From: Nitrosopumilus sp. | Lineage (GTDB): Archaea; Thermoproteota; Nitrososphaeria; Nitrososphaerales; Nitrosopumilaceae | NCBI GenBank assembly: GCA_965205675.1 | Contig: OZ242186.1 | Span: 480,001-544,000 of the forward strand | DNA length: 64,000 bases | Reading direction: 5' to 3' | In this document: positions 1 to 64,000 of the stretch, piece by piece | Layout of the letters: the number at the start of each line of letters is the position of its first letter | Position numbering within the stretch: position 1 is the first letter of the stretch | Notes under the pieces: generated by a model | Databases searched by the model: none | The model's input: the letters and a program-made list of their open reading frames with translations, nothing else | Told to the model about the DNA's origin: nothing | Position numbers and translations under genes: made by a program

Positions 1-452
1 GTAGTTGAATATGGAATAATTCCCAAAACTGGCATATCTGCCTGCACTATTACTATAAGCTGATTAGGATCTAGTCTGATATCTCCCCCATCAAATTCAA
101 AATCTAAAGCCATGAAAATGTGTTGGGCCGCAGCTGATTTTTCTGATAAAAATATCCCTTCTTGAATTATTGACGATGATGGATTTATTGTAGACGATTC
201 TACTGAAAATGATCCTAAATAATTTTCTTCAAAATATGGCGATATTGTTATCCTCTCAAAACTAATCCAAAATGGTAATGAATTACAAAATTCTATTTTT
301 CCATGATTCGACATTGTAAAAAAATTAAACTGTCCTGGGCTATCCCATCTATATTCTAATTCTTGTATTCCCAAAATACTGAGACCTGAATGTGCAAATG
401 GTAATATGATTATGATGATTGCTATGATTGTAATGATGGAATGCTTATTCAT
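1..452 (-). CDS. Hypothetical membrane-anchored protein, runs off window start
   Basis: Manual translation from ATG at 452: MNKHSIITIIAIIIIILPFAHSG... with hydrophobic N-terminus; ATGA overlap with the stop of ORF 449..1102. Confidence 0.7.
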   Translation of the reverse strand, partial: MNKHSIITIIAIIIIILPFAHSGLSILGIQELEYRWDSPGQFNFFTMSNHGKIEFCNSLPFWISFERITISPYFEENYLGSFSVESSTINPSSSIIQEGIFLSEKSAAAQHIFMALDFEFDGGDIRLDPNQLIVIVQADMPVLGIIPYST

Positions 453-1102
453 ATCTCATTTTCAATTCCCATTGGCAATCCGATAATGTTTCTTCCAAGC
501 AGATTGTTCATGGCTTTAGCGAAATTGTCATCTGATATAGCTCCTTCTAACCACCAATAACCAATATTTTTTACCCATTCTGGAATAGATACATCATACA
601 CATTATTTTCATTAATTTCAAATGGAACATTAACTAATCCACCATCTACATATTTTTGAAATCCATCTAAAAGAAATCCATCTGAAATATTTCCTGAAAG
701 CCAATTTGCCATTATTGGTTTAATTAATTCTGGAATGCAAATTGAATCTGATTTTACTAATTCAAATTCTGCAGAAGCAGTTGTTCCTAAGTATTGAACA
801 TCAATGAAATATTTTCCTAATGGAAATATCTTTGCTTCAAATGGAACTAGTGATGGAATTGGATTTTGCAATTTTGTTATGGCTATTGGAATTGCACTGC
901 TACTTTTGCCTGATTCATCACTGATGTGAATTATTGCTGGTTCTCCTGTAATTTCTGAAACTTCAATTATATAGAATAACTTTTCACAGTAACTGTATGT
1001 TGTTTTTTCCATTATTATTGAGACTATGGATTCTGTTTGAGCATGGGGCAAAAATGCCATAATTCCAATCGTGAAAATTATTGATAGTACTAATACCTTC
1101 AT
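449..1102 (-). CDS. Secreted/surface hypothetical protein with thaumarchaeal IPxWVKxxxxWW C-terminal motif
   Basis: Signal-like N-terminus; IPEWVKNIGYWWLEGAISDD resembles the repeats in 42619..44091. Confidence 0.7.
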   Translation of the reverse strand: MKVLVLSIIFTIGIMAFLPHAQTESIVSIIMEKTTYSYCEKLFYIIEVSEITGEPAIIHISDESGKSSSAIPIAITKLQNPIPSLVPFEAKIFPLGKYFIDVQYLGTTASAEFELVKSDSICIPELIKPIMANWLSGNISDGFLLDGFQKYVDGGLVNVPFEINENNVYDVSIPEWVKNIGYWWLEGAISDDNFAKAMNNLLGRNIIGLPMGIENEI

Positions 1103-1433
1103 CTTTTTTTAAAATTCATACTGTTCAATAAAAATCTCAAAGCAATGCTGAGGAATCTTTTTTAATGATTTGAGCCTGGGTAATGTGTTTGTTGGCAGTT
1201 CTAGTCTTCTTGCGAGTTTTGGCACGAATGCAAGTACCTTCTAATTTACTAGCTGATTTTGGCACATATGGTTATAGTTATCATCGGAAGTCTTCTTAGA
1301 TAAGTGAAAAAATCACTAAAAAAAGATATGGCTGCTATAGTTTGGGCGTAAATTAAGATGATTCTAATAAATGAAAATAAGGAAAACTAGAATCTAAATC
1401 ATAGTTAATATTTGCAATATTTGTGTCAGTATC

Positions 1434-2432
1434 ATGGCAAAAACATGGAAAGATTCCGATATCAGTCTTGATCCTATTAAAGATCAAATCGTTGCTGTAA
1501 TTGGTTATGGAATTCAGGGTGATGCACAAGCAAACAACATGAAAGACTCTGATCTTAATGTGATAATTGGCCTAAACGAAGGAGGTAATAGCTGGAAAAA
1601 GGCAGAAGATGACGGTCACAAAGTAATGTCTGTTGTAGATGCAACAAAACAAGCAGATATTGTTCACATATTGATCCCTGATATGATTCAAGGCCAAGTA
1701 TACAAAGATGAAATTGAACCCAATCTTTCAAAAGGAAAAGCATTGTCATTTTCTCATGCAGCTGCAATCTATTGGAAATGGATTGAAGCACCAAGCAATG
1801 TTGATTTAATCATGATTGCACCAAAGGGACCTGGTTCCAAAGTTCGAGAAACATATCTTGATAATTTTGGCACTCCTGCAATTGTTGCAGTTGAACAAGA
1901 TTTTACCGGAAAAGCTTGGGATAGGACACTAGGAATTGCAAAAGCAATTGGAAGTGCAAGAGCTGGATTAATCAAAACTACTTTTAAAGAAGAAGTGGAA
2001 ACTGATTGGTTTGGTGAGCAAGCAGATCTTTGTGGTGGAGCCGCTTCTATGGTAACAAACGCATTTGAGACTCTTGTTGAAGGCGGATATCAGCCAGAAA
2101 TTGCATACTTTGAAGTTTTACATGAACTCAAACTCATCGTAGATATGATTCAAAGATATGGAATCAATGGAATGTGGAGACGTGTAAGTGAAACTGCACG
2201 ATATGGTGGACTAACACGTGGACCAATGGTTATGGATACTGTAAGTAAAGCAAACATGAAAAAAGTTCTTACCATGATTCAAGATGGCACATTCAACAAT
2301 GAGTGGATTTCTGAATATCAGAAAAATGGTAAAGATGCATTTGATAAATACATGAAAGAATATGACGAACACCAAATTGAAAAAGTTGGTAAAGAAATGC
2401 GTAAAATGATGTGGCCTGATTCCACAGAGTGA
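1434..2432 (+). CDS. ilvC: Ketol-acid reductoisomerase
   Basis: IGYGIQG nucleotide-binding motif, APKGPG, ETDWFGEQADLCGG, AYFEVLHELKLIVD. Confidence 0.97.
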   Translation: MAKTWKDSDISLDPIKDQIVAVIGYGIQGDAQANNMKDSDLNVIIGLNEGGNSWKKAEDDGHKVMSVVDATKQADIVHILIPDMIQGQVYKDEIEPNLSKGKALSFSHAAAIYWKWIEAPSNVDLIMIAPKGPGSKVRETYLDNFGTPAIVAVEQDFTGKAWDRTLGIAKAIGSARAGLIKTTFKEEVETDWFGEQADLCGGAASMVTNAFETLVEGGYQPEIAYFEVLHELKLIVDMIQRYGINGMWRRVSETARYGGLTRGPMVMDTVSKANMKKVLTMIQDGTFNNEWISEYQKNGKDAFDKYMKEYDEHQIEKVGKEMRKMMWPDSTE

Positions 2433-2443
2433 CTCATCATTTT

Positions 2444-2481
2444 TGTTGTATCCCAAAACCAATTCGTCTCTTATTCCGCAT
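2444..2481. repeat. Isolated IS481-like right-end relic
   Basis: 33/38 identical to 11294-11331, the end of the IS481 remnant. Confidence 0.65.
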
Positions 2482-2564
2482 CTAATTCCAGTAGATAGGA
2501 AAGTGCTACCCAACATATCTATGTGAAATCTTTAAAAACATTTACACTCTTTTGCAACACATGA

Positions 2565-2745
2565 GAATGGCTACCGCTCGAGATGATCCCATTCATTTTC
2601 AAAAGATGAAACCGGACACATATCTATTCGAGGATCTCCCTCAGTACCATTCTTCATCCATTTATCAGAACCATGCCGCAGTTACAAAACGAGGATCTCC
2701 CTCAATATGTTTAACGAGGATTATAGTTCTGATCATAATGTTTCA
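2565..2745 (-). ncRNA. Putative IS110 bridge/seek RNA
   Basis: Two stem-internal-loop-hairpin modules, each capped by TGAGGGAGATCCTCG (plus-strand copies 2629-2643 and 2690-2704); outer stems 2664-2674/2723-2733 and 2605-2610/2653-2658. Confidence 0.65.
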
Positions 2746-3747
2746 TTATGCATTTTTGATGCACTGGTAAAATGTCATGTTGTTTTTTAACATCCAGTAA
2801 ATTATTCTCAACAGTTTGGATGCTGCTGCCACTGCAGCTTTTGATGTCCCCCTCTTTTTTGCAAGACGTTTGTAAAAATTTGTAATGGTGCTGTTTTTTG
2901 CATATCTTACATGAGAATGTACTGTCTCCACCAGAACCCAGCGTAACATGCTACTTCCTCTTCTTGTTATGGAACCATGGCGTATGGTGTCAGCTGAGTT
3001 TCTAACGGATGGTACAATTCCTGCATATGAACACAGTTTGTGAGAATCTGAAAATCTTTCGATATTGTCAATTTCAGAGGATATGGTTAATGCAGTAAAT
3101 CTTCCAACACCAGGTATTGATTCTAAGAGTTGTGCATTAGAATCATGTTTTAGAGCATCCTTGATTCTCATGTCTGACTCTGCGATTCTATCATTGATTG
3201 ATATTATCATCTTGAGATATCCATCTATTCGATAGTCATCTAATCCCAACAGTTTGTGCACACATGAATCAGAAAATGCAGTTCCTGGTATCTTGATTGC
3301 ATTTTGTAAGGTTATACTGTGAATCAAATTTTTCATCCTTGTCCTGTTGCGGACTAGTTTGGTTCTATATCTCACCAGTTGTCTTGTTTGCACGGTATCT
3401 TTTTCTGGTACATGACAAGATGAGATGTATCCTCCTCTTAGCAAATCTGCCAAGATGTGAGCATCAATCTTGTCAGTTTTTTTCTTTGATGCTGCAATTG
3501 CTTTTGTGTGATATGGGTTTGATAGTATTACATCAAATCCTAGTTCGTCTCGCAGAAACCTAAACACGCCATACCAGACAGATGATGATTCCATTACACA
3601 TTTTGAGTTTTTTGGGATTGCAGAAAATACTTTTTTGATATCCTCTCTGGTGTTTGTAATTTTTTCATTGAATAATGTATGTCCTTTATCATCCATTGTT
3701 TCGACCTGTAAGAATTCTTTGTGCAAATCAATTCCGACATAGGTCAT
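2746..3747 (-). CDS. IS110 family transposase/recombinase (frame open to GTG at 3855; likely start MTYVGIDLHK)
   Basis: YVGIDLHK, MESS and KTDKIDA (DEDD RuvC-like); SIPGVG; YAGIVPSVRNSA (Tnp20 serine loop). Confidence 0.93.
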   Translation of the reverse strand: MTYVGIDLHKEFLQVETMDDKGHTLFNEKITNTREDIKKVFSAIPKNSKCVMESSSVWYGVFRFLRDELGFDVILSNPYHTKAIAASKKKTDKIDAHILADLLRGGYISSCHVPEKDTVQTRQLVRYRTKLVRNRTRMKNLIHSITLQNAIKIPGTAFSDSCVHKLLGLDDYRIDGYLKMIISINDRIAESDMRIKDALKHDSNAQLLESIPGVGRFTALTISSEIDNIERFSDSHKLCSYAGIVPSVRNSADTIRHGSITRRGSSMLRWVLVETVHSHVRYAKNSTITNFYKRLAKKRGTSKAAVAAASKLLRIIYWMLKNNMTFYQCIKNA

Positions 3748-3862
3748 GGGTTTTGTCTTTCTAGTCCTAATGATTTTCTTTGGCTTTTTCTTGGAGATGT
3801 ATCTTTTAGAAACTATAGAATCAGCAGTACCATCTAAATTTCGTTGTTTATTCACATATGGT

Positions 3863-4700
3863 TACTCTCTAACATAAGTTCGTCAACCATCCTCTCGTTG
3901 CATATACTTGAGAATGTCTAAATTGAATCGTCTGGTTCTGTAATATCTGGAGATATTATTTTTCAGATTACTCAGAGATGACAGATATTGTGACACCAAC
4001 AAATTGTATTTTCCTGGGCTTCCATACTTCCTCAACTGCATTGAACTGTGGTGAGTCTTTTGAAAACCAATTCAATAGAATATCATCTGTATTCTCATCA
4101 AGATATTTTTGTACTAGTTTTGATCTGTGTTGTGGTGCTCAGTCTACATAGACTAGAATCTTGCCAAACTTTCTGTGCAATTCCTTTAGATAATCCAAAA
4201 AACAGTATTGATCAAATTTTTCATATTGTCTGAATAATTGCCTGCCGTCATGAGTCAGTGCATCAAAAATGATTGTTTTTTGATGTGTTCCATTTGCCAA
4301 AATGATTGGACATGTTCCTTTCTTTATCGCCCATCTTTTTTCTAAATATTGCATCTGTAGTAAAGATGGACTCGTCTTGTGATAGTATGGTAAAGCATTC
4401 TTCTATTTTTGAAGCAATTTGTTCTTTGGAGTTTTTTTTAAAACCAGAGTTTTTCCTCTGGTGTTGCAGAATTAACAAATCTTTTTGCTGCAACCTTTGA
4501 AACAAATCCTCATTTGTGTAATAATTGATACCCATGAACCTCATAATATCTTATTCCCGATTTTTCATAAATTAAATTTATCACTTGTTTTGCACTCCAG
4601 CCTGACTGGTTTTCTGCAATTTGTAGTTGGATGTTGACTGGTTTCTTTTTTGGTTTGTTTATTGTTATATTTTTTTGTAACTTTATCCTTTAAACACTAT
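3863..4700 (-). pseudogene. Decayed IS630-family transposase
   Basis: Frame-broken fragments ILSQDESIF, LVYVD*APQH, SPQFNAVEEVWK, ending ...FNLDILKYMQREDG; slippery TTTTAAAAAAAAC near 4432-4444. Confidence 0.75.
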
Positions 4701-4765
4701 CCGTTAACCTTCTACCAATTTTTGTTATTAGACAGATTAATAGGCTCATTTTAGGCACAAATTTC

Positions 4766-5923
4766 ATGTCTTTTGATTCCCAAAATATTCGACATTCTAT
4801 TTTATCAAAATGGCATGAGTCTCTTTCTAAATATGGAAATTTGTTTTCTTCTGATTCTATTAGTGGTACTAGTCCTCCTTCTATATTTGTTGGTTCATAT
4901 GATTATCCTACAGTCTTTGTAGGTCCTATGGTGCCTCCAATTCATGGAGACACCAGCTTACTTGATTCTCCTGAACAATGGAAAGGCAAGTCCCTAGAAG
5001 ATATAGTTAATTTTAGATTAAATTTGGTTCGTGGGATTCAAAAAATCTCAATTGATCAAGTAAATGGACGTTATATTGAAAGTCTACAAGAGGTTGCAAT
5101 GTCTTCAAAACCTATTGACTCTGATCTTATTTTTCAAAAAGCCACTTCTCCAAATGTTTCTCTCGATGGAGAAAGCGCACCCTTTGGTCCTATTGGGGAA
5201 ATTAAATCTGTTAAATTTTCTGGAACTGTGTCTGTAAAATCTATAGAAAAAACATACTATGATAACGATCTGAAAGCCCAAGATGCAATCTTGAATTTAT
5301 ACAACTCTGGAATTGAAATTTCAAAAATTCAAAAATGTTTTAGTATTGGAATGTTTGGGCATAAAAGAAAACTGGTTCCTACTAAATGGAGTATTACTGC
5401 AACTGATGATATTATTTGTAAATCTCTTACTGAGGATGTTCTAAATTATAGTTTGATTGATTCCCATAGGGTCTTTTCATATGAGCATTTAGGAAATATT
5501 TTCACTATCATTTTGTTTCCTCATAGATGGGCTTATGAAATGATTGAAGCTTGGTATTCTAATGGTATATTGGGATTTGGTTCTGATTATGAGGATGCTC
5601 GCGGAATTGATCATCCTCCTGCAATTGCTGGGGCATATTTTGCAGCAAAATTAGGCGTTTTGGAATATCTGAACAAAAAGAAAATTCAGGCAGGTGTTGT
5701 GATTTTGCGTGAAATTAGGTCTGAATATGCAATACCTGTAGGTGTTTGGCAAGTTAGAGAAGGTATTCGTGAGGCTGTCCTCAAGCCCCATATAGTTGCT
5801 GATAACTTTGATCATGCGTTATCTTTGGCATCTGCTAAGATGAGTATTAGCAAATCTGAATGGTTATCCCACGGAAACATCGTTGAATTGATGAGGCAAA
5901 AAACAATTTCCGATTTTTTCTAA
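4766..5923 (+). CDS. nreA: Nre family DNA repair protein
   Basis: SPPSIFVGSYDYP, LVPTKWSITATD, PVGVWQVRE; C-terminal PIP box QKTISDFF. Confidence 0.9.
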   Translation: MSFDSQNIRHSILSKWHESLSKYGNLFSSDSISGTSPPSIFVGSYDYPTVFVGPMVPPIHGDTSLLDSPEQWKGKSLEDIVNFRLNLVRGIQKISIDQVNGRYIESLQEVAMSSKPIDSDLIFQKATSPNVSLDGESAPFGPIGEIKSVKFSGTVSVKSIEKTYYDNDLKAQDAILNLYNSGIEISKIQKCFSIGMFGHKRKLVPTKWSITATDDIICKSLTEDVLNYSLIDSHRVFSYEHLGNIFTIILFPHRWAYEMIEAWYSNGILGFGSDYEDARGIDHPPAIAGAYFAAKLGVLEYLNKKKIQAGVVILREIRSEYAIPVGVWQVREGIREAVLKPHIVADNFDHALSLASAKMSISKSEWLSHGNIVELMRQKTISDFF

Positions 5924-6314
5924 TTCTTTTTTTGATTTATTTCAATAAGAGAGCATAAATTACAAATTCAATTAAAAAATAAAATAATGAACGAAGATAT
6001 GGCAGAATATGGATATTCCAAATATGGTGAACATACGATCAATGAAAGTCTTGAATCATCTTTGCCTGATATCATTGTAAAAATTGAAAAGACTGGCAAA
6101 AATGCTTTTTCTTATTTTCGACAAGATTATGAAGATAAAATAATCAAAAAAAAAAAATGATTCATATAAAATCCAATGAACTCGCAATTGAACTTGCACC
6201 TATTAGCCCTTGAATCATTCTGCAAGACGTACTGGATATGTTTTTTTAAAATTTGACAAGGAAATATATCTTTAGAAATCCTGCAAAGATTTCATGAATT
6301 TTTGATCGTCGCTA

Positions 6315-7412
6315 TAGTTTAGGCATATAAATTTTGAACGAATTATCAACTATTTTAACCCAAAAGATCTAGATCATAGTTTATACTTACAGAAATGTCA
6401 AAACAAACTAAAGCATTAATGGTATCTTCAGGAAGCCATTTCATGAAAGGAACAAGCATTAATTTTTTAAGAAAAACATGCAAGAATGAAAAAAATGCAA
6501 AAGCGAAGATAAGATTAAAGGGATACTAAGAAAACAAGATAATGATATGTGCCAGTTTGGATGTCATACCATCAACTCTGTCCTACTGGCTAAATCGAAT
6601 GGATAAAGAGGGAATAACTGCATCACACCGTAAGGAATATTCTGGCTCTAGATGAAATTAAGAGATGATCTAATTTCAGGTCCAGAAAAGTTTGGATTCA
6701 ATCAATTCATGTGGAGTACTGTAATTACACATGTGAATAAAAAATACAACACGCTATACTCTGCAAGAGGAATGCGTGAATTGCTGCACAGAATCGGATT
6801 CTCATCTAAAAAACCAAGACAGACTCATCACAAATCAGCCTCAAAAGAGGAACAAACCCGTTTTAAAAAAACGCAAAAAGGAGTATCAAAAAATATTCCA
6901 AATTGGGATACACCACACTATGTCTGGACGAGTCAACAAATAAAGTAGCACCCAACATAAAGCGCGGATGGTATCTTGCAGGCAATAACATTACCACACC
7001 AATTAATTACACTCGAGAAAAATTTCAATCATTTGGTGCATTGGGCAATAACGGTGTATTTTTTTGCAGGTTCTATGATAAATCAAACACAGACTCATTT
7101 CTTGATTTTTTAGAATCACTGCAAAAACAATTTGGTAAGAAATTGTTACTGTTTGCAGATAATGCATCATACCACAAAAGTGTCCGAGTAAAAGAATTTC
7201 TCAAAGCACCAAAAAATAAAGTAATAATTAGATATTTTCCTGCATACACTCCAGAACTCAATCCAATTGAGATACAGTGGAGAGAAGAGAAAAATGGTAA
7301 TGCCAATACATTCTTTGCAAATGGAACTGAAATGAGAAAACACATGCAGAAGAGACTAGATAATGGAGCGGTTCGAGTTGTTAAAGTGTTCAAATATTTA
7401 ATGCCTTAACTA
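6315..7412 (+). mobile_element. IS630 family element, transposase N-terminus disrupted
   Basis: TIRs TAGTTTAGGCAT (6315-6326) and ATGCCTTAACTA (7401-7412) flanked by TA (6313-14, 7413-14). Confidence 0.88.
6443..7409 (+). pseudogene. IS630 transposase: HTH ORF 6652-6948 and DDE ORF 6903-7409 joined by a -1 frameshift, with an extra lesion upstream
   Basis: LDES, ADNASYHKS, PAYTPELNPIE; slippery TTTTAAAAAAAC at 6861-6872; frame from ATG 6443 stops early. Confidence 0.8.
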
Positions 7413-7441
7413 TATGCTATGGAGATGGGATTGGAATAATT

Positions 7442-8260
7442 GTGGAATTTTTACAAAGTTTATCTAAAATGGAAATTGTTGGTGGTCTTACTGTTCTTTC
7501 TTTCTTGATTGGTAGAATCATTATGGCGGTTGGCATTATTGTGGCAAAAATTACAAAAATGATCTTCTTGAAATACTATGCACCAACTCTCTCACAAGAT
7601 ACCGCAAAGAACTTTGGAAAAATCATCTATTTTGGAATCCTTGTTATTGCTTTTCTAGTATTTACTTCTAGTCCGGGTCTTGATTTTTCTGGATTGTTAG
7701 TAGATGATGGAATATTTGCTGTAGTAATTGGATTTGCAACTCAATCTGTTATTTTTAATTTGATTTCAGGTGTCTTTTTGATGATTGAAAAACCTACCAA
7801 ACATGGAGATATTATTCAAATTTCAGATATGGAAATTTCTGGAACTTTGTTAGATATTGGTACCTTTTCAAGTAGAGTTAGAAAATTTGATGGAACAGTA
7901 ATTCAAATTCCTAATGAAAAATTTTTCACTTCTAACATTAGATCGTTAACTGTTTTGACTGTTAGAAGGGATGAAGATGTGGTTGGAATTGCATACTAGG
8001 ATGACATTGAACATGCTATTTCTGTAATCAAAAATGAAATTCAATTTACCATGCCCTTTGTTCTACAAATCCCTGAACCTGAGTTTAGGGTTGAAAAGTT
8101 GGGTGACTCTAGTGTGAATATTCAAGTTTTTGTTTGGCACCCTCGTGATGATTGGAGTCCGGCTCAATCTATCTTGTTGACTATAATAAAGCGTGTGTTA
8201 GACAAATCTGGAGTTAAAATCCCATTCCCACAAAGGGTTGTTTGGGATGCCAAAGACTAG
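7442..8260 (+). pseudogene. MscS mechanosensitive channel split by an in-frame TAG at 7997-7999
   Basis: GFATQ..NLISG, IPNEKF, VGIAY, then in the same frame LGDSSVNI and KIPFPQR. Confidence 0.85.
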
Positions 8261-8261
8261 T

Positions 8262-8540
8262 TTATGCAACTTTTTGAATTTGTTTCTTTTGTTGTCTTTT
8301 TTTGAGCAAACTAAACATTATCATTCCAACATTAACTATTGAAATAATTTCAATTAGATCAACTCCATACAAAAACCAATCAATTATTGGATGGACTCTG
8401 GATATAATTCCTGCCTCTAACATTATATCTGCATTCCATACCATGTGTGGGATTTGGATGAATTGTATGATTGCAATTAAAATTACACTACCTAATATTT
8501 TATTTTCATACCATTGCCAAAATCTATTCCACATGTTCAT
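8262..8540 (-). CDS. Small membrane protein, hypothetical
   Basis: 92 aa, two hydrophobic segments, basic tail. Confidence 0.65.
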   Translation of the reverse strand: MNMWNRFWQWYENKILGSVILIAIIQFIQIPHMVWNADIMLEAGIISRVHPIIDWFLYGVDLIEIISIVNVGMIMFSLLKKRQQKKQIQKVA

Positions 8541-8659
8541 ACATTGTATTGTTGTTTTATTCTATTAAACATCACGAAAATTAGATTCTCCTAATTAGAC
8601 TCCCCTAATTTTTCTAGGCATAAAAATACCTAGTATGAACTAATTAATTTAAGCTAAAT

Positions 8660-10048
8660 TTATTTTTCAGCTTTGATGTTTTCTTTTCGCACCCAAATTG
8701 TTTTTTCTTTATGATCAATCAGCTCTACATTCATTTCGTTTAATTTATCTCTAATTATGTCTGCTTCTTCAAATTGTTTTTCTCTTCTTGAATTTTCTCG
8801 ATCTGTGATTAGTTTGTCTATCTCCTCTCTTTCTTTATCATTTATTTTTGGTATGTTCAACCCTAAAATTTCTAACATTCTGATCAGTTCTGTTTTAATT
8901 GAACTTGTATTCCCTTTTCCTAGTTTTCCTTCCACTGCTAATTTGTTTGTCTCTTTGACTAGTTGAAAAAATGCTGTTAATGCTAAATGTGTATTAAAAT
9001 GATTATCTAATGCCGCATCAAAATTTAGGCTAATTTTATTTACAAATTCACCATTTTCCTCACTGTCTTCATTGTCTGCATGAATTAATTCGTAGTAACA
9101 TGTTTCAACCTGTCTCCATTTTGTAAGATTTTCTTTTAGTAATTCTTCAGAATAATCTATTGGTTTTGAATAATGTCCTGATAAACAGAATAGTCTGATG
9201 ATGTTTGATCCCCAATTTTCTAAAACATATCTTATTGATTTTACATTTCCAATGGATTTTGACATTTTTTCACCTTCTATGGTGACCATTCCTACATGCA
9301 TCCACATTTTTGCAAATTGTTTGTTTGTACATGATTCTGATTGAGCAATTTCATTTTCATGATGAGGAAAAATTAGATCTCTGCCTCCCCCATGTATATC
9401 AAAATTTTCTCCCAAATATTTTACACTCATGACTGAACATTCGATATGCCATCCTGGTCTTCCTTTCCCCCATGGACTATCCCATGTAGGTTTCACATTT
9501 GATAATTTCCATACTGCAAAATCTAATGGATTATTTTTCTGTTCATCTACTTCAACTCTTGTTCCTGATTGAAGCTCATCTATCTTCTTTTTAGATAATT
9601 TTCCGTACTCTGGGAATTTTAATACTGAAAAGTATACTCCATTTTTTGATGTGTATGCTATTTCTTTTTCAATTAATTTTTTAATAAACTCAATGATATC
9701 TTTTATATGCTCTGTTGCTTTTGGATAATTTGTGGCACGTTTTACATTTAGTTCATCAAAGTCTGTAAAATAATTATCAATGTATCTGTTACTGATTTCT
9801 TCTGCGGTTTTGTTTTCTAATTTAGCTTTGTTAATGATTTTATCATCTACATCTGTAAAATTTTGAATAAATTCTATTTCTATTCCTTTATTTTCTAGAT
9901 ATTTTCGTAGTACATCAAAAACTATGATTGTTCTTGCATGTCCTATGTGAGATTCATCATATACTGTAACTCCACATAGATATATTTTGATTTTTTTTGA
10001 CGTGTCTATTTTTCGTTCTGTTTTTGATAATGTGTCGTATATGTTCAT
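8660..10048 (-). CDS. cysS: Cysteine--tRNA ligase
   Basis: CGVTVYD..HIGH, GRPGWHIECS, HHENE, KMSKS. Confidence 0.97.
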   Translation of the reverse strand: MNIYDTLSKTERKIDTSKKIKIYLCGVTVYDESHIGHARTIIVFDVLRKYLENKGIEIEFIQNFTDVDDKIINKAKLENKTAEEISNRYIDNYFTDFDELNVKRATNYPKATEHIKDIIEFIKKLIEKEIAYTSKNGVYFSVLKFPEYGKLSKKKIDELQSGTRVEVDEQKNNPLDFAVWKLSNVKPTWDSPWGKGRPGWHIECSVMSVKYLGENFDIHGGGRDLIFPHHENEIAQSESCTNKQFAKMWMHVGMVTIEGEKMSKSIGNVKSIRYVLENWGSNIIRLFCLSGHYSKPIDYSEELLKENLTKWRQVETCYYELIHADNEDSEENGEFVNKISLNFDAALDNHFNTHLALTAFFQLVKETNKLAVEGKLGKGNTSSIKTELIRMLEILGLNIPKINDKEREEIDKLITDRENSRREKQFEEADIIRDKLNEMNVELIDHKEKTIWVRKENIKAEK

Positions 10049-10839
10049 ATTGCCCTCTCTGGTTTTTGTGATGGTAATCTTTTATGTTCACTGTTTGTGT
10101 GTAATTGTTGTATTTTTTCAATAATTTCTTCACTTACATCTATCTCTTTTTTTGTTTCAGACGCTGTTAATTTTTTCTCAAATAAACAATACAAAATAGA
10201 ATCAATTTCTTCATATGTCGCCCCTAATTCTTCTTCTGCTCCATGATCTTTCCATAGATGAGGGCTACTTTTTTTTGTAATAATGTTTTCTGGTACTTGT
10301 AAGTATTTTGCAATTTCTCTTACTTGTAATTTGTATAGTGGACTAATTGGAGATATATCTGATGCCCCGTCTCCAAATTTTGTAAAATATCCGATCATGT
10401 ATTCACTTTTGTCACTTGATCCTAATACGAGGTAGTTTTTTGCATTTGCATAATAGTACAAAATATTTGTTCTGATTCTTGCACGTAAATTTCCTTTAGA
10501 TTTTTCGTTTGGTTCAAGGTGCCTAGCGTATTCGTCTATGATTGGTTTTATGTCGATTACTTTGTGTTTTATCCCTGTCAATGAAATCATTTTGAGTGCA
10601 TCTTCAGTTTCTGAATTTGGTGTAATTGCTGTATCTGGCATTATCAAAGCCAATGTTTTCTCTTTGAGCTGCCTTTTACAAAGATAAGATAGAACTGCTG
10701 AATCTATGCCTCCACTTAATCCTAAAATAATTCCATCTGCATGATTTTTTTCTAATTGTTCAGTTAAAAATTCTTCAATTGTTTTAGTGATTGTTGGATA
10801 ATCTTGATCTTTAATCTCATTTATGATTTTTTGATTCAA
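10045..10839 (-). CDS. nadE: NH3-dependent NAD+ synthetase
   Basis: LSGGIDS, GNLRARIR, GYFTKFGDG. Confidence 0.95.
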   Translation of the reverse strand: MNQKIINEIKDQDYPTITKTIEEFLTEQLEKNHADGIILGLSGGIDSAVLSYLCKRQLKEKTLALIMPDTAITPNSETEDALKMISLTGIKHKVIDIKPIIDEYARHLEPNEKSKGNLRARIRTNILYYYANAKNYLVLGSSDKSEYMIGYFTKFGDGASDISPISPLYKLQVREIAKYLQVPENIITKKSSPHLWKDHGAEEELGATYEEIDSILYCLFEKKLTASETKKEIDVSEEIIEKIQQLHTNSEHKRLPSQKPERAI

Positions 10840-10952
10840 CAGATATTTCTCAGAATATGTATGAATAAAACCTATGCCTAATATTGAATCTAAATATATT
10901 AACGCCTAGAACCGCTGTGTATTTTTTGAATTCACAGGCTTTTTTTTTAAAA

Positions 10953-11255
10953 TTAAATATCTATGTAGATACCATCATCTCGCGCTTCCACCTGATATGT
11001 TTCAAGTTTCACTTCTTTGAGATAATCTGTTAATTCTCCTGTTTTGATATTGTAATGCCAAAAATGTAATGGACATTCTACGATATCCCCTTCCAATTTT
11101 CCTGGTGCGATTGATCCATCCTGATGGACGCAAAGATCATCCATCGCATGATATCCATTTTGATTGAAAATTGCTATTTGTTTACCATCTACTTTGAAAG
11201 CTTTTCCCTTTCCTGCAGATACTGCTCCTTTATCTGCAATTTTTTTCCAGGTCAA
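10953..11255 (-). CDS. Rieske [2Fe-2S] ferredoxin
   Basis: CVH ... CPLH Rieske ligand motifs. Confidence 0.92.
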   Translation of the reverse strand: MTWKKIADKGAVSAGKGKAFKVDGKQIAIFNQNGYHAMDDLCVHQDGSIAPGKLEGDIVECPLHFWHYNIKTGELTDYLKEVKLETYQVEARDDGIYIDI

Positions 11256-11293
11256 TATTTTGGTGATATCTTTGGCATTTATTTATATTCGCA

Positions 11294-11890
11294 TGCTGTA
11301 TCCCGAAACTAATTCATCTCTTATTCCACATTGTATTTTTCTCCTGTCTGCTCACCAATAACTTTTGTTCCCTTCTTTGGCATCTTTCTCACATATGCTT
11401 TTGCAGGTATCTCTAGATCGTCCAAGTCAAGTGACATGTGTGATTTTATATAATTACACGTGAACCAACTCATTGATTCCATCAAACCATTTCTGTTTTC
11501 TTTGAATTTGACCATGAAATTCCTCTAATTTCCCGTTATCTGTGGATGATTCGCCCTTGCCATGATCTGCTTTATCTCCAATCTGACTAGTCCTTGTTCA
11601 AACTTTGAGGCTTTACTTTTCTTGTATTCATCTTGGTCTGCATAAAACTGGGAGACATAGTCAGTCAAAATTGATGCAGGTCTGCCATGCTTTGTAATTG
11701 CTTCTCTGAGGATTACAATAGCGTTATCTGTTGTTATCTTTGCAAATATTTCATCATCGATGTTCTTGGTTCTATTCTCTTTTGATTTGATTATCCATGA
11801 TATTTGGTTTTGGAACTAGTTTTTACATGACTGTAGTTCTTTTCTCTTTTCCAAACTTATTCTGACTTTAGTCTGGAAATGATGAGGTGA
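11294..11890 (-). pseudogene. Decayed IS481-family transposase with right end
   Basis: Integrase-core fragments HGRPASILTD; C-terminus HMSLDLDDLEIPAKAYVRKM..EQTG is homologous to 51800-51910. Confidence 0.75.
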
Positions 11891-11963
11891 ACTATTTTGA
11901 GGATAATAGATTTGTTTACATTTGTATGATAGAATTTTATATGATGATGATTGGTTTTGTTTG

Positions 11964-13205
11964 TTGAGTAAAGTAAAATCCAGTTCAAAACTGATCAAAG
12001 AAGGTAAGCTATCTTATGAATGGGCTAGATCTCATATGCAAATCCTTGATAATACAATTAGTCGATATAAAAAATCAAAACCTCTCAAAGGAATTACCCT
12101 TGGATTTTGTCTTCACATTACTAAAGAAACATCTGTTTTATTGATGGGTGCTAAAGAATTGGGCGCAACTGTTGCTTGTTGCGGTGGAAATCCATTAACC
12201 ACCCAGGACAATATCGCCGCATTTTTAGCATCTCAGGGAATCAATGTTTATTCTTGGCATGGTCAATCTGTCAAAGAATATGATTGGTGTATTGATCAAG
12301 TGTTGAAACACAAACCCACTATTCTTACAGATGACGGTGCTGATATGAACATCAAAGCTCATTTTGATAAACGATTTAAAAATATGGAAATACTAGGTGC
12401 CACTGAAGAAACTACTGCGGGGGTTACTAGAATTAAGGCTGTAGAGAATCAAGGCAAACTTCGTTATCCTGTAATCTTGGTAAATGAAGCATACACAAAA
12501 CACATGTTTGATAATCGATATGGTACTGGACAAAGTACTATTGATGGGTATCTTCGCGCAATGAATCTTCTGATGGCTTCAAAACGTGTTATTGTTGTTG
12601 GTTATGGTTGGGTAGGTCGTGGTGTGGCATCTCGATGCAATGGAATGGGTTCTAAAGTAATTGTCACTGAAGTAGATCCTGTTAAAGCTCTTGAAGCTCA
12701 CATGGATGGATTTGAAGTTATGCCTATGGCACAAGCGGCAAAGATTGGTGATATGTTTATCACTTGTACAGGGATGACTAGTGTAATTCGTAAAGAGCAT
12801 ATTATGAAAATGAAAGATGGTGCCATCCTGGGCAATGTTGGTCATTTCGATGTTGAGATTGATAGTAAATTTTTGTTAAAATCCTCAAAGTCTGTTAAAA
12901 AAGCAAGACCTAATCTTGATGAATGTATCTTAAAGAATGGAAAGAAAGTTTATCTTATTGGACAAGGTCGACTTGCAAATTTGGTTGCAGCAGAAGGACA
13001 TCCTCCCGAAGTCATGGCACAATCCTTTTCTAACCAGATTCTTTCGGTTTTATATATTCTCAAAAATCACAAAAAGATGGAAAATAAAATAATCAATGTG
13101 CCTGAAGAAATTGATCAACAAATTGCAGTTGATGCATTAAAGGCAATGGATGTTAAAATTGATAAATTAACTTCTGAACAAGTAAAATATGCTAACAACT
13201 GGTAA
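11964..13205 (+). CDS. ahcY: Adenosylhomocysteinase
   Basis: TDDGAD, EETTAG, FDNRYGTGQS, GYGWVGRG, GHFDVEID; TTG start assumed. Confidence 0.96.
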   Translation: MSKVKSSSKLIKEGKLSYEWARSHMQILDNTISRYKKSKPLKGITLGFCLHITKETSVLLMGAKELGATVACCGGNPLTTQDNIAAFLASQGINVYSWHGQSVKEYDWCIDQVLKHKPTILTDDGADMNIKAHFDKRFKNMEILGATEETTAGVTRIKAVENQGKLRYPVILVNEAYTKHMFDNRYGTGQSTIDGYLRAMNLLMASKRVIVVGYGWVGRGVASRCNGMGSKVIVTEVDPVKALEAHMDGFEVMPMAQAAKIGDMFITCTGMTSVIRKEHIMKMKDGAILGNVGHFDVEIDSKFLLKSSKSVKKARPNLDECILKNGKKVYLIGQGRLANLVAAEGHPPEVMAQSFSNQILSVLYILKNHKKMENKIINVPEEIDQQIAVDALKAMDVKIDKLTSEQVKYANNW

Positions 13206-13240
13206 AACTTCTTAACCCCAATATCGCAACAAACTATCTG

Positions 13241-14896
13241 ATGAACAAAAAAGCTATCATTACAAGTGCATTACCTTACGCAAATGGAGAAATTCATTTA
13301 GGTCACGTAGCATCCACATATCTACCTGCTGATGTTACAACGCGATTTTTAAAACTTAATGGTGTCGAAGCATACTATGTTTGTGCATCTGATGATTTTG
13401 GAACTCCTATTCTGATTCAATCTGAAAAAGAAAGAAAAACCCCTGCTGAATATGTTGAGCATTGGAATAAACGTGATTATGAAGATTTTTCCGCATTTAG
13501 CATTGCATTTGATTATTTCTACAAAACTAGCTCTTCTGAAAATATCTCCTTTGTTCAAGATGTCTTCAAAAAATTAAATGCCTCTGGTCATATCTATGAA
13601 AAAGAAATCATTCAATTTTACTGCAATAATGACAAAAAATTCCTTCCTGATAGATATGTAAAAGGCATATGCCCTTACTGTAAATCTGAGGATCAATACT
13701 CTGATCTTTGTGAAAGTTGTGGTCGCGTACCTGAGGAGATCACTGATCCAAAATGTTCCCTTTGTGGACAACCTCCTACTAAAGAAAAAACAAATCATTA
13801 TTTTTTCAAACTTAAAAATTTTAGTGATTCTTTGATTGATTGGTTAGATGGTAATCTAAATCTCCAAAAAGATGTAAAAAAATATGTTCAGAATTGGATC
13901 AAATCTGGATTAATTGATTGGGATATTACTAGAGATATTACTTGGGGGGTTCCTGTTCCTCTTGATGGTGCTAAGGGTAAGGTGTTTTATGGTTGGTTTG
14001 ATAATCATCTTGCATACATCTCAACTGCGATAAAATTCCTTAATGATAAAGGCATTGATGGAAAAGATTTTTGGAATTCTGCAGATATTTATCATTTCAT
14101 TGGAAAAGATATCGTATATCATCATTATCTTTTCTTACCTGCAATGCGATTGGGTATTGATTCAGAATACAAACTTCCTGATTACATTCCTACTAGAGGA
14201 CATCTAACTCTACAATCTAAGAAAATTTCTAAAAGCAGAAAGTGGTATATTGGTCTAAAACAATTTTTAGAATATTACCCTGCAGACTATCTTAGATTTT
14301 ACCTTGTTTCGATAAATCCCTACTCTCAAGATGATTTGAATTTTGACTGGGATGATTTCGCAACAAGAATTAATTCGGAATTGATTGGAAATCTGGGAAA
14401 TTTCATCAATAGAGCCCTTGGATTTACTAAAAAGACATTTGACGGTATAGTTCCAGAACCTAACTCTTTTGATGAAAAAGATTCTGAAGCTGAACAAAAA
14501 ATAAAAAATCTTGCAACTGATGTTGGTTCCCTCATGAAACAAAATCATCTTGATCGAGCCCTGAAAAAAATCATGGAGTTTTCCTCATTTTTTAATCAAT
14601 ATTTTCAACACAAGGAGCCTTGGAAAAGAGGTCCTGGTACCACAAACTGTGTATATCTTTCAGTAAATGCTGTTAGAGCGTTGGCAATTGCAATGTTTTC
14701 GTTTATGCCTGAATCTTCACAAAAAATCTGGATTCAATTGAATCTTGATAGTAAAATCCATGATTCTTTATGGACTGATATGTCTGAATTGAGAATTGTT
14801 TCTAATCATACATTAGGTGATGTGTTTCCTCTTTTTGCTAGAGTGGAAGTCTCTGATATTGAAAAACACAAAAGTGGATTGGGATCTTCTGAATAA
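13241..14896 (+). CDS. metG: Methionine--tRNA ligase
   Basis: ALPYANGEIHLGH, Zn knuckle CPYC..CESC, IGKDI, KISKS. Confidence 0.96.
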   Translation: MNKKAIITSALPYANGEIHLGHVASTYLPADVTTRFLKLNGVEAYYVCASDDFGTPILIQSEKERKTPAEYVEHWNKRDYEDFSAFSIAFDYFYKTSSSENISFVQDVFKKLNASGHIYEKEIIQFYCNNDKKFLPDRYVKGICPYCKSEDQYSDLCESCGRVPEEITDPKCSLCGQPPTKEKTNHYFFKLKNFSDSLIDWLDGNLNLQKDVKKYVQNWIKSGLIDWDITRDITWGVPVPLDGAKGKVFYGWFDNHLAYISTAIKFLNDKGIDGKDFWNSADIYHFIGKDIVYHHYLFLPAMRLGIDSEYKLPDYIPTRGHLTLQSKKISKSRKWYIGLKQFLEYYPADYLRFYLVSINPYSQDDLNFDWDDFATRINSELIGNLGNFINRALGFTKKTFDGIVPEPNSFDEKDSEAEQKIKNLATDVGSLMKQNHLDRALKKIMEFSSFFNQYFQHKEPWKRGPGTTNCVYLSVNAVRALAIAMFSFMPESSQKIWIQLNLDSKIHDSLWTDMSELRIVSNHTLGDVFPLFARVEVSDIEKHKSGLGSSE

Positions 14897-15648
14897 TGAA
14901 ACCTATTCCAAGAATTTCTACAAGGGGATACTATGATCTTTCAAATGGATTAACTTTGAAACATAATTCGTATTACACTTATCCAAAAAATGATTTTAAA
15001 AAATTAATCAACTCTAAAGAATTTACAATTATGATTCATGGATTACGAAATGATAACGCCGGAGCTATTACTAAAGTTATCTTAGCAAAAAAACAATTAC
15101 ACAAATTAGGTTACAAACATACTGTGATTGGATATAGTTATGACTCAAACACTACGGGTGCACATTTAGTTAAACATGCAAAACATGCTCTTGCAGTAGG
15201 TCAAAAAATTGCAGTGAAAAATGGCAAAAATCTTGGAAAATTCATTGAAGATTTTAAATTATCTAGTCCTAAAACAAAGATTCGACTAATAGGTCATTCT
15301 TTGGGTTCTCAAGTAATTTTGAGTACTTTGGAATATCTTTCAAAAAAGAAACAAAACATTGGAATTGTAGAGAGTGTGTATCTCTTTGGCGCATCTATAA
15401 CTGAAGATGTTCCCTCATCAAAAAAATATGGTAAAATTCTTCAATCTGTAGTTAATTCAAAAATAATAAATCATTATGCACCAACTGATGAAGTTCTTAA
15501 TTGGGCAAATCATAAAAAATATGTCAAGGGACCTCTAGGACTAAATGGAGCTGTTGGCAAACCTGTGAAAAAATATCTACAAAAATTAGTAAAACCAAAA
15601 AACCACAGATTTGCAAGTTATGCTAGTGTTTTGAATTCCTTTCCCTAG
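14896..15648 (+). CDS. Alpha/beta hydrolase (DUF726/DUF900-like)
   Basis: IHGL and GHSLG nucleophile elbow. Confidence 0.8.
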   Translation: MKPIPRISTRGYYDLSNGLTLKHNSYYTYPKNDFKKLINSKEFTIMIHGLRNDNAGAITKVILAKKQLHKLGYKHTVIGYSYDSNTTGAHLVKHAKHALAVGQKIAVKNGKNLGKFIEDFKLSSPKTKIRLIGHSLGSQVILSTLEYLSKKKQNIGIVESVYLFGASITEDVPSSKKYGKILQSVVNSKIINHYAPTDEVLNWANHKKYVKGPLGLNGAVGKPVKKYLQKLVKPKNHRFASYASVLNSFP

Positions 15649-16027
15649 ACTCTTTGTTTAGTATGATTCATACGCTAGTTTTTTATATAAAAAATGAGTC
15701 TTACACTTTATTATGAAGGCAAGTGTTGAGTCACAAAACAAATCCATATTGTACCATCTTCATATTTTGGATGAACAGACTGACATCTACACAGATCTTT
15801 CTGAGTATTCTTGTTAGATGATCCCAAGTATTTTTAGATTATATTATGTTAGAAGTTTTATCAATGAGACTAACTGTGATAATTGTTTTACAGGATTATC
15901 ATCTAGAACAATTAATCTCATGTGATCAATGTTGTCCTAAATTTTATGATAGTTGCATAAAGACCCATAAACATTGAGATTCTCAAAAATCAAAACTTCA
16001 TAAGATCGATTTTAATTCAAATTTCAT

Positions 16028-16948
16028 ATGGTTCAATCTATAAATTTTGTAGTTTTAGGTAAACAAGATATTGCATCTGACTTTGGAAAAAAAAGCACCG
16101 AATCCGATCTTACTCTCTATGATAGAAAAGAATCTAAGATTATCAAAACTTGGGTGATTCCAAATGGCTTCCCTGATAAAATACCACCTCTTTTTCAAGC
16201 AATCAATTTAGCAGAATATGTGATATTCCATGTTGATAAATTAGATAAATTTACTGGAGAACAAATAATTGCTCTTGATTCTTTGAAAAAGGAAAAAGGT
16301 ATTTTATCTCATACTTTTGATGTTGATAAATCAAAATTGGCGATGATGATTAAAGGAACTGTAGTAGAAAATTACATCAAAGTCGATCAAGATAAAATCA
16401 AAGAAGCAATGAATAAGCTAGAACCTATTACAAATGATAATGCTCCTGAATTATTCATTGATCACTGTTTTGATGTTAAGGGTGTTGGAACTGTGATTTT
16501 AGGTAAGGTGACAAATGGAACTATAAAACAGTATGATAATTTGAAATTATATCCATCTGAAATTAATGTTTTAATAAAATCTATACAAATGCATGATGAT
16601 CCTGTTGCTGAATCTGTCTGTCCTGCAAGAGTTGGGTTGGCTGTAAAAGGAGTAAAATCTAGTGAAGTTAGTCGTGGTGATGTTATTTCACAAGAAGGCG
16701 TAGTTGATGTGAAAATTGAGATTAGTCTTGATTTTCAAAAGAGCCCTTTTTACAAAAGTGATATTATCGAAAATCAAGGTTGCCTTGTAAGTATTGGATT
16801 ACAAATCAAAGCTGCAAAATTTTCTTCTATCTCTCCACTTAAACTAATATTTGAAAAACCTATTGTTTGCAAGAAAGGGGCAATTGCTGTCATCTTAAAA
16901 CCTGAATCCTCAACAATTCGAATTTTGGGTAGTGGTCTAATCCAATAG
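16028..16948 (+). CDS. SelB/EF-Tu domain II-like translation factor homologue with degenerate G domain
   Basis: IDHCFDVKGVGTVILG, IKSIQMHD, RVGLAVKG; no P-loop. Confidence 0.8.
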   Translation: MVQSINFVVLGKQDIASDFGKKSTESDLTLYDRKESKIIKTWVIPNGFPDKIPPLFQAINLAEYVIFHVDKLDKFTGEQIIALDSLKKEKGILSHTFDVDKSKLAMMIKGTVVENYIKVDQDKIKEAMNKLEPITNDNAPELFIDHCFDVKGVGTVILGKVTNGTIKQYDNLKLYPSEINVLIKSIQMHDDPVAESVCPARVGLAVKGVKSSEVSRGDVISQEGVVDVKIEISLDFQKSPFYKSDIIENQGCLVSIGLQIKAAKFSSISPLKLIFEKPIVCKKGAIAVILKPESSTIRILGSGLIQ

Positions 16949-17359
16949 TGAAATTTAATTAAATCCTACAACATGATTGATTATGGGTGAATCATTACGT
17001 GCATGTCCTATTTGTCCTGCATGTAGTTCTAAGAAATTCACTAGATTTTCTGGTAAAAAAGTCATTGTAAAATGTCGTTCTTGTGGGAAAATAATTGAGA
17101 TCTAGGTTTTCTTGCATTGTAGATGAAAATGATTGATTTTGTACGTGTTGTATGTAGGTGGAAATTAAATTGTTTCCTTTTCTAGGAAGCCGTTTTTTGG
17201 TATGATGTATTTTGAATTTTTTTTGTATGGAATGCAACAATTAATTCCATGACACTACAAATAGTTTCTGATGTATTTTCAACTGATCCCAAAACAAACC
17301 ATTTAGGCAAATTTTGATGATCATTTAGATCTATGAACAATGTCATTTAGAACGATTCT

Positions 17360-18110
17360 ATGCAATTTACAGAACTAACTAACAAGCAGGGAATTATTAC
17401 ACATTTACATTTGCCAAAACCAGCTAAAACTGGCCAGACCTAGAGCCGATGACAGGACTACAATCAATGCAATAATGTTTGTGTTAATTACAGGTTGCAG
17501 GTGGATTGACCTGTCTGTGCAGCACGGTTCCAAATCATCAACACCTATGAGATTTCAGGATTTCCAGCAAAAGGGAATATGGAAAAAGATTCTCAAATAT
17601 GTAATTATATCTGCACACAAAGCAAACAAGATTAGTCTGAAAAAAAGTATCAGTTGACTCCTCAAGTGTTGCTGCAAAAAAGAGGTAACGATATAAGAAG
17701 AGATGGTTTCAAAAAGATTACAGACACAAAAATTCATGTTGCAGTAGAACAAAACGGTTTACCGATATCTATTGTGATGGGTTCTGCAAATATCCATGAT
17801 TCCGCAAAATTCATTGATGTAATAGAAAACATCTCTGATTTTGTAAATGATGAGGGAAATTATTTCAGTTTATGCAGACAAAGGTTATGATGCAAAATCA
17901 ATTAGAAATTATTTGAGAGACAGAAACATCAATCCATGTATTCCATTTAGAAAAAATAATGATGAAGCAACAAAAAATAGATCATACAAAAAATATAACA
18001 AGATTCGTTATGTTGTGGAGAGATTCTTTGCATGACTCAAGTGTGGATTCTGCAAGAACAGCAATAAGATATGAAAAGAATTGCGAGAATTATCTGGGAC
18101 CTGTTTACTT
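17360..18110 (+). pseudogene. Decayed IS5-family transposase
   Basis: Fragments VLITGCRWIDL, KIHVAVEQNGLP..ANIHD, ADKGYD, RYVVERFFA. Confidence 0.82.
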
Positions 18111-18700
18111 GGCATCAATTCTGATGTATTGAAGAATGTTGGAATAATATCATACATTTGAGAGAATAGTTTTGGGAAATGTTTGATATCATGAGATACG
18201 GGATAGTACTGAATCACAACTGCACAAATCAACTGGGATTTCATATCAGATCCTACTGACATTTTTGTAAATGCATGCCTAAGATTGCATCTGTAAGAAT
18301 AGTATGGTGTAGCATGTCTGTTTTCAAATCCTGTTGCATCAATTACTGCAAATATTGCACCCTGAGATACCTTCCAATGAATCTACCAATTGTAACATGC
18401 AGTAAAACGTAACTCAATCTAGCTGCTGCCTTTTGGAGCGTTGTAAAATGGGGAATGGTCTTGAGTTGTAATTGGATAGTGATTTCTGTTGTAACTTTTA
18501 ACCATTCAACAAAACTCTCATAACTTTTTGACTCGTACTGTCTAAGGACTAGCAGTATGATGCGTTTTGGTGTATTGAAAATGTATGTTTTGATTTGGAA
18601 TGTAAAAACAGTGGAACATTCATTTTCTTTAGAGTCTGGCGCATGAGAGAAATCATGCGTTGGTATTTGTTTTTCATAAAATGATGGATATCTGATAATT
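18110..18700 (-). pseudogene. Second decayed IS5-like transposase, convergent with the first
   Basis: Manual translation gives IPHFTTLQKAAARL, AVIDATGF, SHDIKHF. Confidence 0.7.
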
Positions 18701-18844
18701 GATGATATCTGTATGGTTAGTTTAATGAATCATCAGGTAAAATATTGATGATTTCTATGTGGCCCCTCTCAATTCCACACCAAATATACATGATGTTCAT
18801 TTATCACAACTGGTTTGATGTATCTGATTTGAAGATAATTCTAC

Positions 18845-18883
18845 TGGCTATCTGACGAGAAGGTAGAGATTAGGTGTAAAAAT
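18845..18883. repeat. Dispersed intergenic motif, copy 1
   Basis: CTGGCTATCTGACGAGAAGGTAGAGATTAGGTGTAAAA, similar to 42513-42547. Confidence 0.55.
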
Positions 18884-18970
18884 ACTTTCTTGATAAATCA
18901 AAACATTGGAAACATCTCGTTAAATGCTCTTTTGGTTTAAAATTAAATATTGATAGTATCAGATATTATC

Positions 18971-19468
18971 ATGCAAGTTATTCTTCGACAATTAGGTAAT
19001 TGTAATATTAGAAGAGCCGAACCAAGCGATCTAATCTCTATTATGGAAATTAATCTCAAAACTTTACCTGAGCATTATTCTGATTATTTCTATGAAAGTT
19101 TGCTTGCTGAATTGCCCGAGGCTTTCATTGTTGCAGAAATTGAAGGAAAACCTGTTGGATACATCATGTGCAAAACTGAATTTGGATTTTCGAATTTTAA
19201 AAAATTAGGTTTTGTCAAAAAAGGCCATGTTGTATCTATTGCAGTACTTGATGAACATAGACGAAAAGGTATTGGGAATACTCTTGTTGAGGAATCTGTC
19301 AAAGGCATAAAATTAAAAAAATGTGATGAATTTTATTTGGAAGTAAGATGTAGTAATACTGATGCTGTCAGATTATATGAAAAATTAGGATTTGTAATTC
19401 GACAACAGCTAAATGTCTATTATCGAGATGGTGAAGATGCCTATCTTATGGCAATTGAATTAACTTAG
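18971..19468 (+). CDS. rimI: RimI/Ard1-type N-acetyltransferase (GNAT)
   Basis: LPEHY, GHVVSIAV..RRKGIG, LEVR..N..A..LY, YYRDGEDAYLM. Confidence 0.9.
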   Translation: MQVILRQLGNCNIRRAEPSDLISIMEINLKTLPEHYSDYFYESLLAELPEAFIVAEIEGKPVGYIMCKTEFGFSNFKKLGFVKKGHVVSIAVLDEHRRKGIGNTLVEESVKGIKLKKCDEFYLEVRCSNTDAVRLYEKLGFVIRQQLNVYYRDGEDAYLMAIELT

Positions 19469-19500
19469 TTAAAACCAATAGATAACTCACAAAAAGTTAT

Positions 19501-19722
19501 TTGTCATGGACAAACGAAAAGGAATGGATATCATCATTTTTGTATTGTGTATTAATGGTTTTTTTGTATGCTTGCTTGTTAATGCTTTCTGAATGGAATC
19601 CTACTGTATTACAATTATCTGTGTTAATGATTGCTGGAGGAATTTTAGGAATTGTTGCATGGATTGGATATGTAATGGCTACAACAAAGTCTTCACCTGT
19701 TTTTATTACATCTGAGGATTAA
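19501..19722 (+). CDS. Small two-TM hypothetical protein
   Basis: 73 aa hydrophobic ORF filling the intergenic gap. Confidence 0.55.
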   Translation: MSWTNEKEWISSFLYCVLMVFLYACLLMLSEWNPTVLQLSVLMIAGGILGIVAWIGYVMATTKSSPVFITSED

Positions 19723-19723
19723 A

Positions 19724-20560
19724 TTATTTGGAAATTTTAGCATCTACAACTGTTTGATAATATCTGGGGCCAACTGCTCTAACAATTTTTGAATCTAGAA
19801 TTTCTGATTTTACTGATGTAACGTCTAGGTAATGATCTTCTGAAAGTTTTCCTGCATCTCTTTTTTTATCTGCATGAATATGTGAGTAATAATGAATGAT
19901 ACCTCCATCTTTGGTTGTACTTATTGCTGATTCTAAAAATTCATCTGACTTTTCAGGTAACAACATCAATGTTCTATCTGATTTATCAATTAGTTGATCT
20001 TTGATGATTTCAGGTGCATCCCCATTAATGGAAATCACATTACCTGCAAGTTTGTTCAATTCTATGTTTGTTTCACATAATTTTGAAGCCGTGGGATTAA
20101 TGTCAAGACTATACACAGTGCATTTCTTCTTTTTTGCAGCCATTATAGAAAACATCCCAACACCTGCAAACATGTTAGTTATAACCTCTCCATTTTGAAT
20201 TAAATTGGAAATTCTTTCTCTTTCAGTAGAAAGTCTAGGTGAAAAAAATGCATTTTCTACATCTACTGTAAACATACATCCAAATTCCTTATATTTGGTC
20301 TCTGTATTGTTCTCTCCTGCAAGAATCTCTAAATCCCTTGTTCGAAAATCCCCCTCTACTGCTGAGGCTTGATAAAATACACTTCTTACTATTTTTACTT
20401 CATCTAATAGTGTTTTTCCGATAATTTTCTTCTTTGATAGAAGTGAATCGGGAATTCTCACAATAATTATTTCACCAATCTGATCAAATGCCGAAATTAA
20501 TTCACTATTTTCTTTTTCTGTAAGCACACTTTCAAGTGCTTTTTTTAACATACGCGTCAA
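19724..20560 (-). CDS. Trm5/Taw2-family tRNA methyltransferase
   Basis: FFSPRLSTER, MFAGVGMF SAM motif, DINP. Confidence 0.88.
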   Translation of the reverse strand: MTRMLKKALESVLTEKENSELISAFDQIGEIIIVRIPDSLLSKKKIIGKTLLDEVKIVRSVFYQASAVEGDFRTRDLEILAGENNTETKYKEFGCMFTVDVENAFFSPRLSTERERISNLIQNGEVITNMFAGVGMFSIMAAKKKKCTVYSLDINPTASKLCETNIELNKLAGNVISINGDAPEIIKDQLIDKSDRTLMLLPEKSDEFLESAISTTKDGGIIHYYSHIHADKKRDAGKLSEDHYLDVTSVKSEILDSKIVRAVGPRYYQTVVDAKISK

Positions 20561-22344
20561 TGTTTGTAGTAGAAATTTCCACTTGTTTTTTGTTCTTTAT
20601 CTAACCTACTTTCTAATTTATTTACACGAGGTCTTAGACTTTTTTCATCTCTTCTAAATGACATGTCCAATGATTTTAGGAATCTATTCATTGCATTTGA
20701 CTTTGGCATTGGTGATGTAGCCGTACCTACAGAACCCGATTCTCCTTCAAATATTATCATTGAATCTGAAATTAAATCCATTAATTGTAAATCATGATCA
20801 ATAATTATTGCTGACTTTCCAAAAGAACGAACAAATTTTTGTAAAAACTTTGCTACGGCAATTCTATCTTCTACATCTAAAAACGCTGATGGTTCATCTA
20901 ATGCATACAAATCAACTTTTTGTAACAAACACGATGCAACTGCTATTTTTTGTAATTCTCCTCCAGAAAGATTCTTGACGGATTTGTTGTACAGTTTTTT
21001 AATTTTTAATGGATCAAGTATTTGTTCTTCTTCCATACTTCCTTCTACAGAATTCCCATTTGCTTGATCTAAAACTGAGATTACTTCTACATCTAGATCG
21101 TTTTGGAGATACTGTGGTTTGTATGCTATTTTGATTTTTTTATCAACACTACCAAAGTCTGGTTTCTCAACTCCTGCAATCATTTTCATCATAGTTGTTT
21201 TGCCTAGAGCATTAGCTCCCATTATTCCTAAAACTTCTCCTTTTCTTATCATGCCCGGCTCAACTGTCATTGAAAATGATGGATATTTTTTCTCTAACTT
21301 TGGATATGTGAGAATTTCACTATCTTCTTGAAAAATATCTGTAGATGAAGACGATACATCAAAAGAGAATTTTTTATCTCTAAATCTTACATTTTCGTTT
21401 GGTAAATACCCATCAAGGAAAACATTGATTCCTATTTTAGTAGATAAAATACTTGAAACAATTCCATATGCCGTGGGTTCTCCGTATAACACTTCAATAT
21501 AATCACTTAGAAAATCTAATAATGTCAAATCATGTTCTACCACCATTACACTTTTCCCCATTTTAGCTAAATTTTGTATTACTCTTGCAACACCAGTCCT
21601 TTGAAAAACATCATTGTATGAAGATGGTTCATCAAAAAAATAAAACTCTGTATCTTTTAATGCTGCAGCTGCTACTGCAATTCTTTGTAACTCCCCTCCG
21701 CTTAGTTCTCTTAAATTTTGTTCCATGGAATTACCTAATCCTAATTCTCTGATTAGTTCTCTTGAAACTCCACGTTCATCATATTTATCAAGTAATTCTT
21801 TTCCTGTCCCATCAAATGCTTGAGCGATATGATGCACTTGTTGTGGTTTTATTGATGCACGAATTTGTTTTTGTTCAATTTTTTCAAAGTGTTGTTTCAT
21901 CTCTGTTCCACTATAGTGTTTTAAAACTTCATCCCATTCAGGAGGATTTTCATATCTGCCTAAATTTGGTTTAAGATTTCCTGATAGTATGTTAACTACA
22001 GTACTTTTCCCCATGCCATTTCTTCCTAATAGTCCTACAACTTCTCCTTTTTTTGGTGTAGGTAATTTGTAAAGTCGAAATGAATTCATTCCATATTGAT
22101 GAATTTTGTCTGTAGCCAATTCACTTGCAAGATTGACAATCGTTATCGCATCAAAAGGACATACTTTGATGCAAATCCCACATCCATTACAAATATCCTC
22201 ATCAATCTGTGCTTTTTTTGATTCTTTATTAAGAGTAATGCATTCTGCACCTGATTTATTGACTGGGCAATATTTTATGCATTCTAGGCCACATTTTTGT
22301 GGCTGACAAAGATCTTGATCTAAAACCGATACTCTGTGAGTCAT
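20557..22344 (-). CDS. rli: Ribosome recycling ATPase ABCE1/Rli1
   Basis: N-terminal FeS Cys motifs; two ABC domains (GRNGMGKS, LSGGELQ twice). Confidence 0.96.
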   Translation of the reverse strand: MTHRVSVLDQDLCQPQKCGLECIKYCPVNKSGAECITLNKESKKAQIDEDICNGCGICIKVCPFDAITIVNLASELATDKIHQYGMNSFRLYKLPTPKKGEVVGLLGRNGMGKSTVVNILSGNLKPNLGRYENPPEWDEVLKHYSGTEMKQHFEKIEQKQIRASIKPQQVHHIAQAFDGTGKELLDKYDERGVSRELIRELGLGNSMEQNLRELSGGELQRIAVAAAALKDTEFYFFDEPSSYNDVFQRTGVARVIQNLAKMGKSVMVVEHDLTLLDFLSDYIEVLYGEPTAYGIVSSILSTKIGINVFLDGYLPNENVRFRDKKFSFDVSSSSTDIFQEDSEILTYPKLEKKYPSFSMTVEPGMIRKGEVLGIMGANALGKTTMMKMIAGVEKPDFGSVDKKIKIAYKPQYLQNDLDVEVISVLDQANGNSVEGSMEEEQILDPLKIKKLYNKSVKNLSGGELQKIAVASCLLQKVDLYALDEPSAFLDVEDRIAVAKFLQKFVRSFGKSAIIIDHDLQLMDLISDSMIIFEGESGSVGTATSPMPKSNAMNRFLKSLDMSFRRDEKSLRPRVNKLESRLDKEQKTSGNFYYKH

Positions 22345-22432
22345 ATGTTGTACTCTGATATTTTCTTCGTTTTATACCTATTTTGAGCATATTTGGCGTT
22401 AGGTTAATAGATGAGAATTTGACACAAAATTT

Positions 22433-22549
22433 AAGCCGGCCATAGCGTTAGGGTGCGACCCAATCCCATTCCGAACTTGGAAGTCAAACCTAACGTCGCT
22501 GTTGTGTTACTAAGATGCGAGAGCTCTTGGGAAGCAACAGTGCTGGCAT
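22433..22549 (+). rRNA. rrf: 5S rRNA (stand-alone)
   Basis: GCCGGCCATAGCG...CCCATTCCGAAC..GAAGTCAA...GTGCTGGC; complementary termini; about 117 nt. Confidence 0.93.
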
Positions 22550-22605
22550 TTTCTACTTTGCAATCAATCTTTTAATATTGAATTACTTGGATTCATATGA
22601 ATTCA

Positions 22606-22734
22606 ATGACAAATTGCAGTGTTTGTGGAGAAATATGTGATAATGATATACGATTATTAAACCACATGATGGAAAAACATGGTTGGAGAAATCCGAATAT
22701 TGGCACTCCTGATAGAAATAGTAGAGGGTATTGA
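22606..22734 (+). CDS. C2H2 zinc-finger microprotein (42 aa)
   Basis: MTNCSVCGEICDNDIRLLNHMMEKHGW... with CxxC-x12-HxxxxH; below the ORF-track cutoff. Confidence 0.6.
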   Translation: MTNCSVCGEICDNDIRLLNHMMEKHGWRNPNIGTPDRNSRGY

Positions 22735-22736
22735 TT

Positions 22737-24209
22737 CTATAAATTTTGTAAATAATCTAAAATTAATCTTACACCAAAACCTGTAGCACCTTTTGGATTG
22801 TATGATTTTTCTTTTGTAGATCCTTGTGTCCATGCAACCCCTGCTATATCAATGTGAGTCCACGGTGTTTTCTCTATCGCATTTTTTAAAAATGCAGCAG
22901 CGGTAATAGTCCCAGCTGCTCTTCCAATTCCAATATTTTTCATATCTGCAACATCTGATTTTATCATATCCATATAGTCTTGATTTAATGGCAGTTCCCA
23001 CACTTCTTCTGTAGTTCTTTTAGAAGAATCATTAATTTTCTTTGTTAGTTTTTCATCATTTGATACAATTGCAGCAACATTGGTACCTAATGCTACAATA
23101 CATGCTCCAGTTAGAGTTGCAAAATCAATAATTGTCTTTGGTGAATAATGTTTTTCTCCATATGCTAATGCATCAGCTAAAATCAATCTTCCCTCAGCAT
23201 CTGTGTTTAGGATTTCAGCTGTTTTTTTATTATATAATTTAATAATATCTCCTGGTCTATATGATTTCCCATCAGGCATATTCTCTACTGAAGGAACAAT
23301 TCCTACAACGTTGATTGGTAGTTTTAATTCTGAAACTGCTTTCATTATTCCTAATACTGTACATCCTCCACATTTGTCAAATTTCATTTCATCCATTGCA
23401 GCTCCTGGTTTTAATGAGATTCCACCTGTGTCAAACGTGACTGCTTTTCCAACTAAGACAATTGGTTTATCTTTTCTTCTTCCACGCATGTGTTCTAAAA
23501 TAATTAATTTTGGTTGATTGATACTTCCTTGACCTACTGCTGAAATTCCACCAAAACCTTTCTTTTTTAATTCTGGCTCTGAAACAATATTGCATTTCAT
23601 TTTATTTTTTTTAGCCATATTTTTTGCAAAGTTTGCCAATGTTGCAGGTGTACATTCGTTTGGAGGTAAATTTGCAATACTTTTGGTAAATATTGCACCA
23701 TCTGCAACAATTTCTGCTGTCTTGATGTCTTTTGAAATCTTTTTTGATTTTGAAACAACAATTGTAAGATTTGGAGATGTTTCTACTTTTTCTGTCTTGA
23801 ATTTTTCAAATTTGTAAAGAGACATTTTGGAACCTTCAATGATTTGAGTAACTGTAGACATTGATTCAATCATAAAATTTGGAGGTGCTATGATTGAAAA
23901 TTCTTTTAATTTTAACTCTCTTGCTTTTTGAGCAATTTTTCCTGAAACAAATCTAATTGTATCATTTGTTATATTTTCTTTTTTACCTATACCTGCAAGT
24001 AGAATTCTTTGCACTGAATTTTTTCTAGGTACTGGAATTATGCTTAATCTTCCTAACTTCCCTTCCATGTCTTTTAGAGATTGATTAAGTGCTGATGTTG
24101 TTTTAGTATCAAATTTTGGTAATCCCAAAACCTTATTCGAATTTTCTAATACAAATCCACATAGAAGATTTGTTTTCTTTTTTGCAGAATTCTCAATTTT
24201 AATTTTCAC
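22737..24209 (-). CDS. pepA: Leucyl aminopeptidase (M17)
   Basis: GKAVTFDTGG, MKFDKCG, NTDAEGRL. Confidence 0.95.
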   Translation of the reverse strand: MKIKIENSAKKKTNLLCGFVLENSNKVLGLPKFDTKTTSALNQSLKDMEGKLGRLSIIPVPRKNSVQRILLAGIGKKENITNDTIRFVSGKIAQKARELKLKEFSIIAPPNFMIESMSTVTQIIEGSKMSLYKFEKFKTEKVETSPNLTIVVSKSKKISKDIKTAEIVADGAIFTKSIANLPPNECTPATLANFAKNMAKKNKMKCNIVSEPELKKKGFGGISAVGQGSINQPKLIILEHMRGRRKDKPIVLVGKAVTFDTGGISLKPGAAMDEMKFDKCGGCTVLGIMKAVSELKLPINVVGIVPSVENMPDGKSYRPGDIIKLYNKKTAEILNTDAEGRLILADALAYGEKHYSPKTIIDFATLTGACIVALGTNVAAIVSNDEKLTKKINDSSKRTTEEVWELPLNQDYMDMIKSDVADMKNIGIGRAAGTITAAAFLKNAIEKTPWTHIDIAGVAWTQGSTKEKSYNPKGATGFGVRLILDYLQNL

Positions 24210-24232
24210 TATAGTTTTCTATTTCTGAAGCA

Positions 24233-24622
24233 TTATTTAGATTTACTTAGATCTATTATTTTACTATTGAAAATCAAACTTGCAGATCTTACAAATACAG
24301 CTTTTACTGTTTTACAATCTTGTTGACATTCATCTTCTATTCTAATATTTGACACTCTCTTTGTTTTTCCAAATAAAATTGATTTAATCAATGGAAATAA
24401 AGCGGCTCTTCCACCGCGTGCTTTTTTTTTATTAATAAACCAAAACATATCCAAAGCTGTTTCATCTAGAATCTCTTCTCGTATTTTTTCTCCAAATTTT
24501 GAATAATGCCCTATAATTGTAATTTTATCTCTTGCAAAAAAACTAATTATTTTTGCAAATTTTGTACACAAATAACATTGATTATCAAAAAGCACTATTG
24601 CTGTGTCTTCTTGAATTTTCAT
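24233..24622 (-). CDS. DCC1-like (DUF393) thiol-disulfide oxidoreductase
   Basis: VLFDNQCYLC (DxxCxxC). Confidence 0.7.
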   Translation of the reverse strand: MKIQEDTAIVLFDNQCYLCTKFAKIISFFARDKITIIGHYSKFGEKIREEILDETALDMFWFINKKKARGGRAALFPLIKSILFGKTKRVSNIRIEDECQQDCKTVKAVFVRSASLIFNSKIIDLSKSK

Positions 24623-24690
24623 AATAATCTGGAACCCCCACCAAATTAAAATTTTACAGATCTAATCGATGAAATTTATTTTAATTATTT

Positions 24691-24954
24691 ATGAAATTAC
24701 TTGTAGATTATGCCAATTATAGTCATACTGAAATTGGAGAATTTCCTTGTGTTTCATGTTATACAAACTGTTCTAAAGCGTATGTGATGCTTGTTAATGC
24801 TCATGATATTTATCGTTTTTTTACTCAATTGGATTTGGCTCCTGAAAGTTTTTTGGAAATTTATGGCGTAAAGAATTATTCCCTTGAAGTTGAGATAGAA
24901 AAGGGTTTGATAGATCTTGCTCTGAAGCAAAAAATGATGCATGTCAATTTCTGA
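24691..24954 (+). CDS. Hypothetical protein
   Basis: 87 aa ORF with ATG start and CxxC. Confidence 0.5.
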   Translation: MKLLVDYANYSHTEIGEFPCVSCYTNCSKAYVMLVNAHDIYRFFTQLDLAPESFLEIYGVKNYSLEVEIEKGLIDLALKQKMMHVNF

Positions 24955-24984
24955 AAGAAATTGGTGATATTTTTAGATGTATAG

Positions 24985-25126
24985 TAGACCTCTTGCGTAA
25001 TTATAGAGATTTTTTCTCAAATTTTGTATTTTAACAGAATTCATACCTGAAAATTCAAATTTCTCAACTCATTTGAAAAATCCTGCAGCAAAATTCACGC
25101 CTAGAAATAATTACGCAAGACGTCTA
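24985..25126. mobile_element. MITE-like element with 20-bp terminal inverted repeats
   Basis: TAGACCTCTTGCGTAATTAT (24985-25004) versus ATAATTACGCAAGACGTCTA (25107-25126), 19/20 complementary; no ORF. Confidence 0.8.
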
Positions 25127-25139
25127 GTTAATGATTTCA

Positions 25140-25716
25140 GATCAGGAGTTTGTAAATTCAACTGCTATTGAGGAAAAACTCTGGTTTAAAAAAAATCTAA
25201 AAAGAAAATAACTTTAAAAATAGCAAAAAATGTTTACATCTCTTGTACAGGATTGAGTCCATCTTTACTGCATATACAATATCTAGAAAAAAGATGGACG
25301 GAATCAAAATCACTGGTGTCACGTTCACTGAAATATACTACAGAAGACTCAAGACACTAGGAGATTCTAGAATGGATAGATTCCTACGACAGATAAGTTA
25401 TTTGAATCTGTAGATTGCAGAGATTAATTCTAAAGTATATGCGATTGTAAAGACCAATCCTGATATAATACTAATAAACTCAATTCTTGGAATTGGTGAT
25501 TATTCTGCAATAATGACATCATCAGAAATTACAGATATTGAAAGATTCAACGATTCTCACAAGTTGTGTGCATATACAGAAGATGTGCCATCAGTTAGAA
25601 ATTTTGTTGATACCATACATCATGGTTTTATCACAAAACAAGGTTGGTGTATCAAAAATACTATGGGCGATTTATTGGATGCTAAAGGAGATGTGAGAGT
25701 TTGTGGAAAATTATAG
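25140..25716 (+). pseudogene. Decayed IS110 transposase
   Basis: SEITDIERFNDSHKLCAY..VPSVRN..DTIHHG closely matches the C-terminus of 2746..3747. Confidence 0.82.
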
Positions 25717-25866
25717 TTAGGACTGCAAGTCGCGTTAAAATCTAGAGAGACAAGGCCTCGTCTGGTAACTGCAAACAATCCTAACGAAGAGATGAAGATA
25801 GCATTGAGGATATGAGCTTCATATGGATATATGTCTGCATATTTTTTGTTTGGAATCATTCTCTAA
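25716..25866 (+). ncRNA. Degenerate homologue of the putative IS110 bridge RNA
   Basis: Stem GTTAGGACTG/CAATCCTAAC enclosing CGTTAAA..CCTCGT..GTAACTGC, then GATGAAGA..TGAGG..GATAT.TGTC, as in 2565-2745. Confidence 0.55.
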
Positions 25867-25930
25867 TGTTTGAAAAGAGAGAAAACGTATAAAAATAATT
25901 TGCATGTATAATTCTAACATTATTGCCATG

Positions 25931-26749
25931 TTATGTACCAATCTGAATGTTATCTGAGCAATATTTTCTTAAAGTTTCAATTGCAGATAAAATTGCCAAT
26001 CGACTAGTTTTGGGATTATTTAAATCCGGGTAATTTTCAATTGTAAAAATCATTTTTCCGAATTTTCCTTCAGCCTCAATATGATGAGTATTTTTATCAG
26101 TGTCAGGATCAGCGATAATTTTTACATCCGTTTTTTCACTACCGATTCCAGATAAAGAAAGTAAAGCAGCTACATTGATGTTTGCAGGAAACAACGACAC
26201 TGCTTCTTTTGCAGTACCTTCAAAGATTGTTGTTGATGAGTTAATAGAATCTAAATTAATCTCTGAATATTCAAAAAACTTTGCACCTTTTAATGAATTA
26301 GGATGTTTTGTAGTGGTGATAGATAGAGATTCCAATTCGCCCCTAATAGCTTTAAGACCATCCACTCCGGCAATTGCACCTGATGGGAGAAGAATAGTTT
26401 TTTTAAAATCTCGACACGCATCAGACAAAATATCATAAATGGATTCATCCAATAACGCTCCAACACTCATGATCATTAAATCACGTTTGTTTTGTAAAAC
26501 ACTCAATCCGACATCTTTTACAGCATCTTGAGAAGCTGCTTCCACAACAATGTTAACAGGATGGGAAGATAGTAAATGTGAGTTTTCTACAATTTCTGGT
26601 TTGTTATTTAATTGTAATACTAGTTTGATTGCATTTTCTTTAGATGTATCAAAAACATGAGTTAAAGAACCCGGAATTTTTCCAGAATCAATTGCAAGAG
26701 CGATTTGAGTACCTATTGCTCCACAGCCCAACAAACCTATTTTTTTCAA
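25931..26749 (-). CDS. nadX: L-aspartate dehydrogenase
   Basis: GCGAIG, VEAAS, SGAIAGVD, FPANINVA, NPKTS. Confidence 0.93.
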   Translation of the reverse strand: MKKIGLLGCGAIGTQIALAIDSGKIPGSLTHVFDTSKENAIKLVLQLNNKPEIVENSHLLSSHPVNIVVEAASQDAVKDVGLSVLQNKRDLMIMSVGALLDESIYDILSDACRDFKKTILLPSGAIAGVDGLKAIRGELESLSITTTKHPNSLKGAKFFEYSEINLDSINSSTTIFEGTAKEAVSLFPANINVAALLSLSGIGSEKTDVKIIADPDTDKNTHHIEAEGKFGKMIFTIENYPDLNNPKTSRLAILSAIETLRKYCSDNIQIGT

Positions 26750-26861
26750 TCATTAAGAACTAGAAACACCTCTTAATTTATTCTAATCTACAAATCAAAA
26801 ATTACAAGAAAAATAATTAGAATTACAGATGAATTATAGTAAATATATTTAAAATAAGAGA

Positions 26862-27863
26862 ATGCAATTTACACTATTGCAGTTTTTAAACTATGTTATA
26901 CTCATAGGAATAATATTTTGCCTAACAACATCAATTATCCTTCCAGCGAATGGTGAAATTAAATCCCCAAGGCAACAAATGAAACAAGGTATATTGCCAG
27001 AAAACGTTCTTTGTAACGAAGGATTAGAATTAGTAATTCGTACAAATGGGTTATCTGCATGTGTAAAACCCGAAACCGCTGAAAAAATGGAAAAAATAGG
27101 ATTGTTGGCAAAATCAATAAAATTTACAGATTTGAATATCGTTGAAAAATCATTTCAAGCATCAGAAAAAAAAATTGAAACAATACCAGCATCATCTGCA
27201 TCAATTGTAAATTTTTACATTACAGATCATGATTTGAATATTGCACATAATGGAGTAGAAGTAATTTCAACTAAGGGACTATTTGAGTTTACAATCAATG
27301 GAGTATCAATAGAAGGCCCAGCAAATATGATAGAAACAGGTCCAAACACAGGAAAATTTTATCTCACATTAGAATTGCCTGAAACAATTAATGGGAAGGT
27401 GCCTAGCCAAGATGACATTATAGTTATAAAATATTTAGATGAATCAGATTATTCGGGAGAAGAACAAATCTTAGTAAAATCAATTCTATTAACTAAAACC
27501 TTTGCAAAAGTTCAAACAGTTGGAGGAGGATCTAGAATCGGCCATGATTTTACAGTTAGAATCTACGAACCCGATGCAAATAGAGATTCACATGAAGAAG
27601 ACAGAATTTCACTAAATAAATTAGAATATAGGGGAGATGGCGGAATTAGAACAACTTTAGCTAATCCAAAATTTGATGCAAATTCATCATATCTTATAGA
27701 GACTGGACCTAATTCAAACATATTTGAAGTTCAGATTAAGATTCCACGTCAGTTAGACGGAAAAACAATTCACATTGGTGACGAATATGAAATTAGATAC
27801 ATTGACAAATCAACGCCATCAAATACAGATGAAAAGATCATCCTCAAAGGTAAGATAGGATAA
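26862..27863 (+). CDS. Secreted/surface hypothetical protein
   Basis: Signal-like N-terminus; SPRQQM..C..C module; repeated IETGPN motif. Confidence 0.7.
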   Translation: MQFTLLQFLNYVILIGIIFCLTTSIILPANGEIKSPRQQMKQGILPENVLCNEGLELVIRTNGLSACVKPETAEKMEKIGLLAKSIKFTDLNIVEKSFQASEKKIETIPASSASIVNFYITDHDLNIAHNGVEVISTKGLFEFTINGVSIEGPANMIETGPNTGKFYLTLELPETINGKVPSQDDIIVIKYLDESDYSGEEQILVKSILLTKTFAKVQTVGGGSRIGHDFTVRIYEPDANRDSHEEDRISLNKLEYRGDGGIRTTLANPKFDANSSYLIETGPNSNIFEVQIKIPRQLDGKTIHIGDEYEIRYIDKSTPSNTDEKIILKGKIG

Positions 27864-27936
27864 AGGATTTGATGGATCAGTCTTGTCAAGATTCAGTATA
27901 ACCTAAAGATTTTATTCAAACCTACAAAGTATTGTT

Positions 27937-28773
27937 GTGCTCAATACGGTATACCGAGATGCAATAGTCAATAGAGAGAAAATGCTCTCAATTCTACGAG
28001 GGCCAAAATTTGAACAGATTTTACAAAAAGCACGGAATAATTGGAGGGAATTTACGCCTATAAAAGAAGAAATAGTTACAGCAGGGATTGATAGCAGTTT
28101 CAACAATACAAAATTTCAAGGTATTGAGTTGTGGGCAACTACTGCAGTTTCAATAAAATCGGATGGGGAAATTTTAGTAGATTTACACAAATCTGGGTTG
28201 GGTTCTGCTGACGATATTTCAAGTATTGCAAGTAAAATGGAAATTGAATCATGTGAGAAAACAATTGACAGTGTAGACATGGTATTGATGGATGGTTCTT
28301 TACATTCTCAATTAATGACTAGACAAGCAAATTTAGGATCACAGATTGTAAAAATAATGAAAAAGAAAGATAATGTAATTTTCATAGCAAAAACATCAAA
28401 CACAAAAAAACAATTTGAACATTTAGATTCACTTGCAGGAGATATTTTCTACTACAATCATGTAACAAATAGACCTGGATTTAGTAAAATTTTTGTAGAA
28501 AAAAAATACGGAATGGATAAAATAATTTCTTCAACATTTGTAAGATTAAGCAATTCTACTCCAATAATCAAATTAGAATTTTTAGGAGATCAACATGATG
28601 AAAATGAAATCAAATCAATTATGAACAAATTATACAAAACTAGTATTGGAGGATATCCATATGTATTAAAACTTGCACATAATAGCTGTAAAATATCTGA
28701 TAAAGAGATTGGAAAGATGGTAAGTTTGTTAGGACTAAGTAATGAAATAGGTTCACGGGAGGTATTGGGTTGA
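27937..28773 (+). CDS. nurA: NurA nuclease
   Basis: AGIDSS, LMDGSL, GYPYVLKLAH; operon context. Confidence 0.88.
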   Translation: MLNTVYRDAIVNREKMLSILRGPKFEQILQKARNNWREFTPIKEEIVTAGIDSSFNNTKFQGIELWATTAVSIKSDGEILVDLHKSGLGSADDISSIASKMEIESCEKTIDSVDMVLMDGSLHSQLMTRQANLGSQIVKIMKKKDNVIFIAKTSNTKKQFEHLDSLAGDIFYYNHVTNRPGFSKIFVEKKYGMDKIISSTFVRLSNSTPIIKLEFLGDQHDENEIKSIMNKLYKTSIGGYPYVLKLAHNSCKISDKEIGKMVSLLGLSNEIGSREVLG

Positions 28774-30302
28774 GTTTAGGTTTTGTTATTGGAGAATCAA
28801 AACCAACAAGAATTACAGCAATTACTTCAAGAGCACTATCAGTAGGAGAATATATCAAAATAAATTCAGATGGTGGAGAGATATTAGGATTGGTAGAAAG
28901 ATCTGCCGTATCCAGTGCAGCATTTGCAGATGTTAAAAATTTTGATGAAGCATCAGAGAGTACAGAAATTGCAGAACTAAACAAAAGAGATAAAACATTT
29001 ACAGCACATATCGGGATTTTAGGATTTTTAGAAAAGCTACGAAAAGGACAATCAATTATACCGGCTGTTCCACCGATTCCAGGCACAGAAATTACATTAC
29101 CGAGCAAACAAGATCTAGAAGAAATTTTTAGTCCTAAAAAAGATGGATGGGTTAGCATAGGAAATCTTTTACGAAATAAATTAATTGATGCTAGAGTAAA
29201 TCTAGATAAAATTGTGTCAAGACATCTAGGAATTTTAGCAATGACTGGTATGGGTAAAAGTAATTTGGTATCTCTAGTGACCAAACAAATTTCAAAATTA
29301 AAAGGAACTGTAATAATTTTTGATTACCACAACGACTATACAAGTCTGAACATTCCTCACATAAATGTAATTGATGCAAAAATAAATCCAAGATTGTTAG
29401 ATACTGATCAATTCTCAGAAGTACTTGAAATTAGAGATAGTGCAAATGTACAACAACGAGTTTTAAGAATGGCATTCACAAAACAAGTTAAAGAATCAAA
29501 AAAATTTTGGAACAAGTTAGAAAATGAAGTAGATTCTATTGTGACTTCAGATGATAAAAAATTAAAAGAGATCAGAACATCTGCATACCGAATTCAAGAT
29601 ATTATAGAAGAAGCACAAAGAAGATTTGAAGATATTTTAGATCCAGATATAGGAGATCCAATTGGTTTTATTAAAGAAGGCAAAATAAACATTCTAAATA
29701 TTTCAGAATTATCTGAAAAACAAGCAAACGTTGCAGTTGGATTTTATTTGCAGCAACTACTCAAAGATAGAAAAGATGCTAGTATTGCACGACATGGTAA
29801 AACAAAAAGAGGTAGAGACTTTAGATTTAATTCACCAATTTTTGTAATCATTGAAGAAGCTCACGTATTCATTCCAAAAGATCATGATACTAGTGCAAAA
29901 TATTGGGCTGCAAAAATTGCCAGAGAAGGTAGGAAATTTGGGTTGGGGTTAGGAGTGGTTTCTCAGAGACCCCGTAGTGTTGATCTAAATGTATTAAGTC
30001 AAATGGGATCATTTGCAATAATGAAAATAATTCAAGAAGATGATCAACGACAAATAGCCTCAGCAACAGAGTCAACTAGTCGTGAATTAATCGCTCAGTT
30101 GACATCACTCAATGTGGGAGATGCAATACTAGTTGGACAATGGACAAATCTTCCATCATTAGTTCATGTCGAGGAAGTAAAGGAAAAAATTATGGGAGCA
30201 GATCAAAGTGCAGTTAATGCATGGGCAAAGGCAGATAAAATGAAAGAGGTAGCTGTAGAATCAACACAGGGATTGGTACAAAAAGATTTGTTATTAGACT
30301 AA
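28770..30302 (+). CDS. herA: HerA helicase
   Basis: HAS barrel, AMTGMGKS, IEEAH, AREGRKFG, SQRP. Confidence 0.92.
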   Translation: MSLGFVIGESKPTRITAITSRALSVGEYIKINSDGGEILGLVERSAVSSAAFADVKNFDEASESTEIAELNKRDKTFTAHIGILGFLEKLRKGQSIIPAVPPIPGTEITLPSKQDLEEIFSPKKDGWVSIGNLLRNKLIDARVNLDKIVSRHLGILAMTGMGKSNLVSLVTKQISKLKGTVIIFDYHNDYTSLNIPHINVIDAKINPRLLDTDQFSEVLEIRDSANVQQRVLRMAFTKQVKESKKFWNKLENEVDSIVTSDDKKLKEIRTSAYRIQDIIEEAQRRFEDILDPDIGDPIGFIKEGKINILNISELSEKQANVAVGFYLQQLLKDRKDASIARHGKTKRGRDFRFNSPIFVIIEEAHVFIPKDHDTSAKYWAAKIAREGRKFGLGLGVVSQRPRSVDLNVLSQMGSFAIMKIIQEDDQRQIASATESTSRELIAQLTSLNVGDAILVGQWTNLPSLVHVEEVKEKIMGADQSAVNAWAKADKMKEVAVESTQGLVQKDLLLD

Positions 30303-31456
30303 TGTTGTTTTCACATATTTCCGATACACATTTGGGGTTAGTACAGTACGGTTCAGAAGAACGAGTACAGGATGTGTACGATGTATTTAATCAAGCAATA
30401 GATACATCAATCAAAGATCATGTAGATTTTACAATATTTGCAGGAGATATTTTTCATGTTCCAAATCCAAATGGAACTGCCATTATACAAATGGCAAATG
30501 GATTAAAAAGATTAAAAGAAAATAATATTGATTCATTTTTTATTTTAGGGGAACATGATATTAGTAGAATTAGAACAACGCCAATTCCATATGTATATCA
30601 TAATTTAGATTTTTCAAGATATATCGGTCAGGGCAATCCGATAGAATACAAAGGTATATTGTTGGCAGGTTTTGATAAAATAAGAAAAGCTGAAGTTTCA
30701 CAATATGAAGAAAAATTTACTGGAATAGACAATAAAATTAAAGATTATTCGGGTCATAAAATTTTAGTTTTACATCAAGGAATTACAGAGTTTAACAAGT
30801 TTGCAGGAGAATTACAATCCACAGATTTGCCAAAGAATTTTACATATTATGCAATGGGACATCTTCACGACAGAGACGTCAAACAATTCAATCACCTTAG
30901 TGGACCAGTAGCATATCCTGGTTCCACAGAATTAACAACAAGTGAAGGAATTAAAAATACAAAAAAAGGATTCTTCGAAGTAGATATTTCTGGAAAAGAT
31001 GCCCAGCCCAATTGGATAGAACTAGATGCAAGACCACAAATTTCATTCAAAACAGAATATCAAGAATTATCAAAAACAATAAAGGAAATTTCTGAAAAAA
31101 TAGTAATCGAAAGGAAAAAACCCATTGTGGAGATAAAAATCCAAGGCGAAAATATAGACACAGATCATATTCAGACACAAATTACCAGATTAAACTCATT
31201 GGTACTAAGATGTTTTTGGAGAATTAGTACAAAACATGTTTTAGATTCTTCAGTATTTCTTGACAGACCAAATGTCATAGATGATGAAATGTACAGATTA
31301 TCTGTTGGTGCATTAGGTTCAGAACAAACAGCCAAATTTGCAATCAAAGAATTGCTCCCAATTTTAGCCTCAGGCGAAATTAAAGAAGCATCACAAATTA
31401 TTTTTGAAAATTTTGAGAAATACAAAAAGGAGAAAAATCATGATTACATCAATTGA
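30302..31456 (+). CDS. mre11: Mre11 nuclease
   Basis: SDTHLG, AGDIF, GEHD, MGHLH. Confidence 0.92.
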   Translation: MLFSHISDTHLGLVQYGSEERVQDVYDVFNQAIDTSIKDHVDFTIFAGDIFHVPNPNGTAIIQMANGLKRLKENNIDSFFILGEHDISRIRTTPIPYVYHNLDFSRYIGQGNPIEYKGILLAGFDKIRKAEVSQYEEKFTGIDNKIKDYSGHKILVLHQGITEFNKFAGELQSTDLPKNFTYYAMGHLHDRDVKQFNHLSGPVAYPGSTELTTSEGIKNTKKGFFEVDISGKDAQPNWIELDARPQISFKTEYQELSKTIKEISEKIVIERKKPIVEIKIQGENIDTDHIQTQITRLNSLVLRCFWRISTKHVLDSSVFLDRPNVIDDEMYRLSVGALGSEQTAKFAIKELLPILASGEIKEASQIIFENFEKYKKEKNHDYIN

Positions 31457-33509
31457 GCTAGGGGATTTTCTATCACATTCAAATACAAAATTGGAATTTC
31501 AAAAAGGGGTTACGGTTTTTGTAGGAGATAATGGTGCAGGAAAATCAAGTATAATAGACGCAATTACATTTGGATTATTTGGTCAACATACAAGAAAATC
31601 AAACAAAAGTTTGATTAAAAGAGGTTCAAATCAAGGATTTGCAAAAATAGGATTTTTGATTAACGATAAACAATTTGAAGCAGTAAGAAAAATAGATAGC
31701 AAAGGAACACTTACTGCAACATTTGCAGAAATAATAAACGAGAAACGTGTTGAGTTGGCTGCAGGAGAGAGAAAACAATTCGAGGAATCAATGACACAGG
31801 AAATTGAAAAAACCATAGGTTTAGATTTTAAAAAATTAAAAATTGCATCAATTGTTCAACAAGGGGAATTAAATACAATAATTAATGCAAAACCCAAAGA
31901 ATTCAAAGAATTACTTAATACGATTATAGGTATTGACAAGCTTGATGTAGCATCCGAATCAATGAAAACAATTAACAAAGAATTTAGAGAAAAAATCAGA
32001 GACACGACAGGTTACGATGACACACATATAGAAATTCTACAACGAGATTTAGAAAAATATCAAAAAGAAAATACAGAAACAAAACCAAAAAAAAATACTT
32101 TAGAGTTAAAACAACAAAAATTAAAAATTGAAGTAGATGATCTCAGAAAAAAAATCGAAACAGACATGCCAAAAATTGATAAAATCAATCAATTAGAATT
32201 AAGAAAAAAAGAGCTGTCAGAATATACAAAAGCAACAATTCATGAAATTCAGCATGAAATAAATGAAAATGAGCGTAAAATTCACGATTGCGAAGGATGT
32301 TTTGAACATGCATCTTTAAAACCAGATTTAGAATCTAAAATTCAAAAAGTAGAGAAAGCTGTAGCGGATTCAAATACGAAAATTCAAAGTATGATAAATC
32401 AAACTACATCATTGAAAGAAAAATTATTAATTGCATCAAAACTACAATTAAAAGAAAATAAATGTCCTTTATGTGATTCTGACGTAGAAAAATTAAATTT
32501 ATTATTTCAAGAAGAACATCTTCATCAAGAAATCTCAGAACTTCAAAATCAAATCAAAGAAAAAGAAAAAGAATTAGACATATACAATCAAAAAAAGAAA
32601 GAGTTTTTGATAAAATTACAAAAAGCAAGAGATGCAGAAGCCACATTAAGAGCTTATTCAATTAATAATAAAGAAGAACTAAAAAAAATTCAAGAAGACA
32701 CAGAAACAAAAAAACAAAAAAACCCTCTGACCATCAATGAGAATTTAATGGAAATGGCACCAATAGACACACATGCAAAAATGATCTTTGAGAATATTAT
32801 AACACTAGAAAATGAAATAAAAGGATTTGAAGAACAAGAGTTCAATAAACTTAAGATGTTAGTAAATGAAAAACAAATGAATCTATCTCAAATTGATCAA
32901 CAAATAGGTGCAATTTCAGAAACAATTCTCAAAGGTGAAGAACAAATTAATAAAATTGAGAAAGCGATAACGGAATTAAAAACTGTAAAGGAATATGTTG
33001 CAAACCTAAATGAAATTCAAATGAATGTTTTTAGCAGAGATGGACCAGTAGCTACAAGTTTAAGATCTTGGGCATTAAATTCAATTTCTACAAAAGCATC
33101 AGAATATCTCACATCACTTAATACAAAAATCCAAAGAATTTTGTTATCAGAAAAAACAAGGGATATCTCAATAGCATGTTATTCTAAAAATGAAGTTTTA
33201 GAATTAGAATCACTAAGCGGTGGAGAAAAAGTAAGTGTAGCATTATCATTACGATTAGGTATGGCAAGTCTTCTGGGGATATCAAATCTTAACTTGATGA
33301 TTTTAGATGAACCCACAACACATCTTGATGCAGAAAGAAGAAAATCACTAGTAAACGTATTATCACAATTGTCCGATATTTCCAAGTCCGAAACAAAAAT
33401 GCAATTCTTGATTATTACTCATGATGCAGAAATTTTTGAAGATTCAACGGTTGAACAGATTTACAAATTTGAATCATCCGAACAAGGAAGTAAAGTTACA
33501 GTACTTTAA
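31440..33509 (+). CDS. rad50: Rad50 ATPase
   Basis: GDNGAGKSS, coiled coil with CPLC hook, LSGGE, LDEPT. Confidence 0.92.
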   Translation: MITSIELGDFLSHSNTKLEFQKGVTVFVGDNGAGKSSIIDAITFGLFGQHTRKSNKSLIKRGSNQGFAKIGFLINDKQFEAVRKIDSKGTLTATFAEIINEKRVELAAGERKQFEESMTQEIEKTIGLDFKKLKIASIVQQGELNTIINAKPKEFKELLNTIIGIDKLDVASESMKTINKEFREKIRDTTGYDDTHIEILQRDLEKYQKENTETKPKKNTLELKQQKLKIEVDDLRKKIETDMPKIDKINQLELRKKELSEYTKATIHEIQHEINENERKIHDCEGCFEHASLKPDLESKIQKVEKAVADSNTKIQSMINQTTSLKEKLLIASKLQLKENKCPLCDSDVEKLNLLFQEEHLHQEISELQNQIKEKEKELDIYNQKKKEFLIKLQKARDAEATLRAYSINNKEELKKIQEDTETKKQKNPLTINENLMEMAPIDTHAKMIFENIITLENEIKGFEEQEFNKLKMLVNEKQMNLSQIDQQIGAISETILKGEEQINKIEKAITELKTVKEYVANLNEIQMNVFSRDGPVATSLRSWALNSISTKASEYLTSLNTKIQRILLSEKTRDISIACYSKNEVLELESLSGGEKVSVALSLRLGMASLLGISNLNLMILDEPTTHLDAERRKSLVNVLSQLSDISKSETKMQFLIITHDAEIFEDSTVEQIYKFESSEQGSKVTVL

Positions 33510-34075
33510 TTCACATTAACGAGACCAGTCATCCAAGGATGAACTTGGCAGAAATATTCAAAGGTTCCTACGTCAGTAAATGTAAATTCAAAAGTAGATC
33601 CTGCCATAAATAAACCCGAATCAAGTATTCCAGTTACATCGGCATTAAAGTTACTGCTTGTAACAGTATGTGCTGCTGAATCATCATTACTCCAAATAAC
33701 AGAGGTATCCACATCTACAGTAATTTCATAAGGTAAATAACATTCGTCAGTATCTTCACAGCCTGGAACTGCAACTCCTAGAGGAATTAAAACAATGGAA
33801 GTCGTTTGTGTTGGTTGAGGTTGTACAATTAGACATTCGCCAGAATAATCTAGTTCAATACCTGCAGCATCAAGACCACATTGATTCCCATAAGTTTTAC
33901 CATCAACCCCACAAACAGGATGCCATTGCATAGTACATGCAACAGTTTTTTCTTCAACAGTGATTATTCTTGGTTCAATAATCTCATTTGGCTCCATAGA
34001 TATGAAACCAATTGAAATTGCTGCAAGAACTCCAACTATGCCAATAATGCCATAAGAAAAATTCATCTCATCCAC
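33506..34075 (-). CDS. Membrane-anchored Kazal plus cupredoxin (plastocyanin-like) protein
   Basis: CTMQWHPVCGVDGKTYGNQC; HTVT...YFCQVHPWM. Confidence 0.85.
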   Translation of the reverse strand: MDEMNFSYGIIGIVGVLAAISIGFISMEPNEIIEPRIITVEEKTVACTMQWHPVCGVDGKTYGNQCGLDAAGIELDYSGECLIVQPQPTQTTSIVLIPLGVAVPGCEDTDECYLPYEITVDVDTSVIWSNDDSAAHTVTSSNFNADVTGILDSGLFMAGSTFEFTFTDVGTFEYFCQVHPWMTGLVNVN

Positions 34076-34556
34076 CTGTTAACTTTGCAAACTTTTCATT
34101 CTTACTTAACTTTTCCATAAATTCAATGTTAGATAATGCAACAACAGCCGATTCAACGACTGATTTTTCAGAATCATTTAGTGCTTTCTGGAGAGATTCT
34201 TTTGCTTCTTTAGAGCCGACTACACCCAAAGCTATTGCAGCTTCATGACGTACAAACATACTAGAATCATTAAGAGTGGCATCAGTTAAAGGAGGAATGG
34301 CACTAGAATAAGACATTTGGCCTAACGCAAAAGCAGCTTCATGACGTACCAATTCATTTTCATCATTTTTTAGAATTTTAGCAATATGAGGAACTTTATC
34401 CTCTCCTCCAAAATCAACTAAAATACATGCAACTCTTGTCCGTACTACATAATCAGGATGATCTAAAAGAGAAATAAAATATTCAGCATCTTTATGTTCG
34501 TATTTAGATTCCATTTCTACAAAAAGTGCTAATCTATCTTCAGTAATTACCTGCAT
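34068..34556 (-). CDS. HEAT-repeat (PBS lyase-like) protein
   Basis: Repeated VRHEAAxALG. Confidence 0.85.
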   Translation of the reverse strand: MQVITEDRLALFVEMESKYEHKDAEYFISLLDHPDYVVRTRVACILVDFGGEDKVPHIAKILKNDENELVRHEAAFALGQMSYSSAIPPLTDATLNDSSMFVRHEAAIALGVVGSKEAKESLQKALNDSEKSVVESAVVALSNIEFMEKLSKNEKFAKLTGG

Positions 34557-35018
34557 TTTGTTTTAAAATTTTGTGTCCTATATTAGGTTACTTGAGGAAA
34601 AATCAATAATTAGTTGAGATATGTACTTTGAGTAAAATTTGACATTAGGCAGTTCCAGAAAAACAATTCTAGATGATGAATTTCTGGTTTGAATTAGGGT
34701 ATAAATAACAAAAATGCTTGAATTGCGACAATCATAAACAAACACAAAAAACACCTAATGTGAATAATCGTTTACGTTCAAATTCTTTTTTAGGCATCTT
34801 CATGATTCTAAAGGATACTTGAACAATGTATAGATTTTAAAAGAACACTTAAAATCATTGTATTTGTATTCGTTATTTATGACACATCCTTGATTTTGAT
34901 TAAAAACACTGTAAATTCTACTTGTTACGAGACTAGAATATGTCTTGACTCTCTCCTGACACCTTTTTTCTAATTCTAAATTTTATATGAACACTTGTTT
35001 CTCTAATTACTGAACCCT

Positions 35019-36065
35019 TTGGAAATTTCTGAAATTACCCCCTCTGAATGGCTGTCTCTTAATCAGTTTCTATATGAGATCAAAAAGATCAATTCTCGTT
35101 GTGTTTCTGTGTATTATTCGTATGGCAAAGGAAATGAGACTATTTCTTTGCTAAACGAAAGTAAACGAAATGAAACGATTAAAAAAATCGAATCAAAAAT
35201 TCAAAAGCGAATTTTAGAATTAAAAAATAATCCTTCATCTGCTGGTAAATTTATTAAAACTCTTTGTATTTTTGGTTGGATGAATAATGGCAAAATAATG
35301 ATTAAAGAAATCGGAACTTCAAAAAAACTTCCTTACATCTACATGTTAAGTAAAAAACCATATGTCAAACCCTTTAGTGATATTCTAAAAATTCATCGTA
35401 ATGTATTATTGATTACACTTGATCAAAAAACTGCCCGAATACAAAAATTCCATGGAAGTCAAATATTACAAGAAGCCAAGCTTAGAATCAATTTACAAGG
35501 TAGACATAGAAAAGGAGGGCAAAGCCAAGGGAGATTTTTACGAGCAAGACAAACAAAAATTCATGTTTTCTTTAAGAAAATAGCAAATAAAACAAAAATA
35601 ATGGATTCTGGTTCTGAATTAATTTTATTGGGTGGAATTGGTCCTGCAAAAACAGAATTCTATGATGAGCTCGATTCAGAATTGATGATAAAATGTCGGT
35701 TTGTAGAAAATCTATCTTTTTCTACTTCAATTAAAGACATTCATGAGAAAATCATTCATCATTTGTATCAACATCGACGTAAACTAGTAGCAGAACTATT
35801 TGAAAAATATGAAAAATTATACAAAGATGGCTTGACTGCTAAAAAAAACAGTGTAATTTACAAAGCATTAGAAATTGGTGCAGTAGATACCTTAATCGTA
35901 TCTGGAAGTTATCATACTAATTCTCAATTTAAAAATATCATAAAGATGCTTGAAATTGCAAAAAATACTTCTGCCACAATCGAGTTTGCATCTTCTCCAA
36001 ATATAATTAAAAAACTAGATATTCATAATTCTGTCTTGGCTATTCTTAGATACAAGATAAGATAA
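35019..36065 (+). CDS. eRF1/aRF1-related peptidyl-tRNA hydrolase (baeRF-like)
   Basis: GRHRKGGQSQGRF; ALEIGAVDTLIV eRF1 domain 3-like; no NIKS. Confidence 0.78.
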   Translation: MEISEITPSEWLSLNQFLYEIKKINSRCVSVYYSYGKGNETISLLNESKRNETIKKIESKIQKRILELKNNPSSAGKFIKTLCIFGWMNNGKIMIKEIGTSKKLPYIYMLSKKPYVKPFSDILKIHRNVLLITLDQKTARIQKFHGSQILQEAKLRINLQGRHRKGGQSQGRFLRARQTKIHVFFKKIANKTKIMDSGSELILLGGIGPAKTEFYDELDSELMIKCRFVENLSFSTSIKDIHEKIIHHLYQHRRKLVAELFEKYEKLYKDGLTAKKNSVIYKALEIGAVDTLIVSGSYHTNSQFKNIIKMLEIAKNTSATIEFASSPNIIKKLDIHNSVLAILRYKIR

Positions 36066-36087
36066 TTCTCTTTTATTTTTGTATGTC

Positions 36088-37395
36088 TTATTGTATTTTT
36101 TCTATGATCTCGCTAAATTTCCAAGGGCCGCATTTTATATCCTGCTTCTCGTTGAGTAATAATCCTTTTTCATTTAGTTGATTTACTATATGTGCAGAAA
36201 ATGATAATGCTCCTGTAGCTCCTGGTGAATTATAATTTAAAATATGAAATGATGTTTCATCTTCTATTTGGATTACATCTGGTACAAATTTTCCATTCTC
36301 ATCAATTATTGATGATCTTATTCCTGCTGTACCTTTTTCAGTAATTTTATCTGGATTTATTTTTGGAAGAAATTTTTTTACTCTATTTACCATTGCTGTT
36401 TTTGACATGGATGATTGTATTTCGTTAATTGCAAGTTCTTGGAATTGTTTGTCAAAAATTACTTTTCTTGCACCTGAACCTAACATTTCTAGCATTTTTG
36501 GAATAAATTCTTTGAGGTTTTCTGTTATGTCGTATCCATATGGACTAAACACTGGAATCGCATTTGGTCCAATCTCACAACTTCCATCTACTCTTAAAAT
36601 CCAATGTGGATCTAAAAATGGGTATTCGGGAAATTCAGGAACTGAATATACGCTTGATTTTACCAAGTTGTTATATTCTTTTGGTGACTTCCAGTATTCC
36701 CCTCTAAAATGGACGTCTGTGAATTTTTTTGCTATTCCAATACCATGTGCAAGATCCACAGCTTCCCCTCCAGCTGCATTGATGAAAAATTTTGCATGAA
36801 TTTGTTCTTTTTCATTTAGTGTAATTATCCACAATTCTTTCTCTTTTTTTATTTTTGTAACTCTTGTATCTAATAGAACTGTTGTACCATTTACTTTACT
36901 GTCATCTATTATTGAATTTGTGAATAATGAATAATTCGCAGATGCGTCTTTGTAAACGTATAACGCTGATTCACATTTTATTTCTGGTTCTATTTTTTTT
37001 AATTCTTCTTTATTCATCAATTCAATATCTTTGTCTTCCAATCCATTTTGCTTTCCCCATCTAAGATATTTTTCAAGAGTTTTAATTTCTTTTTCATCTA
37101 AAGCAATTTCTATTACACCATCTTTCTTGAATGGAAGTTTTTTTAATTCTGCATATGTTTTCCACATTTCATAACCCTGAAATGCTGATTTTGCAAATAG
37201 CTTTTTCTTTTCTGGGTTGTATAGATATGGTGCGTGAATTTTCCCGGTATTTCTTCCGCTTGTATGAAAAGCAACATTATGAGCTTGTTCTATGACTGCT
37301 ATTTTTTTTGATTTATTTAGAAATGATAAAAAATATGATATCGAAGCTCCAAGAATGCCTCCTCCAATAATTACAACATCAAAATTGCGTACCAA
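36088..37395 (-). CDS. FAD-dependent oxidoreductase (L-2-hydroxyglutarate oxidase-like)
   Basis: IGGGILG, HTSGRNTG, FRGEY, SPGATG. Confidence 0.85.
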   Translation of the reverse strand: MVRNFDVVIIGGGILGASISYFLSFLNKSKKIAVIEQAHNVAFHTSGRNTGKIHAPYLYNPEKKKLFAKSAFQGYEMWKTYAELKKLPFKKDGVIEIALDEKEIKTLEKYLRWGKQNGLEDKDIELMNKEELKKIEPEIKCESALYVYKDASANYSLFTNSIIDDSKVNGTTVLLDTRVTKIKKEKELWIITLNEKEQIHAKFFINAAGGEAVDLAHGIGIAKKFTDVHFRGEYWKSPKEYNNLVKSSVYSVPEFPEYPFLDPHWILRVDGSCEIGPNAIPVFSPYGYDITENLKEFIPKMLEMLGSGARKVIFDKQFQELAINEIQSSMSKTAMVNRVKKFLPKINPDKITEKGTAGIRSSIIDENGKFVPDVIQIEDETSFHILNYNSPGATGALSFSAHIVNQLNEKGLLLNEKQDIKCGPWKFSEIIEKIQ

Positions 37396-37471
37396 TAACT
37401 TTCAATTTTAATTTGGTTTAGTTGATAATAAATTAAATCTGTGAGAATTAAGGTTAATATCAGATAAAACT

Positions 37472-37765
37472 TTGAATCTGATTGTGTTACCTGATAAATG
37501 CTCTGTCATGGAAGAAGGAAATCAATGTGTAAATCCACCTCAATTTATCGTATCCATTACTGCAGGAAATGATGAATACATGGTAGGGGTAACATGTCAA
37601 AAACATAAACAAATTGTTTCTGGAAAAATAGGCATGTTGCAGCGTGAAGGTAAAATGCATGATGGAAAAATTAGTTTTTCACCTGTAAAGGCAGTTGGAA
37701 CTGATTGTGTACATGGTGATATTGATGATTTTGTTCAAATTGACATGAATCGTTCAGAAAATTGA
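37472..37765 (+). CDS. Hypothetical protein (Cys/His)
   Basis: 97 aa ORF in an operon-like position. Confidence 0.6.
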   Translation: MNLIVLPDKCSVMEEGNQCVNPPQFIVSITAGNDEYMVGVTCQKHKQIVSGKIGMLQREGKMHDGKISFSPVKAVGTDCVHGDIDDFVQIDMNRSEN

Positions 37766-37788
37766 AATAATCTTGTTTTGAAGATGTC

Positions 37789-38166
37789 TTGTTGCTCTTT
37801 GAATTGCTATCTGATTTAATAAAAATTGATGATGTCTTATTAATTATCAAAAATAGCGGCGCAATCAGTGAGATTAGAAATAATTCTCTTAGTATTCGCC
37901 AAAAAGACAAATGGATTACAATTGGTGATAATGATAGCCCCGCACATATGCATATTAATTCAGAGTTGATAAAATCTGCAGAATTTATTCAAGAGGGAAA
38001 ACCTGAAAAAACTAGTTTTAGTGTTAGATTTTTTGATGAAAATGATGAACGTATTCTTGCAGTATTTTTTACAAAAATGTATGATGATTCTAAACAATTG
38101 TCTGTTAAGCGAAAAAATGTTTATGATCAATTAAATCAAAAGTTTTCTTCTCACATTAAATTTTAA
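37789..38166 (+). CDS. ChuX/HutX-like heme carrier domain protein
   Basis: IIKNSGAISE, HMHI, SVRFFDEND..ILAVF. Confidence 0.65.
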   Translation: MLLFELLSDLIKIDDVLLIIKNSGAISEIRNNSLSIRQKDKWITIGDNDSPAHMHINSELIKSAEFIQEGKPEKTSFSVRFFDENDERILAVFFTKMYDDSKQLSVKRKNVYDQLNQKFSSHIKF

Positions 38167-38361
38167 AAAAACCTTGTCTGAAAAAGACAAGGAGAAAAAA
38201 TACTATTCTTCGGATTCTTTCTTCTTCTTTTCTTTTTCAGACTGTACTTTAGCTAATTCTAATTCTTCATTTGTATGTTTGAATTTTTTCAATCTGTTTT
38301 TAGATTGTGTTTTAGATATAAAAACTGCACATTTGATGAGATCTCAATTCATGCGTGAAAA

Positions 38362-39330
38362 CTAGTATCCTACTGAATAAATTGGTTTTTTTCCATTAAT
38401 CCCTAAATTTAAATTCTTTACAGTTATTTTTGTCATTTTGATTCTTGTCTCTTTTGTAGAACTGCCTATGTGTGGTGCAAGAACAATATTTGATAATTTT
38501 ACTAGTGAATGATTTTTTTTAATTGGTTCTTCACTAAATACATCTAAACCTGCTCCTGCGATGATTTTTTTCTTGAGTGCATAGACTAATTCTTTTTCAT
38601 TGATTACTTTTCCTCTTGAGGTATTAATCAAAAATGATGTTTTTTTCATTTTTTTAAAAATTTTCATATTGAATAATTTGTTTGTTTCTTTTGTATGTGG
38701 CACGTGTATTGAAATAAAATCGCTTTCTTTGATTAATTCTTCAAATGAGACATATTTTGCATTTAGCAATTTTTCTTTAGATTTTGAAACTTGTTTTCTG
38801 TTATGGTATATTATTTTCATATCAAATGCTTTTGCTCTCTTGGCAAGTGTGCTGCCAATTCTACCTAAACCCAAAATTCCAATTGTTTTTTCTTGAAGAT
38901 CTACTCCGACATAGTCAAATGCTCCGTAGATTTCTTTCCAATCTCCTTTGCGAATAATTCTATCTCCTTCAGTAGCTCTTCTTGAAATATCAAGTAACAA
39001 TAAAAATGCCATGTCTGCTGTTGCATCTGTTAATACCTCTGGCGTGTATCCTACTCGGATTTTCTTTTCCTTGGCATATTCTGTATCTATATGATCAAAA
39101 CCTACACTATATGTGCTAATGACTTTTAGTTTTTGACTTTTGTTGATTGTATCTTTATCAATGATATCATATGGAAAACAAATCAACCCATCAATTTCTT
39201 TAATCTTTGATCGCAATTTTGTTTGTGAAATCGGAATTCTTCCAGAATGAATTTCAATTTGATATTTTTTTCTTAATTCTTTTAATGCAAAGTCATGTAA
39301 AGTTCTTGTAAGAAAAATTTTCTTTTTCAT
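38362..39330 (-). CDS. D-glycerate dehydrogenase/glyoxylate reductase
   Basis: SVGFDHID, GLGRIG, INTSRG, LDVF..EP, PHIGS. Confidence 0.9.
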   Translation of the reverse strand: MKKKIFLTRTLHDFALKELRKKYQIEIHSGRIPISQTKLRSKIKEIDGLICFPYDIIDKDTINKSQKLKVISTYSVGFDHIDTEYAKEKKIRVGYTPEVLTDATADMAFLLLLDISRRATEGDRIIRKGDWKEIYGAFDYVGVDLQEKTIGILGLGRIGSTLAKRAKAFDMKIIYHNRKQVSKSKEKLLNAKYVSFEELIKESDFISIHVPHTKETNKLFNMKIFKKMKKTSFLINTSRGKVINEKELVYALKKKIIAGAGLDVFSEEPIKKNHSLVKLSNIVLAPHIGSSTKETRIKMTKITVKNLNLGINGKKPIYSVGY

Positions 39331-39383
39331 CAGTCTTGATACTCATCTCAAACCATTTATACGATTTCTTTGTAATCTTTTTA

Positions 39384-39527
39384 ATGTCTTCTAAAGTTGA
39401 AGAAGAAGAATTTGCTATTTGTATAGAATGTGGAAATTCGATTGAAAAATGTGTCTGTGTATGCCCTTATTGTGGAGAGCGTGATAAATGTGAATGTGCA
39501 TTGTTTGATGCAGCAACTGGGGGTTGA
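39384..39527 (+). CDS. Small Cys-rich protein ending ATGG
   Basis: CIEC..CVCVCPYC..CEC; 47 aa. Confidence 0.6.
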   Translation: MSSKVEEEEFAICIECGNSIEKCVCVCPYCGERDKCECALFDAATGG

Positions 39528-39576
39528 TCATATTGACTGTACATATCATTATAGTTCAAAATAGAGGAGATTTATT

Positions 39577-41487
39577 ATGAGCTCTGTTGATTTTACTTGG
39601 CTAATTGGAGGTCCTCAAGGAAGTGGTGTTGAATCTGGTGCAAATATTTTCTCCAAAGTATGCGCTGAAATGGGATATAGAATATTTGGTAAACGAGAAT
39701 TTTATTCTAACATCAAAGGAGAACACAGCTACTTTACAGTAAGAGTCTCTAGCCAAAAAATTCACTCAAATGTTAATGCTGTAAATCTTATGGCATCATT
39801 TGATGCTGAAACAATATTTCGTCATTATGATGAGATAGTATCTGATGGAGGAATAATCTATGATTCTGATTTAGAAGGAATTAAAACTGATTCTGTACAT
39901 ACACTTGATGCTCCTTTCAAAGAAAGATTGCACAAAGAACTTGAATTAAAAAATAAACCATTTACTGTTGCCGGTGTTTTAGAAATTGCAAAAGATAATG
40001 GTGTTAAACTTTTCCCTGTATCTTTCAAATCTATTCTTGAAACTCTTTCTGAAGAAACTAAAAACCCTCGTTTGAAAGGATTAGTTAGAATGTATAATGT
40101 AATCGGTGTCTCTTTATCTTTGGGACTAGTAAAAATGTCTCCTGATTCATTACAAAAAACTATTGAATCTATCTTTTCAAAAAAACCTGAAATTGCTAAA
40201 ATTAATCAACAAACAGCAAATTATTCATATAATTTTGCAACTGTAAAATTTGAAAATTTCATTCATACTTTACCTGGAACTGAAAAAGAATCTGAAACCC
40301 TTTTAGTTCAAGGTTTTCATGGTACTGCATTAGGAAAAATGGCATGTGGTTGTAGATTCCAACCTTATTATCCAATTACTCCCGCATCTGATGAATCTGT
40401 TTTTCTAGAATCAAATGAACTGTTGGAAATCATAGATGATAGGCCTGGGTCTACAGCTGTTATTCAAACAGAAGACGAAATTTGTGCCATGGGAATGACT
40501 ATTGGTGGTGCCTTAACTGGAACTCGTTCCTCTACTTGTACTTCAGGACCAGGATTTGCACTAATGACTGAAATGTTAGGTTGGGCCGGAATTAATGAAG
40601 TTCCTGTTGTAATTACTAATTATCAAAGAAGTGGACCCTCTACTGGTTTGCCCACTAGACATGGACAAGATGACTTACTCTTCTCCATTTATGCAGGCCA
40701 TGGAGATTTTCCAAAAATTGTTTATTCCTCTGGTGATGTTGAAGAAAGCTTCTATGATACTGGTAATTGTTTTAATTATGCTGAAATTTTCCAGGTTCCT
40801 GTAATTCATCTTATGGATAAATTCCAAGCTAGTTCTGTAATTACCTGTAAGAGATTTGATCCTCAGAAAATCTCAATTAATCGTGGTAAATTATTAGAAA
40901 AAATTGATGGAAATTATAGACGGTTTGAATTTACTGGTGATGGTATATCTCCTCGCTCTAGATTGGGAATTGATAATGGGATTTTTTGGAATACTGGTGA
41001 TGAATCTGATGAAACCGGACATATCACTGAGGATCCAGTTTTGCGTGTAAAAATGATGGATAAACGAATGTCTAGACTGGATTTAATCTTAAAAGATATC
41101 TCCGATGATCAACAAGTAAAATCTTTTGGTGTTGAAGAATATACTATTGTATCATGGGGTTCTGCAAAGGGGCCAATTCTTGATGCTTTAGAAATGTTAC
41201 AAAAAGAAGGAATTTCTATTGGATTTGTTCAATTAAAACTTCTTCATCCTTTCCCAACTGATTATGTAAATTTCTTGCTAAAAGATGCCAAGATGATTAT
41301 TGACATTGAAGCAAATCATTCAGGCCAACTAGGAAAATTGTTTAAACAAAATACTGGACGTGACATTGATTATTTCATATTAAAATATACAGGGCGAGCT
41401 ATGACTTGTACTGAAATCTATGATTCTCTTAAAAAAATTATTGAAAACAAAGCAAACAAACGGGAGGTTTTAATGCATGGCGCTTAA
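39577..41487 (+). CDS. korA: 2-oxoacid:ferredoxin oxidoreductase alpha subunit
   Basis: [29 protein letters not shown]. Confidence 0.92.
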
Positions 41488-42439
41488 AGTATCTGATTAC
41501 AAAACAGATGTTCACAATGATTGGTGTCCTGGTTGCGGTGATTTTGGAATTGTAAATGCTATTCAGATGGCTCTAGCTGAGATGGGAATAAAGCGAGATA
41601 AAGCCGCAATGTTTTCAGGCATTGGTTGTTCTGGCAAAACCTCTCATTATATCAACACTTATGGAGTTCACACTTTGCATGGCAGAGTCTTGACTTTTGC
41701 ACAAGGTGCAAAAATTGCAAATCCTGAGTTAACTGTAGTTGCTGTAGGTGGTGATGGTGATGGTTTGGGAATTGGAGCTGGTCATTTTGTTGCTGCTGGA
41801 AGAAGAAATGTGGATATGACTTACATTATTTTTGATAATGGTGTTTACGGTTTAACAAAAGGACAAGCATCTCCCACTTTGAAATTAGGAGAGAAAACAA
41901 AATCATTGCCTTCTCCTAACACAAATTCTAATGTTAACCCTATTGGGTTAGCTGTTGCAAGTGGATTCACATTTGTAGCTCGTGGGTATTCATATGATGT
42001 TAGACATCTTAAGGATTTGATTGTTCAAGCAGTAAATCACAAAGGTCTTTCATTTCTTGATGTGTTACAACCATGTCCAACTTACAATGATCTTAACACT
42101 AGGGATTGGTATGCTGGATCAGATTTAGTCGATGAGGCACAAAAACGACATGCTAGAATATACAAACTAGAAGACCATGGCTATGAACCAACAGTACATT
42201 ATGATTCTGAAGTTGAAGTAAATGAAAAACTATCTCAAGCTTTGATTAAATCCCTCGAGTGGGGAAATAAAATACCTACAGGCGTATTTTATAAAAATGA
42301 CCTTATCTCTCCTTATACTCAAAGAATAAAAGATAAAATTCCAAACTATTTAGAGAACTCGCCTGCCAAACAAAACATTTCAAAGAACGGACGTCCTAAT
42401 ACTGATATCTCAAAAATCTTAGATTCTTTAGAAGTATAG
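41477..42439 (+). CDS. korB: 2-oxoacid:ferredoxin oxidoreductase beta subunit
   Basis: [27 protein letters not shown]. Confidence 0.93.
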
Positions 42440-42512
42440 TTTGTTGTATTGAACATTAAATAGTCTACATTTCTATGAATTCATATTCACGAATATGCCC
42501 ATCGTAGATAGT

Positions 42513-42547
42513 CTGGTTATCTGAAAAGGTAGAGATTAGGCGTAAAA
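42513..42547. repeat. Dispersed intergenic motif, copy 2
   Basis: CTGGTTATCTGAAAAGGTAGAGATTAGGCGTAAAA. Confidence 0.55.
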
Positions 42548-42618
42548 GTCATAAATCTATCAAATAAAAAAAGCGAAACCATGAGATTAAATATCAGTTT
42601 GACATTTTTTTTTTAGGT

Positions 42619-44091
42619 TTGAAACAATTTTTCCTATTTTCAATTATTCCTTTATTATTTTTAGCATTGTTAATGCCTTCAATTGCATATGCACAAATTG
42701 AAGCTGGTGGTGTTGACAAGGAAGGTTCGTGGTTTGCAGGTGAAGGTCTCAAAAAAGGTGACTATTTTTCTTATTCAATGTGCCATGTAGATTACAAAGA
42801 ATGTGTTGAATTTGGAATGGATTTTTGGATAAAAGGGGACAAACAAGTTGGTTCTGAAAATAAATGGTTAGCAGAAGTTGTTGTTTATGATGGTAACAAA
42901 GTTATCAAAGGTGAGATGGAGCTAGGCAAAATTGCTCCTGAACCAACTGGTGGCAGTGAATTTCTGGGAGTGTATAGAGGCGCATTCAAATCTTCAATAG
43001 CATGGTTATCTGCTTTTGCAACTTCTGATGGAAGTTCTGGTGGCAAAGGTCCAAAGGACTTTTCTGCAGCATCTTGGGGAAAAATTGGTAATATTGGTGG
43101 TCAACAAGTAGTCCCGGTTATGATTGAAACTGTCACGGTTCCGGCTGGTACTTGGGAAACTGTTCAAGTGGGATGGAAGACTGGTGGTGCTATAAGCAAA
43201 GTTTGGATAGTTGATGATTTTCCATTTCCAGTAAAGGCACAAACATTCACACATGTTTCTGAAGGAATTCCTCCTCCAGAGTATGTTTTTTCATTATTAG
43301 AATATAAAGAAAATGTTTTACAGACTCCATTTGCAGATATTCCTGACTATGAAAATTTTTTTACAGAAGGTTGTAATTCAGGTATAGAAAAAGAAGTCAC
43401 AATAAAAAAACCTACAAATGATTTTGATTATCAACTTCATGTATTTTATGGTCCTGAAGACCCTGTTCAAGGTTGTGAAATAAAATTTTTAATTAAATTT
43501 CTTAATAAATTTGACGACACTGAATTTTTGAACCAAGTTCAATATGATCTTCTTGTTGTAGATGATGATCTAAAACCATTAAGATCAATTGCGCAAGAAG
43601 AAGGTAGGAATTTCCTTTATTCCCCATCAGGACAAGCTCTACTAGACATAACTGTTAAAGAAGAACCTGGTATTGCAAACTATGTAGTTTGGATTTATGG
43701 TCTATCTCCTGAATACATAGTTCCACCATCTGCATCTGATTATCTAAAAATCCCTGTTGAAATATTTGCCAGCGATGATTCAATATCTCCAGTTACAATC
43801 CCCGATCCCGTTACTACACAAGAAATTCCCTCTTGGATTAAGAGTAATGCAGGATGGTGGGCTGAAGGTGCAATAGATGATGATTCCTTTGTACAGGGCA
43901 TTCAATTTTTAATTAAAGAAGGAGTGATGAAAATCCCTCCTACTTCTCAAGGCACTTTTACTAGTAATGAAATTCCCTCTTGGATTAAGAGTAATGCAGG
44001 ATGGTGGGCTGAAGGTGCAATAGATGATGATTCCTTTGTACAGGGCATTCAATTTTTAATTAAAGAAGGTATTTTGAGTATAAGTTCCTAG
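42619..44091 (+). CDS. Secreted surface protein with two C-terminal IPSWIKSNAGWW repeats
   Basis: Signal peptide; tandem thaumarchaeal C-terminal domain. Confidence 0.8.
   Translation: MKQFFLFSIIPLLFLALLMPSIAYAQIEAGGVDKEGSWFAGEGLKKGDYFSYSMCHVDYKECVEFGMDFWIKGDKQVGSENKWLAEVVVYDGNKVIKGEMELGKIAPEPTGGSEFLGVYRGAFKSSIAWLSAFATSDGSSGGKGPKDFSAASWGKIGNIGGQQVVPVMIETVTVPAGTWETVQVGWKTGGAISKVWIVDDFPFPVKAQTFTHVSEGIPPPEYVFSLLEYKENVLQTPFADIPDYENFFTEGCNSGIEKEVTIKKPTNDFDYQLHVFYGPEDPVQGCEIKFLIKFLNKFDDTEFLNQVQYDLLVVDDDLKPLRSIAQEEGRNFLYSPSGQALLDITVKEEPGIANYVVWIYGLSPEYIVPPSASDYLKIPVEIFASDDSISPVTIPDPVTTQEIPSWIKSNAGWWAEGAIDDDSFVQGIQFLIKEGVMKIPPTSQGTFTSNEIPSWIKSNAGWWAEGAIDDDSFVQGIQFLIKEGILSISS
43822..44069 (+). repeat. 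Identical 101-bp direct repeat pair (period 147 bp)
   Basis: 43822-43922 matches 43969-44069 base for base. Confidence 0.92.
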
Positions 44092-44139
44092 TTTGTCTAC
44101 ATTCAAATTGTGATTATCTCTTGAAAATTTTGAAGTAAT

Positions 44140-44499
44140 ATGGTGGGTCTTTTCAATCATCCTAAACGTCGTATTAAGAAACTGCTTAAAGATGGTGAAT
44201 ATGATGAAGCTATATCATATGGAAAAAGTTTAGAATCTGAATATTTTGACGATCATGATTTTATGTTTATTTTAGGTAGTGCTTTTTTTATTGTAGATGA
44301 TGCAAAAAATGCATTACCTTATTTTGAAAAAGCATTCAGATTAGATAATGAAGATGTAGAAACTTTGACTCTAAAAACTAACGTTCATCTGGCATTAAAC
44401 CAAAAAGATGAGGCTATTGCTTGTTGCAAGTACATAATCAAACTTCAGCCAAAAAATACTGAAGCTTACACGCTACTTCAAGAACTTGAACGTATTTAG
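44140..44499 (+). CDS. TPR-repeat protein
   Basis: ALPYFEKA and AIACC..II.LQP.N TPR-like helices. Confidence 0.75.
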   Translation: MVGLFNHPKRRIKKLLKDGEYDEAISYGKSLESEYFDDHDFMFILGSAFFIVDDAKNALPYFEKAFRLDNEDVETLTLKTNVHLALNQKDEAIACCKYIIKLQPKNTEAYTLLQELERI

Positions 44500-44510
44500 T
44501 TTAGATGTTA

Positions 44511-44987
44511 TTATTTCTTTTTCATTTCATAAGCATTTTCTAGTAACCAATTACAAAATGCTGTGACTTTGTCATCAAAGTCAGTCCATATGTGTACTGA
44601 ATGTGGTAAAATATCTATTTTCCAATCATCTGTAAACACTCTGACTCCTTCTTTATTTTCATACATGTATGCATCTTCTGTTTTAACATTTCCTAACATT
44701 TCAATTGCTTTTTGTTTGATGATCTCTCTATCTATTGGAAATCTTTTTTTGTCATAATCTACAATTAAACTCAAATCTCTTTTACCATATTTTTCAAATT
44801 CATCAATTTTACCTTGCTTTGGAAAATTTACAATTAGTTTGATGTTGTATTTTTTTCCAACTTCTTTACCTATTTCGACAATCCGTGTATATGCCATTGC
44901 AGGATTTTTCTTTAAAAGGAATCTAATCTGTGCTAGATCTTTCTTTAACTGAGATTGTAAATCCGTGATAACCTCTGAAAATATCAT
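44511..44987 (-). CDS. Hypothetical protein
   Basis: 158 aa ORF with host-like codon use. Confidence 0.7.
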   Translation of the reverse strand: MIFSEVITDLQSQLKKDLAQIRFLLKKNPAMAYTRIVEIGKEVGKKYNIKLIVNFPKQGKIDEFEKYGKRDLSLIVDYDKKRFPIDREIIKQKAIEMLGNVKTEDAYMYENKEGVRVFTDDWKIDILPHSVHIWTDFDDKVTAFCNWLLENAYEMKKK

Positions 44988-45067
44988 ATTCTCCTCTCAG
45001 GAATTCCTATTATAACCATTAATTTCTATCAAGATTGGTTTTTTTAGAACTTGATATATTTGAGAAT

Positions 45068-45712
45068 ATGGCAATGCCTATGGATTATGATGGAATGAGA
45101 ACTGATGATGCCTCCCTAAGAACTGACAATGTTGATGACTACAAACGAACTTGTATTGATTTTATTGAAGATATTTCTCATGACTATGAGGCTTGGGTTG
45201 ATTACTACAAGCTACCTGAAGATGAAGATAAAAGAAGACGTGCAGGTATTTGTGCCACTATTATTAGAACCAATGATTGGATAGCCAAGGTTGCACAATC
45301 TATCAAGGCAGTTGATGTAGTTATGAATGACGGAATTCAGAAAATGGCAGAAGCTACTGCAGGTAAACCTCTTCAAATTGGTGTCTTTGTTAATCATAAA
45401 TCTGGTTATGCTGAAACCAATCCTGGAATTATTGATGTGAATGTAAAAGGAGTTGGAAGGAAAGGACGAAAGATAAAGCTTGGTTTTCATTTTAAAGATG
45501 ATCGATTTAGAATTGAATCTACATGTGATGCTTATCTATCTGAAGAAAATTTGCCTACGCAAGAGTCTGAAAACTTGGATATTCATCTTAAACTTTATGC
45601 AGAATATGCAAAACCTCGTGATATAATATCATTCACTGTGACTCTTAGTGAAATTGAAAATGATGTTGAGTTTGATAGACGAGGAGTTTCAACTATTATT
45701 CACTTGGTCTAG
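45068..45712 (+). CDS. Hypothetical protein
   Basis: About 214 aa, acidic; ATG at 45068. Confidence 0.7.
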   Translation: MAMPMDYDGMRTDDASLRTDNVDDYKRTCIDFIEDISHDYEAWVDYYKLPEDEDKRRRAGICATIIRTNDWIAKVAQSIKAVDVVMNDGIQKMAEATAGKPLQIGVFVNHKSGYAETNPGIIDVNVKGVGRKGRKIKLGFHFKDDRFRIESTCDAYLSEENLPTQESENLDIHLKLYAEYAKPRDIISFTVTLSEIENDVEFDRRGVSTIIHLV

Positions 45713-47924
45713 ATTCAGGAATCATTCCTTCATCTATATAATCTATAAATTTTCCAGTGCTTCCAAGTTTTATCGAATTAATTTTTTGTAAATTATCCAA
45801 AGAATTCATCTTCAAATATTTTTCAGATACTGTATACAAGACATCATCAATATAGAATGTTCTTGCATTACTCATTCCGTAGTAACGTGAATCCTCAAGT
45901 GAATGAGTTATAGTTCCTTTAAGATTGAATCCTAAATTATCTAAATCAAATACATAGAATCCACTCCAGCGATTATAATCTTCTGCAATCATCTTGGAAC
46001 TTGAAATTTCATTAAGAATCTCACTATCCTGACTAATTGGAACTGATAACACTCCACTTTTTTTATCAAAGAAGAATGCTTTGTGGTTACGTGTTGCTTC
46101 TGAATAAGTTGAACTATCTCCAATTATGATGTCATCTGCAACTTTGGGGTTATTTACATCTGCTACATTAAACAAGGCAATTTTGATTCCTAATTGCTGA
46201 ACTCTACCATTTTCAATTTCTTTTGTATCTCTTCCAAATCCAATTACGTGTTCTTCATCATATGGATGCAAATAATTTGAAAACCCTGGAATTTTTAATT
46301 CTCCTAGAATTTTTGGTTTATCTGAAGACAAATCGATCACAAAGAAAGGATCAACTTGTTGGAATGTAACCAAGTATAGCCTATCTCCCATGAATCGTGC
46401 TGAGAAGATACTCTCATCTGGAGCAATCTCTTCTAATTCTCCTACAATGTTTAGTTGTTCGTCTAAAACATAGACTGCATTTGAACGGACTGTCCCTTGA
46501 TGTTGAATGTAGTATTCTGTAGTTGTAGCTACTCTAAATCTATCTCCGCTTTCATCCATGGAGAATTGATTTAGTAATCTGCCTGGAACTGAACCTTTAG
46601 CGACATAGTCAATTTTATCCTCATCAATTGAAATTTTATGAATTATTGTTTTTCTGGTATCTTCCTGGTTTTTCATATCGTATTCATTTAGTGCTTCTTT
46701 GATTTTTTCAAATAATTTTTCTTTGTCGTTTTTGTCCATCTGATTGTATGCCTTTTGCATCAATTCTGAAATCTTTATCCATTGCGATGTGAGACTCGTT
46801 GAAGAATCTTTTCGAATTTCTTTAATCTGTTCTTGAATGTTATTTGGCAGTAATGGTACTACAACATCAAAGAATCTGTCTTTTGATGAATTTTCATAAA
46901 ATTCAAATGGCGTATTTTGTCGGTATGTAAGATAAAAATTATCTTCAGATACATAGAATGTACCAGAGTATCCCATTAGAAATGACTCTGAATTTATTGT
47001 ATCTCCAAAAATATCAATTGCAGTTAGTGTGTTAAAGTTTGAAAACTGTTCTAAATTATCAAAGTAAAATGCATCTGGCGTCATAATTCTTACTGAATTT
47101 TCCATTATCACTGGAAGTCTTGGATATTGATAATCCACATTACTATTTGTTACAAAGTATGCATAATTCCCAATCATTCGTGCGTCCATGAAACGACCGT
47201 CTATGGAATAATCTTTTAGAATTGTAGGGCGTTCCTTATCTGATACATCTACAATTAACGCATGTGTGACTGGACTATATGATCGTCGTGGAACAAAGTC
47301 GTACTGTGGAATTATTTCATCATCGCTTTGCCCATTGTAAAATATCACTAGTCTGTCATCATTTAGAAACATGTTCCGAATGTATTGTGACTCTATGTCT
47401 AATGCGATCTTTAAAACCAATTCTGCTTCTTCTGCAGGATATGCGTCAATAATTGAGAGTGTATTTTCTGATACAATGTAAACATATTCTGAATCATTTT
47501 TGAGATAATCTGGCTCATCTACATTTTTAACTTGAACATTTGTAGTTGAATAGTCAGATCCTCCTGATTCTAATTTAGCATCATTAAGTATGGGTGCTGA
47601 TATTGTTGTTGCCATGTCCACTGAAACCTCTTCAGAAAATGCAAAACGTGCTGTTTTGCTGTTTATGCCTTGTAGGTTATAGAAATTTTCTCCAAATAAT
47701 GATGAAGTTTCAAGTATATTTTTTAGTTCTTCTTGTGATGCTATTTTTTTAACATTATTAGTTCCTTTGAAAAATTCTGAATTTGTTTTATCTACATAGA
47801 CAGTTTCAGTTGTAGGATGTTGTACAATTTGTGGTTGATCGTACCCCTCAAATGAAAGCATTATTCCTACTGTGACCATAACTGAAATGGCGATTACTAT
47901 TGGTATTGTTATTTTTGAATTCAT
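45696..47924 (-). CDS. Secreted beta-propeller domain protein
   Basis: YSTTNVQVKNVDEPD, LLNQFSMDE, FQQVDPFFVIDLS, LKIPGFSNYLHP. Confidence 0.88.
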   Translation of the reverse strand: MNSKITIPIVIAISVMVTVGIMLSFEGYDQPQIVQHPTTETVYVDKTNSEFFKGTNNVKKIASQEELKNILETSSLFGENFYNLQGINSKTARFAFSEEVSVDMATTISAPILNDAKLESGGSDYSTTNVQVKNVDEPDYLKNDSEYVYIVSENTLSIIDAYPAEEAELVLKIALDIESQYIRNMFLNDDRLVIFYNGQSDDEIIPQYDFVPRRSYSPVTHALIVDVSDKERPTILKDYSIDGRFMDARMIGNYAYFVTNSNVDYQYPRLPVIMENSVRIMTPDAFYFDNLEQFSNFNTLTAIDIFGDTINSESFLMGYSGTFYVSEDNFYLTYRQNTPFEFYENSSKDRFFDVVVPLLPNNIQEQIKEIRKDSSTSLTSQWIKISELMQKAYNQMDKNDKEKLFEKIKEALNEYDMKNQEDTRKTIIHKISIDEDKIDYVAKGSVPGRLLNQFSMDESGDRFRVATTTEYYIQHQGTVRSNAVYVLDEQLNIVGELEEIAPDESIFSARFMGDRLYLVTFQQVDPFFVIDLSSDKPKILGELKIPGFSNYLHPYDEEHVIGFGRDTKEIENGRVQQLGIKIALFNVADVNNPKVADDIIIGDSSTYSEATRNHKAFFFDKKSGVLSVPISQDSEILNEISSSKMIAEDYNRWSGFYVFDLDNLGFNLKGTITHSLEDSRYYGMSNARTFYIDDVLYTVSEKYLKMNSLDNLQKINSIKLGSTGKFIDYIDEGMIPESRPSE

Positions 47925-48017
47925 ATTTCTCTTTTATCTTTTCCCAGAAATTCATTTTTTGAAAACTAGCATTTAATGATTACTATTACTTTGTAGTTTT
48001 ATCTTTTCTGGACACTA

Positions 48018-48140
48018 TTCTATTATTCTGAAATTAGTTTACGCCATCATTTCCAGATTAAAGTCAAGATACGTTTGGAAAAGAGGAGAGAATCCTAGAA
48101 TTATGCAAAAGCTAATCCCAATCCAAATATCATAGATGCC
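48018..48140 (+). repeat. IS481-like left-end relic
   Basis: Homologous to 51244-51360; 48049-48087 is identical to 51275-51313 (39 bp). Confidence 0.7.
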
Positions 48141-48158
48141 ACAAATTTTAGGCAAAGA

Positions 48159-48806
48159 TTACCATGTAACATGCACCAAATCTTTGAGATTTCGTCTCGG
48201 TTTAGGGAATTTTGTTTGTTCTGGATAGCCAATACAGAGTATGGATGAGGGGACTAAATCCGTGGTAATTACATCCATTACTTTTTGTTCATCAAACATT
48301 CCAATCCAAATCGAACTTAATCCCAGAGCCTGAGCTGCCAGCTGTGAATATCCTGCTGCAAGAGTAGCATCCTGAATTGCGAATTTTTTAAGTATGTAAT
48401 CAGAAAAATTAAATTTGACTCTAGAAGGGTTTTTACAAAAAACAAGTACGACGGGAGCATCAACATAGGATTGTTTGTTACAAGCTTCAACTAGAAGTTT
48501 TTTCTTTTCAGGACTTTTGATATAAAAAATTTCAAAGCCTTGAAAGTTGCCAGCAGTAGGAGCAGTGTCAGCTGCTGCAATTATTTTATCTATTTTAGTA
48601 GTTTCAACAGGCTTATCAGAAAATTTTCTAGTAGAACGTCTCTTTGCCATTACTGCAAACAAGTCAGTATCAACAATCTCCGTGGGACCTGATTTTAAGA
48701 TAAAATCAAGTAATTGATTTCGGACATCATTATCCGCAGTAGCAGGAGTTTCTTGAGGTTCATAGCCTAAAGGATAAATTTTCTCCCCTTCATTTTCAGA
48801 GACCAT
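48159..48806 (-). CDS. Nitroreductase family protein
   Basis: RRSTRKF, APTAGNFQ, LGLSSIWIG, IGYP. Confidence 0.9.
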   Translation of the reverse strand: MVSENEGEKIYPLGYEPQETPATADNDVRNQLLDFILKSGPTEIVDTDLFAVMAKRRSTRKFSDKPVETTKIDKIIAAADTAPTAGNFQGFEIFYIKSPEKKKLLVEACNKQSYVDAPVVLVFCKNPSRVKFNFSDYILKKFAIQDATLAAGYSQLAAQALGLSSIWIGMFDEQKVMDVITTDLVPSSILCIGYPEQTKFPKPRRNLKDLVHVTW

Positions 48807-48870
48807 AAGAAATTACAGGAAATAACCTATTAAAGAATTGTAAAAATATCCCACGAGACATCAAGAATAG

Positions 48871-49068
48871 TTATTCTGGTTCAAATTTGTCACAGCCAGA
48901 AGTACAAGGTTTATTCATCACACCCTCACATGTACCTATTTCATTATGCATTATTCGATGATGACCACAAATTTTACATTTTTCTCTAAAATAAGAAATC
49001 AAATCAGCTGTTGAAATATCCGAATTTTGAATTTTTGATTCAATTTCTTGAGTCATGATGACTTTCAT
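48871..49068 (-). CDS. Small Cys/His-rich hypothetical protein
   Basis: CKICGH...H...C...C..GC. Confidence 0.5.
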   Translation of the reverse strand: MKVIMTQEIESKIQNSDISTADLISYFREKCKICGHHRIMHNEIGTCEGVMNKPCTSGCDKFEPE

Positions 49069-49281
49069 TAATCAAGTTAGTTTAAACATTTTGAATAATG
49101 TATAATACAACAAACGATAAGATTAGAGCATTGAAAATAATAAAATGGATTAACAAAATGAGTCATCGTAAATTTTATCTCATATTTGGACCGTCATGTA
49201 TTATTGCATTTTATCTATTATTCACAAATTGTTATCAATTATACGGCGAACATTGTTTTTACATTCCATAAAATGACAAAG

Positions 49282-49363
49282 CGCCGAGAGAGGGATTCGA
49301 ACCCCCGTACGCTTGCGCGTAGCCGTTTTCGAGACGGCCGCCGTACTACTTGGCTATCTCGGC
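49282..49363 (-). tRNA. tRNA-Ser(CGA)
   Basis: GCCGAGA/TCTCGGC acceptor, GCCGT-CTCGAAA-ACGGC anticodon arm, long variable arm, GTTCGAATC, discriminator G. Confidence 0.95.
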
Positions 49364-49406
49364 ATCTACTCTGACATATTCTCCATAATAAAGCGAGTTG
49401 GTATGT

Positions 49407-49673
49407 TCAAATTTTATCAATATCAAATAATTCATCTTTGAATTTCTTTTTGATTTGATCTTTGGTTCTAGTCCATTCCTCATCAGTAACCATATCAGTA
49501 AAAATCGAATGAAATCCATCAAAAGTAGAATCATTCAATACTGAAATAATTTCTTGTTTTTCAAATTCTGTAAGAGGGAAATAAGAAATAATTTTTAAAA
49601 TGGAACCATCAGTTCCGTGACGAATTTCAAATATTTTATCCTGTAAAGACCAATGGAATTTTTGTGTAGGCAT
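49407..49673 (-). CDS. Hypothetical protein
   Basis: 88 aa ORF divergent from fen. Confidence 0.6.
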   Translation of the reverse strand: MPTQKFHWSLQDKIFEIRHGTDGSILKIISYFPLTEFEKQEIISVLNDSTFDGFHSIFTDMVTDEEWTRTKDQIKKKFKDELFDIDKI

Positions 49674-49784
49674 ACTAACTTTGAGTCTATTTACATATTA
49701 AAATTGATTTTTAAAAAATACAATTTAAATGCCGATCAAAAATAAAGGATAAACACAAAATACCTGAAAAGAATAGAAGACATT

Positions 49785-50804
49785 ATGGGATTAAATCTAA
49801 AAGAGATAGTAGTAAGAGAGAAAACAACTCTAGAGACATTTTCAAACAAGGTGGTTGCAATAGATGCATATAATGCAATTTATCAATTTTTGGCAAGTAT
49901 TAGAGGGCCCGATGGATTACAATTAACAGATTCAGAAGGGAGAATTACTAGTCATCTTAGCGGATTACTCTACAGAAATGTGAATTTTCTCTCATTAGGA
50001 ATTAAACCCGTTTATGTTTTTGATGGCAAACCTCCGTCATTGAAAATAGCAGAAATTGAACGCAGAAAACAAATCAAAAAAGATGCCACTATAAAATATG
50101 AAAAAGCAATTGCGGAGGGAAATATGGAAGATGCTAAAAAATATGCTCAACAAACAACTAGTATGAAAGATGGGATGGTCAAAGAATCAAAACAATTTCT
50201 CACATTATTTGGAATTCCATATGTTGAAGCACCGTCAGAAGGAGAAGCAACTGCAGCACATCTAACAAACACAGGACAAGCATATGCTTCAGCAAGCCAA
50301 GATTATGACTCCATATTATGTGGAGCAAAGAAACTAGTTAGGAATTTTACAAGTAGTGGAAGAAGAAAAATCCCAAATAAGAATACATACATTGATGTAG
50401 TTCCAGAAATTATCGAAACTCAAAAAACATTAGAATCAATTCAAATGACAAGAGAAGAATTAATTGATGTGGGAATCTTAATCGGCACTGATTTTAACCC
50501 AAATGGCTTTGAAAGAATCGGCCCAAAAACTGCAATGAAATTAATTAAACAACACTCAAGATTAGAAGATATCCCACAAATTCAGGAACAATTAGAAGAG
50601 ATAGATTTTCAACAAATAAGACAAATATTTCTAACTCCAAAAGTTGCAGATGTAGATGAAATTGTATTCACTAAAGTAGATGATGAAGGAATCATGACTT
50701 ATCTTAAAGAAAGAAGTTTTTCAGAAGACAGAATTCAATCAACATTAAACAGATTGAAAAAAGCATTAGAGAAAAAGAGTCAAAATCTCGATCAATGGTT
50801 TTAG
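49785..50804 (+). CDS. fen: Flap endonuclease 1
   Basis: [38 protein letters not shown]. Confidence 0.96.
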
Positions 50805-51243
50805 CTAACAAATTTATCTTTCATACTTTAGTTCTTGACTAATTTTGGGATCCAGCAATATTATAAAATTCTAAAAAAATTTAATTAAAAAAAATGATAT
50901 GAAAATTAGATTACAGTAGGCAAATATCTATCCGTGACTTGATCAAAGTGCACTCTAAGGTTGGATCGATAAGTAAATTTGGAGAGAGATAAATGATATT
51001 TTGAGATCTTACAAGTTTGCGTGGATGTCTAATGGTAAGAATACTGTTAGTTGAGGATGAATTCATAATCTTTTCTTATTTTACAATAACACCATAATTT
51101 ATGAAAGAGAAGATCATTGACAAACATCTATATCTAATATTGAAGAAAGATTTGATGAACTAGTACTTTATTTTGAATTTAAAAAATCCTTTAAGAGTAA
51201 CGGTATTTAATTTGAAGACAACTGTTTTTTTAATCAACATTCT

Positions 51244-51949
51244 TTCTATTATCCTCAAATTAGTCCATTCAATTATTTCCAGATTAAAGTCAAGATACGT
51301 TTGGAAAAGAGGAAAGAACTCCAGTCATGCAAAAGCTAATTCTAATCCAAATATCATGGATAATCAAATCAAAGGAGAGGATATGGGAGGACATATTCTA
51401 ACTACATGTGTGGCACAGGGACTGGAAATTATTAGATGATGACAAGGTGGTTTTTGTGTTATCATGATGTGCATCAAGATTTATTATTCATCATGGAATA
51501 TTTGCAGAGACAATAACAGAGTGTCACAGTTTTGAGCAGTCATAAAGTATGGCAAACCTACATCTATCTTAACTGATCAGGATTTCCCAGTTTTATGCAA
51601 ACCAATCAGAATACAAAAGAAAAGAAATATTCCAGTTTGAGCAGGAACTGGTAAAATTGGAGATAAAACAATCCTTGCAAGAGTAAATCTCCCTTGAAAC
51701 AAATGGAAAACTGGTGTGATTCTACGGTGAGATTCAGAGAAAGCAAAAATGGTCTGACACCCTAGGTGAGTTGGTTCACTGATACAACTACATAAATCCA
51801 CACATGTTCCTTGACTGGGAATAATCTGGAGATGCCTGTAAAGGCATATGTGAGAACGATGTCCGAGAAAGGAACAAGAATTATGGATGAACAAACAGGA
51901 AAGGAATATGGTATAGGATGGGGAAGAATTAATTTTGGGATGCCGCACA
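51244..51949 (+). mobile_element. Decayed, internally deleted IS481-family element
   Basis: Frame-broken fragments WHxDWK, ASRF, YGKPTSILTD, KAYVRTM..DEQTG; right end resembles 11294 and 2444. Confidence 0.75.
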
Positions 51950-51995
51950 AGTGAGAATCATCGCATATATTTAAAAGGCAATAACTCAATATACA

Positions 51996-52283
51996 TTGAA
52001 TAGTATAATGGATTTGCAAAACATGAGAGATGAGATTGATGATATCAATGAAGAGATAATTTCTTCAATCACAAAAAGAATCAACATTGCAAAAAAAATT
52101 GCCCATTACAAACAAGAGAATGAGATTCCTATAATAGACAAACAAAGAGAGGACTGTATCATATCCTTTTTTGAAAAAGAATTTATCAATCGTGGGATGA
52201 AATTAGAAACGGGAAGAATACTGGCAAGAGCTCTCATAGATGCTGCCATTGAAGAGGAAAGGCATCTTATCAATAGAAAATGA
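51996..52283 (+). CDS. Stand-alone chorismate mutase (AroQ/CM_2)
   Basis: LQNMRDEIDDINEEI...KR...IAHYK...PIIDKQRE. Confidence 0.8.
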   Translation: MNSIMDLQNMRDEIDDINEEIISSITKRINIAKKIAHYKQENEIPIIDKQREDCIISFFEKEFINRGMKLETGRILARALIDAAIEEERHLINRK

Positions 52284-52369
52284 TTCTAGAAATACAAAAA
52301 TGACTCAGAAACTTCTACAAGAAAACCCCAAACCATACATTTATGAATAATTATACAAAAAACTAGACA

Positions 52370-53188
52370 GTGGAAAAGATAAAAGAAAATCCTATCACAT
52401 ATTCGCTAAAAGAGGTTCCAATAGATGCAGTAACAGTATGGGAGGAGGCTCAAGCAAGAACCCTGAATTACACTGACATTGACTCTCTTGCACGCTCAAT
52501 CAAAGAGGAAGGATTACAAAATCCTCCAATGGTACAAAGAGATGGTACAAACTCTTATCTCTTAATGTCCGGACAGAGAAGGCTTGCAGCATTAAAGAAA
52601 CTTGGCTCCAAAACTATTCCAGTGCTTGTACTCTCCAAGAACAGCTCTTGTGATATAGAGGATGCAAAGGCAGCATCCATCATCGAGAACATTCACAGAC
52701 AGGACATGAGTACATCTGAGATGATATCCTCATGTCAGTTCCTAGTACAAAAGATGGGAAAGTCAGAGACTGCCAAAATGCTGGGAATACAACGACAGAC
52801 ACTAAACGAGTATCTCGGATTTGGCGCAGTGCCTGAGAGTGTCAAAGAGATGGTGCCAAAAGTACTATCCAAAAGAGATGCAATTAAAATCTGTAAAATT
52901 ATTACCACGTCCTCAAAAGCAGTTGAGATTATTAACAGTATCTCAAAGTATGACCGTTCTCAAAAGAAAAGATATCTTGATGCGCTCCAATCACTTGGCA
53001 ATACTGCAACACATTCAGAGATTCTAAAGTTGGCAAATTCTTTTAGAGCACGACAGAATCTATCTGTGAAACTATCAAAGAGCCATGCTCGGGGACTATC
53101 CAAAATATCCAAAGAGAACAACCTAGAACCTGCAGAATTTGCACAGAAAATAGTTGCAGATTATTTGAGTAGAAAGGGTTTCAAATAA
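52370..53188 (+). CDS. ParB/Spo0J-like protein
   Basis: LARSIKEEGLQNP, SGQRRLAA, IIENIHR, HTH. Confidence 0.85.
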   Translation: MEKIKENPITYSLKEVPIDAVTVWEEAQARTLNYTDIDSLARSIKEEGLQNPPMVQRDGTNSYLLMSGQRRLAALKKLGSKTIPVLVLSKNSSCDIEDAKAASIIENIHRQDMSTSEMISSCQFLVQKMGKSETAKMLGIQRQTLNEYLGFGAVPESVKEMVPKVLSKRDAIKICKIITTSSKAVEIINSISKYDRSQKKRYLDALQSLGNTATHSEILKLANSFRARQNLSVKLSKSHARGLSKISKENNLEPAEFAQKIVADYLSRKGFK

Positions 53189-53261
53189 TGATCTTGTATT
53201 TTAAAATATTTCAAACCCAGTTTTAAAACTCTTAATATTATACTCAGAGAAAAATGCACAA

Positions 53262-53520
53262 ATGAATGGGAACATCTCTGAAAAAGATCAAAGGATTCTT
53301 TGTATGAGGAATTATTTTATGTGTAAAATATCAACATGTAGAAAATAATTAATTGTTCCAAAAACTGAAAATTGTAATGAATCCCACATAGGTGATATAG
53401 CGCATATCAAAGATGAAAGACCTTGTTTTGCATGCTATGATGAAAGCACGAATGAAAAGGGTAGAAACAAACGTTATGAAAAAACAAAAGGATTTGTTGC
53501 ACGTATTAAAAAATGACATA
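53262..53520 (+). pseudogene. Probable HNH endonuclease remnant
   Basis: Fragment GDIAHIKDERP..YDE..E..RN..YE; frame broken. Confidence 0.45.
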
Positions 53521-53584
53521 GTTAATTTGATAAATTTAAGCTCAAATATTTTTATGATTATTAATTATAATTATTAGTAAATCA

Positions 53585-53670
53585 GTTGACGATGGGGATT
53601 TGAGTCCATGAAACTGAGGCACTCGATCAGAGATTTTCAATCTCTCGCTATATCGCTAAGCCACGTCAAT
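53585..53670 (-). tRNA. Atypical or pseudo tRNA with GAA anticodon and long variable region
   Basis: TTGACG/CGTCAA acceptor, AGAGA-TTGAAAA-TCTCT anticodon arm, degenerate T arm ATGG-ACTCAAATCC-CCAT. Confidence 0.55.
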
Positions 53671-53821
53671 GAGTTTTTCTTTTCAAATTTAAAGATAAAA
53701 TCTCTATGTTGTGATTATTGATGTTTTATGTTTCAATCTATTTTGCATATGTTGTTCTTACCGATCTAAAAAACATCCTTTGCTTTGAAAGAAATATCTA
53801 ATTCAAAGTCCATCAATATGT

Positions 53822-54211
53822 GTGAAATATTCTATCCTTGTTGAAATTCCAAACTCATCAAATATACTCTTAGAGTTAGATGATGCTCATTCTCCAAACA
53901 CTGTAAATGATTTTGTCGCAAAATTGCCTTTCTCTGTAGATCTTAATGTTTGGGGTGATGAGATTTACACTTCTAAATCTCCTATCACTCAACCTGAAGA
54001 AAATGCAAAATCTCCTGTACAATTGTATGATGTTGCATATTGGCCTACTGGTAAGGCAATCTGCTTGTTTTATGGCCCTACTCCAATTGGCAATCTTGAA
54101 GAAATTATTCCCGCATCTCCTGTTAATATAATCGGAAAAATTATTTCTCCTGACAAATCCATTTTGGATATTGCTCACAGCGAACATGTTACTTTTAGTC
54201 TTAAATTGTAA
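53822..54211 (+). CDS. Cyclophilin-like fold protein (DUF369-like)
   Basis: WGDEIY, DVAYWPTGKAICLFYGPTP. Confidence 0.85.
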   Translation: MKYSILVEIPNSSNILLELDDAHSPNTVNDFVAKLPFSVDLNVWGDEIYTSKSPITQPEENAKSPVQLYDVAYWPTGKAICLFYGPTPIGNLEEIIPASPVNIIGKIISPDKSILDIAHSEHVTFSLKL

Positions 54212-54602
54212 ATTCTTCTTCTATAGGAATTTCTACAATATTTGATTCAAGCAGATATGCTCTAAAATTTTTGTTAATTCCGGAATAAATTATCCATACT
54301 ACTGGATTACTTTGCATGAATTTTTTATCTGTACTTGATGGATATGCATCTGAGTTTGGATGTGAATGAAATATTCCTATCACCTCCATTTTTTTATCTT
54401 CTGCTGTCTTGTATCCTTCAATCAATTGCTCATTTGAAATTGTAAAGTTTACAGGTGATTTTTCAATATTTTCTGTTAAAAATAATTCCAAAACCTGTTC
54501 TTTTTTACCAAATAGTATGGCACATGACTCATTTGGTTTTTGATTCTCTGAATACTCTGATAAAATTTTTTTATCTGATCTTGATAGTTTAATTTTATGC
54601 AA
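54201..54602 (-). CDS. JAB/MPN+ (JAMM) metalloprotease
   Basis: PNESC; FHSHP..AYPS.TD. Confidence 0.9.
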   Translation of the reverse strand: MHKIKLSRSDKKILSEYSENQKPNESCAILFGKKEQVLELFLTENIEKSPVNFTISNEQLIEGYKTAEDKKMEVIGIFHSHPNSDAYPSSTDKKFMQSNPVVWIIYSGINKNFRAYLLESNIVEIPIEEEFTI

Positions 54603-54604
54603 AT

Positions 54605-55705
54605 CTATTCTACGTTAACAATTCCGACCATCCATGGATGAACTTGACAGAAATAATTAAAAGTCCCTGCATCATCAAACGTCACTTCAAAAGTAGTACC
54701 TCCTGCAAATAAACCCGAATCAAATATTCCATCTCCTCCTTCTAACACAAATCCACTTGTTACCGTGTGTGCAACTGTATCGTCATTGCTCCAAGAAATA
54801 ACAGTTCCTGTATCTACTGTGACTTCAAATGGTAAATAACATTCATCGACTTCTTCACATCCTGGCGTGCCAGATCCTTGAGGAACTGAAATTATAACTG
54901 GCTCTAGTACTGCTTCAATCACCAATGTTGCAATCATCCAAGGATGAACAAAACAAAAGTATTCGTATTCCCCAAATTCCAAATCTGTTGTATCTAAAGA
55001 GTATGTTTCACCTGCACTAATCAAACTAGAATCAAATATCTCTCCAGTATTTTCAGTGTTTGTTACAGTGTGTACAGCAGAATCCGCATTTATCCATTCA
55101 ATAACATGTCCATGTGGGACAACTGCTTTATCTGGTGCATAATCTGGATTTCCTTCTATGGATGATTCTGCAAGAATTTCAATTGGATATGTTGGTCCTG
55201 ATGGTGCGAGATCTTCTGTAGGTTCTTCAATGCCTGCTTGTTGAGGAATCATGTATGTATCAGGAGATGAGAAAACTCCAAATGATATCCACATGATAAT
55301 TCCTACAGCTGATGCCATTGCTGCAATTGTCCCTATTGGTTTTACAATTGTTGAGTGCTTCATTGACAAATATCCAATAATGATTGCAGGGAAAGCGATA
55401 GCCATTAAAATTCCTGCTATGGTAATTGTATAGTTTGATGTATTCATAGTCAAAGCATACATCCCAAACCCTAATGATATTGACAAAATCACCAAAGTCG
55501 TTGCTTTGGCTCTATTGCTGGTAGAGACCCCTCCATCTAAGATGCCTGCTGCTAGGAAAATTAATCCTATAAACATGGTTAAACCCGTCAGTGCATGCAT
55601 GCCATCGATGAATGTATGTGCAATATTTGCATACGATAGTGTAAGGCCAGCTAATCCTATAGCTGTAAGTCCCATTCCTGGCATCATGAGGTCCCAATTA
55701 CTCAT
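54605..55705 (-). CDS. Multi-TM membrane protein with two cupredoxin domains
   Basis: About 5 TM helices; YFCFVHPWM and YFCQVHPWM. Confidence 0.85.
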   Translation of the reverse strand: MSNWDLMMPGMGLTAIGLAGLTLSYANIAHTFIDGMHALTGLTMFIGLIFLAAGILDGGVSTSNRAKATTLVILSISLGFGMYALTMNTSNYTITIAGILMAIAFPAIIIGYLSMKHSTIVKPIGTIAAMASAVGIIMWISFGVFSSPDTYMIPQQAGIEEPTEDLAPSGPTYPIEILAESSIEGNPDYAPDKAVVPHGHVIEWINADSAVHTVTNTENTGEIFDSSLISAGETYSLDTTDLEFGEYEYFCFVHPWMIATLVIEAVLEPVIISVPQGSGTPGCEEVDECYLPFEVTVDTGTVISWSNDDTVAHTVTSGFVLEGGDGIFDSGLFAGGTTFEVTFDDAGTFNYFCQVHPWMVGIVNVE

Positions 55706-55800
55706 TTAAGATAGCTGGTAGGGCTGAGATACTTATTCCTTGCGAAATATGGGGGATCTAGACGAAGAAATTAAATGGCTTTGGAATAGGATACAGTGAA

Positions 55801-56688
55801 TTGGGATTAAATGAAATCTTGGAGATATCCAAACCCCGAATTGTTGTTCTTTTAGTGATTACTGCAGTTACATCAATGTATGCTGCAAGTAAGCTAGTGT
55901 CAGGTGTCCCTGATCTAGATTATTGGTCGTATTTGCATATTGTAGTTGCCGGCGCATTAGCTTCTGCTGGCTCTAGTGCATTAAATCACTATTATGATAA
56001 AGACATTGATCCTAAAATGACTAGAACTAGTGCTAGACCTATCCCATCTGGACGTATGGCTGCATCTAATGTACTAATTTATGGTTTAGTTGTAAGTTGT
56101 ATATCTGTAATTTATGGTTATTTTACATTAAATGCTGTTTCTGCATTCTTTATCGCCGTTGGAATTTTTTCATATGTTATAATTTACACCGTTTGGTTGA
56201 AACGAAAAAATACCTCAAACATTGTAATTGGTGGTATTGCAGGTAGTGCTGCAGCTTGGGCAGGATGGGCAGCAGCAACTGGAAGTATGGATTTGTTAGG
56301 CTTCTTGGTCGGCTTCCTAGTTTTTGTTTGGACTCCTTCGCATTTTTGGTGTCTTGCAATGAAAATCAAAGATGAATATGCTCAAGCAAAAGTGCCGATG
56401 CTTCCAGTTGTAATTGGAATGCAAAAAACATCAAAATTTATTTTAGGTAACACATTAATTTTAATTCCATACTCGTTGGTACTTTCATTTATTCCAGATG
56501 GTATGGGAGTTGTTTATACTATCATTGCAATAATCTCTGGAGGATTGATGCTTGTATATCATTACAAATTAACAAAGAACCCTACATCTGAATTTGCATG
56601 GAAGGCATACAAAGTAACTGCTCCTTATCTTACAATAATTTTTGTTGCCGTTGCATTAGATGCCGCATTCCACATTTCTTTATTCTAG
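55801..56688 (+). CDS. cyoE: Protoheme IX farnesyltransferase (heme o synthase)
   Basis: DKDIDPKMTRT..RP, YTVWLKR, WTPSHFW. Confidence 0.93.
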   Translation: MGLNEILEISKPRIVVLLVITAVTSMYAASKLVSGVPDLDYWSYLHIVVAGALASAGSSALNHYYDKDIDPKMTRTSARPIPSGRMAASNVLIYGLVVSCISVIYGYFTLNAVSAFFIAVGIFSYVIIYTVWLKRKNTSNIVIGGIAGSAAAWAGWAAATGSMDLLGFLVGFLVFVWTPSHFWCLAMKIKDEYAQAKVPMLPVVIGMQKTSKFILGNTLILIPYSLVLSFIPDGMGVVYTIIAIISGGLMLVYHYKLTKNPTSEFAWKAYKVTAPYLTIIFVAVALDAAFHISLF

Positions 56689-56691
56689 AAA

Positions 56692-56988
56692 TTATTTATC
56701 TACACCTGGAAAGCTAGCTTCATAGTCGCTTTCCATAGTTTCCTTTACTTGTTCTTGTATTTTATCTACTTGTTTTTCTACAACTACAACTTCTATCCTA
56801 CGTTCATCTTTAGTAATCCATGTTACTGTGATGAGGCCAAGAATTTCTAAATCTAAAAGAATTTTGTTAAATCTATCATCTGCAATAACGTGTTCATCTT
56901 TTACTAGACTCTTAAAAAGTTCAACATCTGTCAAACGCTTTGCTTCTTTTATTTTGTCAAATACTGTATTTCTTATTGGTATTGCCAT
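56692..56988 (-). CDS. Hypothetical winged-helix-like protein
   Basis: FNKILLDLEILGLI; downstream of CDC48. Confidence 0.65.
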   Translation of the reverse strand: MAIPIRNTVFDKIKEAKRLTDVELFKSLVKDEHVIADDRFNKILLDLEILGLITVTWITKDERRIEVVVVEKQVDKIQEQVKETMESDYEASFPGVDK

Positions 56989-56991
56989 TTT

Positions 56992-59160
56992 TTATCCGTA
57001 GAATGATTTATCTCCTGTCTTTGGCACTACATTAGATATACTTTCCTTTACTGTATTATACCATTGATTCACTTCTTTTGTAATTGATGGTCTTACTTGC
57101 TTTAAGCTATTTGCAAAGTCCTGACTTGAAATCTTTGATGACTTGTTCCTCATTGCTTCTACTGCTGCTTCTCTGCATAATGCTGCCAAATCTGCTCCAG
57201 TATAGTTTTGAGTAGCTACTGCAATCTCTTGTAACTTTACATCACTTGCTAGTGGCATCTTTCGTGTTAAAATTTTGATTATATCTAATCTACCTTTCTC
57301 GTCTGGTGGCGTAACATACAATACTAAATCTAATCTGCCTGTTCTAAGTAAAGAATTATCTAAAACATCTGGACGATTTGTAATTCCAATTACAACTACT
57401 CTTGATGAAATTCCTTCTTCTATCTCTGTAAGTAATTGACTGAGAATTGTTTCACTTGTTCCACCTTCACCTGATTTGTATTTTGCAATGGAATCTAACT
57501 CATCAAAAATTACCACGCATGGTGATGATGATTTTGCTTTTCTAAAAATTTCTCTTATTGCTTTTTCAGATTCTCCTAACCATTTGGAAAGAATTTCTGG
57601 ACCTCTGACTAAAATCATATTTGCCCCAGTTTCAGTAGCTAGTGCTCGTCCAAGTAATGTCTTACCACAACCTGGAGGCCCATAAATCAAAGCGCCTTTT
57701 GGTGGTCTTATTCCCATCTTTGTAAATCTACTTGGTTCTTTCATTGCCATTATGAGATTATCTGATAATGATTTTTTGATATCTCCTAATCCTCCAACAT
57801 CTTGCCACCATACTTTTGGTCTTTCTACATAAAATTCTCTCATTGCTGTGGGGATAACTTCATGCATGGCATCATAAAAGTCGATTAATTTTATCTGCAT
57901 TGATTCTAATACTTCGGAAGGAATTTTTTCTGTTTCAAGATCAATTTCTGGCAAATATCTTCTAATTGATTTTAGTGCCGCTTCTCTACATAATGATTTG
58001 ATATCTGCACCAGTATATCCATGTAATTCTGATGACAAGTCTTTAAGATCAATATCTTCACTTATTGGCATTCCTCGTGTATGGATTTCAAGAATCTCTA
58101 ATCTTCCATCTTCATTTGGCACTGAAATCTCAAATTCTCTATCAAATCTTCCTGGTCTTCTAAGTGCTGGATCAACACTATCTGGTCTATTGGTTGCTCC
58201 TAGAACAATAACATTTCCTCTATCATTAAGACCATCCATTAGTGCTAATAGTTGAGCGACAACTCTTTTTTCTACATCTCCATATGCTTCTTCTCTTTTT
58301 GGAGCAATGGCATCAATTTCATCTATGAATATTATACTCGGAGAATTGTCTTTTGCTTCTTTGAAAATATCTCTTAGTTTAGCTTCTGTTTCGCCATAAT
58401 ATTTATTCATTATTTCTGGACCGTTAATTGGAAACATGTTAGCTTCTGATTCACTTGCCATAACTTTTGCAAGTAACGTCTTACCACAACCTGGTGGACC
58501 ATAAAGTAAAATTCCACTATGTGGTTCAATTCCCAATCTTGCAAATAACTCTGGATGTTTTAATGGCAATTCTACAATTTCTCTCATTGCTTTTACTTCA
58601 TGTTGTAATCCTCCCACCTCTTCGTATGTTACACGAACTTTACGGTCAACTGATGTCTCTGTTGAAATGTTAAGATTTGTTGTACGGTCAATCTTGACTA
58701 CTCCTTTTGGTGTTGTTTTTGTAATTTTAAAATCCATAGAGTTTCCTAAAATCATAACTGATATTTCGTCTCCATGTGTAATTGGCAATCCTTTTAATCT
58801 ATTTTTAACAAAATCTGTAAATTCTTTGTCAACTGTTACTGAATCATTAACTGGTGTTAATGAAACAGTTTTTGCAAATTTTGATGTTACTTTACGGATT
58901 TTTACAAAATCATTTAATGATGCACCTACATTTTTCCTAGTTTGTCCGTCTACTCTAATGATATCTGGTATTTTTTCATCTTCATCTACTGGCCAAACAA
59001 CTGCACAGCTGGATCTTGAACCCATTACTTCAATAATATCTCCTGGTGTAACTTTGAGAGAATCCATGGCTTCTGGACCAATTCGAGCACGTTTTTTTCC
59101 TACGTCTCTTTGTTTTGATTCTCCAATCCTCATTTGCAAAGGCTCTTCTTTGCGTGTCAA
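56992..59160 (-). CDS. cdc48: CDC48/VAT AAA ATPase
   Basis: Two AAA modules (GPPGCGKT), N domain, ALRRPGRFD. Confidence 0.95.
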
Positions 59161-59168
59161 AAAATCAC

Positions 59169-59450
59169 CTATTTCATGTCAACTGACATTCTACTCATGT
59201 TGAGAACTTCAAATTCACTTACACCATCAGTTGATCTTATTGCGTTTTCTAGAGCATCACTTTGACCTTCTTTATCCTCTAAAACAAATTCTGCTTTGAT
59301 ACATTCTAAACCAAATGCCAGTGGTTCTTTTGCATGTCTTTTCATTGACATTCCTTCTGGTAATGTGGTTTTAATGGTCTCAGCTAGCCTATCTAAATCT
59401 ACTTCCATTCCTTGAGGAAGAATCTTTGTTATAAATAATAATTGAGTCAT
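59169..59450 (-). CDS. ef1b: Elongation factor 1-beta
   Basis: KILP..VDL, EPLAFGL. Confidence 0.88.
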
Positions 59451-59453
59451 TTT

Positions 59454-59636
59454 TTAAGGTCCCTGCGAATTACATGAAGAACAAGTGTAATTTCTTGCTG
59501 CTTCTCTGCAACTTTGACATCTCCAAATTAAATCTGCTCCACAACTAGGGCAATTGAATTTTACACACTTGTCATTAGGCATAATTGGTCTCTGGCAGCA
59601 ACTACATGTTGGTAATGATATGGTAGATGATGACAT
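59454..59636 (-). CDS. Zn-ribbon protein (DUF1610-like)
   Basis: CSCC..FNCPSCG..IWRC..CR..YTCSSC..GP; adjacent to EF-1beta. Confidence 0.85.
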   Translation of the reverse strand: MSSSTISLPTCSCCQRPIMPNDKCVKFNCPSCGADLIWRCQSCREAARNYTCSSCNSQGP

Positions 59637-59689
59637 ATCAGAAATTTCTGTAAACATCATTTATACCTTCCTTGAAAATTGGGCGTGTT

Positions 59690-60826
59690 TTAACCAAGTA
59701 GTTTTTTAATTTCTCCACCAATTAGAGTTTGAGCAGTTTTGATGGAACCCTTCAAACCTAATAATTTTATAATTGATCCTGTATGAAAATCAAAATCATC
59801 TTTTTCTGAAATATCTTTAATAATTTCTGGTGTAACTGATTCAAATAATTTATTGATTGTATTGTTATCTATTCGTTCTAAAATTTTTCTTGCCAATGAC
59901 TGTTTCTCAAATTCTTTACCAAATCTCTCCATCCATCTTTTTTGATATTGTTTTAATTCTTCTTTGTTGTTAGTTTTTAGAAATCTTGAAATTGCTTGCC
60001 CTGCATACACTCCTCCCATACCACTAGTAAAAATTCCTCCTGCTGTAGTAGGTTTTGCTTGTCCTGCTGCATCTCCTATGATGACTGTATTGTTTTCTAT
60101 GAAATTATCAATAGGTCCCTTTACCCAAATTGGTGCAAAAATCTTTCTAATTATAGAATAATTTCCTTTTTCTTCTAAAATTTCTTCCATTGTATTTGCT
60201 ACATTAATTCCTCTTCCTGCAATTCCTACTTTACCTTTACCTTCGTTAGATGGAATTATCCATGCAAAGAATCCTGGATACTTTTCTTGATCAAAAATCA
60301 CTTCTACTTTACCTTTCTTTATCCAATTTGCGTAGATTTCATATTGTGCTGATGACAAAATTCCGGTTCTATCTTTATGAATTAATGATGAGGCTCCTCT
60401 TGCATCAACAAAAATTTTACAATCTATTTTTTCTTTATTAGTTCTGATCCCCGTATCTGTCATTTCTTGAAAACTAGTTTTAACTTTGATTGTTGCTCCG
60501 TTTTTTTGAGCTTGAAAAGCTATCTGCTTATCTAATTCCCTTCTACTGATTTCTATGATTTTTTGTTTTTTTGCTTTGATTGTAAAACTATGTCTGTTAG
60601 GTGATGTTATCTCTGCTGACTCTATTATATGATCAAATGTTTTTCTAAATGGTATTATTCCAAGTTCTGTTAATCCTGCAATACTTACTAGGCCTCCACA
60701 ATGCTCTGGTGTCCCTATTTCATAATCTTCTTCAATTACTAAAACTGAAAAACCCTTTGAAGATATCTCTCTGGCGCATAATAATCCTGCAACACTCCCA
60801 CCTGCAATTACTACGTCATAGCTCAC
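59690..60826 (-). CDS. Geranylgeranyl reductase-like FAD oxidoreductase
   Basis: AGGSVAG, CGG, FAWIIP, GDAAGQAKPTTAGGI. Confidence 0.85.
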   Translation of the reverse strand: MSYDVVIAGGSVAGLLCAREISSKGFSVLVIEEDYEIGTPEHCGGLVSIAGLTELGIIPFRKTFDHIIESAEITSPNRHSFTIKAKKQKIIEISRRELDKQIAFQAQKNGATIKVKTSFQEMTDTGIRTNKEKIDCKIFVDARGASSLIHKDRTGILSSAQYEIYANWIKKGKVEVIFDQEKYPGFFAWIIPSNEGKGKVGIAGRGINVANTMEEILEEKGNYSIIRKIFAPIWVKGPIDNFIENNTVIIGDAAGQAKPTTAGGIFTSGMGGVYAGQAISRFLKTNNKEELKQYQKRWMERFGKEFEKQSLARKILERIDNNTINKLFESVTPEIIKDISEKDDFDFHTGSIIKLLGLKGSIKTAQTLIGGEIKKLLG

Positions 60827-61136
60827 AGATTTTGTTTCTTCGCCAATTATTTAATTTAAAGGTGTACTGGATTTCGTATTTATTTTTCTGTAAAGCCCAC
60901 AATTCAAACTACCCAACAAAAAGCGTATGACCATCAGTCTGGAACACCCAAAGGGTATTACGACTGAGGAAGGAACATCAAATTATACAAAGTCAACATA
61001 ATTCAAAAACTACAAACACATCAAAACTCCATTCTAGATTTTTAGAACATTATTAAAAATAAAAAAGGCTAGTTCAAAGACGAACTAACTTGACTGTCAA
61101 ACATTGTTACCAGACATAAATCATAATCAAAAGTCG

Positions 61137-61279
61137 TGGACCTGTTGGGAGTTGAACCCAAATCTCCTAGGTTTCAATTAGGTACATGACCCTCATGCTA
61201 CAAGTAATTGGGTATGCTGAGATAAAGTCAGTTAGGGCCTAGGTTTCAATTAGGTACATGACCCTCATGCTACAGGCCC
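61137..61279 (-). tRNA. Interrupted tRNA-like gene (G3:U70 acceptor, GAA anticodon) with a 72-nt internal repeat-spacer insertion
   Basis: Removing one repeat plus the spacer gives a 71-nt cloverleaf: GGGCCTG TA GCAT-GAGGGTC-ATGT A CCTAA-TTGAAAC-CTAGG AGAT TTGGG-TTCAACT-CCCAA CAGGTCC A. Confidence 0.65.
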
Positions 61280-61345
61280 ACAAAGATTTAATAAATAATG
61301 AATGCTAATAACATTAGGTTTCAATTAGGTTAGGCCAGCGTGCTA
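61166..61345. repeat. CRISPR-like mini repeat-spacer array (two perfect 37-bp repeats plus one degenerate copy)
   Basis: CCTAGGTTTCAATTAGGTACATGACCCTCATGCTACA at 61166-61202 and 61238-61274 with a 35-bp spacer; TAGGTTTCAATTAGGT again at 61315-61330. Confidence 0.8.
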
Positions 61346-61401
61346 ATCTCTTTTTTCTATTTTGCAATGCTTACCATCCCCCATACAAAAATATCACAGA
61401 T

Positions 61402-62412
61402 TGCTGTGTTTCCCAACATGACTAGTTGATCCAATTAATTTCATCACCCAAGCTTTAGATCAGAATATTCTGTATTATTCCATGAACAGAAACTGGAAAA
61501 ATTACAACAAAACACTAGTTAGACGTGGAGAAATCATGTTGTCCTTTGACGCAATGGAATCATGGAGTATGGAACTAAAAGAGATGAATCACAAAAAGGA
61601 AGGTCATCGATTTGTCTATCCTGAATCCTTCATGGAGGCGCTAGGATACTGTCATCTCTATTTGCATCTTCCATTCAGACAAACAGAAGGTCTGATAAAA
61701 TCACACCTCCAATCCAAAACAAAGACTCCCACATATTCTGCCATTTGGAAACGTGTCAACAAACTTGACATCAAGATGAATCCAAAACTAGGAAAAGACA
61801 TTGTCATTGCAATAGACTCAACTGGAATCAAGGTTGCAGACAGAGGTGAGTGGATGAGACAGAAATGGCAGAAGAGAAGAGGATTTCTTAAAATTCATGT
61901 GGCAGTAGATGTGAAATCTAAACAGATCACAGGGATTGATATTACAGATGACAAGTCACATGATTCAAAACATTTCATATCGCTAGTTGAGCAATTAAAA
62001 CAGTTTGGCAATGTCACTAAAACTTTGGCTGATGGTGCATATGATACAAAGGACAATTTTTCATATCTGTATTATGATAATGATATTCTACCTGCAATTA
62101 AAACAAGAAAAAACTCATCAGTTGTAACTGATTGTTATCCTCGGAGAAAGTCTGTTTTGGCACAATTGTATAACTTGGATCTATGGAAGCTCAGCGTAAG
62201 CTATGGGGATAGATGGATTGTAGAGGGAGTATTCTCTGTATTCAAAAGAATATTTGGAGAGCATGTGACATCGCACAAGAGAGAAAACATGATTCATGAA
62301 TTGAAAATGAAAGTTTGTCTGTACAATAAAATGATTGCAATGCAATAGAATCAGAAATGATTTCAAAGCATCAAAGAGTGTTGATGGTTATTTGGGGTTG
62401 GGAAACAAAGCA
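61402..62412 (+). mobile_element. IS5 family (IS903-like) element
   Basis: TIRs TGCTGTGTTTCCCAAC (61402-61417) and GTTGGGAAACAAAGCA (62397-62412), 15/16. Confidence 0.9.
61482..62348 (+). CDS. IS5/IS903-type DDE transposase, intact
   Basis: NWKNYN..LVRRG, IDSTGIK, KIHVAVD, ADGAYD, RWIVEGVFS. Confidence 0.93.
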   Translation: MNRNWKNYNKTLVRRGEIMLSFDAMESWSMELKEMNHKKEGHRFVYPESFMEALGYCHLYLHLPFRQTEGLIKSHLQSKTKTPTYSAIWKRVNKLDIKMNPKLGKDIVIAIDSTGIKVADRGEWMRQKWQKRRGFLKIHVAVDVKSKQITGIDITDDKSHDSKHFISLVEQLKQFGNVTKTLADGAYDTKDNFSYLYYDNDILPAIKTRKNSSVVTDCYPRRKSVLAQLYNLDLWKLSVSYGDRWIVEGVFSVFKRIFGEHVTSHKRENMIHELKMKVCLYNKMIAMQ

Positions 62413-62516
62413 CTATTTTAATTTTTGAGACATTACCATGAATACAAAAACACAAAGAGCCTTGTATAATCCATTTAATTTAAAAGTTTTTCATTAAGTT
62501 TATTTTTGATAATAAC

Positions 62517-62870
62517 ATGGGTGATATCAAACAAGTAATCGCTGTTAGAACTGATCTTGACATGGGAAAAGGCAAGATTGCCGTACAAGTAGGACATGCT
62601 TGTGTTTTAGGTGCAGAGCACGTTAGAAAATCCCATTCTGAATGGTGGAATGAATGGTGGAATGGACAAGAAAAAGTAGTTGTCAAAGTCTCTGGAATAA
62701 AAGAACTGCAAGACGTCAAAAGACATGCAATTGATTTGAATCTACCTTGGTCTGAAATCTCTGATGCTGGTCATACTCAATTAGCTCCTGGAACTACAAC
62801 ATGTATATCCATTGGCCCAGCGCCTGAGAATTTGATTGATAAAGTTACTGGCGATTTGAAATTACTCTGA
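62517..62870 (+). CDS. pth2: Peptidyl-tRNA hydrolase Pth2
   Basis: VRTDLDMGKGKIAVQVGHA, DAGHTQ, IGP. Confidence 0.95.
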   Translation: MGDIKQVIAVRTDLDMGKGKIAVQVGHACVLGAEHVRKSHSEWWNEWWNGQEKVVVKVSGIKELQDVKRHAIDLNLPWSEISDAGHTQLAPGTTTCISIGPAPENLIDKVTGDLKLL

Positions 62871-62910
62871 TTCTATAAGAGATATTAACTGTCTGTCCTA
62901 CAGCAAATTT

Positions 62911-64000
62911 ATGAAAAAACAACTCAAAGGAATTTTAGCATTTATTTTCCTAGGTGGAATCATGGTGACTTCTGGAGTTGTTATTGCATTTCCTGGTGTT
63001 GATCCTGGTCTGGATTCTGCTGAAATTACAGTTACTGGAACTCCTGCTGATAATTTTCCAGATGAACAACGTGCACAGTTTTGTGGTTCAAGTGATGCAA
63101 AATCTACAACTTTTGTACAAGAATTTTCAATTCCTACTCCTTGTACAAACCCATTAGCAATTGTAACTGATTATGATGGAAATGTGTGGTTTACTCAAAC
63201 TAATACTGGCATGATAGCAAAATTTGATCCTACTACAGAAACGTTTACTGAATATGATAATTCACTATGGCCTCCAGGTGCACGTTCGATGATGTGGGGA
63301 ATTGATTATGCTCCTGATGGCTCTATCTGGTATACTGATGAGTCCTATGATTCGGTGTGGAAGTTTTCAACTATTGATGAAAAGTATGAACGATTATCAT
63401 ATCCATCAGAAGGTGATTCCTTACCTCAAAAACTCCTTGTTGATGGTTCTCAAATTATAATAAATGATTTTACTGGAAACAAACTTACTTTCCTAGATCC
63501 AACTCAATCTGGTGAAGATGTAAATTATCTTAGTATTCCATCTCCTATTGATAATTCTGTAACAGCAGATTTTGCAGTTGATGCAAATGACAATGTTTGG
63601 TTTACTAATTGGTTATATCAACTAGGTGGGGCTTTGGTGAAGTTTAACCAAAATGGATATCTTGAATCCGTTGCAAATTCAGGTGAACAATTCCTTCCAT
63701 TAATGGACTTTATCGAAATCTATCAATTACCTGAAACCTTTCTTACTCCAAATGGCGCTGTAGTTGGAGATGATGGAATGATATGGCTAGCTGATACTTC
63801 TTCTTCGTCATTCTTTAGTTTTGATCCTGTGACTGAAACCTTTGTACAATACGTAACATCTGATCCTCTTTTGAGTACTTATGGTAATCAGACTGGAATT
63901 GTGAAAACTCCAATATCTCGACCATATTGGATTGAATCAGATGCTCAAGGTAGAATTATTTTCAATGAACAGACTGCAAATAACATCTCTGTATTAGATC
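62911..64000 (+). CDS. Secreted Vgb-lyase-like beta-propeller protein, runs off window end
   Basis: Manual translation MKKQLKGILAFIFLGG...; repeated DGNVWFT / DGSIWYT / DNVWFT blades. Confidence 0.8.
   Translation, partial: MKKQLKGILAFIFLGGIMVTSGVVIAFPGVDPGLDSAEITVTGTPADNFPDEQRAQFCGSSDAKSTTFVQEFSIPTPCTNPLAIVTDYDGNVWFTQTNTGMIAKFDPTTETFTEYDNSLWPPGARSMMWGIDYAPDGSIWYTDESYDSVWKFSTIDEKYERLSYPSEGDSLPQKLLVDGSQIIINDFTGNKLTFLDPTQSGEDVNYLSIPSPIDNSVTADFAVDANDNVWFTNWLYQLGGALVKFNQNGYLESVANSGEQFLPLMDFIEIYQLPETFLTPNGAVVGDDGMIWLADTSSSSFFSFDPVTETFVQYVTSDPLLSTYGNQTGIVKTPISRPYWIESDAQGRIIFNEQTANNISVLD

What the first reader, a model, noticed from the sequence alone, without database searches (positions are those of the whole stretch)
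2550..3850. Archaeal IS110/IS1111 element with a readable bridge/seek RNA and candidate target guides
Downstream of an intact DEDD transposase are two modules of outer stem, large internal loop and GAGG-GAGAT-CCTC cap. This matches the two-loop architecture established for IS110 bridge RNAs, and the 3' location is typical of the IS1111 group. On the minus strand, loop 1 carries TAAACATAT (2705-2713) and TTTTGTAAC (2681-2689). The putative left flank contains TAAACA (3845-3850), and the right flank contains GTTGCAAAA (2550-2558), whose reverse complement matches the second loop strand 8/9. Loop 2 contains ATGGTACT, identical to part of the left subterminal IR. Guide assignments are inference from short AT-rich matches.
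Basis: partly seen in the sequence, partly recalled or inferred. Interest (0 to 1): 0.7.

Follow-up and report, generated by a model that had tools for sequence, protein, structure and literature searches.

The report
Archaeal IS1111-type element with bridge RNA
This is an ordinary-looking but intact archaeal jumping gene of the IS110/IS1111 kind that carries, behind its recombinase gene, a two-loop guide RNA whose loops match the DNA next to and at the ends of the element, as in the bacterial bridge/seek RNAs described in 2024.

Summary
The window holds one of four 99%-identical copies of a 1.35-kb IS110-family element on the minus strand. It runs from 2516 to 3864, not 2550 to 3850. It encodes an intact DEDD/Ser recombinase (2746-3747) and a 3' non-coding region with two stem/internal-loop/cap modules.

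Homologues occur in two sister families in the same archaeal genome and in 11 of 150 related genomes searched. Across them the five helices covary.
- Loop 1, 5' strand: complementary to the right flank.
- Loop 1, 3' strand: identical to the left flank plus TAAC.
- Loop 2, 3' strand: copies the right end (A/G covaries in 18 of 18 elements).
- Loop 2, 5' strand: complements the left end and repeats a site 31 nt inside it.

Permutation tests gave 0 of 20000 for each of the three guide comparisons. Polarity, 3' position and subterminal repeats fit the IS1111 group.

For this family itself the left-target guide matches its own insertion sites poorly.

No RNA data were available. Verdict: a new archaeal member of a known kind. 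Noteworthy details are a sister element aimed at its relatives' left ends and an unexplained internal left-end site.

The parts
2516..3864 (-). Whole insertion sequence (family A), counted with a TA at each junction; 1349 bp
   Evidence: Four copies at 99% identity diverge outside these points. Loose ends of contigs from other strains diverge at 2513 and 3865. Ends also follow by homology to sister families whose empty sites are known.
3863..3864 (-). Left copy of the TA dinucleotide (probable crossover core)
   Evidence: TA stands at both junctions of families A, B and C. Empty versus occupied sites of C and B show one TA before insertion and two after. For A this is inferred by homology.
2516..2517 (-). 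Right copy of the TA dinucleotide
   Evidence: Same evidence as the left copy. Copy c2 has TT here.
3851..3858 (-). Left subterminal inverted repeat TATGTGAA
   Evidence: It is the reverse complement of 2520-2527 and is conserved in relatives.
2520..2527 (-). Right subterminal inverted repeat TTCACATA
3858..3862 (-). ACCAT, the first bases of the left end (right-donor half site)
   Evidence: It is complementary to AUGG U of the loop-2 5' strand. It covaries in L037 (ATCAT/ATGAT) and in own family C (ACTAT/ATAG).
3826..3833 (-). Internal left-end site ATGGTACT, identical to the loop-2 5' strand
   Evidence: Identical words of 6-8 nt occur at +31..+37 in 9 of 11 family representatives (4 and 5 nt in L033 and L037). 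Cognate sum 74 against a permuted mean of 53.2 and maximum of 71, 0 of 20000. It pairs with ACCAT of the left end in the alignment fold.
2746..3747 (-). Recombinase gene (333 aa from ATG 3747; stop at 2746-2748)
   Evidence: Pfam PF01548 + PF02371. NCBIfam NF033542 'IS110 family RNA-guided transposase' 249.8 bits, cut-off 140. PDB ISCro4 2.3e-12 and IS621 3.1e-12.
2664..2733 (-). Module 1 = target-binding loop. Outer stem 2726-2733/2664-2671, inner stem ~2715-2719/2676-2680, cap 2691-2703
   Evidence: RNAalifold helices 1-3 with compensatory changes.
2704..2714 (-). Loop-1 5' strand TTAAACATATT: right-target guide, complementary to the top strand of TA + right flank
   Evidence: Cognate versus permuted flanks in 14 families: 104 against mean 74.9 and max 92, 0 of 20000. 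The window copy scores 7 of 11.
2681..2690 (-). Loop-1 3' strand GTTTTG+TAAC: left-target guide (variable) plus TA + AC of the element's left end
   Evidence: Cognate versus permuted left flanks in 12 families: 43 against mean 19.0 and max 36, 0 of 20000. The window copy scores only 1 of 6.
2605..2659 (-). Module 2 = donor-binding loop. GGATGAAG 2652-2659, cap 2630-2642, TGTCC 2614-2618, TTTCATC 2605-2611
   Evidence: Helices 4-5. The 3' partner of GGATG is ambiguous between TGTCC and TTCATC.
2643..2651 (-). Loop-2 5' strand AATGGTACT (right-donor guide)
2619..2629 (-). Loop-2 3' strand GAATAGATATG (left-donor guide; it contains ATAGATA, the last seven bases of the right end CATAGATA, 2516-2522)
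   Evidence: The A/G position agrees with the right end in 18 of 18 elements.
3865..3872 (-). Left flank (left target) of this copy; it is the end of an IS630-like repeat
2505..2515 (-). Right flank (right target) TGTTGGGTAGC, downstream of a 332-aa ORF on the + strand (1434-2432) that I read as ilvC without a family search

Best explanation
The locus is an intact IS1111-type member of the IS110 family in an archaeal genome.

Layout on the minus strand: TA | ACCAT-sTIR ... recombinase gene ... target-binding module, donor-binding module ... sTIR-AGA | TA.

Proposed RNA. The two modules are proposed to be made as one RNA of about 130 nt. It would probably be cut from the 3' end of the recombinase transcript, because module 1 starts 12 nt after the stop codon. 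It acts as a bridge/seek RNA.

Target-binding loop:
[quoted passage not shown] Donor-binding loop:
[quoted passage not shown] Reaction. Recombinase dimers on the two caps (the identical GAGG-GAGAU-CCUC hairpins) would bring a circular copy and the target together. Strands would be exchanged at the shared TA.

Shown here: family membership of the protein, copy number and ends, conserved fold, and covariation of all four loop strands with flanks and ends across relatives.

Inferred: that the RNA is made, that it binds the protein, the exact crossover point, and the circle intermediate.
For: Protein:
- Pfam DEDD_Tnp_IS110 + Transposase_20.
- NCBIfam IS110 RNA-guided transposase, 249.8 bits against a cut-off of 140.
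- Full-length alignment to IS621 and ISCro4 with GID, ES, TDKID and G-x-x-P-x-x-x-x-S conserved.

Mobility:
- Four copies at 99% identity plus fragments in the genome.
- Further junctions in contigs from other strains.

Ends:
- for family A.
- For sister family C, paralogous empty sites read ..AAATCCAA-TA-ATTACAAT.. and the occupied site reads ..CCAA-TA-[IS]-TA-ATTACAAT...
- For sister family B, the uninterrupted and interrupted left ends of C can be compared.

Fold (19 sequences):
- 96.7% of cells paired, against 34-45% when the partners are slid.
- 15 of 24 pairs have double changes, against 3-7 when slid.
- 0 of 500 shuffles reached the observed score.
- Conserved G-U pairs fit a structure on the sense strand only.

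Guides:
- Right-target and left-target guides match cognate flanks far better than non-cognate ones. Each gave 0 of 20000 permutations.
- Copies in G044 differ at single guide bases (ACG/AAA/AAG). In three of the four copies the flank carries the same bases.
- The A/G of the donor-loop 3' strand equals that of the right end in 18 of 18 elements.
- The donor-loop 5' strand covaries with the left end.

Type: the guide order (top-strand-complementary segment 5' of the other) and the 3' non-coding region match what Siddiquee et al. report for IS1111 elements (PMC11187229, sections 6, 9, 12 read).
Against: - No RNA evidence. No RNA run holds the stretch, so expression is unknown.
- Rfam has no family that matches.
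- For family A itself the left-target guide GUUUUG matches its own left flanks only at position -1. It scores 1 of 6 in the window copy and at most 3 of 6 in the others.
- The right-target guide matches only TA+TGT(T).
- A 13-of-16 match to the predicted target (all of the left guide, TA and TGTT) stands unoccupied in 15 copies of another IS.
- The register between the right-target guide and the right end varies by up to 4 nt among families. The crossover point is therefore not fixed by sequence alone.
- The inner stem of module 1 has a U-C mismatch in family A.
- The donor-loop 5' strand pairs with only 5 nt of the left end and not with the TA.
- A/G agreement across relatives partly reflects shared descent.
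Confidence: 0.85

Rival explanations
1. The element spans about 2550-3850, the loop-1 strand TAAACATAT reads the left flank (TAAACA at 3845-3850), and TTTTGTAAC reads the right flank (GTTGCAAAA at 2550-2558).
For: The motifs exist at those coordinates, and the 8/9 complementarity is arithmetically correct.
Against: Identity among the four copies continues to 3864 and 2516, so both motifs lie inside the element. In relatives the corresponding internal sequences do not follow their loops, whereas the true flanks do.
Confidence: 0.02
2. The two modules act as DNA (cruciforms or protein-binding palindromes at the right end) or as a terminator/3' UTR structure. They are not a guide RNA, and the matches to flanks come from target preference of the protein.
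For: No RNA data. The caps are perfect small palindrome-like hairpins. T-runs follow module 2 in many but not all relatives.
Against: Conserved G-U pairs would be C-A on the other strand (columns 28-80 GU in 18 of 19, columns 105-152 GU in 19 of 19). The loop strands, not the stems, track each element's own flanks, with single-base changes. The protein belongs to a family shown to use such RNAs (PMC11208160 passages; PMC11187229 sections 6, 9, 10, 12, 13).
Confidence: 0.05
3. The RNA is a bridge RNA, but in family A its target loop no longer chooses the sites. The copies would have spread with relaxed specificity (TA + TGT and a G at -1), or with help in trans from sister elements, or the present guides postdate the insertions.
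For: The left guide matches 1-3 of 6 bases at the four genomic copies and 2 of 6 at a fifth junction from run X6. Fifteen near-ideal sites are unoccupied. In other strains A sits in the left end of a C-like element, a site that fits B's guides better than A's.
Against: All four copies carry the same guides and are 99% identical. The right guide does match TA+TGT(T) at all five right junctions, with TT for TA in copy c2. Sister families B and C, built the same way, sit in sites that fit their guides.
Confidence: 0.3

Closest known systems
IS1111-group elements with seekRNA (ISEc11, ISPa11, ISKpn4; Siddiquee et al. 2024, PMC11187229, sections 6, 9, 10, 12, 13 read)
   Same: DEDD recombinase. Longer non-coding region downstream of the gene (230 nt against 117 nt upstream). 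Subterminal inverted repeats with short terminal extensions. The RNA segment complementary to the top strand lies 5' of the one complementary to the bottom strand. Each lineage has its own target.
   Different: Archaeal host. At most about 36% protein identity to the best hits in a tblastn of 72,556 plasmid records (rhizobial and haloarchaeal plasmids; the named elements themselves were not compared). The conserved serine is followed by A (NSA) rather than G. The stem and cap sequences are specific to this clade: the covariance model hits only the same GTDB family, 3 of 19 genomes there and 0 of 131 elsewhere in the phylum sample.
IS621 bridge RNA (Durrant et al. 2024, PMC11208160 passages; Hiraizumi et al. 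2026 abstract, PMC13626964)
   Same: Two internal loops, target loop first and donor loop second. Each loop reads opposite strands on the two sides of a shared core dinucleotide. The guide extends 2 nt past the core into the partner DNA, resembling handshake guides.
   Different: The RNA lies in the right end, not the left. The strand order within the loops is reversed. The core is apparently TA rather than CT (CT is recalled, not checked). The donor-loop 5' strand does not cover the core. There is an extra matching site inside the left end.
IS4321/IS5075 and ISEc21, IS110-family elements that target other mobile elements (titles and text cited in PMC11187229 section 12 and reference lists)
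   Same: Sister family B here is programmed (guides AAACUA|UA and UGUGAAAA) for the left end of family C and A elements. It occupies 8 of 14 counted C left ends plus one A left-end fragment.
   Different: The target is the left end of a close relative of the same clade. This gives tandem B-C arrays.
ISPpu9/MITEPpu9 (PMC12288879, passages)
   Same: There is a tnp-less derivative keeping ends and RNA part: a contig in run X4 joins 3792 to 2680 at higher depth. A downstream RNA shares sequence with the region upstream of the recombinase gene.
   Different: ISPpu9 is an IS110-group element with its bridge RNA upstream. Its Ssr9/Asr9 pairing is long. Here the shared word is only 6-10 nt.

Membership tests
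IS110 family (DEDD recombinase) | N-terminal RuvC-like DEDD domain and C-terminal Tnp domain | tested here: met
   PF01548 1.3e-28 and PF02371 1.3e-22. NF033542 249.8 bits, cut-off 140.
IS110 family (DEDD recombinase) | Catalytic D, E, D, D and the conserved Ser of G-x-x-P-x-x-x-x-S | tested here: met
   D7, E53, D92, D95 and S251 (numbered from ATG 3747) lie in GID, MES, TDKID and GIVPSVRNSA. They align to ISCro4 GID, MEA, TDAVD and GLTPRRYESG. Their catalytic role is taken from the literature.
IS110 family (DEDD recombinase) | Site-specific insertion without long target duplication | tested here: met
   Only a TA is shared at both junctions. Empty and occupied sites were compared for families C and B. 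For A this holds by homology.
IS1111 group | Subterminal inverted repeats of 7-17 bp set in from the ends | tested here: met
   TATGTGAA / TTCACATA (8 bp), 6 nt and 4 nt from the junction bases. The range is quoted from PMC11208160.
IS1111 group | Longer non-coding region and RNA downstream of the recombinase gene | tested here: met
   230 nt downstream against 117 nt upstream. Criterion from PMC11187229 section 6.
IS1111 group | Top-strand-complementary guide lies 5' of the bottom-strand-complementary guide | tested here: met
   Criterion from PMC11187229 sections 9 and 12.
IS1111 group | Recombinase clusters with IS1111 rather than IS110-type proteins in a tree | not tested
   No named ISfinder reference set was at hand. 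PDB hits to ISCro4 and IS621 score alike.
Bridge / seek RNA | Conserved fold with two internal loops closed by hairpins | tested here: met
Bridge / seek RNA | Loop strands covary with target flanks | tested here: met
   (0 of 20000 for both sides). The match is weak for family A's own left flank.
Bridge / seek RNA | Loop strands covary with the element's ends (donor) | tested here: met
Bridge / seek RNA | The RNA is expressed and co-purifies with the recombinase | not testable with these tools
   No RNA run is listed for this stretch.
Bridge / seek RNA | Circular intermediate with abutted ends | tested here: inconclusive
   No joint was seen in contigs of 4 runs. Contigs drop rare forms.

The most novel reading that the evidence does not exclude
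Donor recognition in this clade may use a third DNA site. The 5' strand of the donor loop is identical over 6-10 nt to a site 31 nt inside the left end, and the two covary (ATGGTACT, ATAGCAT, AAGGTTGT, ATGGCAA, ATGGTAG, ATGGTGC). That site is itself an inverted copy of the left terminus (ACCAT/ATGGT, with compensatory changes).

The RNA-recombinase complex could therefore bind the bottom strand inside the left end. This might hold a folded left end in the synapse. Alternatively it might let the complex sit on the region upstream of its own gene as an RNA-guided brake on recombinase expression.

I did not find either idea in the passages and sections I read of the bridge/seek RNA papers.
Probability: 0.3. 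Interest if true: 0.55.

Novelty: new member of a known kind. Interest (0 to 1): 0.4.

Why it matters
It adds a readable set of natural reprogramming examples to the bridge/seek RNA field. There are three sister elements in one small archaeal genome and about a dozen more in related genomes. All share one scaffold, carry different guides and have cognate sites that can be read off the genome.

It documents the system in an AT-rich archaeal lineage. It shows a member aimed at the left ends of its own relatives, which builds tandem arrays. It also flags two things a specialist could test:
- an internal left-end site that covaries with the donor loop;
- one family whose left guide does not explain where it sits.

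None of this changes the known mechanism.

Tried and rejected
- Rfam 15 over 2000-4500 at E up to 10 gave only chance hits.
- I first read GTAACC-AT as target sequence. I searched the genome for GTAACCATATGTTTAA and TAATAACTATAATTACAA. Relatives showed TAAC is the conserved start of the element, so I abandoned this reading.
- I first thought family B lacked a target loop. Its cap simply contains the stop codon.
- The same 13-mer cap in 23 other places looked like a shared RNA motif. It lies antisense to the codons for ..LEDLPRSGRP.. of a 1.1-kb IS630-like transposase, so it is a coincidence multiplied by copy number.
- The abundant TAATTRCGCAAGAGGTCTA ends (122 copies) are termini of other transposons. 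They are not the general target of family C, although one C copy abuts such an end.
- No RNA holder was listed for the stretch.
- Contigs of runs X1, X3, X4 and X6 gave no empty site and no circle joint.
- The ATGTG that follows ATAGAT in the donor-loop 3' strand looked like a handshake with the right flank. In relatives that position is a conserved N-N-T-G-T-C-C motif that does not follow the flank.
- The left-end site as an archaeal TATA box: the conserved word is GGAAATTYAGATGG, which is not TATA-like.
- Supplementary tables of Durrant et al. and Siddiquee et al., which list predicted RNAs and targets per ISfinder element and may include archaeal ones, could not be seen.
Full report
**What is there**

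On the minus strand of the window an ORF runs from 3855 to 2746, with a likely ATG at 3747 giving 333 aa.
- It matches Pfam DEDD_Tnp_IS110 (1.3e-28) and Transposase_20 (1.3e-22).
- It matches NCBIfam NF033542 'IS110 family RNA-guided transposase' at 249.8 bits, against a cut-off of 140.
- It aligns over its whole length to the IS621 recombinase and over two stretches (residues 3-133 and 194-326) to the ISCro4 recombinase in the PDB (3.1e-12 and 2.3e-12). The motifs GID, MES, TDKID and GIVPSVRNSA are in place.

The genome is archaeal. It has full-length archaeal SSU rRNA at 1467 bits and archaeal LSU rRNA. It is 2.01 Mb in one contig with 33.7% G+C.

Downstream of the stop codon the 13-mer GAGGGAGATCCTC occurs twice, at 2691-2703 and 2630-2642. 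Each copy caps a stem with a large internal loop.

**Ends**

The genome holds four copies at 99% identity. These are the window copy, two other complete copies, and one split by a 6.5-kb insertion. There is also a 206-bp left-end fragment.

Aligned with their flanks, the copies diverge upstream of TAACCATATGTG (3864) and downstream of CACATAGATA (2516). The element is therefore 2516-3864, not 2550-3850.

TAAACA at 3845-3850 is 14 nt inside the left end. GTTGCAAAA at 2550-2558 is 33 nt inside the right end.

The element has 8-bp subterminal inverted repeats: TATGTGAA at 3851-3858 and TTCACATA at 2520-2527. It has 117 nt of non-coding sequence upstream of the gene and 230 nt downstream.

The window copy sits between the end of an IS630-like repeat on its left and, on its right, the 3' side of a 332-aa ORF on the + strand (1434-2432). 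I read that ORF as ilvC without a family search.

**Relatives**

The same genome carries two sister families at 67-68% nucleotide identity. I call them B (9 copies) and C (12 RNA-model hits).

A search with the 261-nt RNA-plus-right-end region found homologues in 11 of 150 other genomes of the same GTDB family. From these I parsed 19 elements of about 14 distinct lineages.

A covariance model built from them finds 29 sites in the own genome. In a phylum-wide sample it hits only the own family: 3 of 19 genomes there, and 0 of 131 genomes in other families.

**Fold**

On a MAFFT alignment of 19 sequences, RNAalifold predicts five helices:
- an outer stem, an inner stem and a cap for module 1;
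- a closing stem and a cap for module 2.

Fifteen of the 24 pairs keep pairing through changes on both sides. Counting gives 96.7% of cells paired, against 34-45% when partners are slid by 1-3 columns. It gives 15 pairs with double changes against 3-7 when slid, and 0 of 500 shuffles reached the observed covariation score.

Several pairs are conserved G-U, for example columns 28-80 in 18 of 19 sequences and columns 105-152 in 19 of 19. This fits a structure on the sense strand, that is an RNA, and not a DNA cruciform.

The 3' partner of the invariant GGAUG of module 2 is ambiguous. TGTCC is predicted, but every element also has a downstream CATCC, TTCATC or CTTC that could pair with GGATGAAG.

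**Target loop**

Between the inner stem and the cap, module 1 has a 5' strand of 10-11 nt and a 3' strand of 10-11 nt. The two lengths sum to 21 in 16 of the 19 parsed elements.

The 3' strand is a variable stretch of 6-7 nt followed by a conserved TAAC (or TAAA, TAAT). The variable part is identical to the bases just left of the element. TAAC equals the element's first four bases. Examples of guide against flank:
- GGACGCA|TAA against CACGCA|TAACC
- GGTCAA|TAAC against TGTCAA|TAACC
- GGGGAAC|TAAC against TCGGAAC|TAACC
- own C: GTCTAA|TAAC against TCYAA|TAACT
- own B: GAAACTA|TAAC against TAACTA|TAACC
- L037 has TAAT where its left end reads TAATC

The reverse complement of the 5' strand matches TA plus the right flank. 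Examples:
- own C: AATAATTACAA against TA|ATTACAA
- own B: AATGTGAAAA against TA|TGTGAATAA
- L044: AACTAGGATAA against TA|ATAGGATAG
- L054: ATACTGATAA against TA|CTGTTCA

The four G044 copies differ at single guide bases (..ACG..AAA and ..AAG, the last in two copies). In three of the four copies the flank carries the same bases.

I took one representative per lineage and permuted which flank goes with which guide.
- Right side, 14 lineages: cognate sum 104, against a mean of 74.9 and a maximum of 92. That is 0 of 20000 permutations.
- Left side, 12 lineages: cognate sum 43, against a mean of 19.0 and a maximum of 36. That is 0 of 20000 permutations.

I dropped L041 and L056 because their module 1 could not be parsed. 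Near-duplicate copies (L036, L045, L059, L051) were not used as representatives.

The polarity is a top-strand-complementary segment 5' of a bottom-strand-complementary one. That is the order Siddiquee et al. report for IS1111 elements. [quoted passage not shown]

**Donor loop**

The 3' strand of module 2 begins (G/T)AT(A/G)GATA, which is the last bases of the right end, CAT(A/G)GATA. The A/G choice agrees in 18 of 18 elements with a readable right end. Part of that agreement is shared descent.

The 5' strand carries AUGGU, complementary to ACCAT. ACCAT is the first bases of the left end after TA. It changes together with the left end in L037 (ATGAT with ATCAT) and in own C (ATAG with CTAT).

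**The crossover**

TA stands at both junctions in all three own families.

For C there are true empty sites. Two paralogous sequences read ..AAATCCAA-TA-ATTACAATTGA... The occupied copies read ..AAATCCAA-TA-[ACTATATG...CACATGGA]-TA-ATTACAATTGA...

For B the uninterrupted target is the left end of C, AATAACTA-TA-TGTGAATAAG. The occupied form is AACTA-TA-[ACCATATGTGCC...CACATGGA]-TA-TGTGAAT.

So one TA becomes two, as for the core dinucleotide of IS621. For family A this is inferred by homology. One A copy has TT at the right junction.

The register between the right-target guide and the right end differs by up to 4 nt among lineages. I therefore cannot fix the cleavage positions from sequence.

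**What does not fit**

For family A, the finding itself, the left guide GUUUUG matches the left flanks of its four genomic copies, and of a fifth junction from run X6, almost only at position -1. That position is G in all five. The match is 1-3 of 6.

The right guide matches TA+TGT(T) at all five right junctions, with TT for TA in copy c2. It scores 7 of 11 in the window copy.

A site with all of the left guide, TA and TGTT (GGAATGTTTTG-TA-TGTTATAT) stands unoccupied in 15 copies of another IS. A 15-of-16 site with CA instead of TA lies unoccupied in the window at 15169-15184.

So the loops of A are built like those of its relatives, but they do not explain A's present positions well. I give 0.3 to the reading that A spreads with relaxed left-side specificity.

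**An unexplained extra**

The donor-loop 5' strand is identical over 6-10 nt to a site 31-37 nt inside the left end (3826-3833 in the window). The words differ between lineages and change together:

| Word | Lineages |
|---|---|
| ATGGTACT | A, B |
| ATAGCAT | C |
| ATGGTGC | G080 |
| AAGGTTGT | G044 |
| ATGGCAA | G033 |
| ATGGTAG | G059 |

The cognate sum of longest shared words is 74, against a permuted mean of 53.2 and a maximum of 71. That is 0 of 20000 permutations over 11 lineages. Two lineages (L033, L037) share only 4-5 nt.

An alignment fold of the left ends finds a single conserved hairpin. It pairs the terminal ACCAT with this site, and 3 of 7 pairs show compensatory change.

Identity to the top strand means the RNA could pair with the bottom strand there. 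That is the opposite polarity to what the donor model needs at the terminus. I can offer only guesses: a folded left end in the synapse, or an RNA-guided brake on the recombinase gene. I did not find the feature in the parts of the papers I read. Supplements were closed.

**Sister family B**

B's target loop (AAACUA|UA.. and ..UGUGAAAA) is written for the left end of C and A. B occupies 8 of the 14 C-type left ends counted, plus one A left-end fragment, giving B-C tandems. Its recombinase ORF runs through the 5' half of module 1 and stops in the cap loop.

**Literature**

Bridge RNAs and seekRNAs of IS110/IS1111 elements were described in 2024. Durrant et al. predicted them in 93% of ISfinder IS1111 elements, and archaeal IS110 recombinases are known (662 in one survey). 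Sources were PMC11208160 passages, PMC11187229 sections, and bioRxiv 10.1101/2024.06.21.599552 passages.

My searches used 'seekRNA'+'IS1111', then 'bridge RNA'+'IS110'+'archaea', then 'IS1111'+'donor-binding loop'+'subterminal inverted'. They listed no paper on such an RNA in this archaeal lineage. That is a statement about those listings only.

**Verdict**

This is a real and well-supported feature. It is a new archaeal member of a known kind.

Noticed in passing
window 25414-25915 (+): A second, decayed IS110-type element of the C kind. It has a frameshifted recombinase remnant, a two-module RNA region (covariance-model hit 25711-25846, 85 bits) with different loop-1 strands (TTAAAATCTAG / GTCTGG), and a degenerate right end.
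   Followed up: partly
window 3866-~4400 (-), and at least 10 other places in the genome: An IS630/Tc1-like repeat ending ...CTTATGTTAGGAAGTA|TA. The copy next to the element has stops in its reading frames, and the studied element abuts its end.
   Followed up: partly
G000:C1 70649-71743 and 22 other copies: A 1.1-kb IS630-like IS whose transposase codons for LEDLPRSGRP read, on the other strand, the same 13-mer as the RNA cap. This is a coincidence.
   Followed up: yes
G000:C1, 122 places (e.g. 1109416, 755706): A shared terminal repeat ..TAATTRCGCAAGAGGTCTA belonging to several IS/MITE families. This 2-Mb genome is crowded with mobile elements nested in one another.
   Followed up: partly
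G000:C1 928747/927580, 1666274/1665107, 996682/997911, 1502583/1501416, 441875/440708: Tandem B-C pairs. Family B is inserted exactly at the TA of the left end of family C. One B copy sits in a left-end fragment of family A (953307-954612).
   Followed up: yes
run X4 laid on window 2680 and 3792: A contig joins 3792 to 2680 with 29 other letters between, at depth 194 against 21-54 for contigs confined to the recombinase gene. This looks like a tnp-less miniature derivative that keeps the left end, the donor loop and the right end.
   Followed up: no
window 15169-15184 (-): GTTTTGCATGTTTAAC is a 15-of-16 match to family A's predicted target. The only mismatch is in the TA core, and the site is unoccupied.
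   Followed up: no
left ends of the relatives (e.g. L044:2709-2843, L033:395-529); window ~3775-3790: A second conserved left-end motif, GCAAACAAACAGATTA, lies about 40-50 nt upstream of the recombinase start codon. It is weakly kept in family A (GCCAAAGAAAATCATTA). Its role is unknown.
   Followed up: no
G000:C1 1403286-1409825: The fourth copy of the element is split by a 6.5-kb insertion, with an 8-bp overlap of the two halves. The insertion was not examined.
   Followed up: no

Follow-up and report, generated by a model that had tools for sequence, protein, structure and literature searches.

The window analysed here is a stretch of 64,000 nucleotides from a Nitrosopumilus genome assembled as one contig (2.01 Mb, 33.7% G+C). 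A repeat search returned two 37-nt copies (61166-61202 and 61238-61274) that were 100% identical and 72 nt apart from start to start, together with a third exact copy of a 16-nt core at 61315-61330, which gave spacings of 72 and 75. This agreed with the sequence-only reading, which had described two identical 37-bp repeats around a unique 35-bp spacer: both copies were exact, with 61203-61237 between them. Chance cannot account for an exact 37-mer repeated inside 72 nt. On the minus strand, the order of parts ran from 5' acceptor bases (61279-61275) to copy A, the filler, copy B and a last part at 61165-61136 (Table 1), while positions 61341-61345 of that strand read TAGCA.

Table 1. Features of the interrupted tRNA-like unit and its surroundings (window coordinates)
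Feature	Position	Strand	Remarks
12-bp direct repeat, left copy	60849..60860		edge of the 1.6-kb inserted segment
Second conserved block with stem-loop	60891..60979		82% identity to that of the paralogous unit
Terminator-like hairpin and T run	61058..61089	-	47 nt downstream of the tRNA-like gene; kept in the paralogue
3' part of the tRNA-like gene	61136..61165	-	variable loop, T arm, 3' acceptor strand, discriminator A, one C
Copy B	61166..61202	-	37 nt; adjoins the 3' part; 100% identical to copy A
Filler	61203..61237		35 bp, apparently foreign; unmatched in sequence searches
Copy A	61238..61274	-	37 nt; adjoins the 5' acceptor bases
5' acceptor strand	61275..61279	-	first five bases GGGCC, with G3 of G3:U70
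AT-rich spacer	61280..61314	-	two conserved AT boxes; in all family units (alignment)
Leader core	61315..61330	-	repeats, in the same sense, the anticodon arm of this unit (5' strand of the stem, loop, 3 nt)
Leader 5' arm	61331..61357	-	conserved GAGATTAGC... block, A run before it
Insertion sequence (IS)	61401..62412	+	1012 bp; DDE_Tnp_1 transposase at 61482-62348
12-bp direct repeat, right copy	62473..62484

ARAGORN called a tRNA-Phe(GAA) at 61136-61207(-), a call whose acceptor-stem top carries two mismatches (by eye). When introns were allowed, it took genome 541136-541279, that is, window 61136-61279, as a gene of 144 nt with a 72-nt 'intron'. The window copy matched the Rfam tRNA model (RF00005) with 34.2 bits for a gathering score of 29, over model positions 3-68 only. 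Copy B covers linear positions 6-42, namely the end of the acceptor strand, the D hairpin and the anticodon arm. The idea that the repeat doubles as D arm and anticodon arm in a gene shaped like a tRNA was borne out, and the GGGCC 5' acceptor bases and the T arm/3' acceptor strand said to flank the unit were indeed seen on the minus strand. The locus is, on that strand, a 71-nt tRNA-like gene interrupted by a 72-nt insert.

We considered whether this gene might be the tRNA-Phe of the cell, and rejected it on account of the canonical tRNA-Phe(GAA) gene at genome 1563605-1563679. No host tRNA was close in sequence to the gene and its relatives, the best agreeing at 42 of 71 positions. We also noticed three more ARAGORN 'tRNA-Phe(GAA)' calls of 83-89 nt (genome 1261574-1261656, 1794331-1794418 and 1858414-1858502), with similar acceptor stems and a long extra arm, which is odd for tRNA-Phe. 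The same genome holds an uninterrupted 72-nt paralogue at 419548-419619, called "tRNA-Leu(AAG)" by ARAGORN, yet without the long extra arm; its 3' part is identical to 61136..61165 of the window.

The gene and its paralogue belong to a family. By DNA search, a family unit was present in 3 of 24 same-genus genomes and in 0 of 16 genomes of other families. When 400 genomes were drawn from the family, 13 of the 98 that belonged to the genus had a unit, and every strong match fell within the genus. Pattern scans yielded 4 family loci among 43 matches in the metagenome and 10 among 22 in genome_contigs, where the records were all Nitrosopumilus, Nitrosopumilaceae or Nitrososphaerota; viral_contigs gave 0 matches. 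The remaining matches failed the cloverleaf pairing test and were dismissed as chance. Altogether, genus genomes, metagenome and genome contigs provided 17 distinct members with an unbroken gene: 15 passed strict pairing, and G270 and L121 were added to these. The insert was absent from all 17. Judging from these searches, the tRNA-like family appears to be sporadic, and we saw it solely in this genus and family.

To assess the RNA shape, we aligned nine uninterrupted members, leaving out the window copy and the members found later. Pairing was seen in 92.8% of cells, as compared with 32-47% when the partners were slid; both sides had changed in 9 of 23 pairs, and the covariation score was attained by 0 of 500 shuffles. 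The cloverleaf of the family covaries, and the RNA shape is real. Uninterrupted members scored 39.2-55 bits on the Rfam tRNA model over its full length, and their minimum-energy fold was the cloverleaf (z -3.0 and -3.9). Conserved tertiary nucleotides of tRNA include U8, G18 G19, G53, C56 and C61, and U33 is conserved as well. In the nine aligned members, the D-loop GG did not vary, nor did U8, G53, C56 and C61; U33 was replaced by C in three of the nine, and position 14 was G, not A. The D arm was unusual, with a 6-bp stem and a 3-nt loop in which the GG was kept.

The acceptor stem carried a further mark. Among the 16 members in register, the 3:70 pair was G:U in all 16, also in the window copy, and A73 was present in 15. 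Within this genome (47 ARAGORN calls), G3:U70 occurred only in its three tRNA-Ala genes and its two tRNA-like genes. This pair is an established alanine identity mark (PMC10543346), and AlaRS reportedly does not read the anticodon (PMC10543346, PMC12084884). The anticodons of the 16 members were GAA in seven, the type found in the window copy, AAG in eight and GAG in one, and the alanine anticodon (NGC) was absent from them. The middle A of the anticodon and A37 were invariant in the aligned members.

Upstream of every family unit, we found an A run, a conserved block starting GAGATTAGC, and a copy of the unit's own anticodon arm. This copy has the same sense as the gene and consists of the 5' strand, the loop and 3 nt; the AT-rich spacer and the gene follow. 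The spacer, with its two conserved AT boxes, may hold the promoter region or regions. The leader core differed from the core of its own gene by a mean of 0.75 per 16 positions (12 units), whereas gene cores compared with the leaders of other units showed a mean of 4.4 differences, with one difference or fewer in 4.5% of pairs. The third degenerate copy reported from the sequence alone is this leader core: its 16-nt core at 61315-61330 is exact, and its status as a repeat was lost since the leader is present in every family unit, with or without an interruption. At L117:5843-6330, two complete leader-plus-tRNA-like units stand in tandem, 209 nt apart, one with an AAG loop and the other with GAA, each having its own matching leader core.

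What makes the core track its gene may be a short opposite-strand RNA, running from the core to the T run and complementary to the anticodon arm; 6 of the 7 transition differences between cores would preserve a wobble pair, a count made by eye and not significant. It may also be a protein-binding site present twice. A third possibility, recombination at the core between family copies, is suggested by one locus (locus C), because its sequence diverges from the paralogue after the core: it has 99% protein identity to the upstream gene of the paralogue and matches up to the core, and beyond the core it is ~13% different (by eye). The leader core was also entertained as the att core of an element and dropped, the element boundaries being AT-rich 12-bp repeats elsewhere.

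The flanks of the window's unit were compared with other genomes of the genus. In 31 of 60 of them, the sequence of window 59690-60863 directly abuts that of 62473-63300 (by coordinates), and an empty site was found at all five junctions read. The window thus differs by a 1.6-kb segment between 12-bp direct repeats, and this contains the unit, the block at 60891-60979, the terminator-like hairpin, the 1012-bp IS and ~60 further bases. No integrase or other mobility gene besides the IS was found in the 1.6-kb segment of the window. The paralogous unit lies at one end of a 10.2-kb insertion (genome 419188-429436) that has its own 12-bp direct repeat and an empty site in four of five relatives. 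A VirD4/TraG-like gene stands right beside the leader there, and a tyrosine integrase gene at the far end; the right ends of the 1.6-kb and 10.2-kb insertions have a short motif in common. Beside the other family loci, there was no VirD4-like gene, and the presence of an integrase was inconsistent, a fragment being found near only one of the units checked across five genomes.

The IS of the window belongs to the IS5 family; the genome has at least three copies of it in full length and several that are partial. The window copy has no 7-bp target duplication, which both other copies checked do have, and a deletion or recombination at the IS is therefore indicated. From its boundaries and content, we read the 1.6-kb segment as the stump of an integrated element, a decayed relative of the 10.2-kb integrase-bearing one, with the tRNA-like unit as its cargo. 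The conserved block is also seen at genome 419363-419449 and beside the unit in L112; its stem-loop shows one compensating change between copies and matched no Rfam family.

Several relatives were rearranged. In two of them, at genome 1273738-1273830 and in L004, the leader runs straight into the 3' half; others are truncated copies. At genome 1273738-1278860 (L016), a type III restriction-modification pair (Mod and Res, 5 kb) lies between two leader-type copies that have a 34-nt direct repeat in common; the one downstream is joined without a gap to a tRNA-like 3' half. At genome 358035-359062 (L015), the C-terminal 298 residues of the VirD4-like gene occur again with 99% identity, accompanied by a leader and by a tRNA-like gene of which just the first 19 nt are present; divergence from the paralogue begins exactly at the leader core. 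L022 (G395:C1:1073570-1073760) holds an array of tRNA-like 5' halves, each followed by an AT-rich spacer. Such an array would be the expected product of unequal exchange between leader core and gene core.

We then turned to the insert itself, relying on assembled contigs for the comparison with sequence data from outside the assembly. Two contigs of 388 nt, one from run X2 and one from run X3, aligned on 60951-61165 plus 61238-61361. They skipped 72 positions at the joint, where 37 letters fit either side, and differed at 8 other letters in 339. The unit that they represent is 98% alike to that of the window and has no insert. Given these eight differences, the contigs come from other organisms and therefore do not demonstrate polymorphism within the strain. 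With the 17 uninterrupted members, they provided the uninterrupted form that was to be looked for among relatives; the variable spacers named as the other possibility were not seen, relatives having uninterrupted genes only. A third contig (run X1, Logan, 102 nt) aligned on 61166-61267 with zero differences, covering copy B, the filler and 30 nt of copy A.

The X1 contig bears on the possibility that the duplication is a mis-join at a repeat made during assembly. The window comes from a single assembly and no run contains more than 26% of the sampled words, both of which leave room for such an error. As against this, the X1 contig was made with another assembler and reads copy, filler, copy without a difference, albeit from what is possibly the source sample, so that it is not independent proof. 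Moreover, a mis-join would have no source, because the filler is nowhere else in the genome. We consider an artefact, which had been named as a way for the whole observation to fall, very improbable.

The source of the filler was sought widely. It had no match elsewhere in its own genome or in phages, none that was significant in 150 genomes of the genus (best E 0.011), six chance matches in plasmids (E >= 1), and 0 in viral_contigs and in genome_contigs, where exact matches only were sought; among the collected loci, it matched only those collected for their chance likeness to it. The comparison of the spacer with viral, plasmid and metagenomic data that had been advised hence returned no source in phages, plasmids, viral_contigs or genome_contigs. 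The filler was also compared with the family spacer, as a possible diverged copy of it, with an alignment score below the shuffle mean, and with the unit and the 10-kb element, with no signal. A simple tandem duplication is excluded, because the filler is no diverged copy and its source was found nowhere searched.

Does the interruption matter to the RNA? The minimum-energy fold of the interrupted RNA (-41.5 kcal/mol, z -1.35) was not a cloverleaf, although the acceptor stem still pairs, and forced cloverleaves had -30.0, -30.0 and -20.8 kcal/mol. By these calculations, a tRNA fold is not predicted for the interrupted RNA. A working tRNA-like RNA might still be made if the 72 nt were an archaeal tRNA intron or a tolerated insert in the variable region. 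A 72-nt intron is accepted by ARAGORN, the 71-nt form comes back whichever 72-nt register inside the repeat is taken out, and the genome has several intron-bearing tRNAs, one of them also called with 72 nt; one register would place the insert at the start of the variable loop. Archaeal tRNA introns are cut at bulge-helix-bulge motifs, in which two 3-nt bulges surround a 4-bp helix with flanking helices. A scan for this motif found a weak 2-4-2 pairing of the two copies at linear position 28/29, which could be taken as bulge-helix-bulge-like, but the controls were poorly discriminated. The best 72-nt register had two flanking pairs per side in a scan that missed the predicted sites in six intron-bearing control tRNAs. 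No strong motif appeared at any register by this poorly discriminating scan, the cloverleaf folds lie 11.5 kcal/mol above the minimum, and the 72 nt are absent from the 17 other members and from the 98%-alike X2/X3 unit. Archaeal introns are not known to consist of a copy of the exon. A spliced or tolerated insert thus seems quite improbable to us.

The framing of the locus as CRISPR-like was examined against the CRISPR-Cas system of the genome. This is a type I locus at genome 698253-706000 (L060:12253-19979), outside the window, and the claim that the window has no cas genes was not contradicted, the only Cas1 match of the genome lying ~158 kb beyond it. In the native array (698253-699002), 12 repeats, each 30 nt long, alternate with 11 spacers of 34-37 nt, four of which are 35 nt long. 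The array is followed by cas4, cas1 and cas2, whose reading frames are intact, then an IS (IS630-like transposase gene), then cas3 and cas5. No second array was found in the genome, with a 37-nt repeat or any other, and the native spacers gave only chance-level matches to the genome and the collected loci. Aligned with the 37-mer and with the flank, the native repeat scored at the shuffle mean (365 and 195 of 500 shuffles scored as high or higher). The ATTGAAA common to the site and the native sequence was reached in 87 of 1000 shuffles, and neither the native leader nor the native repeat was significantly like the insertion site in alignments against shuffles. Examined as a CRISPR array, the site has two exact 37-nt repeats and one 35-nt spacer, the third copy sharing 16 nt only. 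The motif ATTGAAAC, which had been taken for a typical CRISPR repeat 3' end, is the anticodon loop of the window copy, and the loops of other members differ. The CRISPR-like framing was not supported by the repeat check, the native repeat being 30 nt long and unrelated to the 37-mer or its flank.

It had been proposed that the locus encodes a guide scaffolded by a tRNA and freed by RNase P and RNase Z; in a variant of this, Cas6 would free the 35-nt guide from a mini-CRISPR transcript. Apart from the layout (repeat, unique piece, repeat in a tRNA frame) and the CRISPR-Cas locus in the genome, nothing speaks in its favour. The repeat is unrelated to the native one that a processing nuclease would need, the unit occurs once and has no variants among relatives, the 35-mer found no target in phages, plasmids, viral_contigs, genome_contigs or 150 genus genomes, and the copy sits in a decayed element. 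We give this proposal next to no credence.

An accident of the adaptation machinery had also been put forward from the sequence alone. Cas1-Cas2 would have made staggered cuts at a distance of 37 bp within the gene and inserted a prespacer of 35 bp, and gap repair would have duplicated the 37 bp, resulting in a one-spacer 'neo-array' with inactivation of the gene as a side effect. Cas1-Cas2 is documented to integrate off target both in vitro and in E. coli (PMC6698737, PMC7054753), and 'neo-CRISPR' loci arising in this way were reported by Nivala et al. 2018, as cited in PMC6698737 and PMC7054753. A foreign 35-bp piece between exact copies about as long as a repeat has the form of a Cas1-Cas2 product, the type I locus provides cas4-cas1-cas2, and the 35 bp of the filler fit native spacers of 34-37 nt. 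The duplication, however, is 37 bp long and the native repeat 30 nt. The P. furiosus system is comparable, with a repeat of 30 bp and spacers of 37 bp, and its paired off-target sites lie 30-31 bp from each other and resemble the repeat (PMC6698737). The site is not significantly like the native leader or repeat, no second array with a 37-nt repeat was found in the genome, and no protospacer was found in phages, plasmids or genus genomes, nor, by exact matching only, in viral_contigs and genome_contigs. The proposal therefore kept its adaptation genes and spacer length and lost on repeat length and likeness of the site; we judge it unlikely, though worth keeping in mind.

We consider it rather probable that the locus is a recent knock-out of a mobile-element-borne tRNA-like gene by a 72-bp insertion; we do not take it for a CRISPR unit, for a guide RNA or for a spliced gene. 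The starting point would be a module in which the leader and the AT-rich spacer precede a tRNA-like gene of 71 nt, whose acceptor stem is of the alanine type (G3:U70, A73) and whose anticodon loop is GAA. In this strain, the gene would have been split by 35 bp of foreign DNA with an exact 37-bp target duplication, in a copy that would sit in the stump of an integrated element whose interior was lost next to the IS. As a result, the tRNA-shaped RNA would most likely no longer be made. This account starts from direct observations: the family and its alleles without the insert, the cloverleaf, the setting in an element, and a CRISPR repeat of the genome that is not like the site. The insertion is most likely specific to the lineage or strain and inactivating, and the interrupted gene has presumably lost its function. 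Against the knock-out, both 37-nt copies are still identical, so no decay indicates disuse, and the acceptor stem still pairs in the minimum-energy fold.

As to the origin of the insert, it may be what remains of an element for which the 37 bp served in attachment and which was later deleted to 35 bp, which would require a deletion leaving just 35 bp. Alternatively, a break may have been repaired with captured DNA, an event for which we know of no precedent. We lean towards such a recombination or repair accident rather than the CRISPR adaptation machinery. The two other options raised beforehand, the scar of a deleted element and a duplication-derived pseudogene, come nearest to these findings, with the reservation that a simple tandem duplication is excluded.

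As a CRISPR-like object, the locus comes down to one broken copy of a gene, and a caution follows: a tRNA with an internal duplication can be misread as a mini-array. The family itself is more interesting than its interrupted member in the window. It unites a covarying cloverleaf and an invariant alanine identity pair with anticodons of the Phe or Leu type, and in each unit the leader tracks the anticodon arm. The family looks undescribed before, no description having turned up in a full-text search on Nitrosopumilus and 'tRNA-like' nor in the part of PMC6563490 consulted. Provided that these RNAs receive an amino acid and are put to use, abundant marine ammonia oxidisers would have mobile elements with deliberate mistranslators or tRNA decoys on board. 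A more speculative view, which we hold to be improbable, is that the module is an element-borne two-part device, a matched toxin and control pair of RNAs, in which a Phe/Leu-codon tRNA charged by AlaRS, or a decoy, goes with a partner matching its anticodon arm. That partner could be, for example, a short opposite-strand RNA pairing with the anticodon arm, or an operator, and the window copy would be a knocked-out example, possibly through ectopic spacer insertion. The insert is shaped like an acquired spacer, and the genome does have an adaptation module; were acquisition shown, this would be a natural case of it occurring off target.

Set beside known systems, the interrupted copy resembles a CRISPR unit or a 'neo-CRISPR' locus, as presented in the consulted parts of PMC6698737 and PMC7054753, by its exact repeat-length duplication around a spacer-length insert in a genome with an adaptation module. 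It departs from these by duplicating 37 bp where the native repeat has 30 bp, by having no likeness to repeat or leader, and by being a single unit with no variable spacers in relatives. With archaeal tRNA introns, it shares an interruption of 72 nt whose removal restores the cloverleaf and a host that has intron-bearing tRNAs; unlike them, it has no convincing bulge-helix-bulge, half of it is a copy of the exon, and it is missing in all other members.

The uninterrupted family bears comparison with the mistranslating tRNA-Ala anticodon variants of yeast and human (PMC10543346, PMC12084884), which likewise combine a G3:U70 stem with a non-alanine anticodon. In these sources, the variants are point variants of cellular tRNA-Ala genes, whereas here we deal with a separate, conserved and mobile family. 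Unlike them also, the family has a D arm with a 6-bp stem and a 3-nt loop, carries A34 in half of its members and does not conserve U33.

Finally, tRNA and tRNA-like genes are carried by viruses and integrated elements of archaea. Integrated elements of thaumarchaea have a median att of 17 bp, with sites down to 8 bp and intergenic targets (Krupovic et al. 2019, PMC6563490). The tRNA-like unit is similarly found on an insertion that has an integrase and, at its ends, a short direct repeat (12 bp), and like those elements it is sporadic among close relatives, with empty sites in others. A module made of a leader and a tRNA-like gene with a matched copy of the anticodon arm is not described in the consulted part of PMC6563490. 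The tRNA-like gene here is cargo at the end of the element and does not serve as its attachment site.
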